In this document: positions 1 to 43,648 of the stretch, piece by piece
Layout: each line of letters starts with the position of its first letter
Position numbering within the stretch: the first letter of the stretch is position 1
NCBI GenBank assembly: GCA_947628485.1
Contig: CANRAA010000002.1
Coordinates: 1 to 43,648 of the forward strand
Origin: an uncultured Bacilli bacterium
GTDB taxonomy: Bacteria > Bacillota_I > Bacilli_A > RF39 > UBA660
DNA length: 43,648 nt
Direction: 5' to 3'
Position numbers and translations under genes: made by a program
Notes under the pieces: generated by a model
The model's database searches: none
The model's input: only the letters and a program-made list of their open reading frames with translations
Told to the model about the DNA's origin: nothing

Positions 1-25
1 TTTTTGCTTTCTTTTTTTCGCTTTT

Positions 26-1255
26 TTAGGTTAATTTAATTTTTAAATTCTTGGTGGTTAGAAATTTAAAATTAACAGTTCCATCTTGATTTCCTGTTGT
101 TGTTCCTGGTAATGACTGTGTCAGTTCCATATTCCATATATGGTATTCTATTAATATCTTTATCCTGTCATTTATTGAATTATAAAATGTATCATTTAAA
201 TATGTATATAAAGTTGATGCATTCCACCCAACCGAGGAGGGAGTACCATGCCATGCTTGATTGGCTCCATATTTTTTTGCTTTAATTACTTTTAGTTTTC
301 CATCTGTTGTCACTCCTATTATTCGGTACATATTTTCTGGATCATTTTTGCATACATCTGGATTTTCTGATGCTCCTAAACATATATAATTATTTGTTAC
401 CTGATCTTTAGTTCCATAATATCTATATAATCCATCTACTGGCGTGTCTTGTAAATTTGGTATATTTTTTCTATTATCTATTAAGTCTTGTCCTCTTATA
501 CCTGAAGACTTGGTTTCAAATGTATGACTTGTTTTGCTTGATATTCCACTGTTACCAACATTGTCTGTTAAATATATATAATAGGTATAACTTTGGCCAT
601 CTTGTAAATTATTTATTGTTATATTTCCATCTGAACTTGTTACACATGTTCCTATATCGCTTGAATTTTGAGAATAACAATATTGATTTATTCCAGAGTA
701 ATTATCATTTGCTGTTACTGTTAATGTTACACTTGTCTCTTGGATATTGGTTGCTTGTACACTTGTTATGGTTGGTGGGGTTACATCATAAGTAATTGTA
801 TCACTACTTGATAACGATTTATTTCCATATTTGTCTTTCACAAACCCAAATATTACTTTTGGTCCTTCTGTTACATCTGGGAATGTATAACTATATTGAT
901 TGGTTGATTGAATTGGTTGCCATTTATTATCACATGTACTTATATCATCTGTCTCTGTTATACATACTTGTTCTAAATTACTATTATTATTTCCTGGAGT
1001 TATATATACTGTATTACTACTTACATTTGTATATTTTGGTTGTCCATTTTTTTCTTTTATATAAAATATATCTATTCTTGGTTTAAAGTTTCCTACCTTA
1101 CCATTAAATATTTGGACTGGGTCTGTTACACTATTATAATAAGCATGAGTATCCTTAATTACTAATTTAAACAAAGTTATAAATACCACTACAGAAAGGA
1201 TTGCTATTATTATACAAATTTTTTTATTTTCAAACTTTTTAATTTTATCCATCAT
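26..1255 (-). CDS. Surface/secreted protein, paralog A of a three-member family; C-terminally truncated relative to paralogs B and C
   Basis: 409-aa ORF. An N-terminal TM helix is followed by KDTHAYYNSVTD, which resembles the SipW-cognate AY[FY] signal motif. It then has a Cys-pair module, a DVTPPT linker and an Fn3/Ig-like module (ETSVTLTVTANDNYSGINQYCYS). A 51-nt tract at 1103-1153 is identical to 14162-14212 in paralog B, and the middle is very similar to paralog C. Homology stops at ...NQDGTV (near nt 70) and the last 15 codons are unrelated. Confidence 0.7.
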   Translation of the reverse strand: MMDKIKKFENKKICIIIAILSVVVFITLFKLVIKDTHAYYNSVTDPVQIFNGKVGNFKPRIDIFYIKEKNGQPKYTNVSSNTVYITPGNNNSNLEQVCITETDDISTCDNKWQPIQSTNQYSYTFPDVTEGPKVIFGFVKDKYGNKSLSSSDTITYDVTPPTITSVQATNIQETSVTLTVTANDNYSGINQYCYSQNSSDIGTCVTSSDGNITINNLQDGQSYTYYIYLTDNVGNSGISSKTSHTFETKSSGIRGQDLIDNRKNIPNLQDTPVDGLYRYYGTKDQVTNNYICLGASENPDVCKNDPENMYRIIGVTTDGKLKVIKAKKYGANQAWHGTPSSVGWNASTLYTYLNDTFYNSINDRIKILIEYHIWNMELTQSLPGTTTGNQDGTVNFKFLTTKNLKIKLT

Positions 1256-1330
1256 ACCTTACCTCTACTTTATTTGTTGCTAATGCCGAATACAAGTCGG
1301 AAATAAAATAAACAATTGCTATTTTGTTTT

Positions 1331-1402
1331 AACGAAAAATACGATATTATATAATTGATTATATCGTTATATTCGTTAAAAGTCAATATCTCATTTTTCG
1401 TT
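1331..1402. promoter_or_regulatory. Nested inverted repeats in the divergent promoter region between paralog A and its XRE regulator (candidate operators)
   Basis: There is a perfect 10-bp inverted repeat, AACGAAAAAT (1331-1340) with ATTTTTCGTT (1393-1402). It encloses a 7-bp inverted repeat, ACGATAT (1341-1347) with ATATCGT (1361-1367). Confidence 0.4.
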
Positions 1403-1426
1403 ATGATAATTTTTCTATGATGGATT

Positions 1427-1882
1427 ATGAATAGATTAAAAGAATTAAGAAAAGAAAACAATTTATTACAAAAAGATATCGCGGCATTTTTAAAAATGAG
1501 TCAAAATGGTTATTCCCAATATGAAACGGAAATAACAGATGTTTCCACAACTATTTTAAGACGCCTATCAGAATTTTATAATGTATCAATAGATTATATT
1601 TTGTGTCTAACCAATATCAAAGATAAATATATGCCTTCTAAAGTTATTACTCCCACTAATTACATGAATAGACTTAGTGAAATAAGAAATGATTTAGATT
1701 TAAATCAATTTGAAGTTGCTAATATTTTAAATATGAGTCAAACAGGATATTCAGCCTATGAAGTAGGCATTTGTGATATACCTACCAAAGTATTAAAAAA
1801 ATTATCTTTATATTATAATGTTCCAATTGATTACTTACTTTATTTAACTGATGAAAGAATACCATATAAAAGAAAAAAATAG
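1427..1882 (+). CDS. XRE-family transcriptional regulator with two tandem HTH domains
   Basis: 151 aa containing two copies of an approximately 65-aa HTH_3-like unit (LKELRKENNLLQKDIAAFLKMSQNGYSQYE... and LSEIRNDLDLNQFEVANILNMSQTGYSAYE...). Each copy ends in IDY(I/L)L.LT. The gene is divergent from paralog A. Confidence 0.85.
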   Translation: MNRLKELRKENNLLQKDIAAFLKMSQNGYSQYETEITDVSTTILRRLSEFYNVSIDYILCLTNIKDKYMPSKVITPTNYMNRLSEIRNDLDLNQFEVANILNMSQTGYSAYEVGICDIPTKVLKKLSLYYNVPIDYLLYLTDERIPYKRKK

Positions 1883-1889
1883 ATTATCT

Positions 1890-2459
1890 CTATTTTCTAA
1901 CTCTTGTTCTAACTAAATTTTTTTCTTCAGTGTTTTCATATCTTAAATTATCTAAATAAATTACTTCTTTTGTTTCTTCTTTAAAATTATGTTTTTCTTT
2001 TAACTTTTTAATTTCTTTTTCTAATTCTGGCTCTTTTTCTTTTATTTCTTGTAATCTTTCTTCGCATAATGAAAGATCTTCTTTGCCATGTTTATGACAA
2101 CGAAAGATGGTACCTTCAACGAAAGTTAAACCACCAAGCCAAACAGCTAGGGATAAAATCATTTCCCAAATTCTCCCATTAAAAGGTATAAAAATGGGAA
2201 TTGATGCTCCAAGAGTCATCAGAAAAAATAACAAAGCAAATATACTAATCCCTTTATCTTGTTTCAAAGATTTATTAATTTTATCTATATTTTCTAAAAC
2301 TTCCTCTTTTGTTTCCTCTAATAACTCTAATTCATCTTCTTTATTTAAAATATCTGCCATTTCTGTACTTTCAGCTTGAGCCTTAACAAAACGCATTTCG
2401 CCTTCTTCATTAGTAATGGCCCACTCATTATCCTTTATATTTTTAAGTTCAATATTCAC
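1890..2459 (-). CDS. Hypothetical membrane protein (two central TM helices, charged coiled-coil flanks)
   Basis: 189-aa ORF with a hydrophobic core (ISIFALLFFLMTLGASIPIFIPF...WEMILSLAVWLGGLTFV) flanked by E/K-rich segments. I recognise no family. Confidence 0.55.
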   Translation of the reverse strand: MNIELKNIKDNEWAITNEEGEMRFVKAQAESTEMADILNKEDELELLEETKEEVLENIDKINKSLKQDKGISIFALLFFLMTLGASIPIFIPFNGRIWEMILSLAVWLGGLTFVEGTIFRCHKHGKEDLSLCEERLQEIKEKEPELEKEIKKLKEKHNFKEETKEVIYLDNLRYENTEEKNLVRTRVRK

Positions 2460-2545
2460 AATAAAACCTCCCGTTTCTACATTATTATAACAACATTATA
2501 TTTGATTTTCAATAACTGATATATAGGAAATAATTCTATTTATAA

Positions 2546-3820
2546 TTATTTTAACTTCTTTCTTTTAATAGGAGTATCACTAATAAATAATTGTTCATAT
2601 TTTTGTCTATCATTTAAAATTTTATCATAATTTTTTCTCTGTAATAAATGCATTAAATTTATAAAATCACTATCTATTTCGGGTACTTGCATATTCTTTT
2701 TTATATGCTCCAAGGCTTGTTTTAATTTTTCAATATTTGCTCCTTTTACATATGCAGCAAACTTATAAATAAATTCGGCATTTCCCGTTTGAATAACAGC
2801 ATCCTCTAATTTTTTAATATTAGCTCCTTTTACATATGTAGCAAAATAATAAATGTCTACTGCATATTGAGATTTGCATATAGCATCTTCCAACTTTTTA
2901 ATATGAGCTTTTTTGACAAATCGGGCAAACTCATAAATATATTTCATATATTGTGTCTCTATAATGGCATTCTCTAATTTGATAATGTCGGATTCCATTA
3001 TGTCTCGAGCAAAATAATAAATATATTCCGCATTCCCAGTTTGAATAATGGTATCTTCTAACTTAGAAATATTAACACCTTTTACATATGCAGCAAACTT
3101 ATAAATATATTCCGCATTTTTTGTTTGAATGATAGCCTCTTCTAATTTAAGAATGTTAGCTCCTTTGACTGTACTTGCAAAATAATAGATATATTCCGCT
3201 TTATGAAATTTAATAATTGCCTCTTCTAACATAGAAATATTAGCATCTTTTACAAACATTGCAAATTCATAAATATAGGTAATATTTTTAGTTTTACTCA
3301 TGGCAATACTTAGTTTATTAACATTAGCTCCTTCTATAAATCTTGCAAATATATAAATATATTCCGCATTTTCTGTTTGAATAATCGCATCTTCTAATTT
3401 ATTAATATTAGCATTTAAAACGTCTCTAGCAAATTTATAAATGTATTCCACGTTCCCAATTTGGATAATCGCCTCTTCTAATTTCTCTATGCTAACACCT
3501 TTAACCCTATTAGCAAAATTAAAAATGTATTCAACATTTTTAGTTTGAATAATGGCCTCACTTAATTTTTCTACATTGGCTCCTTTTATATTTTTAGCAA
3601 AATAATAGATGTATTCAGCATTTTGATTTTTAATGATAGCCTCTTCTAATTTAGTAATATTTACTCTTTTTATATCTTTTGCAAACTCATAAATATATTG
3701 GTCATTTTTACTTTCAATAACAGCATCACAAGCAATTTTTTTATTTATAATTCCTAATTCTACTAGTTTTTTAAATTCATTATAATTTTGTTTCATTAAC
3801 CTATTAATATTTGAATTCAT
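2546..3820 (-). CDS. Tandem-repeat protein with twelve 28-aa helical repeats, function unknown
   Basis: The ORF is open to 3862, but the ATG at 3820 follows a GGGTGG Shine-Dalgarno sequence. The repeat consensus is N-AEYIY-FA--VKGANI-KLE-AIIQT-. Confidence 0.75.
   Translation of the reverse strand: MNSNINRLMKQNYNEFKKLVELGIINKKIACDAVIESKNDQYIYEFAKDIKRVNITKLEEAIIKNQNAEYIYYFAKNIKGANVEKLSEAIIQTKNVEYIFNFANRVKGVSIEKLEEAIIQIGNVEYIYKFARDVLNANINKLEDAIIQTENAEYIYIFARFIEGANVNKLSIAMSKTKNITYIYEFAMFVKDANISMLEEAIIKFHKAEYIYYFASTVKGANILKLEEAIIQTKNAEYIYKFAAYVKGVNISKLEDTIIQTGNAEYIYYFARDIMESDIIKLENAIIETQYMKYIYEFARFVKKAHIKKLEDAICKSQYAVDIYYFATYVKGANIKKLEDAVIQTGNAEFIYKFAAYVKGANIEKLKQALEHIKKNMQVPEIDSDFINLMHLLQRKNYDKILNDRQKYEQLFISDTPIKRKKLK
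2699..3706 (-). repeat. Coding tandem repeat, 12 copies of 84 bp with no length variation
   Basis: Residues 53-388 of the 438-aa ORF resolve into 12 consecutive 28-aa units. Non-adjacent units share long near-identical DNA stretches, for example around 2748 versus 3083. Confidence 0.8.
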
Positions 3821-3883
3821 AATCCACCCTTTCTTGGGTATAGTATTATAACATTTTTTCATATATTTTCAAGTTAATAAGTC

Positions 3884-3911
3884 AAAAAAAACACTTAAGT
3901 TTTACCTTAAG
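3884..3911 (-). terminator. Intrinsic terminator after pheT
   Basis: The minus strand reads CUUAAG-GUAAAA-CUUAAG followed by UGUUUUUUUU, immediately downstream of the pheT stop. Confidence 0.6.
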
Positions 3912-3915
3912 CATT

Positions 3916-6303
3916 TTATTTATCTCTAACGGTAGCTTTAAATTTTTCTAAAACATCTAAAATTATTTTATTAAATATTTCCATAACTTCTTCTTCCGTT
4001 AAAGTTCTCGTATTGTCTTCAAAGGTTAATTTATAAGCAATACTCTTTTTATTTTCATCAATTCTATCACCCGTATAAACATCAAAAATTTTAATATCGG
4101 TAAGAAGTTTACCCCCACTTTTCTTAATGGCTTTTAAAATATCAATAGATGGGATATCTTTATCAACTACAAAGGCCACATCTTTTTCCACTTTTGGATA
4201 TTTATTTAACTCTTGATATTTAACATCTCCTGTTTTATGTTCTAAAATTTCACTTAAGTCAATTTCACAAACATAAACATCTTCTTTAGATACTTTTGGA
4301 TGAAGTTTTCCAAAGTAACCAACATTTTTACCATCAATGGTAATTTCGCTATTAATTTTAGGATGAATCTCTTGAGGTAAATTATCACTTAAAGATAGAG
4401 TATAACGATTATTATAACCTAAATAGTTAAGTAAGTTTTCGACTATTCCTTTCATAAGATAAAAATCAACTTTATAACTTAAACTATTCCAAGTATTATT
4501 TAAGTATTCGCCACTTATACCAAAGGCTAAATGACTATTTTCCACATATTCCTCTTCTTCATGGTAAACATTAGATATTTCATAAATAAAGACATCATTA
4601 TTTTTCTTTTCTTTATTATAAAGTAAAACATTTACTAAAGAAGGTAGAATACTTTGTCTTACACAAGATTTTTCTTTTAACATTGGTCTTAATAATTTGA
4701 TGGTCTTATCGAAATGATAATCATATTTAGTAGTTTCTTCTTCACTAATTAAAGTATAAGTTCTAATTTCGCTGAATCCTAAACTACGCATTTTTTTAGA
4801 AACTATTTTTCTTAATTTAACATTATCCCGGTATTCGCCCTTTTTAGTTTTAATTAAAGGGAGAGTTGGTTCAATGTTATCATAGCCATAAATCCGCCCA
4901 ATTTCTTCGATAATATCTTCTTTTTGATTATAGATATCTTGTCTTCGATTCGGAATAGTGACCGTATAAACATCACCCTTTTTAGTATACGTAAAACCTA
5001 AAGCCTTTAAGATATTTTCGACTTCTTCTCCCTTTATATTCATACCTAAAATACTATTGATACTTTCAAGAGAAACATCTACCACTTTTGGTGTTTTATC
5101 GACTTTATCATAAGTCACAATACCTTTAACTATTTTAGCATCGGCATATTTTTCAAGCAAATGACAAGCTCTTTTAATTGCTAAAAGAGTAAATTCATAA
5201 CTAAGAGGTTTTTCCAGTCTTAAACTGGCTTCACTACGCAACCCTAAACGAATGGAAGTATATCTAATATTATAAGGATTGAATATTGCTGACTCAATTA
5301 AAATGTTTTTAGTACTAGCGGTAATCCCGCTGTTAAGGCCGCCCATAACCCCAGCTACACATAAAGGGGTATCGCCATCAGAAATAACAATATCTTCGGT
5401 AGTTAACTCTCGATCAACCCCATCTAAAGTTTTAATAATTTCTTTATCGTGAGCCATTCTAACCACTATTTTATCGCCCACAACATCTTTATCAAAGAAA
5501 TGAAGAGGTTGGCCATACTCAAGCATGACATAATTGGAAATATCAACAACATTATTAATACTTCTTACTCCTGCTGCCTCTAATCTTCTTTTAATAAAGT
5601 TAGGACTTTCCTTAATAACAACATCTTTTGCCACCATTAAGTTATACATGGATACATTATCTGTAGTAACATCTAAAGATACATAGTTATTAACATCTTC
5701 ATCTAACTCTTTAAAACTAACATCCGGCATATTTACTTTTTTATTTAAAGCCGCTGCCACTTCATAAGCAAAAGGTAAGTGATTATTACAATCTGTTCGG
5801 TTAGGATTTAAATCTAACTCATATAAAGTATCATTATATCCTAAATATTCTAAAGGATCTTCTCCTACGGGAGCATCATCTGGTAACTCCGTAATTCCTT
5901 TCGCGTAGGTCTCATCCGTTTTTTCTTCTAAACCAAGTTCAAACAAAGCACAAATCATGCCATTAGACTCAACACCTCTAATTTTACTTTTCTTAATAGT
6001 AAAATCTCCAGGAAGAATAGCCCCTTCTAAAGCCACAATTACTTTAAGGTTCTCTCTTACATTAGAAGCTCCACAAACAATTTGCAAAGTCTTATCCCCA
6101 ACATTAACTAGGCATACATGTAAATGGTCACTATCAGGATGCATTTCCACTTTTTCAATTTGGCCAATAACTAAATTATTAATATTATTACTAATTACTT
6201 TTTCGACATTAATCCCCGCATCTGTGATTTTTTGGGCTAAAGTTTTTTTATCTTCATTCTTAATGTCGACATAATCATTAACCCAATTTAAACTAATTGC
6301 CAT
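3916..6303 (-). CDS. pheT: Phenylalanine--tRNA ligase beta subunit
   Basis: The N-terminus MAISLNWVNDYV is typical, as are the tRNA-binding domain (MHPDSDHLHVCLVNVG) and the overall length and domain order. I prefer the ATG at 6303, one nt after the pheS stop and preceded by AAGGGAG, over the ORF-track start at 6324. Confidence 0.95.
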   Translation of the reverse strand: MAISLNWVNDYVDIKNEDKKTLAQKITDAGINVEKVISNNINNLVIGQIEKVEMHPDSDHLHVCLVNVGDKTLQIVCGASNVRENLKVIVALEGAILPGDFTIKKSKIRGVESNGMICALFELGLEEKTDETYAKGITELPDDAPVGEDPLEYLGYNDTLYELDLNPNRTDCNNHLPFAYEVAAALNKKVNMPDVSFKELDEDVNNYVSLDVTTDNVSMYNLMVAKDVVIKESPNFIKRRLEAAGVRSINNVVDISNYVMLEYGQPLHFFDKDVVGDKIVVRMAHDKEIIKTLDGVDRELTTEDIVISDGDTPLCVAGVMGGLNSGITASTKNILIESAIFNPYNIRYTSIRLGLRSEASLRLEKPLSYEFTLLAIKRACHLLEKYADAKIVKGIVTYDKVDKTPKVVDVSLESINSILGMNIKGEEVENILKALGFTYTKKGDVYTVTIPNRRQDIYNQKEDIIEEIGRIYGYDNIEPTLPLIKTKKGEYRDNVKLRKIVSKKMRSLGFSEIRTYTLISEEETTKYDYHFDKTIKLLRPMLKEKSCVRQSILPSLVNVLLYNKEKKNNDVFIYEISNVYHEEEEYVENSHLAFGISGEYLNNTWNSLSYKVDFYLMKGIVENLLNYLGYNNRYTLSLSDNLPQEIHPKINSEITIDGKNVGYFGKLHPKVSKEDVYVCEIDLSEILEHKTGDVKYQELNKYPKVEKDVAFVVDKDIPSIDILKAIKKSGGKLLTDIKIFDVYTGDRIDENKKSIAYKLTFEDNTRTLTEEEVMEIFNKIILDVLEKFKATVRDK

Positions 6304-6304
6304 T

Positions 6305-7354
6305 TTAATACTCCCTTCTATCAAATTCTTTAAGCATTCTCACATCATGGTTCATATAGAATACTCTTATATCTTCAACGCCATATTTTAACATGGCTAG
6401 TCTTTCAATCCCAAAACCAAAAGCAAAACCATTCCATTTATCGGGGTCATATCCACAATTTTTTAAAACTATTGGATTAACCATCCCAGCTCCGCCAACG
6501 GTAATCCAACCAGTACCCTTACAAATATTGCAACCTTTACCATTACAGTTAAAACAACTGATGTCCATTTCCACACTAGGTTCCGTAAATGGATAATATG
6601 AAGGTCTAAAACGCGTACTTCTTCCTTTACCAAATAACATTTTGGCTACTTCTTCAAAAGTTCCTTTTAAATCTCCTAAAGTTATATTTTTATCAACAAG
6701 GAGTCCTTCCATTTGGGTAAATTCATGAGAATGGGTCGCATCATCTTCATCTCTTCTATAAGTTTTTCCTGGACAAATAATTCTAATTGGCTCTTTACCT
6801 TCCCCTTTTAACATTTCTCTTACTTGCACAGGACTTGTTTGACTACGAAGTAAATATTCATCACCTTTTATATAAAAGGTATCTTGCGCATCTCTTGCCG
6901 GATGTCCTTTAGGTAAATTTAATAACTCAAAGTTATATAAATCTTTTTCCACTTCCGGTCCTTCTACAACATCATAACCCATACTCATTAAAAGATTTTC
7001 TAAACTTTCAATAATTCTTTCAATGGGATGGGCACTCCCACTTAAAATATTAGTTCCAGGCAAAGTTACATCAATTGCTTCACTTTCTAATTTTTGATTA
7101 ATTAATTCTTCTTCTAATCTTTCTTTAATTTCTTCATATTTTGTATTAAAAGTGTTTTTAAGTTCATTTACTTTCATCCCAAATTCTTTTTTCTCTTCAT
7201 TGGGTACATCTTTAATCAAACTATTTAAAACGGTTATTTTGCCATTCTTACCCATGTATTCTACTTTAAGTTCTTCTAATCTTTTTTGATCAATACTTCC
7301 TTCAAATACATTTTTTAATTCCTTTTCTATTTCTTTAATCTTTTCATTATGCAT
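6305..7354 (-). CDS. pheS: Phenylalanine--tRNA ligase alpha subunit
   Basis: 349 aa with class II aaRS motifs (FRPSYYPFTEPS, GFAFGFGIERLAML) and an N-terminal coiled coil. It sits immediately upstream of pheT. Confidence 0.95.
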   Translation of the reverse strand: MHNEKIKEIEKELKNVFEGSIDQKRLEELKVEYMGKNGKITVLNSLIKDVPNEEKKEFGMKVNELKNTFNTKYEEIKERLEEELINQKLESEAIDVTLPGTNILSGSAHPIERIIESLENLLMSMGYDVVEGPEVEKDLYNFELLNLPKGHPARDAQDTFYIKGDEYLLRSQTSPVQVREMLKGEGKEPIRIICPGKTYRRDEDDATHSHEFTQMEGLLVDKNITLGDLKGTFEEVAKMLFGKGRSTRFRPSYYPFTEPSVEMDISCFNCNGKGCNICKGTGWITVGGAGMVNPIVLKNCGYDPDKWNGFAFGFGIERLAMLKYGVEDIRVFYMNHDVRMLKEFDRREY

Positions 7355-7372
7355 ATAATCATTCCTTTCTAT

Positions 7373-7753
7373 TTATTCCTCAATTAAAGTAGGATTACTT
7401 TCTAATTCATCAATAATATCTTCCATACTTTTATTTTGATGATTAATTAGATATTCTTCTATTTCAAATGCATCTTTATTTAAAAATAAAGGATAACTAT
7501 CAAACAATAAATTTAAACTTTTAAAACCAACTTTTTGCATATAATCTATAAGACTTTTTACAGAGTCATAATCTCTTTCTAAAATAAAAGGATTACCTAC
7601 CACTATATTTCTTAATATATAATCATGACAATTAAGACTTTTTAATAATTCCAATATTTTATTAAAATCTTCTATATTATCATCATTTATAAATTCTTTT
7701 ATATTATTAAGATCTATTTCTCTTATACCTAACTCTATTAATTTATCTAACAT
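7373..7753 (-). CDS. Short mTERF-repeat-like protein (third of three)
   Basis: 126 aa with LIELGI...., LKSLNC....I.RNIVVGNPFIL and MQKVGFKS...LFDSYPLFL units of the same type as the two upstream genes. Its start overlaps the upstream gene by 11 nt, and pheS begins 18 nt downstream. Confidence 0.6.
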   Translation of the reverse strand: MLDKLIELGIREIDLNNIKEFINDDNIEDFNKILELLKSLNCHDYILRNIVVGNPFILERDYDSVKSLIDYMQKVGFKSLNLLFDSYPLFLNKDAFEIEEYLINHQNKSMEDIIDELESNPTLIEE

Positions 7754-8639
7754 CTTTTATTTCCTCCTCTTTATTATAAGGATACATTAAAAGTAATTCT
7801 TTTTTAGAAACCCCATATTTGTTCTTAAAATGCTTCTCTTTATAAAATAAATTTTTAAATTCTTCTGTTTTAATATCATTATTCACAAAATAATGATATC
7901 TAGCATAGGATAACTCAACACTCTGCATAAGATAATTAATGTTATTTATTATAATATAATCTAAACCTATCTCTTTATAAAAATTTATTTTATTAGTTAT
8001 ATTTTCAAAGCTTAAACCAAATAAAGCTGGTAATTTTAAACACATTTTTAAGACTTCTTCTTTAGTATATCCTAAAGACATAATATCCTCTATTTTTTGC
8101 TTTATAGCATTAAAACTTAAACCAAATAAAGTTGGTAATATTAAATACATTTTTAAGACTTCTTCTTTACTATAACCCAAAGACATTATATTCTCTATTT
8201 TTTGGTTTATAGTTTTAAAACTTAAACTATATAAAGATGGACATTTTATAGTCATTTTAATTGCTTCTTCTTTTGTATAACCTAAAGACATCAAATCTTC
8301 TATTTTTTGGCTTATGTTTTCCTTACTTAATAAAAATATAGTTGGTAAATTTTTTCCCATTTTTTTTATATTTTCTTTTGAGTATCCTAAAGATATCAAG
8401 TATTCAATTTTTTGGTTTAAATAATCAACGTTCCTCCCAATTATACAAGGAAAAAATTTAACTATTTTGATAATTTCTGCTTTTTTATATCCAAACTCTA
8501 AAAGAAAATTATTAATATCTTTAAAATGTTTTAATATAGTCTTCGGATTATAAGTGATAAGTGAACTTTTTTCTAACATTTTTTCAATATCTTTTTCTAA
8601 AAAACCAAAGTCTATTAAATAATCATATACTTCTAACAT
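7743..8639 (-). CDS. mTERF-repeat-like protein (second of three)
   Basis: 298 aa with an approximately 35-aa periodic unit QKIEDxMSLGY(T/S)KEExxKMxxxxPxLFxLSxxxIx repeated at least 5 times. This matches the mTERF motif pattern (L..LGfs...i..il...P.ll..s). Confidence 0.75.
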   Translation of the reverse strand: MLEVYDYLIDFGFLEKDIEKMLEKSSLITYNPKTILKHFKDINNFLLEFGYKKAEIIKIVKFFPCIIGRNVDYLNQKIEYLISLGYSKENIKKMGKNLPTIFLLSKENISQKIEDLMSLGYTKEEAIKMTIKCPSLYSLSFKTINQKIENIMSLGYSKEEVLKMYLILPTLFGLSFNAIKQKIEDIMSLGYTKEEVLKMCLKLPALFGLSFENITNKINFYKEIGLDYIIINNINYLMQSVELSYARYHYFVNNDIKTEEFKNLFYKEKHFKNKYGVSKKELLLMYPYNKEEEIKDVR

Positions 8640-9525
8640 CTTTTATTTCCTCCTCATTTTTATAAGGATACATTAAGAGTAATTCTTTTTTAGAAACTCC
8701 ATATTTGTTTTTAAAACGCATTTCATCATAAAACAAATTTTTAAAACTCTCTATTTTAATATTATTTTTCTTAAAATAATTATATCTAGCATAGGATAAT
8801 TCTAAACTTTGCATAAGATTTTTAGGATATTTCGTTACATAAAATTCAAAGCCAATTTCGCGATAATAATTTATCTTATTAGATATATTTTCAAAACTAA
8901 GACCAAATAAGGCCGGTAATTCTAACATTATTTTTAAAGTTTGCTCTTTTGTATATCCTAGAGACATTATATCCTCCATCTTTTGCTTGATATTTTCTAT
9001 ACTAAGAGACAATATTGTTGGCATAACAACAGTCATTTTTATTACCTCTTCTTTTTGATAACCTAAAGATATTAGAAATTCTAATTTTTGACTTAAGAAT
9101 TCAATATTATAAGCCCATACTGATGGTACTGAGGCTATTATTTTTATTACTTGTTTCTTGGTGTATCCTAAATTTGTTAAATCTTCAAGTCTTTTTTCTA
9201 ACGTTTTAATATTATAATTAAAAATTGCTGGTACTGATACTGTCATTTTAATTACTCGTTCTTTAGTATAACCTAAAGATATTAAATATTCTATCTTTTG
9301 TTTTATGTTTTCTACACTAAAACTATACAATGTTGGAGAATTTATGGCTATTTTTATAATTTGTAATTTGGTATAATCTAATTCTTTTAAATAATCGCTA
9401 ATATTTTTAATATGTTTTAATAATGTAGTTGGTACAAAAGCACTAATTGAATAATTGTTAAAAATTTCATCTACTTCTTCTTTTGTAAAACCAAATTCTA
9501 TTAAATAACTATAAACTTCTTCCAT
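8623..9525 (-). CDS. mTERF-repeat-like protein (first of three, first gene after the T-box)
   Basis: 300 aa, paralogous to 7743-8639 with the same repeat unit. A strong GAAGGAGG Shine-Dalgarno sequence lies directly after the T-box terminator. It overlaps the next gene by 17 nt. Confidence 0.75.
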   Translation of the reverse strand: MEEVYSYLIEFGFTKEEVDEIFNNYSISAFVPTTLLKHIKNISDYLKELDYTKLQIIKIAINSPTLYSFSVENIKQKIEYLISLGYTKERVIKMTVSVPAIFNYNIKTLEKRLEDLTNLGYTKKQVIKIIASVPSVWAYNIEFLSQKLEFLISLGYQKEEVIKMTVVMPTILSLSIENIKQKMEDIMSLGYTKEQTLKIMLELPALFGLSFENISNKINYYREIGFEFYVTKYPKNLMQSLELSYARYNYFKKNNIKIESFKNLFYDEMRFKNKYGVSKKELLLMYPYKNEEEIKDVRSI

Positions 9526-9540
9526 CTTGAACCTCCTTCA

Positions 9541-9750
9541 AAAATAAAAGTTCATAAATAAGGCTAAAGGACGAAAGTAATTCCGCGGTACCACCTTTAT
9601 TTATGAACTTAATCATACTCTTTTATTCGTATTGTGAATAGCCCATTATTTGCTCCTTAATTTGAAATTCAGTTATTTTAGTACTATAAATATTTCCACC
9701 CTTATATATTTATTCTCTAAACTAGTTTTAATAACCTACTCTAATTAAAT
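9541..9750 (-). promoter_or_regulatory. T-box leader (riboswitch), Phe specifier
   Basis: The minus strand contains the conserved T-box sequence AAAGGUGGUACCGCGGAA (plus-strand 9581-9598). This overlaps the 5' arm of a terminator, GUUCAUAAAUAAAGG...CCUUAUUUAUGAAC followed by UUUUAUUUU (9541-9608). Upstream Stem-I-like elements are AGAGA, GGUGGAA and AGUA, plus a candidate specifier GAAUUUCAAA. That specifier reads UUC followed by A, or UUU; both are Phe codons (around 9664-9666). Confidence 0.8.
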
Positions 9751-9764
9751 CATCACAAATACTC

Positions 9765-10304
9765 TTAATAATTTTCAGCTTTTCTTTCAAAATAACTTTT
9801 AGCATGTTTACATACAGGACATACTTCTGGAGCTTTCTTCCCAATAACAACATGACCACAATTACGGCATACCCAAATAGTATCACCTTCAGAAGTAAAT
9901 ACTAATCCTTCATCCATATTACTAATTAATTTACGATATCTTTCTTCATGTTCTTTTTCAATTGCCCCAACCATTTCAAATAAAGTGGCAAGTCTATCAA
10001 AACCTTCTTCTTTGGCTGTCTCCGCAAATTCTTTATACATATCAGTCCATTCGTAATTTTCGCCACTGGCAGCATCTTCTAAGTTAGTATGTGTATCAGG
10101 AACATCGCCATCATGTAATTCTTTAAACCAAATCTTTGCATGTTCCTTTTCATTATTCGCAGTTTCTTCAAAAATGGCTGCTATTTGTTCATAACCTTCT
10201 TTTCTGGCTTTACTAGCATAATAAGTATATTTATTTCTTGCTTGGCTTTCTCCAGCAAATGCGGCCATTAAATTTTTTTCCGTTTGACTTCCTTTTAATT
10301 CCAT
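9765..10304 (-). CDS. rbr: Rubrerythrin
   Basis: 179 aa with a ferritin-like diiron domain ([16 protein letters not shown]) followed by a C-terminal rubredoxin-like CRNCG...CPVC. Confidence 0.9.
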
Positions 10305-10359
10305 AAAAACACTTCCTTCTTAATTAGTATTTTAAAGCAAATAGCAAAAAAAGTAAAGA

Positions 10360-11142
10360 TTAATTATGTCGATTATTCTTTACTTTCTTTAATTCTTTAT
10401 AAGCATTATTTAAATATTTATTATTGCTTTTTCCATCATTTTTAATTTTTTCAACTCTTTCATTAATTTCTTGCTTAATTTCTTCAGTTTTAGAGTTATC
10501 TTCAACTTCTTTATCAATCTTTTTTTCTTCGATTTCTTCTTGTTCTTCTTGTTTAATTTCCTTAGATAAATTAAATATTTTTAAAATATCTTTAACTATA
10601 ATATATAATGCTGGAATTAAAATCACTAATAACCAACCTAGACTACTTGATAAGAAGAATTGTAGTTTACCAAGTTTTGGAATAACGGCTTTAACGACCC
10701 CTACAACATTACTTTTCTTAACACAAACGGCATCTTCAGAAGTATTATTATCTCCTCTGGTTACCAAACATTTCGAGCCATCATCTAAGGTTTTCATGTC
10801 AACAACACGATGGGTAACCGTCATCCCATAATTAACTTGCCATGTCGATATATACGTAATAACATCATTTATTTTAACATCATCAATACTATTTATTTTG
10901 GTATTAATAATAACATCATATTTATCAATCGTGGGTTCCATACTTTCCGAAACCACGGTATAAACCGAAAACTTAGGTTCAAACATTTCACCATGGGTAG
11001 CATATAACCTAACCGAAATATAATAGTACACTAATAAAATTCCCACAACAACTAGTAAGATAAAAACAGTCCAACTTACTACTGTGGAAATATATTTAAA
11101 TAAACCTTTGAAATTGTAACGTGTTTCTTCTGCGCTTTCCAT
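10360..11142 (-). CDS. sipW: Signal peptidase I, ER/archaeal (SipW) type, with a long charged C-terminal tail
   Basis: It has the SESMEPTI box, THRVV (the His of the Ser-His type) and TRGDNN, flanked by N- and C-terminal TM helices. An approximately 75-aa E/K-rich tail follows the second TM helix. Confidence 0.85.
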   Translation of the reverse strand: MESAEETRYNFKGLFKYISTVVSWTVFILLVVVGILLVYYYISVRLYATHGEMFEPKFSVYTVVSESMEPTIDKYDVIINTKINSIDDVKINDVITYISTWQVNYGMTVTHRVVDMKTLDDGSKCLVTRGDNNTSEDAVCVKKSNVVGVVKAVIPKLGKLQFFLSSSLGWLLVILIPALYIIVKDILKIFNLSKEIKQEEQEEIEEKKIDKEVEDNSKTEEIKQEINERVEKIKNDGKSNNKYLNNAYKELKKVKNNRHN

Positions 11143-11211
11143 TACATTTCCCCTTATTCTAAAATAATTATAAACTTCTTTTTCACACTTCTCAATAGAA
11201 ATTTGTTTTTA

Positions 11212-11940
11212 CTAGGCACTTGCTTTATACTCTATTTTAAAATTAGCCCTATAAACTTTACCAACCGTACTTTCTCTATTTCTAATTATGGTCTCACTTT
11301 TCCAATACATTTTCTTACTTTCTCCCGGTTTACTCGTAAGTTCATAATTAGTAGCCACATTAATATTACCCGTAATTCCTCCAACATCATAGAAATTACT
11401 AGTGATAGCGTCAATAGTACTAAAAGGCGTACTAATTACATAATTAACATTTTCCCAAGTTTCATTATCAAAAGAATAGGAAAATCTTACTATAACATCA
11501 CTATTAATACTACTAATTGCATTATATACAAAATCATTTTTTTCAATTTCATATTTAACATCAAAAACTAAACGACCATTTTCTTTAGAATCCTCTTTAG
11601 TATTAACCTCAACATTAGCATATGACTCAATATTTACTTCACTTTCCGTTATGGTATCATCAATAGCTTTTTCAAACGGACCATTATTGGTAATTAAAGT
11701 TTTACTTTTAACATTGTTTACTTCAATTACTTCTTTATTATCTTTTATATTAAATTTTTTCTCGTAATAATTACCTATATAAAATAGAGTACAAAATAAA
11801 GTCAACGTAAAAAGAACTATTAAGATGATTAATAGAATAACACTGGTATATTTATTACTATGTGCCACTTTTTTTATCTCTAAATCTTCTTTATCATCAA
11901 TCTTACTTTTACTACTAGTATCAGTAACCCTTTTTTTCAT
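11212..11940 (-). CDS. Membrane-anchored, beta-rich hypothetical protein directly upstream of sipW
   Basis: The ORF is open to 11994, but the ATG at 11940 follows AAGGAAGG. There is a single N-terminal TM helix and then a polar, beta-rich domain. It could be a SipW substrate or partner, but I see no clear AYF motif. Confidence 0.6.
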   Translation of the reverse strand: MKKRVTDTSSKSKIDDKEDLEIKKVAHSNKYTSVILLIILIVLFTLTLFCTLFYIGNYYEKKFNIKDNKEVIEVNNVKSKTLITNNGPFEKAIDDTITESEVNIESYANVEVNTKEDSKENGRLVFDVKYEIEKNDFVYNAISSINSDVIVRFSYSFDNETWENVNYVISTPFSTIDAITSNFYDVGGITGNINVATNYELTSKPGESKKMYWKSETIIRNRESTVGKVYRANFKIEYKASA

Positions 11941-12134
11941 ATTGACCTTCCTTATTCTTAAATAAAGTATAACAAAATAATGGTTATTTTGCAATTATTT
12001 TATGCATTTTTAAAAATAACGAGGTAATAGATTTGTTTCGTAAAACTCACCATCCTCGTTTTCATTTTGGATAAAATTCTAGATAATCTTTGTCTTCTAT
12101 CTTCCCTAGTATATAACCTTAATCATATAATCAT

Positions 12135-12266
12135 TCAAGTTATAGAAGGCTTTGGGCGAACCGCATTCGTATTGTTCACCCAATCGTTGTTCAAGTTGCC
12201 GTCTGTATTCACATTCCACGCATTGTAATTGCTGCCGGACTTGCCATACCTAACTGCATATTTCAA
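12135..12266 (-). pseudogene. Orphan, Asn-codon-rich fragment homologous to the extreme C-terminus of the surface-protein paralogs (DGR template-repeat-like or silent-cassette-like)
   Basis: The minus-strand translation is (TTG)KYAVRYGKSGSNYNAWNVNTDGNLNNDWVNNTNAVRPKPSIT*. It aligns to RYGMEGDTNEAWAIYQDGRL... of B and to RYGHDNGDFNVWYVRKDGSF...VIRP of C. Ten of 43 residues are Asn, all encoded AAT or AAC. The fragment starts about 225 nt (12266) downstream of the B stop, on the same strand. There is no ATG start. Confidence 0.5.
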
Positions 12267-12393
12267 GATTACCTACTTATATTATACAACATAATTTATC
12301 AAAACAATAATTTCTTCAAAAAAGAAAAATAGAGACCCACGCATAAGTATGGCTCCCTTACAAAAGTGTAAAACACTTTTTCCTTGCATATTC

Positions 12394-12423
12394 ATAATAG
12401 CATATATGTATCAACAATGTCAA
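12394..12423 (-). promoter_or_regulatory. Sigma-A-like promoter reading toward the orphan fragment
   Basis: On the minus strand, TTGACA (12423-12418) is followed by an 18-nt spacer and TATTAT (12399-12394). TGTCGAA and TGTCATA boxes lie just upstream (12452-12436). Confidence 0.4.
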
Positions 12424-12490
12424 AACTTCTCATATTATGACAAAATTCGACATTTTCTGCCGAACTTTATGTATTATTATTTTAATTTGA

Positions 12491-14320
12491 TTATTGTACT
12501 CTAAATGGATCAGTGCTTATTCCACTACCTGTAAGTGTAACACTTGACTGCAAATAGAAGACATATCTGCCGGTTCTACTGTGCCCTGTTTGCAAGGGGG
12601 CCAGGCGACCATCTTGATATATAGCCCACGCCTCATTGGTGTCACCCTCCATCCCATACCTACTCATCGTCCACTCGAAAAACTCCCAACAGCTCTCCTT
12701 ACAAGAATACAACCAACTATTTGCATTTGAATAATCACCAGGCCAATCAAACGCACTATCCGACCACTCAGATGGATAATCCCAAGAATTATAATAATCA
12801 CTGGCATACATTAATCCTATATATGCTTGTACTGTTCCATCTTGCTTTCCTGTTGTTTTTGATGTCCATGGATATGTTTTTGTTTGTTCCATGTTCCATG
12901 TATGCTTTTCGATTAATCCTTTTATTCTTGTGTTTATTGAATTGTAAAATTCTCCATTCAAGTTTGTATATAAGTCTGATTCATTCCAAATCACTTTACT
13001 GTATAGATAACCCCAATAGCCATAAACCCCATAACGATCGTGAATCACTTTTAGTTTGCCATCTGTTGTTATCCCTATTATTCGGTACATATCACGACCA
13101 TCTTGACATTTGTCTGTCGACGTAGAGCCTAAACAGATATAATTGTTTGTTACTTCATCTTTTGTTCCATAATATCTATACATTCCATCCACTGCTGTTG
13201 TTTGTAATGTTTGAACTCCGTTTGCACCAGTTGCATATTTCCTTAAATAATCTATTGGTCCACTTTCTTTTGTTTTAAATGCATAATGTACTCTATTTGC
13301 TATACCACTATTGCCTGCTTTGTCTTTGGCATAGACATAGAAAGTGTAACTTGTTCCGGCTTTTAAACTGTTTACTACAATACTTGCACTTGTTACACAG
13401 GTATAGTCTGTCTCTTTTGCTGAGTTCTTTTGGGAGTAACAATATTTTTCTATTCCACTTGTTGGACTTACTCCTATCTTATTATCATTTGCTGTTATAC
13501 TTAATGTTAAGTTTGTTTCATTTATTGTTGGGGCTGTTACTTTTGTTACTGTTGGTGGTGTTACATCATATATTATGGCACTTGTCTTAACACTTGATAT
13601 ATTACCAGCTTTATCTCTTACATATCCTCTTACCGTCTTTGCCCCTTCTGTTGTATTGGTAAAGGTATAACTTGTACTTTTTCCTACTGTTACCCATGTA
13701 CAATTCTTTGTATCTGTTCCTTCGGTTACACACATATCTTGAGGATTTGTTTCGGTATATGTAAAATATACTGTATTTGCCTGTAGATTGGTATATTTTG
13801 TAGCATCTTCATTTTTTATATAAAACTTATTTATTACTGGTAAGGTCTTATCATAGGTTATTACATCACTACTTGATATTGATTTATTCCCATATTTATC
13901 TTTAACAAATCCAAAGATGGTTTTGTTTCCATCTGTTTTAGTATCTTTAAATGTATAACTATACTGTTTATTTGAAGTTATGTTTTGCCATGTACAACTA
14001 CTTACATTATTTGTTTCTGTTATACATACTTGATCTATATTTTTATTATTTGTTCCTGGGGTTATATATACTGTATTACCTCCCGCATTTGTATACTTTG
14101 GAGTTGTTGTTTGTTTTATATAGAATGATGTTATCTTTGGTTTAAAATCTCCTACCTTACTATTAAATATTTGGACTGGGTCTGTTACACTATTATAATA
14201 AGCATGAGTATCTTTTACTGCTACATTTATTATTGTTATTACTAACAGTAATGTTATAACCCCTACTAATGTTATTCCTTCTTTACTCTTTATTAGTTCT
14301 TTTAGTTTTTCTTTATTCAT
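12491..14320 (-). CDS. Surface/secreted protein, paralog B (two Cys-pair modules, Fn3/Ig-like module, full C-terminal domain)
   Basis: 609 aa. The signal anchor is followed by KDTHAYYNSVTDPVQ. There are two tandem approximately 100-aa Cys-pair modules, a DVTPPT linker and an Fn3-like module. The C-terminal domain carries LYRYYG, NNYICLG, MYRIIG..DGKLKVI, W.ESDLYTNLNGEFYNS and the ending ...FYLQSSVTLTGSG. Confidence 0.8.
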   Translation of the reverse strand: MNKEKLKELIKSKEGITLVGVITLLLVITIINVAVKDTHAYYNSVTDPVQIFNSKVGDFKPKITSFYIKQTTTPKYTNAGGNTVYITPGTNNKNIDQVCITETNNVSSCTWQNITSNKQYSYTFKDTKTDGNKTIFGFVKDKYGNKSISSSDVITYDKTLPVINKFYIKNEDATKYTNLQANTVYFTYTETNPQDMCVTEGTDTKNCTWVTVGKSTSYTFTNTTEGAKTVRGYVRDKAGNISSVKTSAIIYDVTPPTVTKVTAPTINETNLTLSITANDNKIGVSPTSGIEKYCYSQKNSAKETDYTCVTSASIVVNSLKAGTSYTFYVYAKDKAGNSGIANRVHYAFKTKESGPIDYLRKYATGANGVQTLQTTAVDGMYRYYGTKDEVTNNYICLGSTSTDKCQDGRDMYRIIGITTDGKLKVIHDRYGVYGYWGYLYSKVIWNESDLYTNLNGEFYNSINTRIKGLIEKHTWNMEQTKTYPWTSKTTGKQDGTVQAYIGLMYASDYYNSWDYPSEWSDSAFDWPGDYSNANSWLYSCKESCWEFFEWTMSRYGMEGDTNEAWAIYQDGRLAPLQTGHSRTGRYVFYLQSSVTLTGSGISTDPFRVQ

Positions 14321-14491
14321 ATATATTACCTCCTATGTTTGAAATGCCGTATTTATCAATAATAGTAAAAATAATTATAATAATTTCTATTACTTATAAA
14401 ATGTAAATAATAATTTAAATTTTTTAAATCTTTTGCACTGTTACTTATTGGAAATGTGGGTATAAAAACCGTATCATAATAATAAATAAAG

Positions 14492-14758
14492 TTGGTGATA
14501 CGATTGAAATTAAATAAAATTTTTGGTAACAATTTAAAATATTTTAGGTTTCATAAAAAGATGACTCAAGAAAAATTAGCAGAACTATCAGAAACTAGTG
14601 TTACATACATAAGTCAACTTGAACTAGGTCACCATACGCCATCATTTGATAAATTAGAATTAATCTCTAAAGCTTTAAATGTTGAACCATACGAATTTTA
14701 TGTTAAAAGAGATTTTAAAACCTTAGCTCCTAGAGTCGATATGAAACATTATAAATAG
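14492..14758 (+). CDS. XRE-family HTH regulator (single domain)
   Basis: It contains FGNNLKYFRFHKKMTQEKLAELSETSVTYISQLELG. The gene is divergent from paralog B. The start codon is uncertain (TTG or GTG candidates at 14492-14506). Confidence 0.8.
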   Translation: MVIRLKLNKIFGNNLKYFRFHKKMTQEKLAELSETSVTYISQLELGHHTPSFDKLELISKALNVEPYEFYVKRDFKTLAPRVDMKHYK

Positions 14759-14852
14759 CACCTCGTACTATTAAGACTATTATAACACAACTTACTCGAA
14801 TAGTGTAACTTTTTTAATGGATTTTTGTAAAGTAATAGAAAGGCAATAATAG

Positions 14853-15083
14853 ATGACTAATAAAAACGATGAGAATTATATATATGATTTAGTTTCGAAA
14901 AATATTAAAAAACAAAGAAAATTAAAAAAACTAACTCAAAAAGAACTTGCAGAAAAAATGAATTATTCAACTCAATTTATATCAAACATTGAAAGTAAAA
15001 ACCATCAAACTTTTAGTTTGGGTACACTATATAGAATTGCATTAGTTTTAGATATTGATATTTCCGAATTTTTTAAAGAATAA
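14853..15083 (+). CDS. XRE-family HTH regulator (single domain)
   Basis: 76 aa containing KKQRKLKKLTQKELAEKMNYSTQFISNIESK. It is the second of two adjacent single-HTH genes. Confidence 0.8.
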   Translation: MTNKNDENYIYDLVSKNIKKQRKLKKLTQKELAEKMNYSTQFISNIESKNHQTFSLGTLYRIALVLDIDISEFFKE

Positions 15084-15098
15084 ATATTAATGTTAAAC

Positions 15099-15126
15099 AA
15101 CGAAGTACAAATTCGTTTTTGCTTTC
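15099..15126 (+). terminator. Intrinsic terminator after the second XRE gene
   Basis: AACGAA-GUACAAA-UUCGUU is followed by UUUGCUUUC, 16 nt after the stop codon. Confidence 0.55.
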
Positions 15127-15155
15127 ATTAATTATATTACAATATCATTATTTGA

Positions 15156-15184
15156 TTGTATATTTAAATAAAATGTAGTATAAT
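15156..15184 (+). promoter_or_regulatory. Sigma-A-like promoter for a short plus-strand transcript
   Basis: TTGTAT (15156-15161) is followed by a 17-nt spacer and TATAAT (15179-15184). Confidence 0.4.
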
Positions 15185-15190
15185 ATAAAT

Positions 15191-15258
15191 AGAAAACGCA
15201 GGAATGTGCGTTGCTAATTTTGTGGGCCTACTCTGGTATTACCGGAGTAGGTATTTTT
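15191..15258 (+). ncRNA. Candidate approximately 70-nt antisense sRNA (putative type I antitoxin)
   Basis: It is bounded by the promoter above and by a strong plus-strand-specific terminator. That terminator has a roughly 10-bp stem at 15227-15251 (CCUACUCUGG...CCGGAGUAGG) followed by UAUUUUUGUAUU. An internal hairpin, AACGCA-GGAAUG-UGCGUU, is also present. The transcript overlaps the last approximately 10 codons and the 3' UTR of the convergent small ORF. Confidence 0.35.
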
Positions 15259-15335
15259 GTATTATTAAGTACTAGCAAGTACAATAACACAAAAATAATG
15301 ACAAATAATACTTTTATCAAAGTTTTATTCTTCAT
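15228..15335 (-). CDS. 35-aa hydrophobic peptide (candidate type I toxin)
   Basis: The peptide is MKNKTLIKVLFVIIFVLLYLLVLNNTKIPTPVIPE. A very strong AAAGGGGTGGTG Shine-Dalgarno sequence ends 2-3 nt before the ATG at 15335. The peptide has a basic N-terminus, one TM helix and a polar tail. It is not in the ORF track because it is too short. Confidence 0.45.
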   Translation of the reverse strand: MKNKTLIKVLFVIIFVLLYLLVLNNTKIPTPVIPE

Positions 15336-15505
15336 AACACCACCCCTTTCATTTCATTAATAGTCAGGTGACTAAGATGAAGTTAAAAGGTAATTTTGCA
15401 ACGCTACTTCCTGCGTCAGTTATTTATTTTAACTATAAGTCAACAAAAAGTCCATAGGAAGTTTTGTCGTATTTTGTCTAATATTGTTATAAATTGTCAC
15501 AAAAA

Positions 15506-15527
15506 AGGAAGTAGTTCATTACTTCCT
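15506..15527. terminator. Bidirectional hairpin terminator downstream of secG
   Basis: AGGAAGUA-GUUCAU-UACUUCCU is a perfect 8-bp stem with T/A runs on both sides. Confidence 0.6.
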
Positions 15528-15535
15528 ATATTTTT

Positions 15536-15754
15536 TTATTGTAAGAATAAGATTAAAGAAATAACAAAGAATAAAAGTCCTAGAAATAAAGTGGCTCTAG
15601 TTATAAATAACTCAGCTCCTCTTTCTTTCATATTTTGGAATAATTCTTGATTACTTCCGGTAATAATTCCTGCTCCATCAGTTGCTTTATTACTTTGTAA
15701 AAGTACTATAGCTATTAATAGCACAGAAACTACTAAAAGTATTGTTTCTAACAT
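15536..15754 (-). CDS. secG: Preprotein translocase subunit SecG
   Basis: 72 aa with two TM helices flanking LLQSNKATDGAGIITGS, which is the SecG-like size and pattern. Confidence 0.75.
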   Translation of the reverse strand: MLETILLVVSVLLIAIVLLQSNKATDGAGIITGSNQELFQNMKERGAELFITRATLFLGLLFFVISLILFLQ

Positions 15755-15755
15755 A

Positions 15756-17735
15756 TTATTCTTCCTTTCCTTTAATGGCGTCTTCTAATTCTTTTTTACT
15801 CATTTTAGAAGCACCTTTTATTTTTAATTCTTTAGCTTTTTCTCTTAATTCTTCTAAAGAATTATCTTTATTATCTTCTTCTTTAACTTCAAAATCAATA
15901 TTACCATTTAAAACAATATATTCAATTTGTTCTTTAGTTAAAGTTTCATATTTCATGAGCGCATCAGATAATAACATTATTAAAGCTTTATTATCTTCAA
16001 TGATAGTTTTAGCTTTTTCGTAACATTCTTCAATAATCTTTCTGGTTTCTCTATCAATTTCTAAAGCAACTTGATCACTAAAGTTTTTACTCTTACCATA
16101 ATCTCTTCCTAAGAAGACACTACCATTTTGTTCTTCATATTGCATTGGTCCTAAATCACTCATACCATATTCGGTAACCATACTTCTCGCAATATTCGTC
16201 GCTTTCTTAAAGTCGTCTGAGGCTCCTGTTGATATTTCGTTTAAGAACATCTCTTCACTAACACGTCCCCCAAGTAAACCAGTGATTTCGGCTAGTAATT
16301 CTCTTTTGGTTCTGACAATCATTTTTTCTTCTTTTGGAAGCATCATGGTATAACCACCCGCCATACCTCTTGGAATAATAGTTATCTTATGAACCTCATT
16401 CGCATCTTCTAACTTAATACCAATAACGGCATGTCCAGCTTCATGAATAGAAACAAGTTTCTTTTCTTTTTCGGTAATTTGTTTCGAAGTTTTGGCAGGG
16501 CCCATTAAGACTCTATCGGTAGCCTCGTCAATTTCATTCATCCCGATGGCTTCTTTATTTCTTCTTACGGCAAGTAAGGCTGCTTCATTAAGAAGATTTT
16601 CTAGATCAGCTCCACTAAATCCTGGCGTTCTTAAACTTAAATTATTTAAATTAACTGATTTATCTAAAATTTTATTTTTCGCATGAACTTTTAAAATTTG
16701 CTCTCTGCTTCTCGCATCTGGTAAATTGATGGTTACTTGACGGTCAAATCTACCGGGACGAAGTAACGCTGGGTCTAAAACATCAGGTCTATTCGTCGCG
16801 GCAATAATAATAATTCCTTCATTTTCCCCAAAACCATCCATTTCGGTTAATAATTGGTTAAGAGTTTGTTCTCTTTCGTCATGTCCGCCACCAAGACCAG
16901 TTCCTCTTTGTCTTCCAACGGCATCAATTTCATCGATAAAGATTAGACAAGGCGCACTTCTTTTAGCTTCCTTAAACATATCTCTAACTCTTGATGCTCC
17001 AACTCCCACGAATAATTCGACAAAGTCAGAACCACTTATATAGAAGAATGGCACATTAGCCTCACCCGCAACAGCCTTCGCAAGTAAAGTTTTACCAGTT
17101 CCTGGAGGCCCTACAAGTAAGACACCCTTAGGAATTCTGGCTCCTAATTTTTGGAATTTCTTCGGATTTTTTAAGAAGTCAATAAGTTCGGCAACTTCTT
17201 CTTTTTCTTCCGTAAGTCCAGCCACATCTTTAAAACTCTTTTTATCACTATCATTACTAAGTCTGGCTCTACTTCTTCCAAAGTCCACTGAACTTTTATT
17301 AGTCATGGCTAGTTTCTTAATTAGAATATAACCAAAGACAATGACAAAAACAAATGGTAAAACATTAACAATTATATAAAGAATAGCACTACTTCCTGGA
17401 TCACTTTTGGTATCATATTCTTTAATATCATTCTTAGTTACATAATCAGTTATATTAGCCACTTCTTCTTCAACTATTTTGGTTTTAAAACTTTCAGTTT
17501 CTTTATAACCTTTTAATTTACCTTCCACATAATATACTGACTCATTACTATTTGGAGTAAGCATTATTTCCGTAACATTATTATCTTTTAAGTTTTTTAA
17601 TAACTCCCCAGTCGTAAGTTCATTAACTTTACTACCTTGCATGGTTACAATTATTAAAATAACCGCTATTACTCCACATAAGATAATATATGGAAATGTA
17701 TTCTTCATTCGATTATTACTTTTTTGTGTATTCAT
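15756..17735 (-). CDS. ftsH: ATP-dependent zinc metalloprotease FtsH
   Basis: It has Walker A GPPGTGKT, the AAA second region of homology and the zinc motif HEAGHA. A GGAGGG Shine-Dalgarno sequence lies before the ATG at 17735. Confidence 0.95.
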
Positions 17736-19059
17736 TTATTCCCTCCGTATACTTAAGTATTATATCATACTTTTCATGAATTTCCTTATCAAATATTGAT
17801 TTTTTTATTCCTGGGAGCCAAATTATTTCATTTTTACTGTCAACTACCACCGGAATTTCTTTTCTTTTTTTAATATCTATCTTTTCATTAATTAAAATAT
17901 CTTTAATTTTTTTCCTTCCCTTTAAGTTTTTAACTGGCATAATATCACCAGGTAAGATACTTCTTACTCTTAAAGGTAAAGATATTTCTCTACTATTAAT
18001 TCTCGTTACTTTATTGGAAGTATCACTACTTTTAGCAACTACTTTAATTAAATATTTATCCAAGATATTTACTTCTTTATCTAAAACATATTCATAACTA
18101 CTCATCTTAATATTTTTCTCGATAATAAGATAATTATAACTAACTCGCGCAATATAATTATTATTTAAATTAATCTCTTTATTTTCTTTATTCTTAATTA
18201 ATTTAATAATACTTTCTATCTTCTTATTATCAATAGGTAAAATATCATACTCTTGAATATGCTCAATTACTCTTTCAATTATTTTTTTAATAATAAAATC
18301 TTCTTCTTTAATTAAAGCATCAATATATATTTTACCATCTTTATATATTTTAGCAATCTTTTTATCAATTATTTTTCTTAAATAATTATTAGTACTCTCC
18401 AACTCTTCACTATATTGTAAAAACTTCTTAGACACATTTTTTTCTTCTTTATATAAATATGGTAACACGTGTTTTCTTATTCTATTTCTTTTATGAATAT
18501 CTTTCATATTCGTTTTATCAAGCACATATTTTAAATTATTTTCTTTATTATATTTTAATATCTCATCCTTATTTATATATAGAAGAGGTCTTATAATTTT
18601 ATAGTTATGATAACTACTTACTTTAGGAATACCCATATATCCTTTTAAATTACTCCCTCTTAATATTCTTAAAAGAACGGTTTCCATTAAATCATCACCA
18701 TGATGGGCGGTAAATAAATATGAAGCATTATACTTATTTATTAAACTTTCAAAAAATTCGTATCTTTTACTTCTTCCTTCACTTTCGGTAAACTTATTAT
18801 TTTTATAATCTTCTATTTTTAAGTATTCAAAAATAAGATTATTATCAATACAATATTTTTCCACAAATTCTTTTTCTTTATCATTTTCTTTTCTGGTATT
18901 ATGATTAACGTGGGCACAGATAATTTTTAAATTTAATCTATCTTGATATCTTTTTAAAATGTGCAAAAGACACATCGAATCAGGACCCCCAGAGGTGGCC
19001 ACTAGTAATGTGTCATTAGTTCTAAGTAAATTATCTAAAAAATTATACACGTCTTTCAT
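17716..19059 (-). CDS. tilS: tRNA(Ile)-lysidine synthase
   Basis: It has the PP-loop SGGPDS near the N-terminus, is 447 aa long and is syntenic with ftsH, overlapping the ftsH start by 20 nt. Confidence 0.9.
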   Translation of the reverse strand: MKDVYNFLDNLLRTNDTLLVATSGGPDSMCLLHILKRYQDRLNLKIICAHVNHNTRKENDKEKEFVEKYCIDNNLIFEYLKIEDYKNNKFTESEGRSKRYEFFESLINKYNASYLFTAHHGDDLMETVLLRILRGSNLKGYMGIPKVSSYHNYKIIRPLLYINKDEILKYNKENNLKYVLDKTNMKDIHKRNRIRKHVLPYLYKEEKNVSKKFLQYSEELESTNNYLRKIIDKKIAKIYKDGKIYIDALIKEEDFIIKKIIERVIEHIQEYDILPIDNKKIESIIKLIKNKENKEINLNNNYIARVSYNYLIIEKNIKMSSYEYVLDKEVNILDKYLIKVVAKSSDTSNKVTRINSREISLPLRVRSILPGDIMPVKNLKGRKKIKDILINEKIDIKKRKEIPVVVDSKNEIIWLPGIKKSIFDKEIHEKYDIILKYTEGINEYTKK

Positions 19060-19122
19060 AAATAATCACAAGTCATATTGTACCGAAAATATCCTTATTT
19101 AGCAAGGAATTTCACTAAATTA

Positions 19123-19893
19123 TCATCTGTTTTTACCATTATTAACAAACTCATTAACTAATTCTTCGCTACAACCTGTAAAGGCGACTATTTTTTCTTT
19201 AGTAAATCCTAAATTTGTTAAAATAGTAAAGATATCGGCCATATTTATTATTATACCATCTTGTTTAAAATAGCCTTGACTTTCTAAAGCTTTCATTACC
19301 CTATATAATTGACCATAAGGAACAAATACTTTATCAGTCATATTAGGTAATACATTTCTTAAATTTCCAAAATTATTATGAATATATTCTCCATATCTAT
19401 CAATATCTCTTTCATAAATACTCTCTAATTCTTGACTTGCTTCAAAAGGGCTTTTTTCATAATATTCCATAAATTGAATTTCACCATATATAGCTTTAAA
19501 AAATTCTTCAAAACTACACTTAAGATGGATTAAATATTTATATATTCCTATATTTGGCCGATGTTTAGACTCCATAATTTTTTCTATTAAATTTATTTCG
19601 CCAATCTTCCAAGAAGATAAAAAACTTTCAATATAAGGAACTAGCTTTTGGTCAAAAATATCATATTCTCTAGACATACTAATATTTTTAACCGAAAACT
19701 TCCCATCATAAGGTTTCAAATAAAAATCATTTATACTTTTAAGTAAATCTAATAAAAACTTATAATATCCTTTTCGATAATAAATATATTCTCCTTCCAA
19801 ATCATTAATTTCTTTATATTTATTATATTTATTTATATCTTCCTCTTTACTTTCATAAGCTGTCCTTAAATTCGGCAATTTATCTTTTTCCAT
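19123..19893 (-). CDS. Hypothetical protein (last gene of the HTH-CYTH cluster)
   Basis: 256-aa ORF with no recognisable motifs. It is on the same strand as, and 52 nt downstream of, the paralog pair. Confidence 0.5.
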   Translation of the reverse strand: MEKDKLPNLRTAYESKEEDINKYNKYKEINDLEGEYIYYRKGYYKFLLDLLKSINDFYLKPYDGKFSVKNISMSREYDIFDQKLVPYIESFLSSWKIGEINLIEKIMESKHRPNIGIYKYLIHLKCSFEEFFKAIYGEIQFMEYYEKSPFEASQELESIYERDIDRYGEYIHNNFGNLRNVLPNMTDKVFVPYGQLYRVMKALESQGYFKQDGIIINMADIFTILTNLGFTKEKIVAFTGCSEELVNEFVNNGKNR

Positions 19894-19945
19894 TATGTCC
19901 TCCTATGTAAAATTTATTATATTAATTATAATGATATAAGTCAAG

Positions 19946-20497
19946 TTAAAGTCTAGGGTACTTCGCAAGTAATAATTTTTTACTTTTACTTTGACCGTAC
20001 TTTAAAGCATTTTCCCAAAAATACCGTCTTACTTCTTCATAGCCATTCTTATTTTTCCTTGTATTATAAGGATTTAAAATAATATTTTCGTTTTTAAAAT
20101 CTTCGTCATATACGCGGTTAGAAAAAGAAAAACAATCATCTCTATCAGTGCATCCTAAAATTTGTTTCCCACTTTCAATATCTTGATATAACCTTTTATC
20201 ATAAATACTAATGTCTAGTTTTGAAAATGGGGAATTTAAACTATCTTCATCTTTCTCAAAACCATAATAAAAGGCATCAGTACAGACATATACTCTATTA
20301 GTTTCCATAATCTTAAATTTCTCTAATATCTTTGTTAATAATTCGTAATCATCTTTAAGAAACAAATCTGGTTTAACTTCAGCTAAACAAACTAACTCTT
20401 TAACATTATCTTGTTGTAATAATTTTTCTATTTCGTCTCTTTTTTCAATTTCTTTTTGTAATTCTTCTTTTAGATATACTAAGTCTTCTTTTTTCAT
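19946..20497 (-). CDS. Hypothetical protein, paralog 2 of the pair downstream of HTH-CYTH
   Basis: 183 aa. It shares with 20494-21039 the N-terminal MKKE(D/E)L..LKEEL.KEI.KR..I..LLQ coiled coil and the C-terminal NI.LNPYNT...NNGYEEVRR.F.ENA.KYG...SKKLLL.KYPRL. It overlaps the upstream gene by 4 nt. Confidence 0.6.
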   Translation of the reverse strand: MKKEDLVYLKEELQKEIEKRDEIEKLLQQDNVKELVCLAEVKPDLFLKDDYELLTKILEKFKIMETNRVYVCTDAFYYGFEKDEDSLNSPFSKLDISIYDKRLYQDIESGKQILGCTDRDDCFSFSNRVYDEDFKNENIILNPYNTRKNKNGYEEVRRYFWENALKYGQSKSKKLLLAKYPRL

Positions 20498-21039
20498 TTT
20501 GTTTCCAATCTAGGATATTTTTTTAGTAATAATTTCTTACTTTCTTCTTCACCATACTTTATAGCATTTTCCAAAAACTCTCGTCTTACTTCTTCATAAC
20601 CATTGTTATTATCGCTTGTATTATAAGGATTTAAGACAATGTTATCTCTTTCAAACTCGTTTGTTTTTATTCTTCCATCATAGGCCTGTTCACTAATCCA
20701 AGCTTGAGTCAATTGTTTACTTTCTATATTAACATAATTTTTGCCTTCCACTTTTTCCGAGTCAATTGGGACATTATGATGAAGACTATCACAAAGAATA
20801 AATTCTGAATAATAAGCCGAAGTAACAACATAAATATTATTGGTATTGGTAATTTTATAATCTTTTAAAATTTTTAAAAGCAATTCATAATCATCTTTTA
20901 TAAATTTACTGTAATTAGTACTTGTTAGAGTAATTAACTCTTGCACATGACTATCTTGTAATAATTCTTTAATTCTTTCTCTTTTTGCTATTTCTTTTTT
21001 TAACTCTTCTTTTAAGTGTAATAATTCTTCTTTCTTCAT
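20494..21039 (-). CDS. Hypothetical protein, paralog 1 of the pair downstream of HTH-CYTH
   Basis: 181 aa, paralogous to 19946-20497. It overlaps the HTH-CYTH gene by 4 nt. Confidence 0.6.
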   Translation of the reverse strand: MKKEELLHLKEELKKEIAKRERIKELLQDSHVQELITLTSTNYSKFIKDDYELLLKILKDYKITNTNNIYVVTSAYYSEFILCDSLHHNVPIDSEKVEGKNYVNIESKQLTQAWISEQAYDGRIKTNEFERDNIVLNPYNTSDNNNGYEEVRREFLENAIKYGEEESKKLLLKKYPRLETK

Positions 21040-21767
21040 ATAACCTCCAAATACTCATTATATTTTTTTGTTGTAATCTTATTTATATCAATATTTAATT
21101 TTTTTAATAACTCAAATAACTTTTTAATTTCTTCTTCTTTTTTATATTCTATTCTTTTTACTTCCACTTCTAAAAACATTCCTATACCCTCTACTTTATC
21201 TAATGAAAACTCATACTTTTCTTCATACATTATTTTTAATCTATCTTTAGATATTACCCCTTTTTTCGTACATCCTAAATGATAAAGAATTTCTTCTAAG
21301 TTAGAAAAGTTATCTATTAAGGTTTCATATTCGCATCTTGCATTTTCACTATCAAAACATTTATAACTTAATAAATATTTATTATCTTCTAATCTTATTC
21401 TTAAACATTCTTGATTGTATTTATTTAAAGGAGTTAGATAGTAAGTATCTATTTCCTTAACTTCTTTAATATTATCACTTTTACTTTCCAGTAATTTCTT
21501 AATCCTCTTATAATCACTTTCATCTATATGCAATTTAACCTCAATTTCTATAGGTTCATTATTATAGATATTATTATCTAAAAGTGTATACAAATTGCAT
21601 TTAAAAAGAGAGGATAATTTAAACAACATATTCACATCGGGCATTGTTCTATTAACTTCCCAACTAGATATAGTCTTATTGGAAACATATAACATATCCG
21701 CCAAAGCTTCTTGAGTTAAATTGGCTTCTTCTCTTAACTTTTTAATTTTTTCTCCTAAAGCACTCAT
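21036..21767 (-). CDS. XRE-HTH fused to a CYTH (CyaB-like class IV adenylyl cyclase / triphosphate tunnel metalloenzyme) domain
   Basis: The N-terminus is an HTH_3-type motif, LGEKIKKLREEANLTQEALADMLYVSNKTISSWE. The C-terminal part starts with the CYTH ExExK signature (EIEVKL), followed by LRIR...LSYK, R.EYE and LDKVEGIGMFLEVEV. The ATG at 21767 follows an AGGAGG Shine-Dalgarno sequence. Confidence 0.75.
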   Translation of the reverse strand: MSALGEKIKKLREEANLTQEALADMLYVSNKTISSWEVNRTMPDVNMLFKLSSLFKCNLYTLLDNNIYNNEPIEIEVKLHIDESDYKRIKKLLESKSDNIKEVKEIDTYYLTPLNKYNQECLRIRLEDNKYLLSYKCFDSENARCEYETLIDNFSNLEEILYHLGCTKKGVISKDRLKIMYEEKYEFSLDKVEGIGMFLEVEVKRIEYKKEEEIKKLFELLKKLNIDINKITTKKYNEYLEVI

Positions 21768-21811
21768 AATTTCCTCCTGCATAAATATTGTATCACAGAA
21801 AGAAAAATTTT

Positions 21812-22552
21812 TTATCTATTATTTGGAGAATACGGCTCACCATCAAGAATAATGGCAATTTTATTTAATATTTTATCCCGTAAATCATAATTAATGGTAA
21901 TTTTCTTATCTTTACTTTTTTTAATTTCTTTCGTAGCCTTATTAGAACTTATAGTACTTAAAACAGTTAAAACTTTAAATTCCGCATCAGGTACACTTAC
22001 AATTAAATGTTTAGCCTTTCTTATATTTTCAACATTTTGGTTATTTTCATCTCTAAGTAGTTTTATTTCAATACCTTTATATAAAGGTATGCTTTTATCA
22101 TTATCAAACTCATTAATATAAACATAATAATCAAGATAATCTCCTACTTTTAAATCATCACTAAAACTAAACTCATCTAAATCAAAATCCATAACCGTAT
22201 AACCGTCAAGAATATTACTGATAACGCTGTTGGCTTTTATGGCTTTTTTATACCCATAAATACCTATTGGAATAGCCACAATTATAAGAACAATTAAGGT
22301 AATAATCAAATATTTATTAAGTCTTACTTTTTTATCAATTTTCTTAACCATTTTGACATCTCCTTTTAATAATTTATCTAAAGATATATTAAATTTATCA
22401 CTTATCTTAATTATTGTTTCAATATCGGGATAACTTTTACCACACTCCCAACTAGAAATGGTTTGCCTTGTTACAAAAAACATATTTGCTAAATCTTCTT
22501 GACTTAAATTATGTTCTTTTCTAATTTCCATAATTTTTTTACCTATATTCAT
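21812..22552 (-). CDS. XRE-HTH protein with a TM helix and an extracytoplasmic domain
   Basis: The N-terminal HTH is IGKKIMEIRKEHNLSQEDLANMFFVTRQTISSWE. A TM helix (YLIITLIVLIIVAIPIGIYGY) follows, then a domain of approximately 140 aa. Confidence 0.75.
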   Translation of the reverse strand: MNIGKKIMEIRKEHNLSQEDLANMFFVTRQTISSWECGKSYPDIETIIKISDKFNISLDKLLKGDVKMVKKIDKKVRLNKYLIITLIVLIIVAIPIGIYGYKKAIKANSVISNILDGYTVMDFDLDEFSFSDDLKVGDYLDYYVYINEFDNDKSIPLYKGIEIKLLRDENNQNVENIRKAKHLIVSVPDAEFKVLTVLSTISSNKATKEIKKSKDKKITINYDLRDKILNKIAIILDGEPYSPNNR

Positions 22553-22645
22553 AATGACTCCTTTCCCTCTTATTTTAAATCATTTATATTTTTTATGCCT
22601 AGCAAAGATTATTTGCTTCAAGAAAAAAACTAATTGTTAAAACAA

Positions 22646-23705
22646 CTAGTCAATATTTTTTAAATTATATTCTAGCATTTCTTTTATTTCGCCATTTAAT
22701 ATTTTATCGGGGTCATTACTTTCAAAATTACTCCGATTATCTTTCACAAGTTTATAAGGCTCTAGAATGTAACTGCGGATTTGACTTCCAAATTCAATAT
22801 TTTTAGAAGTATCTTTTAAACTATTTTTTTCATTCTCTATTTCTTTAATTTTTTGCTCATATAATTTATTCTTTAATAATTTCATCGCCATTTCTTTATT
22901 TTTAAGTTGGCTTCGTTCATTTTGACAAGTAACCACTATCTTACTTGGTAAATGGGTAATTCGAACAGCTGAATTAGAAGTATTAACCGATTGTCCACCA
23001 GCGCCACTTGAGTGATAAACATCAATTTTTAAATCGTTTTCATTTATTTCAATGTTGGGTACTTCTAAAAATTCGGGTGTAACGGTAACGGAAGCAAATG
23101 AGGTATGTCTTCTTTTCCCTGCATCAAAAGGAGAAATTCTAACTAACCTATGAACCCCACTTTCTCTTTTTAAATAACCATAAGCATATTCGCCAGAAAT
23201 TCTTATAATCGCCGATTTAATCCCTGCTTCTTCCCCAGGGTTTGAATAAATAACTTCAAATTTATAATTATATTTTTCACAAAATCTTTCATACATTCTT
23301 AAAAGCATTAAGGACCAATCACAAGACTCAGTTCCTCCAGCTCCCGGATGAATTTCTAAAAAACATGGAAGACTATCATATTCCCCACTTAAATGCACTT
23401 CTTTTTCAAGGGTATTTATTTCTTCATTTATTTTAAAGTATTCGTCTTCATATTCTTTCTCAGTCATTTCATTTTTTAAAAATTCTAAGGTATTAATACT
23501 TTCTAATAAATTATTATAGTTATAAACATTTTTCTTTATTCTATTGTATTCCATATTAATTACGTTAGCTTTATCGTAATCTTCCCAAAAACCATCACTA
23601 TTAATAATACTTTCTAATTCTTTTAATCTTTCTTCCTCTTTAGGAATGTCAAAGTGACCTCCCAATAGTCATTAATAATTCTTTTAAAGTTTCTGTATTT
23701 CTCAT
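22646..23705 (-). CDS. prfB: Peptide chain release factor 2 (requires a programmed +1 frameshift)
   Basis: The SPF and GGQ motifs are present. Frame 0 reads MRNTETLKELLMTIGRSL and then UGA. The downstream frame continues DIPKEEERLKELE. Confidence 0.95.
23649..23663 (-). promoter_or_regulatory. RF2 programmed +1 frameshift site
   Basis: The minus strand reads GGGAGG UCA CUU UGA C, which is the internal Shine-Dalgarno-like element plus the CUU UGA C slippery/stop context. Confidence 0.9.
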
Positions 23706-26700
23706 AATTTGGCTCCTTTACTATAGTCTACCAAAATTTCTTCATTAGATAAAGTACTATTTTGACTTAAAGATGCTAAATAACTCTTTAAAATTTCTGT
23801 CATCTTTCGATAACTTTCTTCATCTAAATGTTCAATAAAATTATCATAATTAAAACCAACTTTATTGCCTTCATAATGGCCTTCGCCAAAATCCCATATT
23901 TGATATAATTCTTTAAATTCTTTAAAATCATGAGCCAAAGAGGCCTTTTCTACAAAAGTCTGACAAGCATCTTCAAAAGAACCACCATTTTGAATAATCC
24001 AATTTTCAATGCCCACTCCCCCAAGGCCTTTATCTAACTTTTTATATATACCATTTTCTTTTAATAACATTTTTGCTTTTAAAATATTTTCAATCACTAA
24101 ATTATAATAATCCAAATTATCTTTTTTAATACCTTCTAAATAACTTTTTAAAGCCTCATCTGTCGATAGTTCTATTTTATCGGTTCTTACCCCGAAAGTT
24201 ATATCAATATCAACAGGACTATCTAACCCTGGTATCGTAACATTTTCAAGTCTCAAATTTCCCTCCGAAGTATCTGGTTTACCACTTTCATTTTTATGAG
24301 GAAGACTATCTAATAAGACATTTTTTATTGTGGCTAATTTTTCGCTATTGGAATAGATGGTATCATCTAACTTTAAATAAAAATCATAATCTCCCGAACC
24401 CGGAATATTAGTTCCTCTTCCCGTTGATCCAGTATTAATAAGTTCCATTTTACCAGGGACTAAATCTCTAATATAACCATAATGAAGTTCGCCAAAATTT
24501 TCTAATACTTTAGCCAAATAATTGGTAATACTTTTTCTTTTTACTTCTACTTCTTTTTCATTTAATAATATTCTTTTAGCCAATTCTTCTTTTTCTTCTT
24601 TAGTTTTAGTTTTTTCTTCTTCTAAAATTTTTGTAGAATAATGATATACATCATCACTATAGTATTTTAAACCTGCCATTTTATTTCTTAAATCTAAATA
24701 ATCTTCATAAGTAAAAATTAAAGACCCACTTTTATCAACAACGGGAATATAAAAACCATTTCTAGCTATTTCTAAATTTATTCTTTTATCTTTTTCTTGA
24801 CTAATAATATAATCTATTTCACTTGAAGCAAATCCTGTTCTAATTCCATAATGGGTCGAATCTTTTTCATAACCAGTTCTAAATAATTCTAGTTTATGAA
24901 AATCATTTTGAACATTTTCAACATCTTCTTTACCTCTAGTTATTAAAAATCTTCCCTCTTTATTTTTTAAAACAACCCAAATAGGACCATAACCACCAGC
25001 TTCGATATTAAAATTACCCCCACTAACTAAAGAAGGATCAGTAATTAAAGATACATCTGTATCAAGTGGCGTACAATCACTATCAGCAGCATAGCCCAAA
25101 AATTCTTTAGCGACAGACCCATTTTGTAAAATAGAGCTTAAAAACTTAATATCATTAAGACCTTTAAGTAAATCTCCTTTTTCAAAGACAAAAGGCTTTT
25201 TAGCATTAAGAGTTCCTTTTTGAGTAGCAAGCAAAGTCGCATTTTCCATAACACTTTTTAACTCATCAAAAGATTTAATCCCTAAAGGAGAAGCAAACAT
25301 TCTTGCTATACGATCTAATAAATCATATCTTTTGGTAACGTTAAATAAAGTTTTTAATTCTTCTAAATCATCTAATAATTTATCTTTATTTTTCCTTGGA
25401 TTTTTAAATTCATTTTGACTTAAATTATATAAACTATTTAAACTATGGGCAAATTCTTTTAAAGTTTTTATCTCTTCTTCTCGTAAAGCATTAAATAAAT
25501 TAACATCTATAGCTACTTTACTAAATAAACTACTGCCTTTTTCCAGTAAACTAATAAATTCTTTTAATGATCTATTGTTAGAACCTATCGCACATTTTAA
25601 TAAATCTAAATAAATTACTTTATTTCTTTCAATACCTTCACTATTTTTTAGAACTGGTGATAGTTTATCATAACCTTCAAAACCTAAAGCATTGGGGTGT
25701 AAATATTCAAATACATAATATACTTTGACTAGCATTGGTAAGTTATTTTCTAAAAAAATACTCTCAATATCTTTAAATTTTTGTTCAGGCTTAGATTCTT
25801 TAAGTAACATATCTATTAAGACATCTCTTATTCTTTTTACTTCCAAAGAATTAGATTTTACAACACTCTCTAAGATAGTTACTATTTTATCAAGGTCTTC
25901 TTTAAAAATATTAGCATTGTTAATTATATATTCTTTAAAATTAGTTTTAATTATTTCATGATCTATTTTTTGATATCTTTTTAAGACTTCCAATTTATTT
26001 TTAACTTCATCAAAATAATCTAATCCTTTAATTGAATTTAACCATTCGGGAAATTCATATTTACTATCTAAATAGATAAATAAATCTCCATATTTTTGCA
26101 TAATTTTTTGTAAATTACCATAACCTAAATTGGCCGCAAAGGCTTTAAGAGGACCCTGAGCTAAAAAATTATCAATAACAATATTCTCAAAAACCTCTAA
26201 ATTATTTAAAATATCTTCTATATATAAAGTACGATTAAAATATTTATTTTTAACTTCTTTAGATACATTTGCATCTATTAAAAACAAATCTTTATTATTT
26301 AAAACAAAATCTTTTGGAAAAAAATCGATACTTAAAACATTATTGTCATATTTTATAAGATATTCTCTTAAAAAACTATAAGCATTTTCTTTTAATTTAT
26401 TAACATCGTCAACATCTTTTAATTTATTATCTAATTTCGATAAAGCCTTATTATTATAAATATACATAATGACTTTTATAATATCATCGTAATCTTTACT
26501 ACTTACACTATATAATTTAATAATTTTACTAAAACATTTTAAATCTTTAATATAAGGTAAATAGCCAAAAATATCATCACTTTTTTCTTTTAATTCCTCT
26601 ATTTCTTCAATACTTAATTTACTTATATCATCCATTGTTAAACTTTTATTATAAAATTTTTCTTTTATTTCTGGATTAAATAAATTACTTAAAAACATAT

Positions 26701-27097
26701 TAGGATGTTTTTCTTTATAATCAGTTGAAAAAGTATTTTCATTATATCTAATTAATTCCCCATTTTTAATATCACAATTATGTAATATTACTTCTCCATC
26801 TACCGTAACATACGCAAAATCTAATTTAGCTTTCGTAGAAGAAAAATCTAAAGTTTTACTTTCAGGAATATATAATTCTATTCCTTCCCATTCTTTGTAT
26901 GGAATACTACTTAAATCTTTTTTAGTTAGTTCTAATTCTAAGTCATAATATTTTTGCATGGCATCAATTTCAAATGTCTGCATATCAAAAGAAGGATTGC
27001 CTTCATTTAAATCCATTGTCCTTTGGGTATCTTCAAATAATTGTCTTAGTTCCGTTTTTATTTTGATAAATTCTTCTTTTGTCATTTTATCGAACAT
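23702..27097 (-). CDS. Giant protein (about 1131 aa) with a C-terminal class-I (archaeal CCA-adding/poly(A) polymerase-like) nucleotidyltransferase domain
   Basis: The catalytic signature is GSTGRGTNIPGSGDYDFYL (G[SG]...D.D), with a downstream VDIDITF and a neck-like KGLGGVGIENWIIQNGGSF. The N-terminal approximately 850 aa are unrecognised. Its stop TGA overlaps the prfB ATG (ATGA). The ATG at 27097 follows a GGTGAT Shine-Dalgarno sequence. Confidence 0.65.
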   Translation of the reverse strand: MFDKMTKEEFIKIKTELRQLFEDTQRTMDLNEGNPSFDMQTFEIDAMQKYYDLELELTKKDLSSIPYKEWEGIELYIPESKTLDFSSTKAKLDFAYVTVDGEVILHNCDIKNGELIRYNENTFSTDYKEKHPNMFLSNLFNPEIKEKFYNKSLTMDDISKLSIEEIEELKEKSDDIFGYLPYIKDLKCFSKIIKLYSVSSKDYDDIIKVIMYIYNNKALSKLDNKLKDVDDVNKLKENAYSFLREYLIKYDNNVLSIDFFPKDFVLNNKDLFLIDANVSKEVKNKYFNRTLYIEDILNNLEVFENIVIDNFLAQGPLKAFAANLGYGNLQKIMQKYGDLFIYLDSKYEFPEWLNSIKGLDYFDEVKNKLEVLKRYQKIDHEIIKTNFKEYIINNANIFKEDLDKIVTILESVVKSNSLEVKRIRDVLIDMLLKESKPEQKFKDIESIFLENNLPMLVKVYYVFEYLHPNALGFEGYDKLSPVLKNSEGIERNKVIYLDLLKCAIGSNNRSLKEFISLLEKGSSLFSKVAIDVNLFNALREEEIKTLKEFAHSLNSLYNLSQNEFKNPRKNKDKLLDDLEELKTLFNVTKRYDLLDRIARMFASPLGIKSFDELKSVMENATLLATQKGTLNAKKPFVFEKGDLLKGLNDIKFLSSILQNGSVAKEFLGYAADSDCTPLDTDVSLITDPSLVSGGNFNIEAGGYGPIWVVLKNKEGRFLITRGKEDVENVQNDFHKLELFRTGYEKDSTHYGIRTGFASSEIDYIISQEKDKRINLEIARNGFYIPVVDKSGSLIFTYEDYLDLRNKMAGLKYYSDDVYHYSTKILEEEKTKTKEEKEELAKRILLNEKEVEVKRKSITNYLAKVLENFGELHYGYIRDLVPGKMELINTGSTGRGTNIPGSGDYDFYLKLDDTIYSNSEKLATIKNVLLDSLPHKNESGKPDTSEGNLRLENVTIPGLDSPVDIDITFGVRTDKIELSTDEALKSYLEGIKKDNLDYYNLVIENILKAKMLLKENGIYKKLDKGLGGVGIENWIIQNGGSFEDACQTFVEKASLAHDFKEFKELYQIWDFGEGHYEGNKVGFNYDNFIEHLDEESYRKMTEILKSYLASLSQNSTLSNEEILVDYSKGAKL

Positions 27098-27171
27098 AAA
27101 AATCACCAACTATTATAATTATTTTACAATAATTGGTGATATATTTCTATATTTATAAATTAATTTGACAA

Positions 27172-28758
27172 TTAATAGATCTTTGTTATATCTTTATGGG
27201 TTTCACTATCACTATAATCGATTTTGATTTTATCATCACTACTTAAGTATGGAAGGCGGTATCTATCTACAGTTACATTCGCCACATATAAATCATCATT
27301 ACTATCAATTATATAGTAGTAAGTATTACCTTCAATTACCACGGCTTTGATTGATTTAATTGTAATTTCTTTTTCGGTTTCTATACTACCTGTATGTAGA
27401 GATTCTCCTAAATATTTTTCAGCTGCTGCTTCAATGCCAAGTGAGGCATCACTAACGACAACTTTTTGATAATCTTCCACATCAATAAAAGCATACATTT
27501 TAACAAGACCCGCATTATCTTTTAAACTTAATAAATAAGTTGGTTTATTATTTAAGTTAATTAAAAGTGGGAAGGAAGCATCATAACCTTTTTCTTGAAC
27601 TAAACCTTCGGCTGAGGCCATCGCACTAAATTCTTCGGCTCCAGGTACTAGATAATAATTCGTTTCTTTCGTTCTTAAATTAGCTAGAACAAATCCTAAG
27701 TTAGACTCATCAGATGATACCGAAGTAATTCCCGTATACAAATAAACATCATCATCCATAACTAAATAATTGTAGCCTTCCGTAGTATTAATAACATCTC
27801 TTTGACCAAAAATCGAGTTAAAGAAACCATTTCGGTATTCACCCCAGTTATCTACTTGTTCGATAATAAGATCCGCACTATAAACATGATCAACCCACGT
27901 TGGCACATCTTCTACTTTATATTTTTCACTCTTACCAGTTACGGGGTCTAAGATAACAACACCTGTTATTTCTTTCTTTAAACCAACGCCAACATATTTA
28001 ACGGTTGGAACAATCCAATAAGGATTACCTTCATTATCTATTTCAAATGAAGCTTCATCAAAGATGGTTGTTGGGTATTGGAGTCTTAAATGTCTATCTA
28101 AATTTTCAAAGAAGAAAGCACTTGGCATATAACGCATTCCTTTAGATAGTTCTTCTAAAGAGGCACTACCCGTTACTGAATTAACCATAATATAACCTTT
28201 AATACCATCTTTTCGGTTAGTAAAATATTTAATAATATCTACATATTCTAAAGGAGTAACTCTAACTATATCATTATTATAGTTTATTTGGGTATAAACA
28301 TCACTAACATAAAATTGGCTTACCCAACTTGTAAATTCTCCCATTTTTCGGTCTCCTAATTTTTGACTACTTTCTTTGTCAATTAAAGGAGTTTTCGTAA
28401 AATCAACGGGTTTAACATCACTGACAAATTCACTATTCGTCGCCACCGTTATTCTTTCACTATAACTTTTCGCATTAAATAAAGGACTTAAAATAAAGTT
28501 CACAACAATAATAAGTCCAAAAACCCCAACTACTCCTAAGCATAAATAATTTAAAATTTTATTATCTAAATAAATTCTTCCTCTTCTGACAAAGCCTTCC
28601 AAGGTTGTAAAAAATCTAACAATTATAAAGAAGACTAAAATCATTAACGCATAAGTATAAAATAAAGGACTACTTAAGTTAATTGGGGGAAGTACAAAAT
28701 AATAGGTAACAAGAGCAAAAACCAAAGTAGACACAATAGTTATAATATTTCTTTTCAT
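27172..28758 (-). CDS. Hypothetical membrane protein (3 N-terminal TM helices plus a large extracytoplasmic domain)
   Basis: 528-aa ORF with three hydrophobic helices in the first approximately 100 aa. I recognise no family. Confidence 0.55.
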   Translation of the reverse strand: MKRNIITIVSTLVFALVTYYFVLPPINLSSPLFYTYALMILVFFIIVRFFTTLEGFVRRGRIYLDNKILNYLCLGVVGVFGLIIVVNFILSPLFNAKSYSERITVATNSEFVSDVKPVDFTKTPLIDKESSQKLGDRKMGEFTSWVSQFYVSDVYTQINYNNDIVRVTPLEYVDIIKYFTNRKDGIKGYIMVNSVTGSASLEELSKGMRYMPSAFFFENLDRHLRLQYPTTIFDEASFEIDNEGNPYWIVPTVKYVGVGLKKEITGVVILDPVTGKSEKYKVEDVPTWVDHVYSADLIIEQVDNWGEYRNGFFNSIFGQRDVINTTEGYNYLVMDDDVYLYTGITSVSSDESNLGFVLANLRTKETNYYLVPGAEEFSAMASAEGLVQEKGYDASFPLLINLNNKPTYLLSLKDNAGLVKMYAFIDVEDYQKVVVSDASLGIEAAAEKYLGESLHTGSIETEKEITIKSIKAVVIEGNTYYYIIDSNDDLYVANVTVDRYRLPYLSSDDKIKIDYSDSETHKDITKIY

Positions 28759-28847
28759 TATATTCCTTCTTTCTTTAAAATATATGTAATCTATATTTAG
28801 TATATCAAAATATAACTTTTTAGTAAATTTATTTTAGTTACTTAAGC

Positions 28848-28872
28848 AAAATAAAGGCATATTTCTATGCCT
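28848..28872 (-). terminator. Intrinsic terminator after paralog C
   Basis: The minus strand reads AGGCAUA-GAAA-UAUGCCU followed by UUAUUUU, about 20 nt after the stop. Confidence 0.6.
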
Positions 28873-28889
28873 CTATTTAATGTTTATGC

Positions 28890-30947
28890 CTAACTTGGTA
28901 TGTATGGATTACTTTCAGTACCTTCTCCTGTTAGTTTAACGTTGGATTGGAGATAGAAGACTGGACGAATCACATATAAGTAGGTCAAATCATAGAAACT
29001 CGTGTCACCGGCATAAAAGGACCCGTCTTTCCGCACATACCACACATTGAAGTCACCGTTATCGTGGCCATACCTAGTCATTGTCCATTCAAATTGTTGT
29101 TCACCATCACTTGTACTTGTTCCGTTGGTTATATATAACCAACTATCCGTATTTCCATCTCCACTATATCCTCCCCATGATTTATAATAATCACTTGCAT
29201 ACATTAACCCTATTGGATATGCGTCTATTGTTAGTGGTGCTTTTTCTTGTTCCGGTGGACAATCAGCTGAGTAATCACATAAATACGTTACTTTTCCTTT
29301 ATACCATTTTACTTCTTTTATCTTACTCTTTATTCTTGTATCTAGTTTTGTTGTATCATTGTAAAATAATGCACTATTCAAATTTCTTTGTAAATCTGCT
29401 TCATCCCAATCTGTATCAGTCAAATAATTATTATGCCATGGATATTTTCCTATGGATATAGCTTTGATTACTTTTATTTGTCCTTTATCAATGTCTAATT
29501 TAGATGAACCACTTTCTGTTCCATCAGCTATTCCTATTATTCTATACATGTATTTATTTTTATCTTCATCACTTTGACATGTGTTTCCACTTGGTCCTAA
29601 ACAGATATAGTTATTATCTACTACATCATATTTTCCATAATATCTATATAAGCCATTGACTGGATTGTCTTGTAATGTTGATATTTTTGTTCTATCATTT
29701 ATCAAGTCTTGTCCTGTTATTCCGAAAGACTCTGTTTCAAATGTATGACTTGTTTTGTTTGAGATGCCACTATTACCGGCTTTGTCTGTTAAGTAGAAGT
29801 AATATGTGTATGATGTTCCATCTTGTAAATTACTTATTGTTATATTGCCATCTGTACTTGTTACACATGTACCTACATCTGTTGAATTACTATTTGTTGA
29901 ATAACAATATTTATCTATTCCTGATAAATCAGTATTTGCATTTACTTTTAATGTTACACTTGTTTCACCTAATTCAATGTCTTCTATTGTATCTATACTT
30001 GGTGGTGTTACATCATAGATTATACTTGCTGTTACTTGAGTTGATATATTTCCTATCTTATCTTTTAGATAACCATAATAGGTATGATCTCCTTCTCTTT
30101 CTTCTAAGGTAATATTTTCTTGTATAGATTGTTGCCCATTTGTTGGTTTCCATTGGCATCCTTCATAACTATCATTGGTTGTTATACAATAGTCTGTTAC
30201 ATCATTATCACTCCAACTTAAATGTAAGATGTTTTCTAAACTATTTGTATATTGTTGTCCATCTACCTTTTCATTAAAATAAAATTCACTTACTGTTGGA
30301 GCTTCACTATCGGTATTACATTTAAATTCATCTATTATTATATCAACATTTAATGATCTCTTTGCTAAATATGATTGATCATCATTTCTATTAGTAAATT
30401 TTAAATAAGCTTTTATATATTGTGTATTGGTATCTGTTATGACAAATTCTAACTCTGCTGGAAACTTTTCATTTATTTTTGTTAAATCTGTTATATTTGT
30501 ATATATTCCATTTATTAAACTTATTTCTAAATCTCCTTCTCTTATTAAAGAAGCCATATCGCCACTTAAATTAACTTTAGCTTTGGCAGTACATACATGT
30601 TTCTCTTCTAAATCTCCAATTACTTCTACTTTCCCTATCTCTGTTAATCCATCTTCTTTATTTGTTACATAAGGTAGTTTACTATCACTTGTGGCATAAT
30701 ATTCTCTATCTATTCTATTATAAGCCATATCTTTAACATCTAACCTTATATGAAAATCTTCTAATCCTCCAGAGAGTTTTATTTGCTTATTACTTCCGGT
30801 TGTTATTGTTACTTTGGTACTTGTTCCTTCTCCATTTACTTGTAAACTAAAGTAAGCATAAGTTGAACCTACTACAACTAGAAGTAATATAAGTACTATT
30901 ATGATACTTCCTATTAATATTTTCTTTTTATTATTCTTATTTTCCAT
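28890..30947 (-). CDS. Surface/secreted protein, paralog C (extra N-terminal module, Cys-pair module, Fn3/Ig-like module, full C-terminal domain)
   Basis: The signal anchor is followed by GSTYAYFSLQ, a close match to the SipW-cognate G-T-x-A-Y-F-S motif. An extra approximately 190-aa beta-rich module follows. The rest is collinear with A and B and ends ...VIRPVFYLQSNVKLTGEG. The ATG at 30947 follows a TAGGAG Shine-Dalgarno sequence, although the ORF-track start is at 31001. Confidence 0.8.
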   Translation of the reverse strand: MENKNNKKKILIGSIIIVLILLLVVVGSTYAYFSLQVNGEGTSTKVTITTGSNKQIKLSGGLEDFHIRLDVKDMAYNRIDREYYATSDSKLPYVTNKEDGLTEIGKVEVIGDLEEKHVCTAKAKVNLSGDMASLIREGDLEISLINGIYTNITDLTKINEKFPAELEFVITDTNTQYIKAYLKFTNRNDDQSYLAKRSLNVDIIIDEFKCNTDSEAPTVSEFYFNEKVDGQQYTNSLENILHLSWSDNDVTDYCITTNDSYEGCQWKPTNGQQSIQENITLEEREGDHTYYGYLKDKIGNISTQVTASIIYDVTPPSIDTIEDIELGETSVTLKVNANTDLSGIDKYCYSTNSNSTDVGTCVTSTDGNITISNLQDGTSYTYYFYLTDKAGNSGISNKTSHTFETESFGITGQDLINDRTKISTLQDNPVNGLYRYYGKYDVVDNNYICLGPSGNTCQSDEDKNKYMYRIIGIADGTESGSSKLDIDKGQIKVIKAISIGKYPWHNNYLTDTDWDEADLQRNLNSALFYNDTTKLDTRIKSKIKEVKWYKGKVTYLCDYSADCPPEQEKAPLTIDAYPIGLMYASDYYKSWGGYSGDGNTDSWLYITNGTSTSDGEQQFEWTMTRYGHDNGDFNVWYVRKDGSFYAGDTSFYDLTYLYVIRPVFYLQSNVKLTGEGTESNPYIPS

Positions 30948-30967
30948 ATTACAACTCCTATAATTTA

Positions 30968-31020
30968 ATTTATACTTCAATTTTATTATATCATACTTCA
31001 AGTAAAATTGAAGTATAAAT
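30968..31020. promoter_or_regulatory. Perfect 18-bp inverted repeat (candidate operator) between paralog C and its XRE regulator
   Basis: ATTTATACTTCAATTTTA (30968-30985) and TAAAATTGAAGTATAAAT (31003-31020) are separated by a 17-nt spacer. The spacer contains a third ATACTTCAA half-site. Confidence 0.55.
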
Positions 31021-31062
31021 TATATAATTTTATTAATTACTTATATAGGAGGTAAAGCGACA

Positions 31063-31389
31063 ATGAATAATTTGAAGAAAATTGCTAAAGCAAAAAATAA
31101 ATCACTAACTAGTTTATCTGTAGACTTAGAAATTAGTCCAGAAGCTATAAGTCAATACATAAGTGGAAAAATAAAACCAAAGGCAGACATATTAATTAAA
31201 ATGGCTAAAATATTAAATACCACTACTGACTATTTACTAGATTTAACTGATAATCCTAATCCTACTGATCTTAATTTAAATGAAAAAGAAAATATGTTAA
31301 TAACTAATTATCGAAATTTAAATAACACTGAAAAAAGTCAAGTTAATGCTTACATTCAAGCAATAATTGACTTAAAAAATATTAATTAA
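31063..31389 (+). CDS. XRE-family HTH regulator (single domain)
   Basis: 108 aa containing KNKSLTSLSVDLEISPEAISQYISGK...TTDYLLDLTD. The gene is divergent from paralog C. Confidence 0.8.
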   Translation: MNNLKKIAKAKNKSLTSLSVDLEISPEAISQYISGKIKPKADILIKMAKILNTTTDYLLDLTDNPNPTDLNLNEKENMLITNYRNLNNTEKSQVNAYIQAIIDLKNIN

Positions 31390-32326
31390 TATTTACTTTA
31401 TTTTTATTTATTAATTCGAATGTTGTTATAAATACTTTATTATTAATAATTTGTCTAATAACATATTGGTCTTTTTCTTTAACAACTAAAATGCCTTCCG
31501 TATTTTTATGATTTTCTTTTTTTATATTGTTATCAATATAATCCATATAAAATTTAATTTGTCCTAAATGTTCTGGTTTAAATTCTTCGTTTTTAATTTC
31601 CACAACTACATAAGCATTAATTTCAATATTGAAAAACAATAAATCAATTTTAAAAGTCTTATTATTTATTCTTAAAGGATATTCATGACCAACTAAAGCA
31701 AATGAACTTCCTAGTTCCATAAATCTACTTTCTACTAGTTCTATTAATAATTTATGGATTGCTTTTTCATTTAAATTATCTATATTATTAACTTCTAATA
31801 TAATAGGATCTTTTATCATATCTTTTAAAGATATAGGATAATTGTTATTATTATCTATTAACTTAATGTTATTTTTATCAGCATAAGATAATCTATCAAA
31901 GGATTTATTTTTAATTTCTTTTCTAAGTTCTCTTACAGATAAATTATTAAGAATTATTTGATTAATATAATAGTTTCTTTCATTCTCATTTTTAATAGGT
32001 AATAGTTGAATATAATGTGTCCAGCTTAATTGCGAAATCAGTGATTTCGCAATTGGAAATGATAAATAAAATTTTCTTATTATTTCTAAATTCCTTTTAC
32101 AATAATTTTTACCAAATTCTTTTTCTAAAATAATACCCCATTTTTTAATGAGTTCACTTCCATATTTAGCTCTTTTTTCTCCGCCTTGGGCCTCTACAAG
32201 CAACTTACCAATATGCAATTTAGTCATTAAATCTTCATAGTTATTTTTAAAATTTCTAACTATTTTACTCGCTTCATTGTTTTCAATTAAACTTCTTATT
32301 TCTTGTAAATATTTTTCTTCTTGCAT
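31382..32326 (-). CDS. YhcG/DUF1016-like PD-(D/E)xK nuclease-fold protein
   Basis: The N-terminal region has the pattern GEKRAKYGSELIKKW...LSWTHYIQLLPIKN..ERNYYI. The C-terminus has FKIDLLFFN...YVVVEIKNEEF, a D...E.K motif. Confidence 0.7.
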   Translation of the reverse strand: MQEEKYLQEIRSLIENNEASKIVRNFKNNYEDLMTKLHIGKLLVEAQGGEKRAKYGSELIKKWGIILEKEFGKNYCKRNLEIIRKFYLSFPIAKSLISQLSWTHYIQLLPIKNENERNYYINQIILNNLSVRELRKEIKNKSFDRLSYADKNNIKLIDNNNNYPISLKDMIKDPIILEVNNIDNLNEKAIHKLLIELVESRFMELGSSFALVGHEYPLRINNKTFKIDLLFFNIEINAYVVVEIKNEEFKPEHLGQIKFYMDYIDNNIKKENHKNTEGILVVKEKDQYVIRQIINNKVFITTFELINKNKVNIN

Positions 32327-32360
32327 GGATAATCTCTCCTTTTGAGGATGTATTATAATA

Positions 32361-32395
32361 TGTCGAGTTTAAATAATTTGTCGAACTATGTCGAC
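32361..32395. promoter_or_regulatory. Three Spo0A-box-like TGTCGA(G/A/C) repeats in the promoter region of the DUF1016-like gene
   Basis: TGTCGAG is at 32361, TGTCGAA at 32379 and TGTCGAC at 32389 (plus strand). All lie 35-70 nt upstream of the ATG at 32326. Confidence 0.4.
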
Positions 32396-32471
32396 GAAAT
32401 AAAAATTTTTCAATTAAAAAAAGTAAAAACACTTATATGTTTCTACTCATAATATAAATTACTTAAATTAA

Positions 32472-33155
32472 TTATTTCTTTTTCTTTTTATTATTTTTTT
32501 TAGATACAATTGTGTATCCTCCAACAAAAATTATAACAACACCAGCAAAAACTCCTAGGATAATTAAGGCTTTTGTGCCATCAAGTGAAGAGTCAACTTT
32601 TCTTAATTCTTGAGTCTCACCATATCCAGACTCTTGTTGTTCTTTTTGTCTTTCTAACATTTCAATCCAAGCCTCTTTAGCATCTTCAGCTTTCGTAGTT
32701 TCTTCAGCATCAACATATCCTTCAACACAACCATCTTTGCCTTTAGAAATACAAGCAACTATATCTTTGTCACCTTTTTCGTAAGCTTCATCAATAACAC
32801 TTTCAAGTTCTGTTGAATAAGCATTCGCCGCATATAAATCAGAAATAACTACTAAAGGAGTACCGTTATATGATGCACTAGTAAAACCAATTTTGTTATA
32901 TGCACTAGCAACTTTAACTCCTAAAATAAAGTCACTTCCGGGAATCCATGTTGAATGATCTTCAAATAATTCCTTTTTAATTAATTCAAATTTTTTGTTA
33001 TAAGATGAAAGTCCAGTTAAGTATTCTTCTTCATATGCACAATAAGGACATCCTCCGGCAAAAAACATATAAACTTTTACTTTATCTTTAGCATTAACTT
33101 CTATAGGAATTACTACTAACATAAAAGTTAAAATTGCTACTATTAATTTTTTCAT
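32472..33155 (-). CDS. Secreted, membrane-anchored thioredoxin/glutaredoxin-like protein (CPYC)
   Basis: It has a signal peptide (MKKLIVAILTFMLVVIPIEVNA), a GGCPYC redox motif, and a C-terminal TM helix followed by a K-rich tail. The ATG at 33155 follows a GGAGG Shine-Dalgarno sequence. Confidence 0.7.
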   Translation of the reverse strand: MKKLIVAILTFMLVVIPIEVNAKDKVKVYMFFAGGCPYCAYEEEYLTGLSSYNKKFELIKKELFEDHSTWIPGSDFILGVKVASAYNKIGFTSASYNGTPLVVISDLYAANAYSTELESVIDEAYEKGDKDIVACISKGKDGCVEGYVDAEETTKAEDAKEAWIEMLERQKEQQESGYGETQELRKVDSSLDGTKALIILGVFAGVVIIFVGGYTIVSKKNNKKKKK

Positions 33156-33215
33156 TCCAATTACCTCCACATAAAATATATCATTTTTTCCCATATTTCG
33201 CAATAAAATTGCTTA

Positions 33216-33620
33216 TTATTTAATTAATTTTCTTTCCAAACAATAGGGAATAACTTCATTCTTTAAAGTATTAGAAAGAATATCTTCTCCTATACTACTT
33301 TCATACCATAAAAATTTTTCTATTTCTTCTGATGTTGATAATTCACCTTCTAACATACCATTATACTTAAATACATAAAAATGGATTGGTGTTTTCCCAT
33401 CAGAAGTCGCAATTTCATCAAATTCTAAAACTTTTTCTACTTTTGTTTCATCGAAAATTGCTCCACTACCTAATTCTTCATGACATTCTCTAATCGCGGC
33501 TTGTAAAGGAGTTTCTCCCTCTTCAACTCTTCCCCCAATCATTTGATAGGTTGGTCTTTTTCTTGGTTTATCAATTAATAATTTTTCATTTTTAAAAAAC
33601 ATAGTTCCTACAACATTCAT
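33216..33620 (-). CDS. NUDIX hydrolase
   Basis: The Nudix box is GGRVEEGETPLQAAIRECHEELG. Confidence 0.85.
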   Translation of the reverse strand: MNVVGTMFFKNEKLLIDKPRKRPTYQMIGGRVEEGETPLQAAIRECHEELGSGAIFDETKVEKVLEFDEIATSDGKTPIHFYVFKYNGMLEGELSTSEEIEKFLWYESSIGEDILSNTLKNEVIPYCLERKLIK

Positions 33621-33644
33621 TATATATACCTCTTTCTAAATAAT

Positions 33645-35078
33645 TTAATTATTTTTCTTTTTATCTAAAATTCGGGCCATTTCCACTCCTGATGCCGAAG
33701 CCATCATAAGACCTCTTGTCATACCCCCACCATCACCAATAGAGTATAACCCTTTAATATTCGTTTCAAAATTCCGATCAATTACGACTTGATTACTATA
33801 AAATTTAATCTCCGGCGCATATAATAAGTTTTCGGGATTTGCAAAGCCTTCCACAATTTTGTCCATATCTCTTATAAAGGCCAAGATATCGGTCATTGTT
33901 CGGTATCCTAAAGCGAAGGTTATATCTCCAGCGACCGCACTTTTTAAAGTTGGCTTGATTGGATTTTTTTCTAACTCTTCTTCCCAAGTCCTTTTACCCC
34001 GGTAAATATCTCCTAGTCTTTGCACGACAATGTTGCCATTTCCGAGTTCATTTAAATTTTGCGCAATATTACGACCATATTCAATGGGTTTTGAGAAAGG
34101 ATAATTAAAGTGATGGGATACTAAAATTGCTAAATTAGTATTGGTACTTTTCCTATCTTTATAAGAGTGACCATTAACTAAACTTAAGTTATTATCATAT
34201 ACTTCACTGGAAACAAAACCACTAGGATTTTGACAGAAAGTTCTTACCTTATCTTTAAAAGGACTAGGTCTTCCTATAAACTTTCCTTCATACATATATT
34301 TATTAATTTTTTCCATAACTTTATCACTTAACTCATAACGAACCCCAATGTCAACAATTCCAGCTTCCGTTTTAATATCATGTTTTTCACACATATTAAC
34401 CAGCCAATTTGCCCCTTTTCTTCCTACCGCCACAATAACATTATCGGCGTAAATTATTTCTTCCTCATCATTAGTTCCTGATTTTCTTACTTTAACTCCT
34501 TTAGCAGTACCCTCTTCAATTACTAAATCCGTAACGGTCGTATTAAACATTAAATTAACCCCAGCATCTTCTAAATAATCTTCTAATTTTTTATAAAGTT
34601 CATGGGCTTTTTCGGTTCCTAAATGTCTTATTGGAATATCGATTAAAGTAAGTCCTTCTTTTTTAGCTTTATTTTTAATTTTACTAACTTCTTCCTTATA
34701 TTCAATACCTTCAAGTTTCGTATCCGCTCCAAACTTTAAATAAATACTATCGGTATAATCAATTAATTTTTTAGTTTCTTCAACACCAATATATTTATGT
34801 AAGTTACCACCCACATAAAAATCTTCATCTTCCTTATTATATAAAGATAATTTTCCATCAGAGAAAGCTCCAGCCCCACTAAAACCACTCGTTATATTAC
34901 AAAAAGGCTTACATTTCACACACTTTCCAATTTTTTCAATCGGGCAAGTTCTTTCTTCTACTCTTTTTCCTTGTTCAATTAATAACACCTTTTTATTACT
35001 TTTTAAATTTAATAACTCATAAGCCATAAATATAGCTCCTGGTCCCATGCCAATGGCTATTACATCATATTTTTGCAT
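33645..35078 (-). CDS. FAD-dependent protein (COG2509-like uncharacterised dehydrogenase)
   Basis: The N-terminal dinucleotide-binding motif is YDVIAIGMGPGAIF, and the C-terminal motif is LYSIGDGGG. The ATG at 35078 is preferred over the longer ORF-track start. Confidence 0.75.
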   Translation of the reverse strand: MQKYDVIAIGMGPGAIFMAYELLNLKSNKKVLLIEQGKRVEERTCPIEKIGKCVKCKPFCNITSGFSGAGAFSDGKLSLYNKEDEDFYVGGNLHKYIGVEETKKLIDYTDSIYLKFGADTKLEGIEYKEEVSKIKNKAKKEGLTLIDIPIRHLGTEKAHELYKKLEDYLEDAGVNLMFNTTVTDLVIEEGTAKGVKVRKSGTNDEEEIIYADNVIVAVGRKGANWLVNMCEKHDIKTEAGIVDIGVRYELSDKVMEKINKYMYEGKFIGRPSPFKDKVRTFCQNPSGFVSSEVYDNNLSLVNGHSYKDRKSTNTNLAILVSHHFNYPFSKPIEYGRNIAQNLNELGNGNIVVQRLGDIYRGKRTWEEELEKNPIKPTLKSAVAGDITFALGYRTMTDILAFIRDMDKIVEGFANPENLLYAPEIKFYSNQVVIDRNFETNIKGLYSIGDGGGMTRGLMMASASGVEMARILDKKKNN

Positions 35079-35160
35079 TACCGCTACTTCCTTTACCAAT
35101 ATAATTATATAATGAAATAGACTATTATTCAAACAATTTAAAAAAGGAAGAGCTATCTTC

Positions 35161-35919
35161 CTAATCATATACTAAATTATTTTCAATTCTAATTCTGTCG
35201 GCTAAAGTTGTTAAATATTCAGCATTCGTCGGTTTATCTCTATTCACATTTAAACTATGACCAAAGATACTTTCCATTAAATTCATGTCTCCCCTTGTCC
35301 AACTAACTTCAATCGCATGTCTTATGGCTCTTTCTACTCTTGTTGTTGTCGTATTATATTTTTGAGCAATAGTAGGATAGATATCTTTAGTTATATAAGC
35401 CATACCATGACTATCATTATAAACCATCATAATTCCATCTTTTATATATTGATAACCTCTGATATGCGATGGAATCCCTAATTTATGTAATAAATCCGTT
35501 ATAATTCTTTCTTGATTAAATAATTTACTTCTATTATTCATCCTATAATCAATACTTAAAATTCTTTTTTCTAAAGCTAAATAATTAATTGGCTTTAGCA
35601 TATAATATGTAATTCCATAATTATTGGCTTCTTCTAAAATATTTTCATCTTTATAAGAAGTCATAATAATGACATTTTTATTTATCCTTCTTCTTTCCAT
35701 TTCACTTAAGATAAATAAACCATCTAGGCCCGGAATAATTAAATCCATTAAAATAATATCTACTTCTTTATTATGATTAATGATATACTCTAATCCTTCC
35801 TCACCATTTTCTTTACAAGCTACTACTTTAATTACTTCATGACTACTGAAATACTTCTCGATGTCACTAGTTACTGATTTATTACTATCAATAACTAAGA
35901 CATTAATGTTAGTTTTCAC
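35161..35919 (-). CDS. spo0A: Sporulation master regulator Spo0A
   Basis: It has an N-terminal receiver domain plus the Spo0A-specific C-terminal signature IPSHIRGYQY..., TRVERAIRHAIEVSWTRG and DKPTNAEYL. Confidence 0.9.
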   Translation of the reverse strand: MKTNINVLVIDSNKSVTSDIEKYFSSHEVIKVVACKENGEEGLEYIINHNKEVDIILMDLIIPGLDGLFILSEMERRRINKNVIIMTSYKDENILEEANNYGITYYMLKPINYLALEKRILSIDYRMNNRSKLFNQERIITDLLHKLGIPSHIRGYQYIKDGIMMVYNDSHGMAYITKDIYPTIAQKYNTTTTRVERAIRHAIEVSWTRGDMNLMESIFGHSLNVNRDKPTNAEYLTTLADRIRIENNLVYD

Positions 35920-36007
35920 TATTTCACTCTCTTTCTTTCTCCTAATATTTTTGTACTGCTTGTAAATACATTATATACTATTTTACAACAAAAATCTACA
36001 GAAAAAA

Positions 36008-36055
36008 TTGACAAGTTTTGTCAATCTATGTCAATGTTTGTCATATTTTGTCGAA
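36008..36055. promoter_or_regulatory. Array of 0A-box-like repeats with exact 10-bp phasing upstream of spo0A
   Basis: TGTCAAT is at 36019, TGTCAAT at 36029, TGTCATA at 36039 and TGTCGAA at 36049. An inverted TTGACAA lies at 36008. The array is 90-135 nt upstream of the spo0A ATG. Confidence 0.6.
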
Positions 36056-36059
36056 TATA

Positions 36060-36605
36060 CTAGAAATATTCTTTTATTAGACTTCTTTTCTTACCAAAAT
36101 CCTCAATTTTTGGCCTATTTAAATTCATAATTTCTTGATAACAAATTTCCACAATTTCTTTTAAAGGAACTTCAAATTTAATATCTACTCCTAATTTTCC
36201 CATATATAAAGAACCTAAGTTATGACTTAAGATAAAGAATTTTAAATAAGTAATAAATCTTTCGTATTCTTCACTTGTTACCATATTTTCTAAATAAAAC
36301 TTGGGAAAAGGAATTTTTTGCAAAGTAAAGACCGCCGCCCCATTCCGGTTCGTTACCGTATATTCACTATTATATTTAACACTCTCATCAAAATCTTCTA
36401 AATTCCATCTTTCACAAAAAAGAATAAGCATACGGGGGAGTATTTCAGTTGTAAAGTATTCTTCATTAGAAAGAGAACTTTCCGCTTTCCTTTCTAATAG
36501 TTTTTGTTTAATTTCTTGATAAGTAACACTCGTATCAATGTCTTCCTTATCACTAACCACACTTTTAATATGATTAAATATTACTCCTACTTCTGTCACT
36601 TCCAT
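36060..36605 (-). CDS. Hypothetical protein
   Basis: 181-aa ORF with no recognised motifs. Confidence 0.5.
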   Translation of the reverse strand: MEVTEVGVIFNHIKSVVSDKEDIDTSVTYQEIKQKLLERKAESSLSNEEYFTTEILPRMLILFCERWNLEDFDESVKYNSEYTVTNRNGAAVFTLQKIPFPKFYLENMVTSEEYERFITYLKFFILSHNLGSLYMGKLGVDIKFEVPLKEIVEICYQEIMNLNRPKIEDFGKKRSLIKEYF

Positions 36606-36675
36606 ATACCTCCATACTACCTATTATTAAGTATAACGTATTAAAGGGTTAGAAACAAGCAAAATAACACTTTTC

Positions 36676-37833
36676 TTACTCTTTATTAACACTATTTAAA
36701 GATATATACTCTAAAGCTTTTAATTTACCAGAGGATACGTACTCTAAAGTAGCACCACCCCCGCTGGAAAGATAAGCAAAACTATTATCATAACCAAATT
36801 TATGCACCGCACTTAAAGTATCTCCCCCACCAATATAGACAGAAGCATCACTCTTACTTAAATATTCTAGTAATCCTTTAGTACCTGTACTATAATTTTC
36901 ATCTTCATATTTACCACAAGTACCATTAAAGAAAACCATATTTAAATTATTAAGTAATTCACTATTAATTATATTATCTAATATTACATCTTCATCTTCT
37001 ACTTCTTCAATTTTAATATTTAAATCTTTATCATTTCTTTTCACTATAAAATTATTACTAAAGAATATCTTATCTTCATTATTTATTAATAGATTTTTAA
37101 CACACTCAAGTACTTCTTCATCACTACTTACTAAACTTTTCCCTATATTATAACCTTTAACTTTTAAGAACGTATTTAAAATACCCCCTGTAATAATTAA
37201 CTTATCACATCTATTTAAAATATTTTCAATAATTTTAATTTTATCATCAACTTTAGCCCCACCCATAATAACTCCAAAAGGATGATTAGTTATCGTTATT
37301 AATGGCTCTAAATTATTTATTTCACTTTCCACTAAAAAGCCTAAATAAGTAGGTAAATATTTAGATATTCCAGCCGTTGAAGCATGTGCTCTATGAAGGG
37401 AGGCAAAAGCATCAATTACAAATATATCTGCAAAACTACTCCAATATTTAGCAAGTTCTAAATCATTGGCACTTTCTCTTTTCTCTGGTACATCAGTAAA
37501 TCTAGTATTTTCTACTAAAAATATTTTTTTAGAGCTTCTATTTATTTCTTCTAGTTCTAAAGGATCACTAATAAACTCAATATCATAATATTTTTTTAAA
37601 TATTCATAAACTATTTTTAAACTATTTTTTTCTTTATCATCTTCACTTTTAACTCTTCCAAAATGACTCAATAAAATAACTATATTACCATTTTCTAATA
37701 AATAGTTAATTGTCTTAAAACTTTTTGTTATTTTACTATCGTCACTAATGTTACCATCACTTACAGGCACATTAAAATCACATCTTAATATAACTCTTTT
37801 ATTCTTTATTTCTTTATTACTTAAGTATTCCAT
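36676..37833 (-). CDS. pgk: Phosphoglycerate kinase
   Basis: Motifs present are RCDFNVP, SHFGR, DAFASLHRAHAST, GGAKVDDKI and SSGGGATLEY. The ATG at 37833 follows a GGGTGA Shine-Dalgarno sequence. Confidence 0.9.
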   Translation of the reverse strand: MEYLSNKEIKNKRVILRCDFNVPVSDGNISDDSKITKSFKTINYLLENGNIVILLSHFGRVKSEDDKEKNSLKIVYEYLKKYYDIEFISDPLELEEINRSSKKIFLVENTRFTDVPEKRESANDLELAKYWSSFADIFVIDAFASLHRAHASTAGISKYLPTYLGFLVESEINNLEPLITITNHPFGVIMGGAKVDDKIKIIENILNRCDKLIITGGILNTFLKVKGYNIGKSLVSSDEEVLECVKNLLINNEDKIFFSNNFIVKRNDKDLNIKIEEVEDEDVILDNIINSELLNNLNMVFFNGTCGKYEDENYSTGTKGLLEYLSKSDASVYIGGGDTLSAVHKFGYDNSFAYLSSGGGATLEYVSSGKLKALEYISLNSVNKE

Positions 37834-37858
37834 TATATTCACCCATTTATATAATATC

Positions 37859-37888
37859 AAAAAAATCTTAAGATAAATTACTTAAGAT
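37859..37888 (-). terminator. Intrinsic terminator after the 96-aa ORF
   Basis: The minus strand reads AUCUUAAG-UAAUUUAU-CUUAAGAU followed by UUUUUUU. Confidence 0.55.
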
Positions 37889-37918
37889 TTAATTTTGACG
37901 AATATTTAACATTTTAAA

Positions 37919-38209
37919 TTATCTTTTTAAACTATCTTCTTCTAAAGAAATAGATTTAATACTTTCTTTTGTTTCTTCTAACTTTCTTTTTTGAATATCT
38001 AAAAACATTAATTTAATAAAACCACTACTATGATTAATTAAATATTCTATTTCCCTAGTATTCATTTCCTTAAATAAATTTTCTTCCCCAGCATTTTTTA
38101 ATATTTCTTTCATAGTTAAATGTTCATTACCAAATTCACCATTATAATATCTATTCATTATACTATAATATTTTTTTAAATTAACACTTAATTCTATATT
38201 TTTTGCCAT
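37919..38209 (-). CDS. Hypothetical small protein
   Basis: The ATG at 38209 follows an AAGGAGG Shine-Dalgarno sequence, giving 96 aa. The ORF-track start at 38284 lacks a ribosome-binding site. Confidence 0.5.
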   Translation of the reverse strand: MAKNIELSVNLKKYYSIMNRYYNGEFGNEHLTMKEILKNAGEENLFKEMNTREIEYLINHSSGFIKLMFLDIQKRKLEETKESIKSISLEEDSLKR

Positions 38210-38328
38210 ATTAGTAAACCTCCTTAACAACAAAATAATATCATACACCAAATTAATTAGTATATATAATTTTAAATCTAGCAAATATGCTGTGTCTATA
38301 TATTTTTCAGATATTAAAAAATATTTAT

Positions 38329-38535
38329 TTAACGCATAATAGTTCTTTTTAAAGTTGGATCATCAGAATCAATATTTGCTCTATTTCTATTTATATTATA
38401 AGCGATTTGTTCATTTAATCTTTTAACGTAATCGGCAGTTAAGATTTCTGTTTCAATATTTGTTTTTTCTTGTTCTTCTTCTTTTGATTCATCTTCAGCT
38501 TCTTCATAATTTAAAACTCGAACTCTAAGGCTCAT
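38329..38535 (-). CDS. Hypothetical small acidic protein
   Basis: 68-aa ORF with an E-rich centre. Confidence 0.4.
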   Translation of the reverse strand: MSLRVRVLNYEEAEDESKEEEQEKTNIETEILTADYVKRLNEQIAYNINRNRANIDSDDPTLKRTIMR

Positions 38536-38680
38536 ATGATCACTTCTTTCATTTGCAGTTTATTATATCATAGCAAAGGTTAACTAGTAAACATAATAAT
38601 TTGTTTCATTAAATAAATTTGAAAGAGCCCAAATTTTTAAGGATAGGCAATAAGTCATTAAAATATCAGTTTATAAAATC

Positions 38681-38709
38681 TTGAATAGTTGAAAAAAATA
38701 TATTATAAT
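38681..38709 (+). promoter_or_regulatory. Sigma-A-type promoter for the 291-aa gene
   Basis: TTGAAT (38681-38686) is followed by a 17-nt spacer and TATAAT (38704-38709). A TAGGTGAT Shine-Dalgarno sequence precedes the ATG at 38735. Confidence 0.6.
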
Positions 38710-38734
38710 ACCCTAACAAGTAGGTGATTTATTT

Positions 38735-39610
38735 ATGGCCATTGGTTATGAAGCATTTCAAAGATTAAAAGAGTTTGATAGAGTAGAAATGGGAATTATA
38801 GATTTTTATCAATTTGGTAATATTAAAAAAGATTATGAAAGTAATGACAATCTTGCTCATCGTTATGCTATTAATCGTATATACTCTCTATATAAAAATT
38901 TAAAAGATATATCTATAGAAGAAATGACAGAACAATATTTAGATGACCAAATGAAATGGTATTTTAATTCCAACAGAATTATAAAAGAAAAAAATTGGTT
39001 TGTCTATTTAAAAAGTATTATTTTTATTCTTATTCTTAATGGTTCTTGGTTTCAAATAGAAGAAGATAAATTATTAAAAACAATTGAATATTGTTTGAAA
39101 AAAGGGGAAGATGTTAATGAAAAAGTATTTACTGAACCATCTTATTTTCGCTATCATTCTATTGCTTTAGAAGGAGATTACATAGAAAATTGTAGTTATA
39201 TCCATCTAGCCCTTAATAGTAATTATAAAACCCAATTTATCGTTTCCTTAATTGAACTATGCAAACAATATGGTTTTAATGTAAATAATACTTCCTCTTA
39301 TTTTAATAGAACTATTGCTCATGAAACCATTGAAGCAAAACTCTACAAAGGATATAATGGTAAAATTTTACCTATAATTGAAGCATTAGGAACAAATTTT
39401 GATGCCTCAATTACTGATAATAATAATTATAATGTTTATCAATTAATTTTAGAAAAAATAGAAATAATGAAAAATAAAATGAATTTTGAACAATATAAAG
39501 ATAATGAAGTTGGAAAAGTTAAAATTCTGGAATTTATAGAAGATTTAGAATCTTGTCAAGAATACGTTAAAAATTTAACTGATACTAATATTAGAAAAAG
39601 ACAAAAATAA
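38735..39610 (+). CDS. Hypothetical protein (possibly ankyrin-like repeats in the C-terminal half)
   Basis: 291-aa ORF with a good promoter and ribosome-binding site. It has weak ankyrin-like patterns (IHLALNSNY...LIELCKQYGFNVN; TIAHETIEA...). This is one of the few plus-strand genes. Confidence 0.5.
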   Translation: MAIGYEAFQRLKEFDRVEMGIIDFYQFGNIKKDYESNDNLAHRYAINRIYSLYKNLKDISIEEMTEQYLDDQMKWYFNSNRIIKEKNWFVYLKSIIFILILNGSWFQIEEDKLLKTIEYCLKKGEDVNEKVFTEPSYFRYHSIALEGDYIENCSYIHLALNSNYKTQFIVSLIELCKQYGFNVNNTSSYFNRTIAHETIEAKLYKGYNGKILPIIEALGTNFDASITDNNNYNVYQLILEKIEIMKNKMNFEQYKDNEVGKVKILEFIEDLESCQEYVKNLTDTNIRKRQK

Positions 39611-39672
39611 CATTAAATATCTCATCTATAACTTTCTCTATTTTCCCTGCAATGACTTAATATAATAATGAT

Positions 39673-39933
39673 TTAAAACCATTCTTTTTTCATTGCTTCT
39701 AAAAATTCTTTAGTTAAGGGATAAATATCATTTTCATATATTATGGAATCAATTCCACAAAAAGGACATATAGCGGTATTATTATCATCACACCAATCAC
39801 TTATTAATTTAGGATCAAATATACTTAAACAATAAAAACATCCACATTTATTTACTTTTTCTAAATTTTCTCTATTATGTGAACAACACACATGAGCATT
39901 TTTTACTTGTCTTAAAAGTTCTTTTTTATCCAT
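39673..39933 (-). CDS. Cys-rich zinc-ribbon-like mini-protein
   Basis: 86 aa with HVCCSH...CGCFYC...W.D...TAICPFCGIDS, that is, several CxxC-type pairs. Confidence 0.55.
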   Translation of the reverse strand: MDKKELLRQVKNAHVCCSHNRENLEKVNKCGCFYCLSIFDPKLISDWCDDNNTAICPFCGIDSIIYENDIYPLTKEFLEAMKKEWF

Positions 39934-39966
39934 AATCTTAAAACTCCTTAAATAATCAAATATTAA

Positions 39967-40353
39967 TTACCAATTTTTTTGAAGATCGAAATCTTTAGCA
40001 TATGAATAACTTATTAATTCTCCATCTTTTGTTTCAATCCATCCCTTAAATTTATGTGACCAATCTGTTAATTTTTTCGCATTTTTACCCTTTAATTTAA
40101 GTAAAACTTTATCCATAATTTCTATTTCTTGTTTACTAAATAAAAACAAATCTGGTTCTACTGTAGGTTTAAATAATATTTTATCTTCCTCATTATTTAC
40201 CATTTCCAAATAATTTTGTTTTACTAATAAATTTAAGATTGTATCTTTATTATCAAAATTTGGTCCATAAGTACCATGCGCATATTTAAAAGAAGTAATA
40301 GGTTTAGAATATTCTTTAAATGCTTGAAAATCTATGGAAAATAAATTTTTCAT
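39967..40353 (-). CDS. Panacea/DUF4065 (SocA-like antitoxin domain) protein, probably an N-terminally truncated remnant
   Basis: It contains the characteristic Y..G.YGP core (FKYAHGTYGPNF) but lacks the usual N-terminal helices. Related reading frames, broken by a TAG and a frameshift, continue upstream to an ATG at 40544. Confidence 0.5.
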   Translation of the reverse strand: MKNLFSIDFQAFKEYSKPITSFKYAHGTYGPNFDNKDTILNLLVKQNYLEMVNNEEDKILFKPTVEPDLFLFSKQEIEIMDKVLLKLKGKNAKKLTDWSHKFKGWIETKDGELISYSYAKDFDLQKNW

Positions 40354-40765
40354 TATTTGAGTTTTAGTTAAAAAAATTATCTTTTAAAACATAGAACAAA
40401 AGCAAAACTCAATAAATAAAATTTATTTCGTTTCACCTGATAAGCCTCACGGCTTATCTTTCCTGCTTCATTGGACTAAATCCTCCACAGGCCATATTTC
40501 CGACAGTCGCTGCCGTACTTGCTATTATTTTTTTTATTTTCCATAGGTACGTTTTAATTATATAACACAAACTAATGATTGTCAACACAAAAATTTACTT
40601 TTTGTATGACTTTCATATTGTATAATTATGTTAAACTTAACATAATTAAATCCTTAACATAAGTATAAAAAAATGCCTAAGGGGCAGCGTACTTAACATA
40701 CGCTTAGCTTTTAGCTACCTACCTCAGGTCTTGTGAGAATATATTAACACAGTATTAAATTAATG

Positions 40766-41473
40766 TCAAATATCCTCTTTATTATTATATGCAATTTTTT
40801 GAGTTCTACCCTTAATTCTATGTCCAGGAAATAAACTAGTTCTAAAATTCTTTAATTTTAAAATTTTTATTACTTTATTTACAATTGTTTTATCTTTAAA
40901 ATAATTGTAAAAAGTATTAACTATCAAATCTGCTAGTTGAATTCCATAATTAGTTTTGGAATCATAATAAGTAATTTTAAAATCAAAATTTTCTAAACAA
41001 AATTCCGTTTTTAAGTATGTTTCTAAATTATTTAAATCTCCAATTCTTATATTTCTATTATCAATACTTACTATAAGTTCTATATTATCTTGAATTTGGG
41101 CTAAATTTAATAAAGGGACAATACAATCCTTAAATAATAACTTTACAGCATAATTAAAAAATATATTTGATTCAACTATCTCTTTTTTCATTGCTCCTTT
41201 TTCAAATATTTTAACACATCCATAAAACGTATTAATATCTTGAATTTGACTAAATATATTAATTTTTTCTTCTTGGGTCATATCATATGATTTAACTTCT
41301 TTTTCCAACGAAATATTTTTTTCATCTTTTATTTTTTTATTCAATTTTTTATATAATGATGTTATTTTATTTTTATCTTCTCTAAAAGTGAAATATCCAC
41401 CCACTGCAAAATATTTTGTATGGCTATTTTTGTGAATTGAACCACTTTCATCTAAATATACAAATATTTTTAT
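40766..41473 (-). CDS. DUF3800-like protein, probably starting at a non-canonical ATA codon
   Basis: The C-terminal IQLADLIVN motif is present. The in-frame region upstream of the ORF-track GTG (41404) encodes IKIFVYLDESGS, the family's N-terminal (V/I)Y.DESG motif. An AGGAGA Shine-Dalgarno sequence (41486-41481) ends 7 nt before the ATA at 41473, and there is no in-frame ATG, GTG or TTG there. Confidence 0.55.
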   Translation of the reverse strand: MKIFVYLDESGSIHKNSHTKYFAVGGYFTFREDKNKITSLYKKLNKKIKDEKNISLEKEVKSYDMTQEEKINIFSQIQDINTFYGCVKIFEKGAMKKEIVESNIFFNYAVKLLFKDCIVPLLNLAQIQDNIELIVSIDNRNIRIGDLNNLETYLKTEFCLENFDFKITYYDSKTNYGIQLADLIVNTFYNYFKDKTIVNKVIKILKLKNFRTSLFPGHRIKGRTQKIAYNNKEDI

Positions 41474-41659
41474 AACATCATCTCCTTATATAAAATATAA
41501 ACTATTTTCTATTATAATCTATTTAACAAAATTTTAAAAGTTTTTATAAATTCACATCCATCTTTGTCAACTGTTTGACAGAAAAGATGTTTTTACATTT
41601 AGAAAAGTATCAATATTTTTCGTTTTTTGCTAAAATAATAGTAAAGAGGAAACGATGAG

Positions 41660-42142
41660 ATGAATAATAATTTAACTATAAAATGTATAAAATCAAGTGA
41701 TAATGATTTTTATGATATTTGTAATTATTGTGAAAAAAATATAAATAGAGAAAATTTAAATATTAATGGTGGAGTATTAGAAAACTATGATATTACTTAT
41801 CAATCCATAATGATATTTGTAACTTATTTTAATCAAATTCCAATAGCCTATGCATCGATAAGAATAAAAAAGGAAGGAGAATATTATATCTCACAAATTG
41901 CTATAAAAAATGAATATAAGAGAATGGGAATCGGACGAGCTATGGTAAAAATGATAATTAAAAAAGCGAAAGAAGATAACATGAATTTAAGAGCCCATGT
42001 AAGATACTGGAATAAACCATCATTAGAATTTTTCCGTTCATTAGGATTTGATCAATCTGATATATTAACCAAAAAAGGAAGTTATACTTTTAAATTAAAA
42101 ATTCGAAATTTAGTTAATAATCATTCCCAAATTAAAAGATAA
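41660..42142 (+). CDS. GNAT-family N-acetyltransferase
   Basis: It has an acetyl-CoA-binding pattern, QIAIKNEYKRMGIGRAMV, and ...FFRSLGF. Confidence 0.8.
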   Translation: MNNNLTIKCIKSSDNDFYDICNYCEKNINRENLNINGGVLENYDITYQSIMIFVTYFNQIPIAYASIRIKKEGEYYISQIAIKNEYKRMGIGRAMVKMIIKKAKEDNMNLRAHVRYWNKPSLEFFRSLGFDQSDILTKKGSYTFKLKIRNLVNNHSQIKR

Positions 42143-42161
42143 TTAATTTTTTTAGTTAGAA

Positions 42162-43103
42162 TTACTTCTCTTTAATTAATACTTTTTTATAACTATTTAA
42201 GTTTTTTGTTTTTACAATTGTTCCATCACTAAATCCTAATTGCTCATCTTGGTTTTCACCAAAATGAAAACCCATATCTGTTGCCCCACGATAATATAAA
42301 TAACCATAATCGCATTCGTCTACATATGACGAACGAAAATAAGATTTTATATATTTTTCGCTTTGCGCTCTAGCTATATTCATTTTTAAAATAAAATAGC
42401 GAGAATGAGTAGGAGGTGAAGGTAATTTTTCCCACTGTCCAAAGCCAACCGGAGCCTCCTCTTGAGGTAGCCCATAAATACGGGTGGAAATATGATCACC
42501 AACTCTATTTATATAATATTCATCCCAGATTCCCGCATAAACGGTATCTTTTTTTCTGGATATACATAAGTAAGCCCAAATAAAGGGGATAACACACTCT
42601 AAGGTTTTTGTTTTAAGATTTAATTTGTATGCTCCCCATCTAAGATTATTATCCGAAACTGCTACCATACCATTTTTATAATTACATATTTGATTAATTT
42701 CTATTTCTTTATCTATACAATATATTTTTTCTTTTTTTATATCAATAAAATTATAATTATTATTTTCTATAACTAAGGAGATTCCTTGAGAAAAAGGGGT
42801 AGCATAACTGAATGTTGAACCATTAAACAAAAGTTGTCCTTCTAAATCAGTATAAAAATAAAATATATTATCTCTAGTATTATCTTTAGAATGGGTAAAT
42901 CCTACACTCCATAAAGCCACATTTTCTTCAACACTTTCAAGATATATTCCGTGTTCTCTAATATAACAGCATTTCATAAAATATTCATATTTTTCATCCC
43001 TTGTTGTTGCTTGTCGGTCTAACAAATATAAGTTTTGTAAAATTCTTTCTTTAACCAATTTTTGTTTACCCTCAAGTTTTACTTCCCATTCTAATATATT
43101 CAT
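42162..43103 (-). CDS. Hypothetical protein (possible WG/KWG-type beta repeats)
   Basis: 313-aa ORF with weak repeat hints (LRWGAYKLN...). I make no firm family call. Confidence 0.45.
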   Translation of the reverse strand: MNILEWEVKLEGKQKLVKERILQNLYLLDRQATTRDEKYEYFMKCCYIREHGIYLESVEENVALWSVGFTHSKDNTRDNIFYFYTDLEGQLLFNGSTFSYATPFSQGISLVIENNNYNFIDIKKEKIYCIDKEIEINQICNYKNGMVAVSDNNLRWGAYKLNLKTKTLECVIPFIWAYLCISRKKDTVYAGIWDEYYINRVGDHISTRIYGLPQEEAPVGFGQWEKLPSPPTHSRYFILKMNIARAQSEKYIKSYFRSSYVDECDYGYLYYRGATDMGFHFGENQDEQLGFSDGTIVKTKNLNSYKKVLIKEK

Positions 43104-43342
43104 ACCAAAACCTCCATATATATTTTAACTTGAATTTCAAGTCCATGTAAACTGAGAGAAAAAATTATTTATTCAAATTTCCCCCAAAAACAAGCAACTA
43201 AAAACCAATTTCTAATTATAGTTTATCAAAAAAAGATAAGAATAGCAATCAATGTTATTAACTTAGAATAGAAAAAGCATGTAAATTCTATTCCTTTTGA
43301 ATTTTTTCTAAAAATAAAAAGAAGGTTAGCAAATTTATTTTG

Positions 43343-43648
43343 TTAACTCTCTTTGTTATCAATTTTTTTACTAACGTCTTTTAATGTTTCTAAATATGCT
43401 TTTTCCACAGGGCTAATTTCTTTTACTTGATATTTTCTATATTCACATTTTGCTTTTTTTATTGCCTCATCGTGACTTATAGTACCTGCCCCAATTAATG
43501 TATTTTCTCCTGTAGTAGATAAAATGGAATCAAGTTCTTTTATATAATCTTCCATATACATTTGTTTATGTCTAATTGCTTGAATTTCAGCAAAATCAAA
43601 GTATCCTGATACTAAATTATTTAAAATTTTTAATTCTTCTTCTGTTAA
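43343..43648 (-). CDS. RhuM-family virulence-protein-like protein, C-terminal part (gene continues beyond the window edge)
   Basis: The frame stays open upstream of the ORF-track Met to the window end (LTEEELKILNNLVSGYFDFAEIQAIRHKQMYMEDY...). The C-terminal GAGTISHDEAIKKAKCEYRKYQ...SPVEKAYLE pattern is typical of RhuM-like proteins. Confidence 0.6.
   Translation of the reverse strand, partial: LTEEELKILNNLVSGYFDFAEIQAIRHKQMYMEDYIKELDSILSTTGENTLIGAGTISHDEAIKKAKCEYRKYQVKEISPVEKAYLETLKDVSKKIDNKES

Follow-up and report, generated by a model that had tools for sequence, protein, structure and literature searches.

Organization of the pTERF–pheST locus

The genes placed under T-box control are almost always those of a synthetase, of amino-acid biosynthesis or of a transporter, and mTERF proteins are organellar factors. 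A five-gene locus from an uncultured rabbit-gut bacterium brings the two together, in that a phenylalanine T-box leader is followed by three mTERF-like genes and only then by pheS and pheT. We asked whether these genes behave as one tRNA-responsive unit, what the inserted proteins might do, and whether their position reflects function or mere insertion. The locus lies within a window of 43,648 nucleotides (the whole stretch of DNA analyzed) and comprises the following genes.

8623-9525, minus strand: pTERF-A, a 300-aa mTERF-fold protein (pI 8.7), first gene after the leader
7743-8639, minus strand: pTERF-B, a 298-aa paralogue of pTERF-A (pI 8.8), with four tandem 35-aa repeats
7373-7753, minus strand: pTERF-C, a 126-aa acidic mini-mTERF (pI 4.3, net charge −15), the small partner
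6305-7354, minus strand: pheS, phenylalanine-tRNA ligase alpha subunit (TIGR00468, 338.5 bits, cut-off 237)
3916-6324, minus strand: pheT, phenylalanine-tRNA ligase beta subunit (TIGR00472, 818 bits, cut-off 403)

The longest pheT reading frame runs to 802 aa from a TTG start (795 aa in public gene calls). The initial annotation had described three reading frames of 300, 298 and 126 aa lying ahead of pheS, the first of them preceded by a Shine-Dalgarno sequence, and our coordinates agree with it throughout: the sequence GAAGGAGG (9539-9532, minus strand) precedes pTERF-A, pTERF-A and pTERF-B overlap by 17 nt, pTERF-B and pTERF-C by 11 nt, and a gap of 18 nt separates pTERF-C from pheS. Such packing is consistent with translational coupling. 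The leader is held apart from pheS by three non-synthetase genes, a distance of 2.2 kb, and the order T-box(UUC), pTERF genes, pheST is kept in seven species-level MAGs, so that a survey of related pheST leaders returns the very insertion first annotated here; a second T-box before pheS was found in none of the seven. The same five-gene order is present on eight contigs from at least six samples, and in six further species.

Architecture of the phenylalanine T-box leader

Upstream of pTERF-A, the intergenic region carries a leader with four principal elements.

9564-9762, minus strand: T-box leader, full-length alignment to RF00230 (model positions 1-219), 67.3 bits, E = 1.3e-14
9663-9666, minus strand: specifier UUC (Phe) with 3′ purine A, UUC then A identical in seven species
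9583-9598, minus strand: T-box core AAAGGUGGUACCGCGG with UGGU bulge, invariant in seven species
9540-9610, minus strand: leader intrinsic terminator, −22.4 kcal/mol, z = −3.7

The alignment resolves Stem I, a reduced Stem II, Stem III and the antiterminator; within Stem I the AGAGA bulge, the GGUGGAA distal loop and the AGUA/GAA specifier loop all align to RF00230, as their earlier description as Stem-I-like elements had anticipated. The score falls short of the RF00230 gathering score (93 bits) because the Stem II segment of the model is deleted, and a default Rfam scan of the window consequently gave no T-box match; it was the E-value mode, run on the leader, that returned the sub-threshold alignment. 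Recognition of this leader by the T-box model therefore holds for alignment length and E-value but not for the gathering score. Homologous leaders at the same position in six species-level relatives score 53–79 bits against the same model.

The specifier had been left open between UUC followed by A and UUU. The seven-species alignment keeps UUC and its 3′ A, whereas the flanking bases vary, the U preceding the triplet included; UUC-A was retained on this ground and UUU ruled out. The UGGU bulge of the core presumably fits the ACCA end of a tRNA(Phe) with discriminator A73 (no tRNA genes were found within the window itself).

The overlap of T-box core and U-tract terminator claimed at the outset is reproduced here (core 9598-9583, terminator 9610-9548), and the two folds are mutually exclusive, with the terminator competing with the A1 helix for AAAGG. 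The 5′ arm of the terminator (9610-9594) is made of the Stem III 3′ strand and the 5′ part of the T-box, the A2 hairpin is enclosed, and the 3′ arm (9563-9548) runs into a U-tract at 9549-9540. Its 17 pairs are 99% paired across the seven species, one of them varying between G-C, A-U and U-A.

In its Stem I motifs, its specifier with purine, its UGGN bulge, its exclusive antiterminator and terminator, its U-tract and its control of pheST, the leader matches the T-boxes of Firmicutes pheST and other synthetase genes (RF00230). It differs from them in the three non-synthetase genes that come before pheS, in the reduced Stem II and sub-gathering score, and in the build of the terminator: known T-boxes re-use the antiterminator 3′ strand, whereas here the T-box 5′ strand supplies the 5′ arm of the terminator and the A2 hairpin sits inside it, an architecture that is non-canonical. 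Sequence and conservation together confirm the leader as a Phe-specific T-box, for which tRNA-dependent read-through is predicted.

Predicted limits of the transcription unit

Two further elements bear on where transcription would begin and end.

9762-9790, minus strand: possible promoter, weak and inferred (−35 TTGAAA at 9790-9785, 17 nt, −10 TAAGAG at 9767-9762)
3884-3917, minus strand: operon-closing intrinsic terminator, −11.8 kcal/mol, z = −3.95, then eight U

The closing terminator lies directly 3′ of the pheT stop codon, and a scan for hairpins with U-tracts over 9800-3700 on the minus strand found nothing besides it and the T-box region. The suggestion that the five genes form one operon, with no hairpin before pheS, is upheld to the extent that the sequence is consistent with transcription as one unit.

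The possible promoter overlaps the 3′ end of the upstream rubrerythrin gene (rbr), whose last ~36 nt show almost no synonymous variation among seven species and whose stop codon (9765) precedes the start of the T-box alignment by 3 nt. Relatives have a better −10 at this position (TAATAG or TAATAA). A generic promoter and terminator scan, which in 27% GC DNA missed even the T-box terminator, gave no promoter match at 9762-9790. Read-through from the rbr promoter is an alternative source of the transcript.

The T-box might also govern the pTERF genes alone, pheST being expressed mainly from a promoter within pTERF-B or pTERF-C. An essential PheRS needs basal expression, and promoter-like sequences do occur there (TTGTCA-18-TATAGT at 7631-7602, TTGAAA-17-AATCAT at 7467-7439), but such hexamers appear inside the pTERF genes at chance level (51 against 43.9 ± 5.7 expected in 27% GC DNA). 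The overlapping genes and short final gap leave no space for a leader, there is no second T-box ahead of pheS, and the Phe specifier and UGGU bulge are kept in seven species even though the first gene is not pheS. Such a division of control seems to us quite improbable, and a single T-box-governed unit is the reading we carry forward.

A repeat protein encoded after pheT was considered as a further member of the operon and rejected, because a terminator stands in between, a promoter of its own serves the gene, and the synteny is absent in other relatives; it was also rejected as mTERF-like, its fold being a generic two-helix solenoid.

Fold and composition of the pTERF proteins

Eukaryotic mTERFs are nucleic-acid-binding superhelical repeat proteins, and both large proteins of the operon score far above the Pfam cut-off for this family (PF02536; pTERF-A 103.5 bits and pTERF-B 113.3 bits against 23.1). 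An AF2 model of pTERF-A (pLDDT 91, pTM 0.80) has the expected superhelical array of ~30–35-aa three-helix motifs. In line with the mTERF assignment first made from the repeat alone, a Foldseek search with this model places human MTERF1–DNA complexes first (E = 7e-9, TM 0.65), every one of the top 17 matches being MTERF1, MTERF3, MTERF4 or mS93, and the profile of the large-protein family matches MTERF1 at E = 1.7e-17. NCBIfam holds no model for pTERF-A, pTERF-B or pTERF-C. The likeness to human MTERF1, MTERF3 and MTERF4 and to plant mTERFs is one of profile and fold; the bacterial proteins differ in their near-perfect tandem repeats, in their setting in bacterial operons and in having a separate acidic mini-mTERF partner.

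pTERF-B is 55% identical to pTERF-A. The ~35-aa unit appears in the DNA as a 105-nt period, with four tandem copies in the pTERF-B gene (7986-8405) and four further in-register matches in that of pTERF-A (8872-9396, one unit skipped). Among 122 large proteins, 796 repeats were detected (2–15 per protein), and their variability is moderate, spread over positions 4, 7, 8, 13, 22, 23 and 25; a search for a sharp TALE-like recognition code found no clear di-residue code in the 35-aa repeat. From their family resemblance and mildly basic character (median pI 8.8 among large proteins), pTERF-A and pTERF-B are predicted to bind nucleic acid.

The mTERF signature had originally been attributed to all three reading frames, and for the 126-aa product Pfam does not bear this out (18.3 bits, under the cut-off), in contrast to the two large ones. 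A profile of 43 pTERF-C homologues nonetheless retrieves human MTERF1 (E = 2.4e-8); by hhalign, the pTERF-C family is related to the large family with 96% probability, so pTERF-C is a mini-mTERF at the profile level rather than by Pfam alone. Of 85 loci (duplicates counted), 60 have a small partner close to a large gene, and the small proteins have a median pI of 4.3 (n = 50) against 8.8 for the large proteins. As judged from sequence, the module is composed of at least one basic large protein and an acidic small partner of ~130 aa.

mTERF being mainly a eukaryotic family, and the T-box match lying under the Rfam gathering score, the genes might be suspected of eukaryotic contamination or chimeric assembly, and the leader of being a chance match. 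This is already refuted by the recurrence of the identical gene order across contigs, samples and species, by the bacterial Shine-Dalgarno sequences and overlapping starts of the genes, by the 455 representative clusters that the family profile retrieves at E ≤ 1e-30, and by the E-value of the T-box (1e-14) together with its covariation.

The initial annotation had taken mTERF proteins to be overwhelmingly eukaryotic and organellar; their occurrence in a bacterium is not new, because prokaryotic mTERF-like "pTERF" proteins were defined from Bacillota gut MAGs in 2024 (PMC11417379, Nucleic Acids Res 2024). According to the accessible part of that paper, pTERF1 and pTERF2 bind specific dsDNA in vitro with nM Kd, and the family shares with the window proteins its tandem 35-aa mTERF-motif repeats, the solenoid of three-helix units predicted for it and its source in gut MAGs of Bacillota, at 3–11 units per protein against the 2–15 of our set. 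The same part reports in vitro DNA binding and no biology, and mentions neither genomic context, nor an acidic small partner, nor T-box control, nor synthetase adjacency (PMC11417379). The window proteins are built from the prokaryotic tandem 35-aa mTERF-like unit that marks pTERF, and their module very probably belongs to this family, the match being one of description rather than of sequence to pTERF1 (MBQ3414883.1) or pTERF2. When 10 family members were looked up by exact match, one accession came back, MBQ3475117.1, a "hypothetical protein" from the same MAG collection as pTERF1.

A model for tRNA-dependent expression of the module

We favor a reading, at a probability of roughly 60%, in which the five genes form one unit under a Phe T-box attenuator whose output, through a pTERF family module, would be nucleic-acid binding. 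The UUC specifier would pair with the GAA anticodon of uncharged tRNA(Phe) and the UGGU bulge with the free ACCA end of that tRNA, stabilizing the antiterminator (AAAGG:CCUUU and the A2 helix) against the competing 17-bp terminator, and RNA polymerase would then read on through pTERF-A, pTERF-B, pTERF-C, pheS and pheT and stop just after pheT. With lower confidence, the large proteins may bind nucleic acids sequence-specifically, with their expression coupled to tRNA charging; this would give a cis-acting T-box a trans-acting output, or the proteins would act on the expression of synthetase or tRNA genes, and the acidic partner may modulate them.

We know of no termination, ribosome-assembly or splicing role for bacterial mTERF proteins. 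T-box control of a regulator that acts in trans has a precedent in the Bacillus subtilis at operon (rtpA-ycbK), where a tRNA(Trp) T-box controls anti-TRAP and tRNA charging is relayed beyond the operon in cis. The pTERF module may likewise be regulatory; anti-TRAP differs from pTERF in that it is no nucleic-acid-binding repeat protein but a small TRAP-binding zinc protein, and in lying outside synthetase operons.

Genomic setting of the module in relatives

One C-terminal peptide pattern recovered 78 related loci, almost entirely from low-GC gut MAGs, and in these the module sits inside housekeeping operons. A synthetase gene lies immediately 3′ of the module in 26–27 of the 78 (the 27th being ThrRS in L052). 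Counting recognized synthetase genes at +1 or +2, 26 of 78 loci have one downstream and one locus has one upstream; per gene, the figures are 36/138 downstream and 1/101 upstream (Fisher p = 7.5e-9, genomes treated as independent). The specificities found 3′ of the module number at least eight (Phe, His/Asp, Asn, Ala, Pro, Thr, Gly and Glu). A Pfam survey of downstream neighbors was made with the pheS clade left out, and in the upstream control set no synthetase family is among the 25 most frequent Pfam families. In around two thirds of the loci the module adjoins no synthetase gene and instead keeps company with xseA-xseB, era-recO, der, spo0A, gyrA, recG, RNase Y or ABC-F genes.

T-boxes also precede the module elsewhere, often the one cognate to the synthetase that follows: the specifier is GAC (Asp) in both L020 and L026, whereas L021 has AAC (Asn), L022 has GCU (Ala) and L018 has UUC. 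In six loci (L027, L089, L063, L085, L007 and L055) the module instead lies upstream of the T-box, and T-box control is therefore not a general property of it. The association of modules with synthetase and T-box loci is nonetheless real in these genomes, and a literature search found no paper on pTERF modules at such loci. The Phe-tRNA-specific accessory role proposed in the initial annotation finds no support in the face of at least eight synthetase specificities, T-boxes of four specificities and synthetase-free operons.

These settings leave room for a principal rival, which we take as a serious possibility though short of probable: pTERF would be a hitch-hiking cassette that lands in well-expressed essential operons, gaps and leaders before synthetase genes serving as permissive sites, so that T-box control is incidental and the function (general DNA binding, nucleoid organization, conflict or defense) is unrelated to tRNA charging. 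In nearly every case the module runs in the same direction as its neighbors and is closely packed with them in diverse housekeeping operons; it occurs on both sides of T-boxes, and the number of large genes goes from 1–3 among close relatives to 10 in L058. Each large gene holds at its 3′ end the Shine-Dalgarno sequence and ATG of the next, there is a duplicated C-terminal stretch of 300 nt in which pTERF-B is 80% identical to pTERF-A, and pTERF-A diverges fast between species (~50% identity, against 82–87% for PheS and 91–93% for rubrerythrin). By these comparisons the module is evolutionarily mobile, fast-evolving and lineage-specific to low-GC gut Firmicutes. Insertion at permissive sites sits less easily with the strong bias toward positions 5′ of synthetase genes of so many specificities, with essentially none upstream, and the conserved basic/acidic pairing points to a selected cellular function; no transposase, integrase or repeat boundary was noticed around modules in an unsystematic look. 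A defense system, prompted by the fast evolution and tandem arrays, was rejected, PADLOC giving no match.

The opposite and more ambitious proposal, that large and acidic subunits are dedicated partners of the tRNA-charging network, recruited repeatedly to synthetase operons and T-boxes, we offer as tentative and on balance rather doubtful. A recruited pTERF might serve as a nucleic-acid-binding effector, either passing the uncharged-tRNA signal on to genes elsewhere or acting directly on tRNA, on T-box RNA or on the transcription of synthetase genes.

What the locus provides is a T-box sensor and mTERF proteins in one operon, recurring in uncultured gut Firmicutes, along with a previously unnoticed acidic small partner, and the genomic association frames a testable hypothesis in which expression is tied to tRNA charging and the targets lie among the loci of synthetases, tRNAs or T-boxes. 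In organelles, eukaryotic mTERFs bind at the genes for tRNA and rRNA; were a functional link to hold, it would give bacterial mTERF homologues their first physiological role, could bear on how the eukaryotic family arose, and might help to explain that organellar binding. Were hitch-hiking the whole explanation, the loci would still record a fast-evolving repeat-protein cassette colonizing essential operons.

Two smaller observations concern the leaders of relatives. The pheS leaders of L018 and L027 both read GAA-UUC-A and were missed by a simple T-box core regular expression, an nhmmer profile with Rfam recovering the two. The variable base of UGGN tracks the specifier in other leaders, with UGGC accompanying Asp and Asn and UGGU accompanying Ala, and UGGA is present in the T-box cores upstream of glyS genes.

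Organization of the pTERF–pheST locus

The features of the locus, all on the minus strand, are as follows.

9765-10304, minus: rubrerythrin gene, first in gene order
240 nt between rubrerythrin and pTERF-A, minus: leader
9610-9548 (U-tract 9549-9540), minus: T-box terminator, -22.4 kcal/mol, z = -3.7
8623-9525, minus: pTERF-A, 300-aa ORF (PF02536, 103.5 bits)
7743-8639, minus: pTERF-B, 298-aa ORF (PF02536, 113.3 bits)
7373-7753, minus: pTERF-C, 126-aa ORF (PF02536, 18.3 bits)
6305-7354, minus: pheS (TIGR00468, 338 bits)
3916-6324, minus: pheT (TIGR00472, 818 bits)
3884-3917, minus: hairpin directly 3' of the pheT stop codon, -11.8 kcal/mol, z = -3.95, eight U

The ORF overlaps of 17 and 11 nt and the 18-nt gap between pTERF-C and pheS given by the initial annotation were recovered exactly, as was the ribosome-binding site GAAGGAGG. 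A scan of 9800-3700(-) for hairpins with a trailing U-tract returned only the T-box region and the hairpin after pheT, with none between the T-box region and the pheT stop; the sequence therefore supports a single unit of leader, pTERF-A, pTERF-B, pTERF-C, pheS and pheT, and the proposal that the five genes form one operon fits it. Promoter-like hexamers within the genes are about as frequent as expected by chance. The region's best promoter match (TTGAAA-16-TGtTATAAT, 3872-3845) lies past the pheT hairpin and serves the next gene. The same gene arrangement is found on 8 contigs from at least six samples. Downstream of pheT, relatives do not share synteny. The window has a GC content of 27%, and its proteins are 96-98% identical to those of a rabbit-gut MAG ("uncultured Bacilli bacterium Lapin-002__bin32", locus L010).

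At the 5' end, the T-box alignment begins 3 nt past the rubrerythrin stop codon in all seven species (the window and six species-level relatives), and a promoter match (TTGAAA-17-TAAGAG, 9790-9762) that is weak here and better in relatives overlaps the end of the rubrerythrin gene. Because this promoter is weak, we infer the transcription start of the leader, and read-through from rubrerythrin is possible. In the region 9762-9800(-), the last ~36 nt of rubrerythrin are near-invariant at synonymous sites across the seven species, which suggests either a promoter embedded in the coding region or co-transcription with rubrerythrin.

A Phe-specific T-box leader with an unusual terminator

A default Rfam scan gave no match. 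Run in E-value mode, RF00230 aligned over its full model length to 9564-9762(-) at 67.3 bits (E = 1.3e-14), below its gathering score of 93 because a Stem II segment is deleted; the scan proposed in the initial annotation thus bore out the leader in extent and E-value, with a score short of the gathering level. AGAGA, GGUGGAA, AGUA/GAA and the core AAAGGUGGUACCGCGG (9598-9583) each fall on model positions, and the same leader occupies the same place in the six relatives (53-79 bits). Within the specifier loop, UUC followed by A is invariant across the seven-species alignment, unlike the base before it (AUUC, GUUC), so that the specifier is UUC (9666-9664). Of the two Phe readings originally offered, UUC+A therefore stands and UUU is ruled out by the alignment; the claim of Phe specificity is upheld by the full-length match, the six relatives and the conserved UUC.

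The UGGU bulge matches tRNAs whose discriminator is A73, among them tRNA(Phe). Among the other leaders surveyed, the fourth bulge base tracks the specifier (UGGC with GAC (Asp) and AAC (Asn)); Ala leaders (GCU) carry UGGU, and glyS genes are preceded by cores with UGGA.

The 17 terminator pairs are 99% paired over the seven species, one being seen as G-C, A-U and U-A. The 5' arm consists of the Stem III 3' strand and the 5' part of the T-box; the terminator would therefore compete with the antiterminator for AAAGG, and it encloses the A2 hairpin. This architecture is unusual: in canonical T-boxes the terminator shares the antiterminator's 3' strand, whereas here that strand is not re-used. The same design recurs in this lineage (window 9540-9610(-); L018 1350-1560; L027 7535-7730), an example of such a terminator being AAGAAUGGUACC...GGUACCAUUCUUUUU. 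On sequence and comparative grounds, an operon with a Phe-sensing attenuator is well supported, and in this genome pTERF expression would be tied to tRNA(Phe) charging.

The three ORFs encode mTERF-family proteins

Both large proteins lie well above the PF02536 cut-off of 23.1 bits; pTERF-C falls below it, so the assignment of all three ORFs to the mTERF family held directly for two. Aligned with 28 homologues (A1), the large proteins show a ~45-aa N-terminal part, 35-aa units in varying number with the consensus SIENIKQKIEDLISLGYSKEDVIKMTKxLPxLY, and a C-terminal part that is conserved (LMQSxxLSYARYxF...); the profile of A1 matches human MTERF1 (E = 1.7e-17) as well as MTERF3 and MTERF4. The AlphaFold model of pTERF-A (pLDDT 91.3, pTM 0.80), compared with known structures as the initial annotation had suggested, is predicted to resemble MTERF1–DNA complexes most closely (E = 7e-9, TM 0.65), followed by MTERF3, MTERF4 and mS93. 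pTERF-C falls in a separate, well-conserved family (A6, 43 sequences). The profile of that family finds MTERF1 (E = 2.4e-8), and its alignment to the large family has a probability of 96%; the mTERF affinity claimed for the third ORF is borne out at profile level, and the three are mTERF-family proteins. NCBIfam and PADLOC have no models for them. The repeat period is 105 nt in the DNA, and the two large genes have in common a 300-nt C-terminal segment (80% identity, carrying the next gene's SD and ATG) that reads as a signature of tandem duplication. The 35-aa repeat shows no sharp recognition code, with moderate variability at positions 4, 7, 8, 13, 22, 23 and 25.

"pTERF" was named in PMC11417379 (Nucleic Acids Res 2024), which describes proteins of Bacillota gut MAGs built from 3-11 tandem 35-aa units with mTERF motifs; the Kd of pTERF1 (MBQ3414883.1) for ACTNNNAGTC is 1.9 nM, and pTERF2 binds another motif. 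The window proteins very likely belong to this family, as compared by description rather than sequence. The view that bacterial mTERF proteins were undescribed is accordingly out of date, while the operon with a Phe T-box stands; the observation as a whole is confirmed, with small corrections to the specifier (UUC) and to the third ORF (profile-level evidence), and the interpretation first given to it is supported in part. The abstract, pTERF section and discussion of PMC11417379 contain nothing on genomic context, and our literature search found no paper linking mTERF with T-box riboswitches. In this locus the cargo of a T-box operon is unusual, and a recently named protein family is for the first time placed in genomic context.

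pTERF modules recur beside synthetase genes and T-boxes

Homologues comprise 123 unnamed metagenomic proteins (protein homology search), 455 clusters at E <= 1e-30 (representative protein library) and 76 loci (species-representative genome scan), the last carried almost entirely by low-GC gut MAGs labelled Bacilli, Clostridia, Tenericutes or Erysipelotrichaceae. By ORF calls made for this analysis, a small acidic protein lies near the large one in 60 of 85 loci (duplicates included), with median pI 4.3 versus 8.8. The genes of this module are almost always co-oriented and packed within housekeeping operons. A third small family (~150 aa, no Pfam match), lying between or right after the large gene and its acidic partner in loci labelled Clostridia (L030, L032, L033, L035-L037, L043, L044, L048, L050-L052, L064, L065), may be a further component.

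Among the Pfam families assigned to the two genes that follow each module, aminoacyl-tRNA synthetases predominate; no synthetase is among the 25 most frequent families of the two upstream genes. A synthetase gene, labelled by homology, lies at +1 or +2 downstream in 26/78 loci versus 1 upstream (ThrRS in L052 adds one beyond the 26), or by gene in 36/138 versus 1/101 (Fisher p = 7.5e-9, a statistic that ignores phylogeny). Four further metagenomic contexts (xseA-xseB, der, unannotated, polC/pheS) again give a share of about a quarter to a third for loci that adjoin a synthetase gene.

Arrangements of pTERF modules (L-numbers, loci from other genomes)
T-box(UUC) -> pTERF -> pheST: 7 species
T-box(UUC) -> hydrolase -> 4 pTERF -> pheST: L018
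polC -> pTERF -> T-box(UUC) -> hydrolase -> pheST: L027, L089
T-box(GAC) -> pTERF -> hisS-aspS: L020
L020-type T-box(GAC) leader, first pTERF gene, contig end: L026
T-box(AAC) -> asnB -> pTERF -> asnS: L021
T-box(GCU) -> pTERF -> alaS: L022
pTERF -> T-box(GCU) -> alaS: L063, L085
pTERF -> proS: L016
pTERF -> thrS: L052
era -> pTERF -> recO -> T-box -> glyS: L007, L055
spo0A -> pTERF -> amylase -> gltX: L033, L035, L037, L051

Other neighbours include RelA/SpoT, CCA-adding enzyme, RNase Y, GyrA, RecG, Obg, XseA/XseB, Der and ABC-F. Modules evolve fast (pTERF-A is ~50% identical across species with PheS at 82-87% and rubrerythrin at 91-93%), and large-gene copy number is dynamic: members of the pheS clade have 1 to 3, and 10 follow one another in L058, a deer-caecum MAG (RGIG8542) whose 11-kb contig (1-11358) carries all ten. 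Giant relatives of 2013 and 1589 aa in the representative library (P0130 and P0174) contain 7-10 matched stretches.

The main rival reading, a fast-evolving cassette merely exploiting well-transcribed essential operons, would accommodate this varying copy number, the occurrence of modules on either side of the T-box, and the two thirds of loci with no adjoining synthetase gene. It sits poorly with the strong bias to the 5' side of synthetase genes over at least eight specificities, and passing inspection, rather than systematic search, noticed no mobility genes around modules. Our preferred reading is that the pTERF family is genuinely and repeatedly drawn to synthetase and T-box loci. As to module function, we infer in the same reading that the proteins bind nucleic acids sequence-specifically and that the acidic partner modulates them. 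A precedent for such an arrangement is the anti-TRAP operon of B. subtilis, where a T-box has trans-acting regulatory cargo. The finding is of moderate to high interest because the function of bacterial mTERF homologues becomes testable.

Flanking genes

The gene after pheT (2546-3862, minus; likely true start 3820), with a strong promoter match of its own, encodes a basic protein (pI 9.1) in which a 28-aa (84-nt) two-helix unit (NAEYIYxFAxxVKGANIxKLExAIIQTx) is repeated twelve times in tandem; the protein has no convincing Pfam match and none in NCBIfam, PADLOC or PDB sequences. It is 58% identical to its L010 counterpart versus 98% for PheS and PheT, and other relatives lack it at the position after pheT; an AF2 single-sequence model (pLDDT 87) predicts a generic alpha-solenoid, TM ~0.2 to Sel1 or ARM proteins. 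Upstream of rubrerythrin lie three co-oriented minus-strand ORFs (10360-11142, 11212-11994 and 12491-14320; 260, 260 and 609 aa) with no precomputed Pfam match; the first product looks membrane-anchored with a charged tail, and in close relatives the 260-aa pair is conserved beside rubrerythrin.

Follow-up and report, generated by a model that had tools for sequence, protein, structure and literature searches.

An asparagine-codon-rich fragment beside a DUF6273-type surface-protein gene of an uncultured Bacilli bacterium is a probable DGR template repeat

The locus described here raises the question of what a short copy of the end of a surface-protein gene, start-less and rich in asparagine codons, is doing a few hundred nucleotides downstream of such a gene. 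The window, that is the whole stretch of DNA analysed, is a contig of 43,648 bp and 27% GC which carries pheST, ftsH, tilS, secG, spo0A, pgk and a prfA-like gene. On its (-) strand, 224 nt beyond the stop codon of the gene named paralog B, which lies on the same strand, begins a DUF6273-tip fragment (12135-12266) that can be read as an ORF of 43 codons with a TTG start, 43 aa, and is translated as KYAVRYGKSGSNYNAWNVNTDGNLNNDWVNNTNAVRPKPSIT, followed by a stop. The sequence-only reading from which we started had given the sequence, position and translation exactly, and had rightly described the fragment as start-less, on the strand of B and at about 225 nt from it. Asparagine accounts for 10 of the 42 residues, every one of them encoded by AAT or AAC, and the GC content of the scaffold is 44-48%, versus 27% contig-wide. 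The central part, a template-repeat core of 99 nt (12153-12251, (-) strand), encodes RYGKSGSNYNAWNVNTDGNLNNDWVNNTNAVRP in the target frame on a GC-rich scaffold and has AAY codons at 10 of its 33 positions. Among 87,100 windows of 33 codons, taken in all six frames, those with at least eight AAY codons and a GC content of at least 0.40 all overlap the fragment, and the asparagine-codon richness already remarked upon is thus, in combination with high GC, seen nowhere else in the 43.6-kb contig.

The fragment is probably not itself a gene, since the body of a gene is absent upstream and the frame is lost after VRP, where it is broken by a 2-nt insertion beyond which the homology to the paralogs resumes (TTCTAT...). 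A real small gene for an asparagine-rich peptide of 43 aa, to which the open frame with its TTG start would correspond, is scarcely credible: no homologous called ORF was found among 5.8 billion proteins, no ribosome-binding site was seen, and the sequence is accounted for by homology to the tips, in the frame of the tips.

A different answer is offered by diversity-generating retroelements (DGRs), which rewrite the tips of surface proteins. A template repeat (TR) is transcribed and copied by a reverse transcriptase (RT) that misreads adenines; in target genes provided with a homing element, the cDNA then takes the place of the corresponding 3'-terminal variable region (VR). AAY codons can give up to 15 amino acids without stops in this way, and codons free of adenine stay fixed. 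We propose that the fragment is probably the TR of a DGR serving C-type-lectin-like surface proteins of the DUF6273 type, because of its AAY design, its homology to TRs adjacent to RT genes and its adenine-specific relation to the tips of the family. It would be transcribed and copied by a DGR RT with misreading of the adenines, and the cDNA would replace the VR at the 3' end of those DUF6273 genes that bear the homing element.

The targets nearest at hand are the paralogs of the window itself. Paralog B (609 aa; 12491-14320, (-) strand) has, by eye, a TasA/SipW-like N-terminal signal motif, followed by Ig-like/fn3 domains and a C-terminal DUF6273-type domain, and paralog C (about 685-703 aa; 28890-31001, (-) strand) has the same architecture. 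Their tips (12554-12661 for B and 28953-29075 for C, both on the (-) strand) form GC spikes of 0.48-0.57, and third-position C reaches 24-36% in tips and fragment (24-32% in the tips of B and C) versus 7.7% in housekeeping genes. The homology between the fragment and these tips is real, as had been claimed, but weak at the protein level (40-45% identity over 20 aa, E 0.015-0.025 within the window), with visible DNA anchors that both have in common, AGGTATGG, GYGTGG, GAYGG and TTCGNCCA..TTCTAT. A hand count against B over 36 nt had found 10 of 13 fragment adenines substituted against 6 of 23 other bases. The arithmetic is right, and adenine enrichment against B and C does hold within the core of 36-42 nt, but it loses significance across the full tips, where 17/31 adenines versus 31/67 other bases differ in B (p=0.28) and 16/32 versus 24/67 in C (p=0.13). 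Furthermore, the GC-rich 3' element that would act in homing is absent in B and carries three changes in C, where it reads GTGATTCGTCCA. With no significant adenine bias across the whole tip, and with the 3' element absent or degenerate, B and C are, on this sequence evidence, not current partners of the template; the fragment is not their TR and neither tip is its cognate VR, in line with the earlier statement that no active pair is formed with either. When the window was searched with the adenine-masked TR, allowing up to 3 mismatches, it matched the TR alone and no VR.

The third paralog, A (409 aa; 26-1255, (-) strand), is cut off inside its DUF6273 domain. It leaves its homologues after ...NQDGTV, enters AT-rich sequence and stops. 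Its tip is absent because the contig ends 25 nt past the stop; this is a rearrangement or an assembly break, and the missing tip is possibly among the targets of the TR.

A partial, promoter-less copy beside an expressed paralog also calls to mind a silent donor cassette from which the tips of B, C or other paralogs are rewritten through gene conversion, and mosaic recombination does occur in the family. Antigenic variation of the pilS/pilE and vls type works by gene conversion from silent cassettes, and the fragment is like those systems in being a partial, non-expressed copy of a tip near the gene of an expressed surface protein. Unlike them, it is a single copy rather than one of an array of diverse cassettes, it holds asparagine at nearly every variable site where a donor would hold usable diversity, and its mismatches are adenine-specific (see below), a pattern that gene conversion does not yield. 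In addition, no tract identical to B or C was found. We therefore reject the recombination cassette which the sequence-only reading had offered as an alternative, and consider any donor role highly unlikely.

The candidate TR has a much larger set of possible targets in related genomes. The C-terminal 257 aa of paralog B have 67 homologues, mostly proteins of ~380 aa and several with the Pfam domain DUF6273; B shows 46-48% identity to the family (E down to 2.8e-50). The homologues come from rabbit-gut assemblies such as 'uncultured Bacilli bacterium Lapin-002__bin32'. In one of them, P0001, DUF6273 (PF19789) scores 33.5 bits against a cutoff of 23.5, the match covering positions 19-170 of the 172 of the profile and ending at the VRP motif; P0006 (17.9 bits), paralog A (19.2 bits) and paralog B (14.4 bits) fall under the cutoff of 23.5 bits. 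An AF2 model of the C-terminus of B (pLDDT 84.8, pTM 0.86) matches models of viral DUF6273 proteins with E values from 8e-8 to 1e-3, and gave no significant fold match to any solved structure in the PDB, C-type lectins included. In the literature DUF6273 is described as a domain targeted by DGRs, the VR forming its C-terminal end (PMC10743442; PMC11792537; bioRxiv 10.1101/2024.10.15.618418). The homologous loci repeat one cassette order: an oppositely oriented HTH regulator gene, the gene of a ~240-aa protein bearing a SipW-type signal, that of the ~380-aa DUF6273 protein and a variable toxin/Abi gene. This last gene, 3' of the DUF6273 cassette, differs by locus (AbiEi_4, RelB, PemK or Abi_2 in L001, L005, L006-L009 and L010-L012), and the slot resembles a variable defence-gene position. 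The family is also subject to mosaic recombination: P0002 and P0007 are identical over ~163 N-terminal residues and then diverge.

When the VRs of these related genes were aligned to the 99-nt core (12153-12251) and the mismatches were split between adenines and other bases of the TR, a significant adenine bias emerged in seven of them. It is strongest for P0006, with 20/30 adenines versus 6/66 other bases mismatched (p=1.4e-8), followed by P0003 (18/32 versus 8/67, p=6.6e-6), P0008 (21/30 versus 15/66, p=1.4e-5), a 394-aa paralog (19/32 versus 13/67, p=1e-4), the 408-aa gene of L005 (16/32 versus 11/65, p=9e-4), P0004 (17/30 versus 17/66, p=0.004) and P0009 (18/32 versus 21/67, p=0.016); for P0012, P0014 and one further gene of L013 it is not significant. 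In an ungapped core of 69 nt, P0006 differs from the fragment at 13 of 22 adenines and at 2 of 47 other bases. Twelve of these 13 adenine changes fall at codon positions 1-2, whereas the AAY codons retain their third bases; this codon-position pattern is the mark of mutagenic retrohoming and not of ordinary divergence. The targets, present or past, would then be the ~380-aa DUF6273 paralogs of the lineage, and not B or C.

The same signature is visible at the level of the whole family. The columns that lie under the asparagine codons of the fragment are hypervariable among 47-61 homologues, and the residues K, E, Q, M and W, which are unreachable from AAY through adenine changes alone, occupy 24 of 324 cells in these columns (7.4%) versus a background of 20.6%. 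Under the two ACN threonine codons, T, S, P or A are found in 32/47 and 45/61 homologues (68-74%), and the residues whose codons are free of adenine (W, G, L, V, A and V-R-P) are conserved across the family. The variability profile of the family is a mirror of the adenine map of the fragment.

These results bear directly on another explanation, namely that the fragment is an ordinary pseudogene, left by decay of the 3' part of a DUF6273 gene, with incidental asparagine codons and no role as a template. The fragment is indeed start-less, frame-broken and homologous to gene tips, and there is no RT nearby. However, in the six columns of the family that were tested the frequency of asparagine is low to moderate (2/47, 4/47, 2/47, 16/61, 13/61 and 0/61), and its chance occurrence in every one of them has a probability below about 1e-7; VR differences at positions 1-2 of the AAY codons, with the third position kept, are the opposite of neutral or selective divergence; and the fragment matches confirmed TRs, as described below. 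We consider a pseudogene improbable.

A TR and its VRs are also expected to differ at their 3' boundary, and the sequences fit this expectation. The putative boundary element (12142-12164, (-) strand) consists of GCGGTTCGCCCA, a GC-rich 12-mer common to the family VRs, followed in the TR by AAGCC and then by TTCTAT; in the VRs, GTC stands in the place of AAGCC between the same two common parts, and GGTTCGCCCAGTCTTCTAT is carried by the VRs of P0006, P0004 and the 394-aa paralog. The codons CGC, GTC and TTC of this element are atypical for a genome in which third-position C is 7.7%. The difference fits an IMH*-like sequence in the TR and an IMH-like sequence in the VRs, making the 12-mer region a putative homing element.

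Links to complete DGR cassettes were found in two places. The 3' end of the TR, GTGAAYAAYACGAAYGCGGTTCGCCC, occurs once in JGI metagenomes, as a 26-nt match at the locus L017, where it closes an asparagine-rich repeat (...NYFNNNNANEFNWNTNSSNNNVNNTNAVRP) that has the end of a target gene on one side and, on the other, an avd-sized ORF followed by an RT gene. The order of L017 is therefore target, TR, avd-like ORF and RT; the RT is recognised by RVT_1 (E=1.3e-18) and shows the motifs SIGAMTSQ and YMDD, and a further match of 13 nt, TCCGGCAGCAATT, is shared with the fragment on the 5' side. The RT of L017 has 1,294 homologues, of which one low-GC match was inspected for its context (P0079, at the locus L018). 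L018, on a chromosome of 29% GC, is arranged as target, TR, bAvd and RT, and its TR peptide NGFNVNSNGNLNNNNVNNSIGARP is identical to the NAWNVNTDGNLNNDWVNNTNAVRP of the fragment at 14 of 24 positions, both following the pattern N.(W/F)NVN(T/S).GNLNN..VNN(T/S)..(A/V)RP. Its own TR/VR pair differs at 22/35 adenines versus 6/85 other bases, a 3-nt indel included, which is on the scale of the fragment versus the family VRs. The VR of this pair (1795-1925 versus 2165-2295) is one codon longer than the TR, which shows that VR/TR pairs can differ by a small indel. A spacer motif common to L017 and L018 (CATTCACT..AGTGAAACAG) is absent from the window. L018 was also considered as the RT of the lineage itself and was discarded, as it belongs to an unrelated organism in which the shared neighbour gene is just 53% identical. 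Taken with the adenine bias of the family VRs and the family profile, the matches to the TRs of L017 and L018 support the DGR-template reading first suggested by the fragment alone.

The archetype of such cassettes is that of Bordetella phage BPP-1, with the canonical architecture target, TR, avd and RT (Wu et al. 2018, PMC5758913). Like canonical cassettes, among which L017 and L018 are the nearest, the fragment is an AAY-rich TR of ~100 nt on the same strand as a gene of the target family and a few hundred nt 3' of it, with adenine-specific mismatches to its VRs and with a GC-rich 3' element, putatively for homing, that it has in common with the VRs and after which TR-specific bases follow. 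Unlike them, it has neither RT nor avd beside it or elsewhere on the contig, and the adjoining gene, B, is no cognate target. In surveyed DGRs the TR adjoins the RT and the accessory gene avd is present in about 74% of cases; a target may lie far away, and avd, TR and RT function in trans (PMC5758913).

The missing RT is the main difficulty. The whole 43,648-bp contig was covered by a Pfam search of the ORFs of at least 100 aa on the coding strands, together with a scan for YxDD, with pheST, ftsH and tilS read by eye instead; no match to RVT_1, bAvd or an Avd-like family and no RT-like ORF bearing YxDD was found, which bears out the initial remark that neither RT nor Avd is present in the window. 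Around the sampled family genes, no RT, Avd or TR was seen in 16 loci from ~12 assemblies (L001-L016 and L020), in flanks of up to 10 kb, less at contig ends. One of these loci, L020, is syntenic with the locus of B, with SecG, HTH genes and the cassette, and is without a TR. In a search for further copies, which had been recommended, the adenine-masked core of 42 nt was run against 185,579 species-representative genomes and retrieved the VR of P0006 (in L004) alone; no second TR came to light there.

A phage origin was considered as well. No phage relative of the fragment was found by DNA and protein-pattern scans of viral contigs, IMG/VR included, or by blastn and tblastn against GenBank phages, and the adenine-masked 42-nt core had no match in viral contigs. 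These searches weigh against an assembly artefact, in which the TR of a phage or of another genome would have been joined into the contig. The suspicion is a natural one for a window that is a whole metagenome-type contig in which paralog A ends abnormally at the edge, but the fragment is internal to the contig, with low-GC sequence on either side, its upstream flank has homologues at other loci of the lineage, and nothing similar occurs in IMG/VR or in GenBank phages. We regard such an artefact as very improbable.

If the fragment is a TR, is it still used? There is no sign of ongoing diversification: for each of P0012, P0009 and P0014, tips of identical sequence were met in 4-5 samples (by a look-up of exact identity, in which variants could be missed), and the clusters at 90% have 1-2 members with identical tips and zero tip variants. 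The best VR, that of P0006 from another genome, shows 6 non-adenine mismatches and a 3-nt indel to the fragment. Non-adenine identity between the fragment and the best VR is 91-96%, and flanking intergenic DNA of the same genomes is 89% identical; these values fit both a TR used in trans and a relic. We give almost an even chance to a relic, well preserved, whose cassette has lost its avd and RT genes, and a slightly smaller one to a TR still used in trans, with the RT encoded elsewhere in the genome. More tentatively, and with some doubt, the fragment could be a free-standing 'satellite' TR with transcript bounds of its own, served in trans by a genomic or a phage-brought RT and diversifying a dispersed chromosomal family of DUF6273 surface proteins with TasA/SipW-like signal motifs.

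The transcription signals around the TR are relevant to this point. The sequence-only reading had placed a promoter at 12423-12394; the site exists, with an 11/12 match, and is probably part of a small conserved element distinct from the fragment. This element (12318-12423, (-) strand), located 5' of the TR, comprises a promoter-like TTGACA-18-TATTAT, two hairpins and a terminator-like T-run, of which ~75 nt would be transcribed. Sequences of L010 (12330-12430; aligned part 12345-12429) and of L012 (2625-2723) are 82% identical to it; there it sits 3' of an Abi_2 gene and the remaining 110 nt hold no TR. It is probably a unit separate from the TR, perhaps a small RNA or a leader; a search of Rfam with 11800-12600 and with the tail of L010 gave nothing credible. 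Because the hairpins and the T-run end at about 12318, 5' of the fragment, the promoter need not drive the fragment, and the TR is left without a clean promoter of its own. On the other side, about 90 nt 3' of the TR, a long hairpin with a U-run (12012-12060, (-) strand; fold of 12000-12290 with an MFE of -64.1 kcal/mol, z=-2.25) might mark where a TR transcript ends; it was not called by a simple terminator scan. One GC-rich sequence, GGCCACGTGCTTCAGCACGTAAACCC..., stands at the end of contigs from two different assemblies, at L010 (12480-12543) and at L012 (2775-2815), ~60 nt past the small element; neither the window nor viral contigs yielded a match to it, and a repeated or mobile element may begin there.

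Among known systems, those of gut phages share the target domain. DGRs acting on DUF6273 have been described for the tentaclins of nd4/nd12 (PMC10743442), for the Faecalibacterium prophages Lelie, CP11, Roos and Pioen (PMC11792537) and for a hotspot of Toutatisvirus (bioRxiv 10.1101/2024.10.15.618418). As in the present family, those systems act on DUF6273, whose C-terminal end holds the VR and which is often combined with Ig-like/fn3 domains; unlike in those phages, the proteins considered here are chromosomal, carry TasA/SipW-like N-terminal signal motifs and form a dispersed multigene family in uncultured Bacilli, with no phage relatives found. Some phages of the Toutatisvirus paper keep their targets without a DGR (bioRxiv 10.1101/2024.10.15.618418), whereas at our locus it is a TR that has been kept. 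The proposal of one element serving many dispersed targets would have an analogue in Trichodesmium erythraeum, whose DGR has as TR a discrete non-coding RNA with its own promoter and at least 12 dispersed target genes (PMC4143802); there, however, the TR lies beside the RT gene, whereas here there is no RT on the contig.

What is at stake differs between these possibilities. Should the TR still be in use, TR and RT can be unlinked in nature, and DGR finders anchored on the RT would miss such templates together with their targets; a satellite TR, if true, would be a DGR architecture outside the catalogued ones, in which TR and RT are always adjacent. Should it be a relic, it would provide a record, and a date, for the decay of the DGR by which a large family of secreted lectin-like proteins was shaped in one lineage of gut Bacilli, and would also explain the spikes of GC and codon usage at the DUF6273 tips. 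Either way, the DUF6273 family, B and C included, would be marked as having ligand-binding tips written by a retroelement.

Some further features of the region deserve mention. In L020 (2620-4457), from another MAG, genes of 226 aa and 380 aa occupy the place of B in a locus whose synteny is shown by SecG and HTH genes; compared with these, paralog B (609 aa) looks fused or expanded, with Ig-like/fn3 domains between the signal and the lectin-like domain. Just 3' of the TR lie the genes of a membrane-anchored protein of 242-260 aa and of no known family (11212-11994, (-) strand) and of a SipW-type signal peptidase I (10360-11142, (-) strand; TIGR02228, 86 bits, cutoff 51.85), and the latter fits the TasA/SipW-like signal motifs (AYY/AYF, by eye) of B and C. 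Directly 3' of paralog C, two ORFs of 1135 aa and 528 aa (23702-27109 and 27172-28758, (-) strand) have no Pfam or NCBIfam match, and the longer one bears a C-terminal GSTGRGT...DYD motif that recalls nucleotidyltransferases. Finally, three consecutive ORFs at 7373-9525 on the (-) strand match the mTERF domain (E 1e-32, 1e-29 and 1e-3), a family mostly known from organelles.

Follow-up and report, generated by a model that had tools for sequence, protein, structure and literature searches.

Here, we found that the three large surface proteins (paralogs A, B and C) encoded in a 43,648-nucleotide stretch of DNA, the window, from an uncultured rabbit-gut Bacilli bacterium with a genome of ~1.3 Mb belong to a hyper-expanded family of modular surface proteins that is specific to the genus. 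Each protein carries its DUF6273 head C-terminally, on a stalk built from one, two or three Cys-pair beta-sandwich (Ig/Fn3-like) modules. We consider it likely that these modular, exported binding proteins form a lectin surface protein family that is linked to a diversity-generating retroelement (DGR), individually paired with XRE regulators and served by several template repeats (TRs). The system of A, B and C is most readily understood as one variant among the DGR-linked variable surface proteins and not as a wholly new surface system. The original prediction of a new kind of cell-surface system gives way here, since the head is a lectin-like scaffold of the kind that DGRs diversify and the genome contains a DGR with matching TRs.

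Results

Architecture of the three paralogs

The three genes lie on the same strand of the window:

26..1255, minus strand: paralog A, 409 aa, C-terminally incomplete
12491..14320, minus strand: paralog B, 609 aa (translation, alignment, AF2, Foldseek, homologues carrying PF19789)
28890..30947 (alternative start 31001), minus strand: paralog C, 685 aa from the ATG at 30947

Full-length alignment of the open reading frames (58% and 40% identity to A) and the motifs YDVTPP, (L/M)YRYYG, NNYICLG, MYRIIG, K(V)I and FYN, present in A, B and C, bear out the proposal that these are homologs of common architecture. The order is in each case a signal anchor, Cys-pair beta-sandwich modules, a DVTPP linker, an Fn3-like module and a C-terminal domain. 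The C-terminal motifs named beforehand were recovered in the three paralogs, except that B reads RYVFYLQS, not RPVFYLQS, and that A has half a C-terminal domain. In A, the second half of this domain is missing: family homology ends at window base 78, and the last 17 codons and the stop lie inside window bases 1-77, a repeat that is identical at the ends of six other contigs, so that the 3' end of A is left open by the assembly.

AlphaFold2 modelling, which had been proposed as a check on the modules, gave for B (mean pLDDT 86.9) a predicted TM helix (residues 16-43), then a disordered segment (44-56), a stalk of three beta-sandwich domains (Cys-pair, Ig/Fn3-like) at ~60-350 and a mixed alpha/beta C-terminal domain (DUF6273, lectin-like) at 370-609, corresponding to window positions 12494-13213. 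Foldseek matched the beta-sandwich stalk of B to tandem Fn3, SiiE and GhpA; with the full-length model it returned Fn3 arrays only, and the head was then modelled alone. Paralog C carries an extra N-terminal module of ~215 aa, homologous to nine stand-alone 'GATFAYFS' proteins; after it come two beta-sandwich modules and then the DUF6273 head, whose tip is GC-rich.

The C-terminal head

The C-terminal domain had tentatively been named DUF6273, and this name proved correct: the paralog at C3:21145-22263 scores 40.9 bits against PF19789 (Pfam DUF6273; gathering cut-off 23.5), ~20 homologues carry a precomputed PF19789 match, and the fold search points to an IgA peptidase. Paralog A, with half the domain, reaches 19.2 bits and stays below the cut-off, and B and C gave no match to the Pfam model at E<0.1; their membership follows from homology to the paralogs that match it. 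The B head modelled alone (AF2, pTM 0.74) had a single significant PDB match, 9qa6 (E 4.4e-5), which is the IgA peptidase of Thomasclavelia ramosa; the next matches, to C-type lectins such as CD23 and NKR-P1, were weak. At its N-terminus, this IgA peptidase itself carries a DUF6273 domain (PMC12402451). We thus assign the head to DUF6273 with, as modelled, a C-type-lectin-like fold, a fold known mainly as a DGR target. In DUF6273 proteins, the variable region is the C-terminal end of the domain (PMC10743442, PMC11792537, PMC12402451), and the tip of B occupies the equivalent position:

12521..12700, minus strand: GC-rich, adenine-poor tip of the B lectin domain (composition, TR alignments, TR/VR scan)

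The GC content of this tip is 0.49-0.58 against ~0.3 in the rest of the gene, and the GCGGTTCGCCC boundary has been lost. The tip of C is likewise GC-rich and adenine-poor.

Family size, forms and distribution

How many members does the family have? The original prediction counted three. In the 1.3-Mb assembly, tblastn found 51 places, and HMM searches of its open reading frames found 41 with the C-terminal domain and 35 with the N-terminal motif. From these sequence matches we estimate about 30-40 copies of the family and about 39-41 of the C-terminal domain. These numbers are uncertain, the counts being inflated by assembly breaks within the family (the assembly has 98 contigs, and many members sit at their ends). 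Most members are long intact frames, and several are fragments or carry in-frame stops. At least 13 are fused genes like A, B and C, and 13 are two-gene units, in which a ~235-aa protein with the same TasA-like N-terminus is followed after 12-15 nt by a membrane-anchored head protein of ~375 aa. Among other genomes, the family occurs in 23 of 24 of the same genus (1-103 copies each) and in 0 of 16 from other genera; in one sister species, up to 103 matches to the head domain were found. The bacterium is cell-walled, with PBPs and sortases encoded in the genome, and none of the family proteins has an LPXTG motif.

A chromosomal DGR and stand-alone TR cassettes

Both RT and Avd are encoded in the family's own genome, in a chromosomal DGR (orf93-Avd-RT) on contig C7, a different contig from that of A, B and C:

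C7:24688-25812: RT (RVT_1 66-72 bits; PHROG RT E 1e-72)
C7:24318-24704: Avd (PHROG 3206 E 4e-15; NF033474 E 2e-8, below the NF033474 cut-off)

The DGR locus also includes a gene for an Rpn-family nuclease/transposase. An RT orthologue was found in 14 of 24 same-genus genomes (absent or broken in the other 10) and in 0 of 16 others. The synteny of the RT locus is conserved (target, TR cassettes, orf93, avd, RT), and RT, Avd, orf93 and the TR scaffolds are 70-97% identical across species, with promoter, closing helix and terminator intact. The second RT of the genome, on contig C24, is an unrelated retron St85-type enzyme and was rejected as part of the DGR.

The genome contains six stand-alone TR RNA cassettes, with further copies in relatives. 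One of them lies in the window, ~200 nt downstream of B, and had not been noticed in the original prediction:

12012..12289, minus strand: stand-alone DGR TR RNA cassette
12281-12288, minus strand: extended -10-like TGTATAAT
12265-12275, minus strand: 5' arm of the closing helix
12114-12242, minus strand: AAY-rich TR core
12080-12090, minus strand: 3' arm of the closing helix
12018-12060, minus strand: terminator hairpin, then a T run

The fold of the cassette is accompanied by compensatory changes in the terminator, and the cassette matched no Rfam family at gathering or relaxed thresholds. We considered whether the six AAY-rich elements could instead be gene remnants or variable regions (VRs); their own promoter-like box, the conserved non-coding scaffold, frame-breaking indels located in the TR copies directly after GTTCGCC and the 3' boundary, systematically AGCC in TR and AGTC in VR, favour TRs. 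The RT-proximal cassette of this genome has lost its TR insert.

In at least four paralogs, nearly all differences between the tip and a TR fall on TR adenines:

C7:20798-22006: 15 mismatches at adenines, 3 at non-adenines
C55:5481-6668: 13 at adenines, 3 at non-adenines
C18:4965-7310: 14 at adenines, 1 at a non-adenine
C11:28460-29980: 19 at adenines, 5 at non-adenines

The adenine bias of these four TR/VR pairs has p values of 2e-6 to 4e-5, and the last pair involves the cassette in the window, whose best target (C11:28460-29980) has 19 of 24 mismatches at TR adenines.

All of the best TR/VR pairs also carry non-adenine mismatches (1-5), and for this reason some or all of the TR-matched targets may be fossils.

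In the TR/VR scan, A, B and C had no TR match (best local scores 22-41, no adenine bias) and are not current DGR targets. B and C look like former targets, as their tips are GC-rich and adenine-poor. That B could be the target of the adjacent TR cassette was rejected, given the missing DNA match and the lost boundary motif.

XRE regulators and divergent promoters

Does every paralog face a divergent XRE regulator, as had been proposed? In the window this is the case:

1427..1882, plus strand: double-HTH XRE, divergent from A (two HTH_3 stretches, E 2.7e-23)
14492..14758, plus strand: XRE, divergent from B across a 172-bp gap (HTH_3 E 2.2e-13)
14853..15083, plus strand: second XRE, 3' of the former (HTH_3 E 6.7e-14)
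31063..31389, plus strand: XRE, divergent from C (HTH_3 E 3.4e-11; gap 62-115 bp depending on the C start codon)
30960..31028: inverted repeat between C and its XRE, 26-nt arms, 92% complementary, candidate operator
1330..1403: inverted repeat between A and its XRE, 19-nt arms, 89% complementary, candidate operator

The four XRE proteins score 43-82 bits against HTH_3 (PF01381; cut-off 23). Divergent pairing with an XRE gene was found in 23 of 35 cases in the genome itself and at 19 of 34 related loci in other genomes, compared with 2 of 319 background ORFs. With 62 XRE ORFs in the genome, pairing by chance becomes less unlikely, but the background test argues against it; the pairing is genome-wide, conserved and strongly enriched. 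The XRE HTH domains have a median identity of 27%, and the XREs of sister loci and the intergenic regions are poorly conserved. Inverted repeats, predicted for each promoter region, are present in all three, best at C and A; the one between B and its XRE, in a strongly AT-rich stretch, is weak (24 nt, 75%).

Signal motif and signal peptidases

The N-terminal motifs KDTHAYYNS (A, B) and GSTYAYFS (C) are found directly after the hydrophobic helix, in agreement with the earlier reading of these N-termini. After the helix come small residues (positions -3 and -1) and then an aromatic pair (T-x-A, cleavage, [YF][YF]), and cleavage of B is predicted after T38-H-A40 and before Y41. The motif T-x-A-[YF]-[YF] occurs in the first 110 residues of 39 ORFs, 30 of them family members, and in 0 ORFs in the control interval of residues 110-220. 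The 20 N-terminal residues of the mature proteins are conserved between the fused and the two-gene forms. Searching the N-termini with TIGR04088, the check suggested at the outset, did not reach the cut-off of 19 bits (C 16.8 bits, E 0.005; A and B no match). A canonical-looking GATFAYFS protein of the genome, which resembles a positive control, also fails with 11.6 bits, which indicates that the model is insensitive here.

In agreement with the prediction, a SipW-type peptidase is encoded in the window, next to a further membrane protein:

10360..11142, minus strand: SipW-like signal peptidase I, extended C-terminally by a long charged tail (TIGR02228 86 bits, cut-off 51.85)
11212..11940, minus strand: orphan membrane-anchored protein (242 aa, counted from MKKRV), located between the peptidase gene and the TR cassette

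Against the Bacillus SipW equivalog model NF046067 the peptidase scores 83.8 bits (cut-off 190); judged by these sequence models, it is of SipW type (archaeal/ER) and not a SipW orthologue. We found two signal peptidase I genes, both of SipW type, one of them fused to a polytopic membrane domain (contig C6), and no LepB-type enzyme in the assembly, from which ~10% of the genome is missing. The SipW-type peptidase is thus probably a housekeeping enzyme, and a dedicated SipW was rejected. As both peptidases are of this type and the TIGR04088 cut-off was missed, SipW dependence, put forward as a hallmark of the family, is only weakly specific. For the orphan protein, neither paralogs nor a family assignment were found. 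Searches of Pfam, NCBIfam and PDB sequences gave no match to TasA/camelysin (Peptidase_M73) for A, B, C, the 235-aa partners or the GATFAYFS family. The predicted adhesin or fibre family therefore has no detectable fibre domain of the TasA/camelysin type, and we keep the likeness as a low-probability mechanistic analogy and not as family membership.

Discussion

The closest counterparts of the present system are the TvpA family of Treponema denticola and Mtd of the Bordetella phage, which likewise have a lectin-like C-terminal domain with a TR-templated tip and adenine-specific differences, as well as an Avd and RT pair; several remote targets in a non-phage context are also known from TvpA-type DGRs (PMC5758913, PMC4891356). 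However, the head of TvpA and Mtd is an FGE-sulfatase-type CLec domain instead of DUF6273, and here there are ~40 paralogs, of which only a subset is matched by TRs, and most target units have their own XRE gene. TRs usually adjoin the RT gene (PMC5758913), whereas here at least six are scattered over the genome as self-contained cassettes of promoter, TR, scaffold and terminator. The same DUF6273 (PF19789) family and fold is shared by gut-phage tentaclins, Mtd-like DGR targets and the T. ramosa IgA protease, and known DUF6273 proteins are, like those described here, combined with Ig/Fn3 modules. In contrast to them, the present proteins are cellular and signal-anchored; their head is C-terminal, and they lack both a peptidase domain and a phage context.

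The tapA-sipW-tasA operon of Bacillus also places an ER/archaeal-type peptidase gene beside genes with T-x-A-x-F-type signals (PMC9674648, PMC10151520), and its repressor SinR belongs to the XRE family, as do the regulators at the loci described here. Unlike in Bacillus, homology to TasA or TapA is missing, the peptidase is no orthologue by the NCBIfam cut-off and is probably general, and the clients are spread over dozens of unlinked loci, with XREs that differ from locus to locus. The type V pili of Bacteroides, with their DGR-diversified adhesive tips, are a case of a gut commensal that diversifies surface adhesins by a DGR (bioRxiv 10.1101/2024.11.15.621889). They come from a different phylum, are built on a pilin scaffold instead of an Ig stalk with a DUF6273 head, and are reported without a large paralog family or XRE pairing. 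The vsp, vlp and vsa genes of Mycoplasma are multigene variable surface families in small-genome host-associated bacteria. They resemble the present family in the large share of the genome given to paralogous surface proteins, in the many copies at assembly breaks and in a mosaic structure that suggests recombination. The proteins studied here are, however, not lipoproteins, and neither invertible promoters nor repeat slippage are evident; control is apparently exerted by local XRE proteins, and diversification, it appears, partly by a retroelement.

Could the locus instead encode a dedicated SipW-dependent fibre or adhesin system of the TasA/TapA type? SipW would then mature the proteins, the mature N-terminus (YYNSVTDPVQIFNSKVGNF) would act as a donor strand for polymerisation of the subunits, as donor-strand exchange assembles TasA fibres (PMC9674648), and the 235-aa proteins would be shaft subunits with the lectin proteins as tip adhesins. 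T-x-A-[YF]-[YF] does follow a TM helix as in TasA and camelysin, the conserved 20 residues are disordered in the monomer model, as a donor strand would be, and the one-strand order of B, TR cassette, membrane protein and sipW recalls tapA-sipW-tasA; in a second genome, a family gene lies 2 kb upstream of a sipW homologue. Yet such a homologue occurs within 6 kb at only 1 of 80 related loci, the stalk consists of ordinary Ig/Fn3 sandwiches typical of monomeric adhesins, and the missing Peptidase_M73 domain and PDB sequence relatives, the TIGR04088 result and the probable housekeeping role of the SipW-type peptidases all speak against a fibre, so that we regard it as unlikely. Still less plausible, and in our view very improbable, is a derivation from phages, with receptor-binding or tail-fibre proteins and repressors left by prophages and a phage-borne DGR. 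Gut phages are the best-known source of DUF6273 heads and DGRs (PMC10743442, PMC11792537), prophages typically carry Cro-CI-type XRE regulators, RT and Avd match PHROG families and the Rpn-family gene sits within the DGR locus. But B and C have no significant functional PHROG match, all members start with a signal anchor, and the loci are single and scattered among housekeeping genes (in the window pheST, ftsH, tilS and prfB), with no phage structural genes nearby. Family and RT are distributed genus-wide with a syntenic RT locus, and non-phage DGRs also have remote targets (PMC5758913); a prophage origin was rejected on the PHROG result and the housekeeping surroundings.

We also considered a decaying paralog family. 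The DGR would then be a relic, as would most copies, with duplication, recombination and drift as the only sources of diversity, and the neighbouring XREs would be addiction- or defence-type genes that are unrelated to the surface genes and do not regulate them. The truncated A, the fragments and in-frame stops, the empty RT-proximal cassette, the non-adenine mismatches in all TR/VR pairs, the absent or broken RT in 10 of 24 same-genus genomes and the poor conservation of sister-locus XREs and intergenic regions are what one would expect from decay. Drift would, however, erase an adenine bias with perfectly conserved flanks; in most members the reading frame is still long and intact, conservation across species extends to RT, Avd, orf93 and the TR scaffolds with their promoter, helix and terminator, and the divergent XRE position recurs in other genomes. 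We therefore hold a family composed mainly of relics to be quite unlikely.

In the favoured reading of a DGR-linked lectin surface protein family, the proteins would be exported by Sec via the N-terminal hydrophobic helix. They would then either be cut behind T-x-A, by one or the other SipW-type peptidase, or keep the helix as an anchor. Once displayed, the lectin tip would bind ligands from the host, the diet or microbes and so act as an adhesin or a receptor. A private XRE would provide on/off control locus by locus via the inverted repeats in the common promoter region, and the DGR would rewrite the tips of TR-matched members in trans. More tentatively, we speculate that both processes could combine in a two-layer programmable surface-recognition repertoire. 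In the first layer, dozens of self-contained cassettes would each be gated by an XRE, such that few lectin-tipped proteins are shown at once; in the second, one chromosomal DGR would rewrite tips in trans, drawing on a library of TR RNA genes, at least six in number, that are each transcribed independently. Such a gene, made of promoter, closing helix, TR and terminator scaffold, could be dispersed and duplicated, and different TRs might serve different subsets of paralogs. To our knowledge, neither a multi-template DGR nor its combination with an antigenic-variation-like choice of genes has been described.

In summary, ~4-5% of a 1.3-Mb genome is devoted to this one family of lectin-tipped surface proteins. 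Together with the up to 103 head matches in a sister species, this share suggests that recognition of host, diet or neighbours is a central need of the lineage. For the DUF6273 proteins of gut Bacilli, the analysis provides a concrete context for annotation. If our reading is true, what is known of DGR architecture would be extended by a conserved DGR that combines several portable stand-alone TR RNA cassettes with many distant paralogs as targets, and the DGR and its cassettes would offer a compact natural scaffold for retargetable mutagenesis. We anticipate that one XRE per locus may serve as a testable model of how a bacterium chooses among alternative surface receptors.

Paralogs A, B and C and their lectin-like heads

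The window comprises the entire 43,648-bp contig C2 of a 1.30-Mb assembly (98 contigs, ~90% complete, ~27% G+C), with MAGs of uncultured Bacilli from rabbit and goat gut as its related records. It contains three ORFs that align lengthwise with one another:

26-1255, minus strand: paralog A
12491-14320, minus strand: paralog B
28890-30947, minus strand: paralog C

The motifs YDVTPP, (L/M)YRYYG, NNYICLG, MYRIIG and FYN are common to all three, and (R/I)(Y/P)VFYLQS.V.LTG.G is present in B and C. In an AlphaFold2 model of B (54 homologues, mean pLDDT 86.9), the N-terminal helix spans residues 16-43 and a disordered stretch 44-56; three beta-sandwich modules (~60-350) come next, and residues 370-609 form a C-terminal domain of mixed alpha/beta structure. 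As a whole, the model was matched by Foldseek to tandem Fn3 arrays and adhesin stalks (fibronectin, SiiE, GhpA). Alignment, model and HMM hits bear out the ORFs, motifs, regulators and peptidase of the original prediction, a largely correct description apart from its count of three members and its emphasis on SipW.

Paralog A is incomplete, as its homology to the family stops at base 78. Its last 17 codons and stop codon fall in positions 1-77, a segment that recurs without a difference at six other contig ends (C57, C66, C95, C16, C7 and C36), which places an assembly break inside or just after A. As a repeat or a node of the assembly graph, this segment cuts off A and probably further members of the family.

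The C-terminal domain, here called the head, had been named DUF6273 with some hesitation. Against the DUF6273 cut-off of 23.5 bits, one paralog scored 40.9 bits and A 19.2 bits, and PF19789 is annotated on ~20 database homologues. The head modelled by itself (pTM 0.74) had a single significant PDB match, the Thomasclavelia ramosa IgA peptidase (9qa6, E 4.4e-5), followed by weak C-type lectin hits. The N-terminal domain of this peptidase carries a DUF6273 annotation (PMC12402451). DUF6273 also occurs in gut phages as a C-lectin-like domain, where the targets of diversity-generating retroelements (DGRs) have their variable region in its C-terminal part (PMC10743442, PMC11792537).

A genus-wide family with two architectures

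Is the family limited to these three genes? Using B as a tblastn query, we found 51 places in the same genome, and iterated HMMs over all ORFs detected the C-terminal domain in 41 and the N-terminal motif in 35, far more than the three members proposed. At least 13 fused genes of the A/B/C type, plus A, and at least 13 two-gene units were counted, numbers that are approximate because many more copies are present only as partial sequences at the ends of contigs. In the two-gene units, a first protein of ~235 aa has the N-terminus of the fused genes (K/N-T-H-A-Y-Y..PIFNSKVGNF), and a second of ~375 aa, beginning 12-15 nt after it, combines a plain signal anchor, a ~110-aa juxtamembrane domain and the same head. 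We surveyed 40 relatives: the head is present in 23 of the 24 genomes from the same genus (0.9-1.5 Mb, 1-103 matches each) and in none of the 16 from other genera of the class. The 103 matches come from a 1.1-Mb sister genome (G004).

A retroelement with dispersed template cassettes

The genome encodes two reverse transcriptases (RTs), on contigs C7 and C24. The C24 enzyme (C24:5726-6697) was ruled out as a DGR enzyme, being of the retron St85 type (217.6 bits, just below the cut-off of 235). The DGR RT (C7:24688-25812) is preceded by a gene for the accessory protein Avd (PHROG 3206, E 4e-15; NF033474, E 2e-8; bAvd, 28.5 bits) and a conserved 93-aa ORF (orf93); a two-gene unit of the family lies 2.7 kb upstream of the RT. 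Its orthologues occur in 14 of the 24 same-genus genomes at 57-97% identity, and none was found outside the genus in this survey. The gene order target, 1-4 template repeat (TR) cassettes, orf93, avd, RT is the same in four sister genomes. An Rpn-family recombination-promoting nuclease/transposase gene lies between TR cassettes of the DGR locus (C7:22604-23488; L093:3605-4489), with homologues at the same place in the sister genomes' DGR loci.

The TR cassette is a non-coding element of ~280 bp, present in six copies (C7, C20, C85, C8, C95 and the window) and conserved in sister genomes:

12012-12289, minus strand: window TR cassette, 200 nt past the stop codon of B

Its promoter-like box (TGTATAAT) is followed by a conserved leader and a core of ~125 nt rich in AAY (if translated, ..SNYNAWNVNT.GNLNN..VNNTNAVRP), then by frame-breaking indels and a ~105-nt conserved segment with a terminal hairpin and a T run. 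RNAalifold predicts an invariant helix of 11 bp between leader and 3' segment, which closes around the core, and the terminator stem shows compensatory changes; an Rfam search with the cassette returned no matching family. At the RT-proximal position, sister genomes have a full cassette; the copy in our genome (C7:23680-23821; L093:4680-4822) has kept leader, closing-helix arms and terminator and lost the core. Several dispersed, self-contained cassettes are unusual, since TRs are usually single and adjoin the RT (PMC5758913). In a sister genome, TR cassettes are immediately followed by DUF3800 genes (26.8 bits, cut-off 21; L045:8347-9042 and 9997-10686), and a broken copy (C85:261-940) lies behind the C85 cassette; the two elements may be associated.

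At least four family genes carry variable regions (VRs) that differ from a TR almost only at its adenines.

Table. Variable regions and their matching TR copies (mismatches at TR adenines / elsewhere)
C7:20798-22006; TR copy C20; identity 81/99; mismatches 15/3; p 5e-6
C55:5481-6668; TR copy C20; identity 80/96; mismatches 13/3; p 4e-5
C18:4965-7310; TR copy C7; identity 63/78; mismatches 14/1; p 2e-6
C11:28460-29980; TR copy window; identity 64/88; mismatches 19/5; p 2.5e-6

The best-matching target of the window cassette thus lies on another contig (C11:28460-29980), and the two share a ..TTGG codon pair private to this TR copy. The GC-rich flanks GCGTGG and GCGGTTCGCCC are identical in TR and VR. 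At the 3' boundary, all TRs read AGCC and the VRs AGTC, a systematic difference that resembles the IMH*/IMH distinction.

At the DNA level, A, B and C matched none of the TRs. The tip of B (window ~12521-12700) has 49-58% G+C and 24-27% A on the coding strand, versus ~30% G+C and 40-50% A in the remainder of the gene, and a milder form of this bias is seen in C; the GCGGTTCGCCC boundary is lost in B and retained with two changes in C. We infer that B and C are former DGR targets, or descendants of targets, that are now fixed.

Export and the possible role of SipW

Two signal peptidase I genes were found in the assembly, both SipW-type, and next to the first lies an orphan gene:

10360-11142: signal peptidase I, archaeal/ER-type (TIGR02228, 86 bits, cut-off 51.85)
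C6:36452-37507: second SipW-type peptidase (TIGR02228, 84 bits), fused to a ~225-aa N-terminal polytopic membrane domain
11212-11940, minus strand: orphan membrane-anchored protein of 242 aa, between the TR cassette and the window peptidase gene

The window enzyme is SipW-type, as proposed, but by NF046067 not an orthologue of Bacillus SipW (83.8 bits, cut-off 190). Searches with the orphan gave no paralog in this genome, no match among 80 related loci and no family assignment.

The N-termini had been likened to the SipW-cleaved TasA/TapA class. On TIGR04088 (cut-off 19), C reached 16.8 bits and A and B gave no match. We scanned the first 110 residues of ORFs for [STNG]-x-A-[YFW]-[YFW] preceded by a hydrophobic stretch and found 39 ORFs, versus none in a control scan of residues 110-220. 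Thirty are family members; the remaining nine are ~230-aa proteins with near-identical canonical 'VGATFAYFS' ends in tandem arrays (C49:1738-7958, C56:4713-7846 and C1:96-1046). They share homology with the additional N-terminal module of C (25-29% identity, conserved Cys pair) and had no relative in Pfam or the PDB; one such protein scored 11.6 bits on TIGR04088. Type IV pilin-like genes adjoin the C56 array.

Cleavage of B after A40 is plausible, as T-x-A fits the -3/-1 rule. A LepB-type gene was not found in the assembly, from which ~10% of the genome is missing; with SipW-type enzymes alone, dependence of family export on them is likely, but trivial. Of 80 related loci, a single one (L047) has the peptidase gene within 6 kb, and the adjacency of this gene to B is probably incidental. 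The organism encodes PBPs and sortases, and LPXTG is absent from the family proteins; that the conserved disordered mature N-terminus mediates attachment or strand exchange appears rather unlikely.

Divergent regulators and comparison with known systems

The four regulators neighbouring A, B and C are HTH_3 (XRE) proteins, the neighbour of A having two HTH domains. The proposed divergent pairing holds across the family: a divergent XRE gene lies within 700 bp of 23 of the 35 N-terminal-motif genes, several of the others sitting at contig ends. In other genomes' loci, 19 of 34 have such a gene, whereas among the remaining ORFs of 200 aa or more the figure is 2 of 319. XRE-type HTH domains occur in 62 ORFs of this 1.3-Mb genome. 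The HTH domains of paired regulators share a median identity of 27%, none above 77%, and B and its closest paralog, although 74% identical as proteins, show no conservation between their intergenic regions. Of the inverted repeats suggested for the shared promoter regions, those of A and C are convincing and that of B is weak. These features fit private, locus-specific XRE control, the regulation itself being inferred.

Among the closest known systems are the remote-target cellular DGRs of Treponema with lectin-fold variable proteins and the gut-phage DUF6273 DGR targets, while tapA-sipW-tasA/SinR is close by analogy only. The present family differs in its scale, its fused and split architectures, its TasA-like signal ends, one divergent XRE per locus and several portable TR RNA cassettes.

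Follow-up and report, generated by a model that had tools for sequence, protein, structure and literature searches.

The cluster lying between prfB and tilS in the window (the whole 43,648-nt stretch of DNA that was analysed) is best explained as containing a one-component operon that senses a triphosphate, regulates itself and has a protein of an undescribed family as its output, a reading that was given a probability of roughly 50%. Under this proposal, a dimer of the XRE::CYTH fusion protein would bind a 15-bp palindrome at its own -35 position and repress the operon, while the tunnel of its CYTH domain would bind or hydrolyse a small molecule bearing a triphosphate, for which inorganic triphosphate, an NTP, a thiamine-triphosphate-like compound and short polyphosphate are candidates. 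Occupancy of the tunnel, or turnover of the ligand, would alter DNA binding, so that expression of the downstream genes may track the phosphate or nucleotide state of the cell. The partner protein encoded downstream, kept at a constant ratio to the regulator by means of overlapping stop and start codons, would be either the output of this switch or a cofactor of it. CYTH/TTM enzymes are ancient and widespread, yet few of their physiological substrates in bacteria have been established; here a CYTH domain is built into a DNA-binding protein that has a clearly predictable operator and a single coupled output gene, an arrangement that would make it testable what a bacterial TTM senses. The biological pay-off is uncertain. 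The module is known only from uncultured organisms, and it does not allow a phenotype to be deduced.

Gene organization of the cluster

The five minus-strand genes proposed in the earlier note were all recovered as ORFs (Table 1), and most of its description of them held. The product of the first gene had the expected HTH-TM layout, with an HTH_3 domain at residues 7-61 (PF01381, E=1e-14, 54.8 bits against a cutoff of 23) and a single hydrophobic segment at about residues 75-105. Fusion of an XRE HTH to a complete CYTH domain was likewise confirmed for the second, which matched both HTH_3 (PF01381, E=3e-15, 56.3 bits, cutoff 23) and CYTH (PF01928, E=1.8e-17, 64.2 bits, cutoff 23.2, residues 78-233) and contained the EIEVK, LRIR, LSYK and FLEVEV motifs. 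The next two products, referred to here as partner copies A and B, were paralogues of 49% identity (E=1e-52), their genes being detectable as repeats D1 and D2 at the DNA level, and the 4-nt ATGA overlaps were genuine at both junctions. The 256-aa ORF was also present, its product having no family match. One detail required revision, namely the 29-nt gap described between the membrane XRE gene and the fusion gene. The likely start of the latter is ATG 21767, which has AGGAGG 5 nt upstream and gives a product in line with homologues of 242-243 aa, and the gap is then 44 nt; a gap of 29 nt corresponds to an alternative ATG at 21782. Within the prfB-tilS slot, the base composition of the cluster was the same as that of its flanks, and no flanking repeats were found around it.

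Table 1. Genes and predicted regulatory sites of the cluster (window coordinates).
Feature	Position	Strand	Description
Membrane XRE protein	21812..22552	(-)	HTH, one TM segment, ~140-aa C-terminal region
XRE-HTH::CYTH fusion, 243 aa	21036..21767	(-)	Putative autorepressor with triphosphatase-type tunnel metalloenzyme domain
Partner copy A, 181 aa	20494..21039	(-)	Uncharacterised family; start overlaps XRE::CYTH stop (ATGA)
Partner copy B, 183 aa	19946..20497	(-)	Tandem paralogue; ATGA overlap with copy A
256-aa ORF	19123..19893	(-)	Lineage-specific; outside conserved module
Putative operator TCTCCAAATAATAGA	21815..21829	(-)	Degenerate copy of palindrome TCTAC-N5-GTAGA
Extended -10 element TGTGATACAAT, XRE::CYTH operon promoter	21787..21797	(-)	Consensus match only
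Promoter-like site TTGACT-17-TATAAT	19916..19944	(-)	Gap before 256-aa ORF

The XRE::CYTH gene and its partner as the conserved unit

Pairing of the fusion gene with the ~180-aa partner family was strict. The partner lay directly downstream in 28 of the 31 loci carrying an XRE::CYTH gene, and, among uncultured gut Bacilli, the pair was encountered in some twelve genomic settings unrelated to one another. Its junctions, as placed by gene calls, range from -4 to +11 nt, and each locus has between one and three partner copies (two in the window). An XRE-type HTH and a CYTH domain occurred together in 78 of the 79 closest homologue clusters. The cluster had been described as a self-contained module, with co-occurrence of all five genes across genomes proposed as one check. 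This held for the XRE::CYTH gene and the ~180-aa family, which recur together elsewhere, but not for a five-gene unit, as the membrane XRE and 256-aa families were found only in one rabbit-gut lineage. The functional unit is thus probably a two-gene operon, which is probably autoregulated. As had been supposed, no described system of such composition was found in PADLOC, PHROGs, NCBIfam or the literature searched.

An alternative regulator of 445 aa, consisting of an XRE domain, an AAA_28 P-loop domain and a CYTH domain, preceded the same partner family in five loci. Its CYTH domain belongs to a different subfamily and matched NeuTTM (PDB 3typ/2fbl, E=1.5e-7), leaving an HTH plus a triphosphatase as the constant feature of the two architectures. 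Lapin-007 bin22 carried both regulator architectures in one genome.

Upstream of both types of regulator, a 15-bp palindrome, TCTAC-N5-GTAGA, was located at the -35 position in 25 of 25 non-identical promoters with no more than two mismatches, lying 46-49 nt before the ATG, or 57-59 nt before it where the regulator contains AAA_28. Only nine other matches to TCTA-N7-TAGA were present in 501 kb, and a TGnTAnAAT-like extended -10 element followed the same spacing from the palindrome in nearly all loci. The window copy, with two mismatches, was the most degenerate; it occupies the -35 position of the XRE::CYTH promoter and extends into the final codons of the gene for the membrane XRE protein. 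The location of the palindrome at -35 in all of these promoters implies autoregulation of the operon, with the regulator as the predicted palindrome-binding protein.

NadR, an enzyme-repressor, comprises an HTH, an NMN adenylyltransferase and an AAA_28-type ribosylnicotinamide kinase. By analogy, the regulators described here may also represent HTH repressors fused to a nucleotide-handling enzyme that acts as the sensor, and the 445-aa form likewise has AAA_28 after its HTH. The window family, however, has a CYTH domain and no NMNAT, and its operator and regulon are different; the analogy would be one of mechanism and not of membership. The 445-aa regulator can also be compared with the inorganic triphosphatases NeuTTM and CthTTM, through the NeuTTM match of its C-terminal domain, and with plant TTM1/2, in which a P-loop domain is followed by CYTH, a likeness in domain order (PMC8233210). 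It differs from all of these in its additional N-terminal XRE HTH and its coupled partner gene.

The partner family and its possible role

The partner is an acidic, ~21-kDa protein from a family that numbers 392 representatives at 50% identity and is common among uncultured Bacilli of the human, rabbit and ruminant gut. The N-terminal coiled coil described in the earlier note was not confirmed by an AF2 model of copy A (pLDDT 94.6, pTM 0.87), in which several short N-terminal helices and the pTM value suggest a single compact domain. When this model was searched against the PDB, the best E value was 0.16 and TM was at most 0.23; nor was there any Pfam, PADLOC, PHROG or NCBIfam match, or any PDB sequence match. 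The paralogues had previously been left without an assignable family, and the profile and fold searches bore this out. Across 117 sequences, only Y101, E105, F128, E129 and P137 were at least 90% conserved, a pattern that does not look like that of a catalytic site and presents no obvious active site in the alignment. Lacking both a Pfam entry and a structural counterpart in the PDB, the partner represents a new protein family and a reasonable target for structural and functional work.

The cluster had also been proposed to act in defence. In its most explicit form, this would be a toxin-antitoxin-like or anti-phage system, in which the XRE::CYTH protein, as antitoxin or sensor, represses the operon and neutralises the partners, these being growth-arresting effectors released upon infection or stress. 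This is a minority view and was considered unlikely, although several features are compatible with it. Like type II systems with XRE antitoxins (HipBA, XRE-RES), the operon is predicted to be autoregulated, and it has two tightly coupled genes with overlapping codons, the HTH gene first, and a promoter palindrome. The HTH matched antitoxin, RmrA and CapH models, over the generic HTH only. The pair occupies many unrelated positions, in one to three partner copies. Divergence is also faster in the partner, for which close relatives share 79-87% identity, than in the regulator, for which they share 89-93%. Locus L025 adjoins a DpdF/Cas3-like helicase plus a NERD helicase, L009 adjoins a KAP NTPase (PDC-S49) plus DUF3800, and the co-existence of both architectures in Lapin-007 bin22 could be read in the same way.

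Against this, the putative antitoxin of the window carries a full enzyme domain, and the partner matches no known toxin family. PADLOC-DB 2.0 returned generic HTH matches only, the partner and the 256-aa protein having no match, and PHROGs likewise returned none for the partner. No partner copy was found in INPHARED phages, PLSDB plasmids or IMG/VR, while the XRE::CYTH protein had no full-length match in INPHARED phages or IMG/VR, where only its HTH was matched. Partner genes also occur without the regulator (L026, L039/40, L042 and L043-46), and distant homologues in widespread gut species are found alone in a fixed dut-tyrS-[x]-Rce1 synteny, a stable housekeeping setting that argues against a classical toxin. 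Furthermore, the five conserved residues are unlike a catalytic site, more than one toxin per antitoxin would be unusual, and the flanks of the pair consist mostly of housekeeping genes. The defence proposal was consequently left without direct support. Variable location, tandem duplication and fast partner divergence would nevertheless be equally compatible with a conflict system and a metabolic one. That gut Bacilli possess here a stress or conflict module not described before can be put forward only tentatively, and it too is unlikely; the triphosphatase tunnel would read either an alarm molecule that bears a triphosphate or a nucleic acid by its 5'-triphosphate end, and release an effector of new fold, duplicated and diversified in some lineages.

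Also distinctly unlikely is a metabolic enzyme pair, in which the CYTH domain (joined by AAA_28 in the 445-aa regulator) and the partner, as catalytic or substrate-binding subunit, act upon a nucleotide or phosphate metabolite, and the HTH merely autoregulates the level of enzyme. It would account for the strict conservation of the CYTH catalytic residues, for the NadR-kinase-type P-loop domain of the long regulator, and for the phosphohydrolase genes adjoining distant partner homologues, namely His_Phos_1 located 30 nt downstream in L039, an HD_3/YfbR-like gene upstream in L042, and dUTPase and Metallophos genes nearby in L043-46. These neighbours, however, are of different families and loosely linked (with a 178-nt gap in L042), so that the pattern may be due to chance, and the partner lacks an obvious active site. 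The metabolic alternative moreover overlaps the triphosphate-sensing operon proposed here, the main distinction between the two being whether DNA binding is under ligand control.

The CYTH domain is of the triphosphatase type by sequence determinants

Thirty family members, 35-93% identical to the window protein, were aligned (residue numbers follow the 248-aa ORF). E79, E81, R128, K141, K179, R181, D195 and E205 were invariant, and K83 and E207 were at least 90% conserved. Degeneration of the catalytic residues, which had been named as a possible objection, was not seen: the ExExK glutamates, the basic tunnel residues and the ExE motif are all retained, and as judged from these residues the domain is catalytically intact.

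According to published sequence determinants, the domain is a triphosphatase-type tunnel enzyme and not a class IV cyclase. The latter are recognised by an HFxxxxExExK motif, a small residue in place of the first arginine of xRxR, and an ExA strand (PMC8233210). The window protein reads YNNEPIEIEVK, and HF was present at that position in none of the 30 family members; the gate-keeper arginine, R128, is kept throughout, within CLRIR in the window and WLRIR in most members; and the late strand is FLEVEV, giving ExE instead of ExA. The closest PDB relative of the XRE::CYTH protein was SaTTM (E=1e-7), with YpAC-IV reaching only E=0.55, and SaTTM, itself a triphosphatase, produces no cyclic nucleotide (PMC8233210). 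SaTTM (Saci_0718, PDB 7ns8) and related archaeal and bacterial CYTH triphosphatases such as PH1819 (2een) share with the window CYTH domain, at low identity, the ExExK motif, both xRxR arginines, the Lys/Arg tunnel and the late ExE, but these enzymes are stand-alone, having neither a DNA-binding domain nor a partner gene.

CyaB and YpAC-IV share the CYTH fold superfamily with the window protein, which exceeded the cutoff of the cyaB model (NCBIfam TIGR00318, 'class IV adenylate cyclase'; 69.8 bits against 57.95). This match was given little weight because archaeal CYTH proteins such as SaTTM have likewise been annotated as cyclases without supporting evidence (PMC8233210), and the window protein would be better named a triphosphatase-type CYTH protein. 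The determinants are not absolute, since weak, moonlighting adenylate cyclase activity has been reported for plant TTM-type proteins (PMC10324617, PMC9582125). Both this activity and the TIGR00318 score would favour the nucleotide-signalling role suggested in the earlier note, in which the domain, as a class IV adenylate or nucleotide cyclase, would make a product for the paralogues to sense or execute. Such a second-messenger module is, however, very unlikely: none of the three cyclase determinants is present, the nearest relative of solved structure is a triphosphatase, the alternative regulator employs a NeuTTM-like triphosphatase domain, and the partner matches no known cyclic-nucleotide-binding family, with no receptor domain found nearby. 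Within the triphosphatases, the aromatic residue of the thiamine triphosphatase motif W/YxRxR, which stacks against the thiazolium ring, is replaced by C in the window (CLRIR) and varies between C, V, T, W and Y in the family, W being commonest; it is thus not a conserved family feature, and does not allow any one substrate to be assigned.

The membrane XRE gene and the 256-aa ORF are lineage-specific

The remaining two genes are local, lineage-specific add-ons outside the conserved core. Membrane XRE orthologues occurred only in close relatives (L001, L003, L005, L017 and L018), and a 100-nt stretch of the HTH-coding DNA of this gene matched that of the XRE::CYTH gene at 72% identity (repeat D3). 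The 256-aa family was limited to six clusters among 5.8 billion, all from one rabbit-gut lineage; its N-terminal ~145 aa were homologous to 146/149-aa proteins of close relatives, searches including Pfam, PADLOC, NCBIfam and PHROGs gave no match, and no profile relation to the partner family was detected. The promoter-like TTGACT-17-TATAAT ahead of this ORF was the best-scoring site of the region (11/12 matches), in which the total number of sites was not above shuffle expectation, and it weakly suggests separate transcription. That all five genes constitute one co-inherited system is highly improbable, for although they lie close together on one strand, no terminator was detected, and close relatives hold the same kinds of gene in the same slot, the pair occurs without the membrane XRE and 256-aa families outside the one rabbit-gut lineage, the lineage itself varies (one or two membrane XREs; 146/149-aa or 256-aa forms), and the site ahead of the 256-aa ORF is a strong promoter-like one. 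Membrane XRE genes unrelated to that of the window were also seen upstream in L009 and L022.

A conserved pair rather than a five-gene system

Five ORFs, all on the minus strand, were confirmed in the prfB-tilS interval of the window, as the earlier note had described. Pfam placed HTH_3 in both XRE proteins and a full-length CYTH domain in the fusion (E=1.8e-17), and the membrane XRE protein carries a single hydrophobic segment at about residues 75-105. The start codon of the fusion is most likely ATG 21767, given the AGGAGG located 5 nt upstream and the length of its homologues (242-243 aa). ATGA overlaps occur at both the fusion/A and the A/B junction. Paralogues A and B, which belong to a family of ~180-aa proteins hereafter called the partner, are 49% identical (E=1e-52), and the DNA-level repeats common to their genes are consistent with a tandem duplication. 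The GC content of the cluster is 24-26%, its flanks do not differ in base composition, and no flanking repeats were found that would mark an insertion.

Positions of features in the window and in fetched homologous loci (L numbers)
Feature	Locus	Coordinates	Strand	Length (aa)	Remark
tilS	window	17716-19059			flanks cluster, other side from prfB
ORF lacking a family assignment	window	19123-19893	minus	256	
Partner paralogue B	window	19946-20497	minus	183	
Partner paralogue A	window	20494-21039	minus	181	
XRE::CYTH fusion	window	21036-21782/21767	minus	248/243	
-10 element	window	21787-21797			TGTGATACAAT, XRE::CYTH promoter
Putative operator copy	window	21815-21829			TCTCCAAATAATAGA, overlaps last codons of membrane XRE gene
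Membrane XRE protein	window	21812-22552	minus	246	
Similar HTH-coding DNA	window	21658-21757; 22446-22545			XRE::CYTH and membrane XRE genes
Gap palindromes	window	22601-22617; 22634-22645	minus		AGCAAA-N5-TTTGCT; TTGTT-TT-AACAA
prfB	window	22646-23665, plus frameshifted start			flanks cluster
prfB frameshift region	window	23640-23710	minus		GGGAGG TCA CTT TGA C
ORF upstream of prfB	window	23702-27109	minus	1135	
Regulator lacking partner	L013	1977-5594; 8899-9864			perfect operator
Probable defence locus	L025	3054-8283			
Pol-beta nucleotidyltransferases	L033	8644-9429			directly beside module
	L022	8626-9381			directly beside module
	L010	4621-5844			directly beside module
F3/F14 families	L010	7379-8476			
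	L020	7027-8011			
	L021	1144-3179			
	L032	4200-4823			
Distant partner homologues	L039	5060-6264			stand-alone
	L042	4058-5963			stand-alone
	L043	4254-8212			fixed synteny

A word-indexed search of 5.8 billion proteins recovered only 27 clusters of the partner family, and a full profile search gave 392 representatives at the 50% identity level (167 with E<1e-10), nearly all of them single-domain proteins of 165-215 aa. For XRE::CYTH, 79 close clusters were obtained, 78 of which combine an XRE-type HTH with CYTH. Contigs fetched for members of both families, together with 22 loci from species-representative genomes, were then scored with a neighbourhood script. Of the 31 loci having the fusion gene, 28 showed the partner immediately 3' of it, with junctions of -4 to +11 nt (two apparent -53 nt junctions being an artefact of the longest-ORF start). 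The surroundings of the pair vary widely, and include prfB/tilS, ComEC/holA, Lon/PepF, PPDK with a Pol-beta NTase, and a tyrosine recombinase with DUF3800. The other genes did not share this co-occurrence, as the 256-aa protein forms only six clusters, every one from the same rabbit-gut lineage (elsewhere its family consists of 146/149-aa proteins), and membrane XRE orthologues, in one or two copies, are confined to that lineage; the membrane-bound XRE genes that precede the pair in L009 and L022 are unrelated. The conserved unit is thus a gene pair and not five genes. With the sole exception of a 6-kb contig assigned to a Muribaculaceae bin, the pair comes from gut MAGs (rabbit, rumen, human) of uncultured Bacilli, Erysipelotrichaceae or 'Tenericutes'. 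Identity between close relatives is 89-93% for the regulator and 79-87% for the first partner copy, and copy number changes.

Departures from the paired arrangement were seen in a few loci. In L021 the regulator lies ~1 kb away in divergent orientation, and in L026 the partner stands alone among GNAT, methyltransferase, Fic and transposase-like genes. Downstream of the most divergent regulator (L013/L014, 36% identity) the place of the partner is taken by genes for a small membrane protein and a protein of 276 aa. In L013, where the operator described below is perfectly kept, the 276-aa protein has an 'RHC' motif, the neighbours include a metallo-beta-lactamase (weak Anti-Pycsar Apyc1 match) and a Bro-N protein, and another small HTH gene is found 5 kb away, as is a CYTH gene that stands alone and encodes 130 aa.

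A shared putative operator and a second regulator architecture

Alignment of the regions upstream of regulator genes revealed a 15-bp palindrome, TCTAC-N5-GTAGA, in 25 of 25 non-identical promoters (no mismatch in ten, one in fourteen and two in one, that of the window); its perfect form is TCTACAAAATGTAGA. An extended -10 element (TGnTAnAAT) lies ~20 nt downstream, which puts the palindrome at the -35 position, and the surrounding DNA is otherwise unrelated from context to context. In the 501 kb that were fetched, the looser pattern TCTA-N7-TAGA had 40 occurrences, 31 of them at the operator position. The comparison makes a strong case for autoregulation of the operon by the HTH, through predicted binding to the palindrome.

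The palindrome is shared by both regulator types, being 46-49 nt from the ATG of XRE::CYTH genes and 57-59 nt from that of a second type. This second regulator, which precedes the partner in five loci, is 445 aa long and combines an XRE HTH with a P-loop domain of the AAA_28 family (PF13521, E about 1e-25); its C-terminal 190 residues contain ExExK-like (EIERK), RxR, K.R and E.E motifs. A Pfam scan of this C-terminus missed CYTH and a family-specific CYTH HMM was not significant (E about 0.1), and a PDB sequence search matched Nitrosomonas europaea NE1496 (3typ/2fbl, E=1.5e-7), characterised as the inorganic triphosphatase NeuTTM (PMC3440374; PMC8233210). Based on this match, the same kind of HTH is fused to two different CYTH subfamilies with the same partner, and the second architecture points to 'HTH plus triphosphatase'. 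Both regulator versions were present in one MAG, Lapin-007 bin22.

Within the window, the HTH-coding DNA of XRE::CYTH and membrane XRE is 72% identical over 100 nt, which suggests that the two regulators are duplication products; they may also recognise related sites. Two short palindromes lie within the 93 nt that separate prfB from the membrane XRE gene, for which they may serve as an operator or a weak terminator.

The CYTH domain is very probably not a cyclase

The earlier note had linked the fusion to class IV adenylyl cyclases, and the NCBIfam cyaB model indeed scored 69.8 bits against it, above the cutoff of 57.95. SaTTM, however, was formerly annotated as a class IV cyclase and makes no cyclic nucleotide, and three determinants of true class IV cyclases have been given (Vogt et al. 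2021, PMC8233210). Despite the cyaB score, all three are absent from XRE::CYTH: the window protein reads YNNEPIEIEVK, lacking the HF motif four residues before ExExK; the first Arg of xRxR, replaced by a small residue in cyclases, is invariant in the family (R128, numbered on the 248-aa ORF); and the late strand has ExE (E205 invariant, E207 at least 90%) instead of ExA. The top solved-structure match was SaTTM (E=1e-7), as against E=0.55 for Yersinia AC-IV. With the caveat that weak cyclase activity has been reported for some plant TTM-type proteins, the CYTH domain of the window is very probably not a cyclase.

The tunnel residues were invariant or nearly so in 30 sequences with 35-93% identity to the window protein, which argues that selection maintains the domain for catalysis or ligand binding. 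Thiamine triphosphatases are marked by an aromatic residue at a position that is variable here, most members having W and the window protein C, and this prevents assignment of a substrate.

The best-supported mechanism is an autoregulated one-component switch, in which the XRE repressor would bind the palindrome at its own promoter, the triphosphatase-type CYTH domain would sense or consume a triphosphate compound, and the switch would control the translationally coupled partner. Such a working mode would be like that of the NadR-type enzyme-repressors, although XRE::CYTH is not a member of that family. No publication on CYTH together with HTH/XRE, defence or phage was found to describe this architecture. 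The module of the earlier note stands as self-contained and undescribed, and loses its five-gene composition and, very probably, its cyclase.

Role of the partner protein

Neither the paralogues nor the 256-aa protein had a significant match in Pfam, PADLOC, NCBIfam or PHROGs, and the partner family profile found nothing among PDB sequences. An AlphaFold2 model built with a 117-sequence alignment was a confident single domain (pLDDT 94.6, pTM 0.87), predicted to consist of four N-terminal helices, a four-stranded sheet, a helix, a short strand and two C-terminal helices. Foldseek with this model gave no PDB match below E=0.16 (TM <=0.23), a first model (pLDDT 78.7) gave nothing significant against PDB and BFVD, and both together gave nothing below E=0.09 (TM <=0.23). 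RNase-H-like folds (integrases, DEDD exonucleases) were abundant in the weak Foldseek lists, but no such fold is claimed for the partner, given the insignificant scores and the lack of a conserved acidic triad. The partner is acidic (pI 5.2-5.7), and only Y101, E105, F128, E129 and P137 are at least 90% conserved across the wide family, a pattern that does not suggest an obvious active site.

Distant, full-length members (E about 1e-13 to 1e-17) occur without any XRE::CYTH, which makes a cellular role more likely than that of an antitoxin-dependent toxin. Stand-alone homologues are placed with an ABC exporter pair on one side and a His_Phos_1 phosphatase on the other (L039), behind an HD_3/YfbR-like hydrolase (L042) and, in one widespread human-gut lineage, within a fixed dut-tyrS-[x]-Rce1-Metallophos synteny (L043). 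That phosphohydrolases of several families (His_Phos_1, HD_3/YfbR-like, dUTPase with Metallophos) recur near these homologues may be chance, or could be a hint of a link to nucleotide or phosphate metabolism. In P0211, a metagenomic protein of 259 aa, the C-terminal half of the partner is joined to DUF1016_N, a domain found at the N-terminus of YhcG-type PDDEXK nucleases. P0211 is probably a chimera created by recombination or assembly, and was set aside as a functional clue because it looks like a chimera or truncation.

Defence context and accessory genes

Defence-type genes adjoin the module in a minority of loci, namely L025 and L009, the latter with a KAP NTPase (PDC-S49) and DUF3800. These neighbours, the divergence of the partner and its changing copy number keep a conflict-system reading alive without establishing it. 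The partner was not found in INPHARED phages, PLSDB plasmids or IMG/VR viral contigs, and in INPHARED and IMG/VR the XRE::CYTH queries matched only through the HTH, with no complete gene.

In L025, ~650 nt downstream of an XRE-AAA_28-CYTH/partner module, a large DpdF-like DEAD/ResIII helicase (PADLOC 'poss. alt. Cas3' C3a193, E=2e-152) beside a NERD-helicase (DRT-associated model, E=4e-59) forms a probable defence locus. Pol-beta-superfamily nucleotidyltransferases, with weak MntA and ANT(4')-like matches, adjoin the module in three different clades. Two further small families of no assigned function, F14 (about 138 aa) and F3 (about 170-225 aa, CxH...CxxC motif), accompany the pair in several clades; neither matched family models, including Pfam and PADLOC, and in profile-profile comparison the partner, the 256-aa family, F3 and F14 were unrelated.

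The region upstream of prfB

The window prfB contains a classic RF2 programmed +1 frameshift site, and its true start codon and the TGA stop of a 1135-aa ORF overlap as ATGA; on this evidence the ORF appears to be translationally coupled to prfB. This ORF has no Pfam or NCBIfam family, and a PDB sequence search with its C-terminal 332 aa found nothing; its C-terminus carries a Pol-beta-type nucleotidyltransferase-like motif, GSTGRGTNIPGSGDYDF, and it has a weak PADLOC 'oligonucleotide cyclase' match (E=5e-4). It is present in the window and L001/L019 and absent from L005/L017, in which a 528-aa gene directly precedes prfB.
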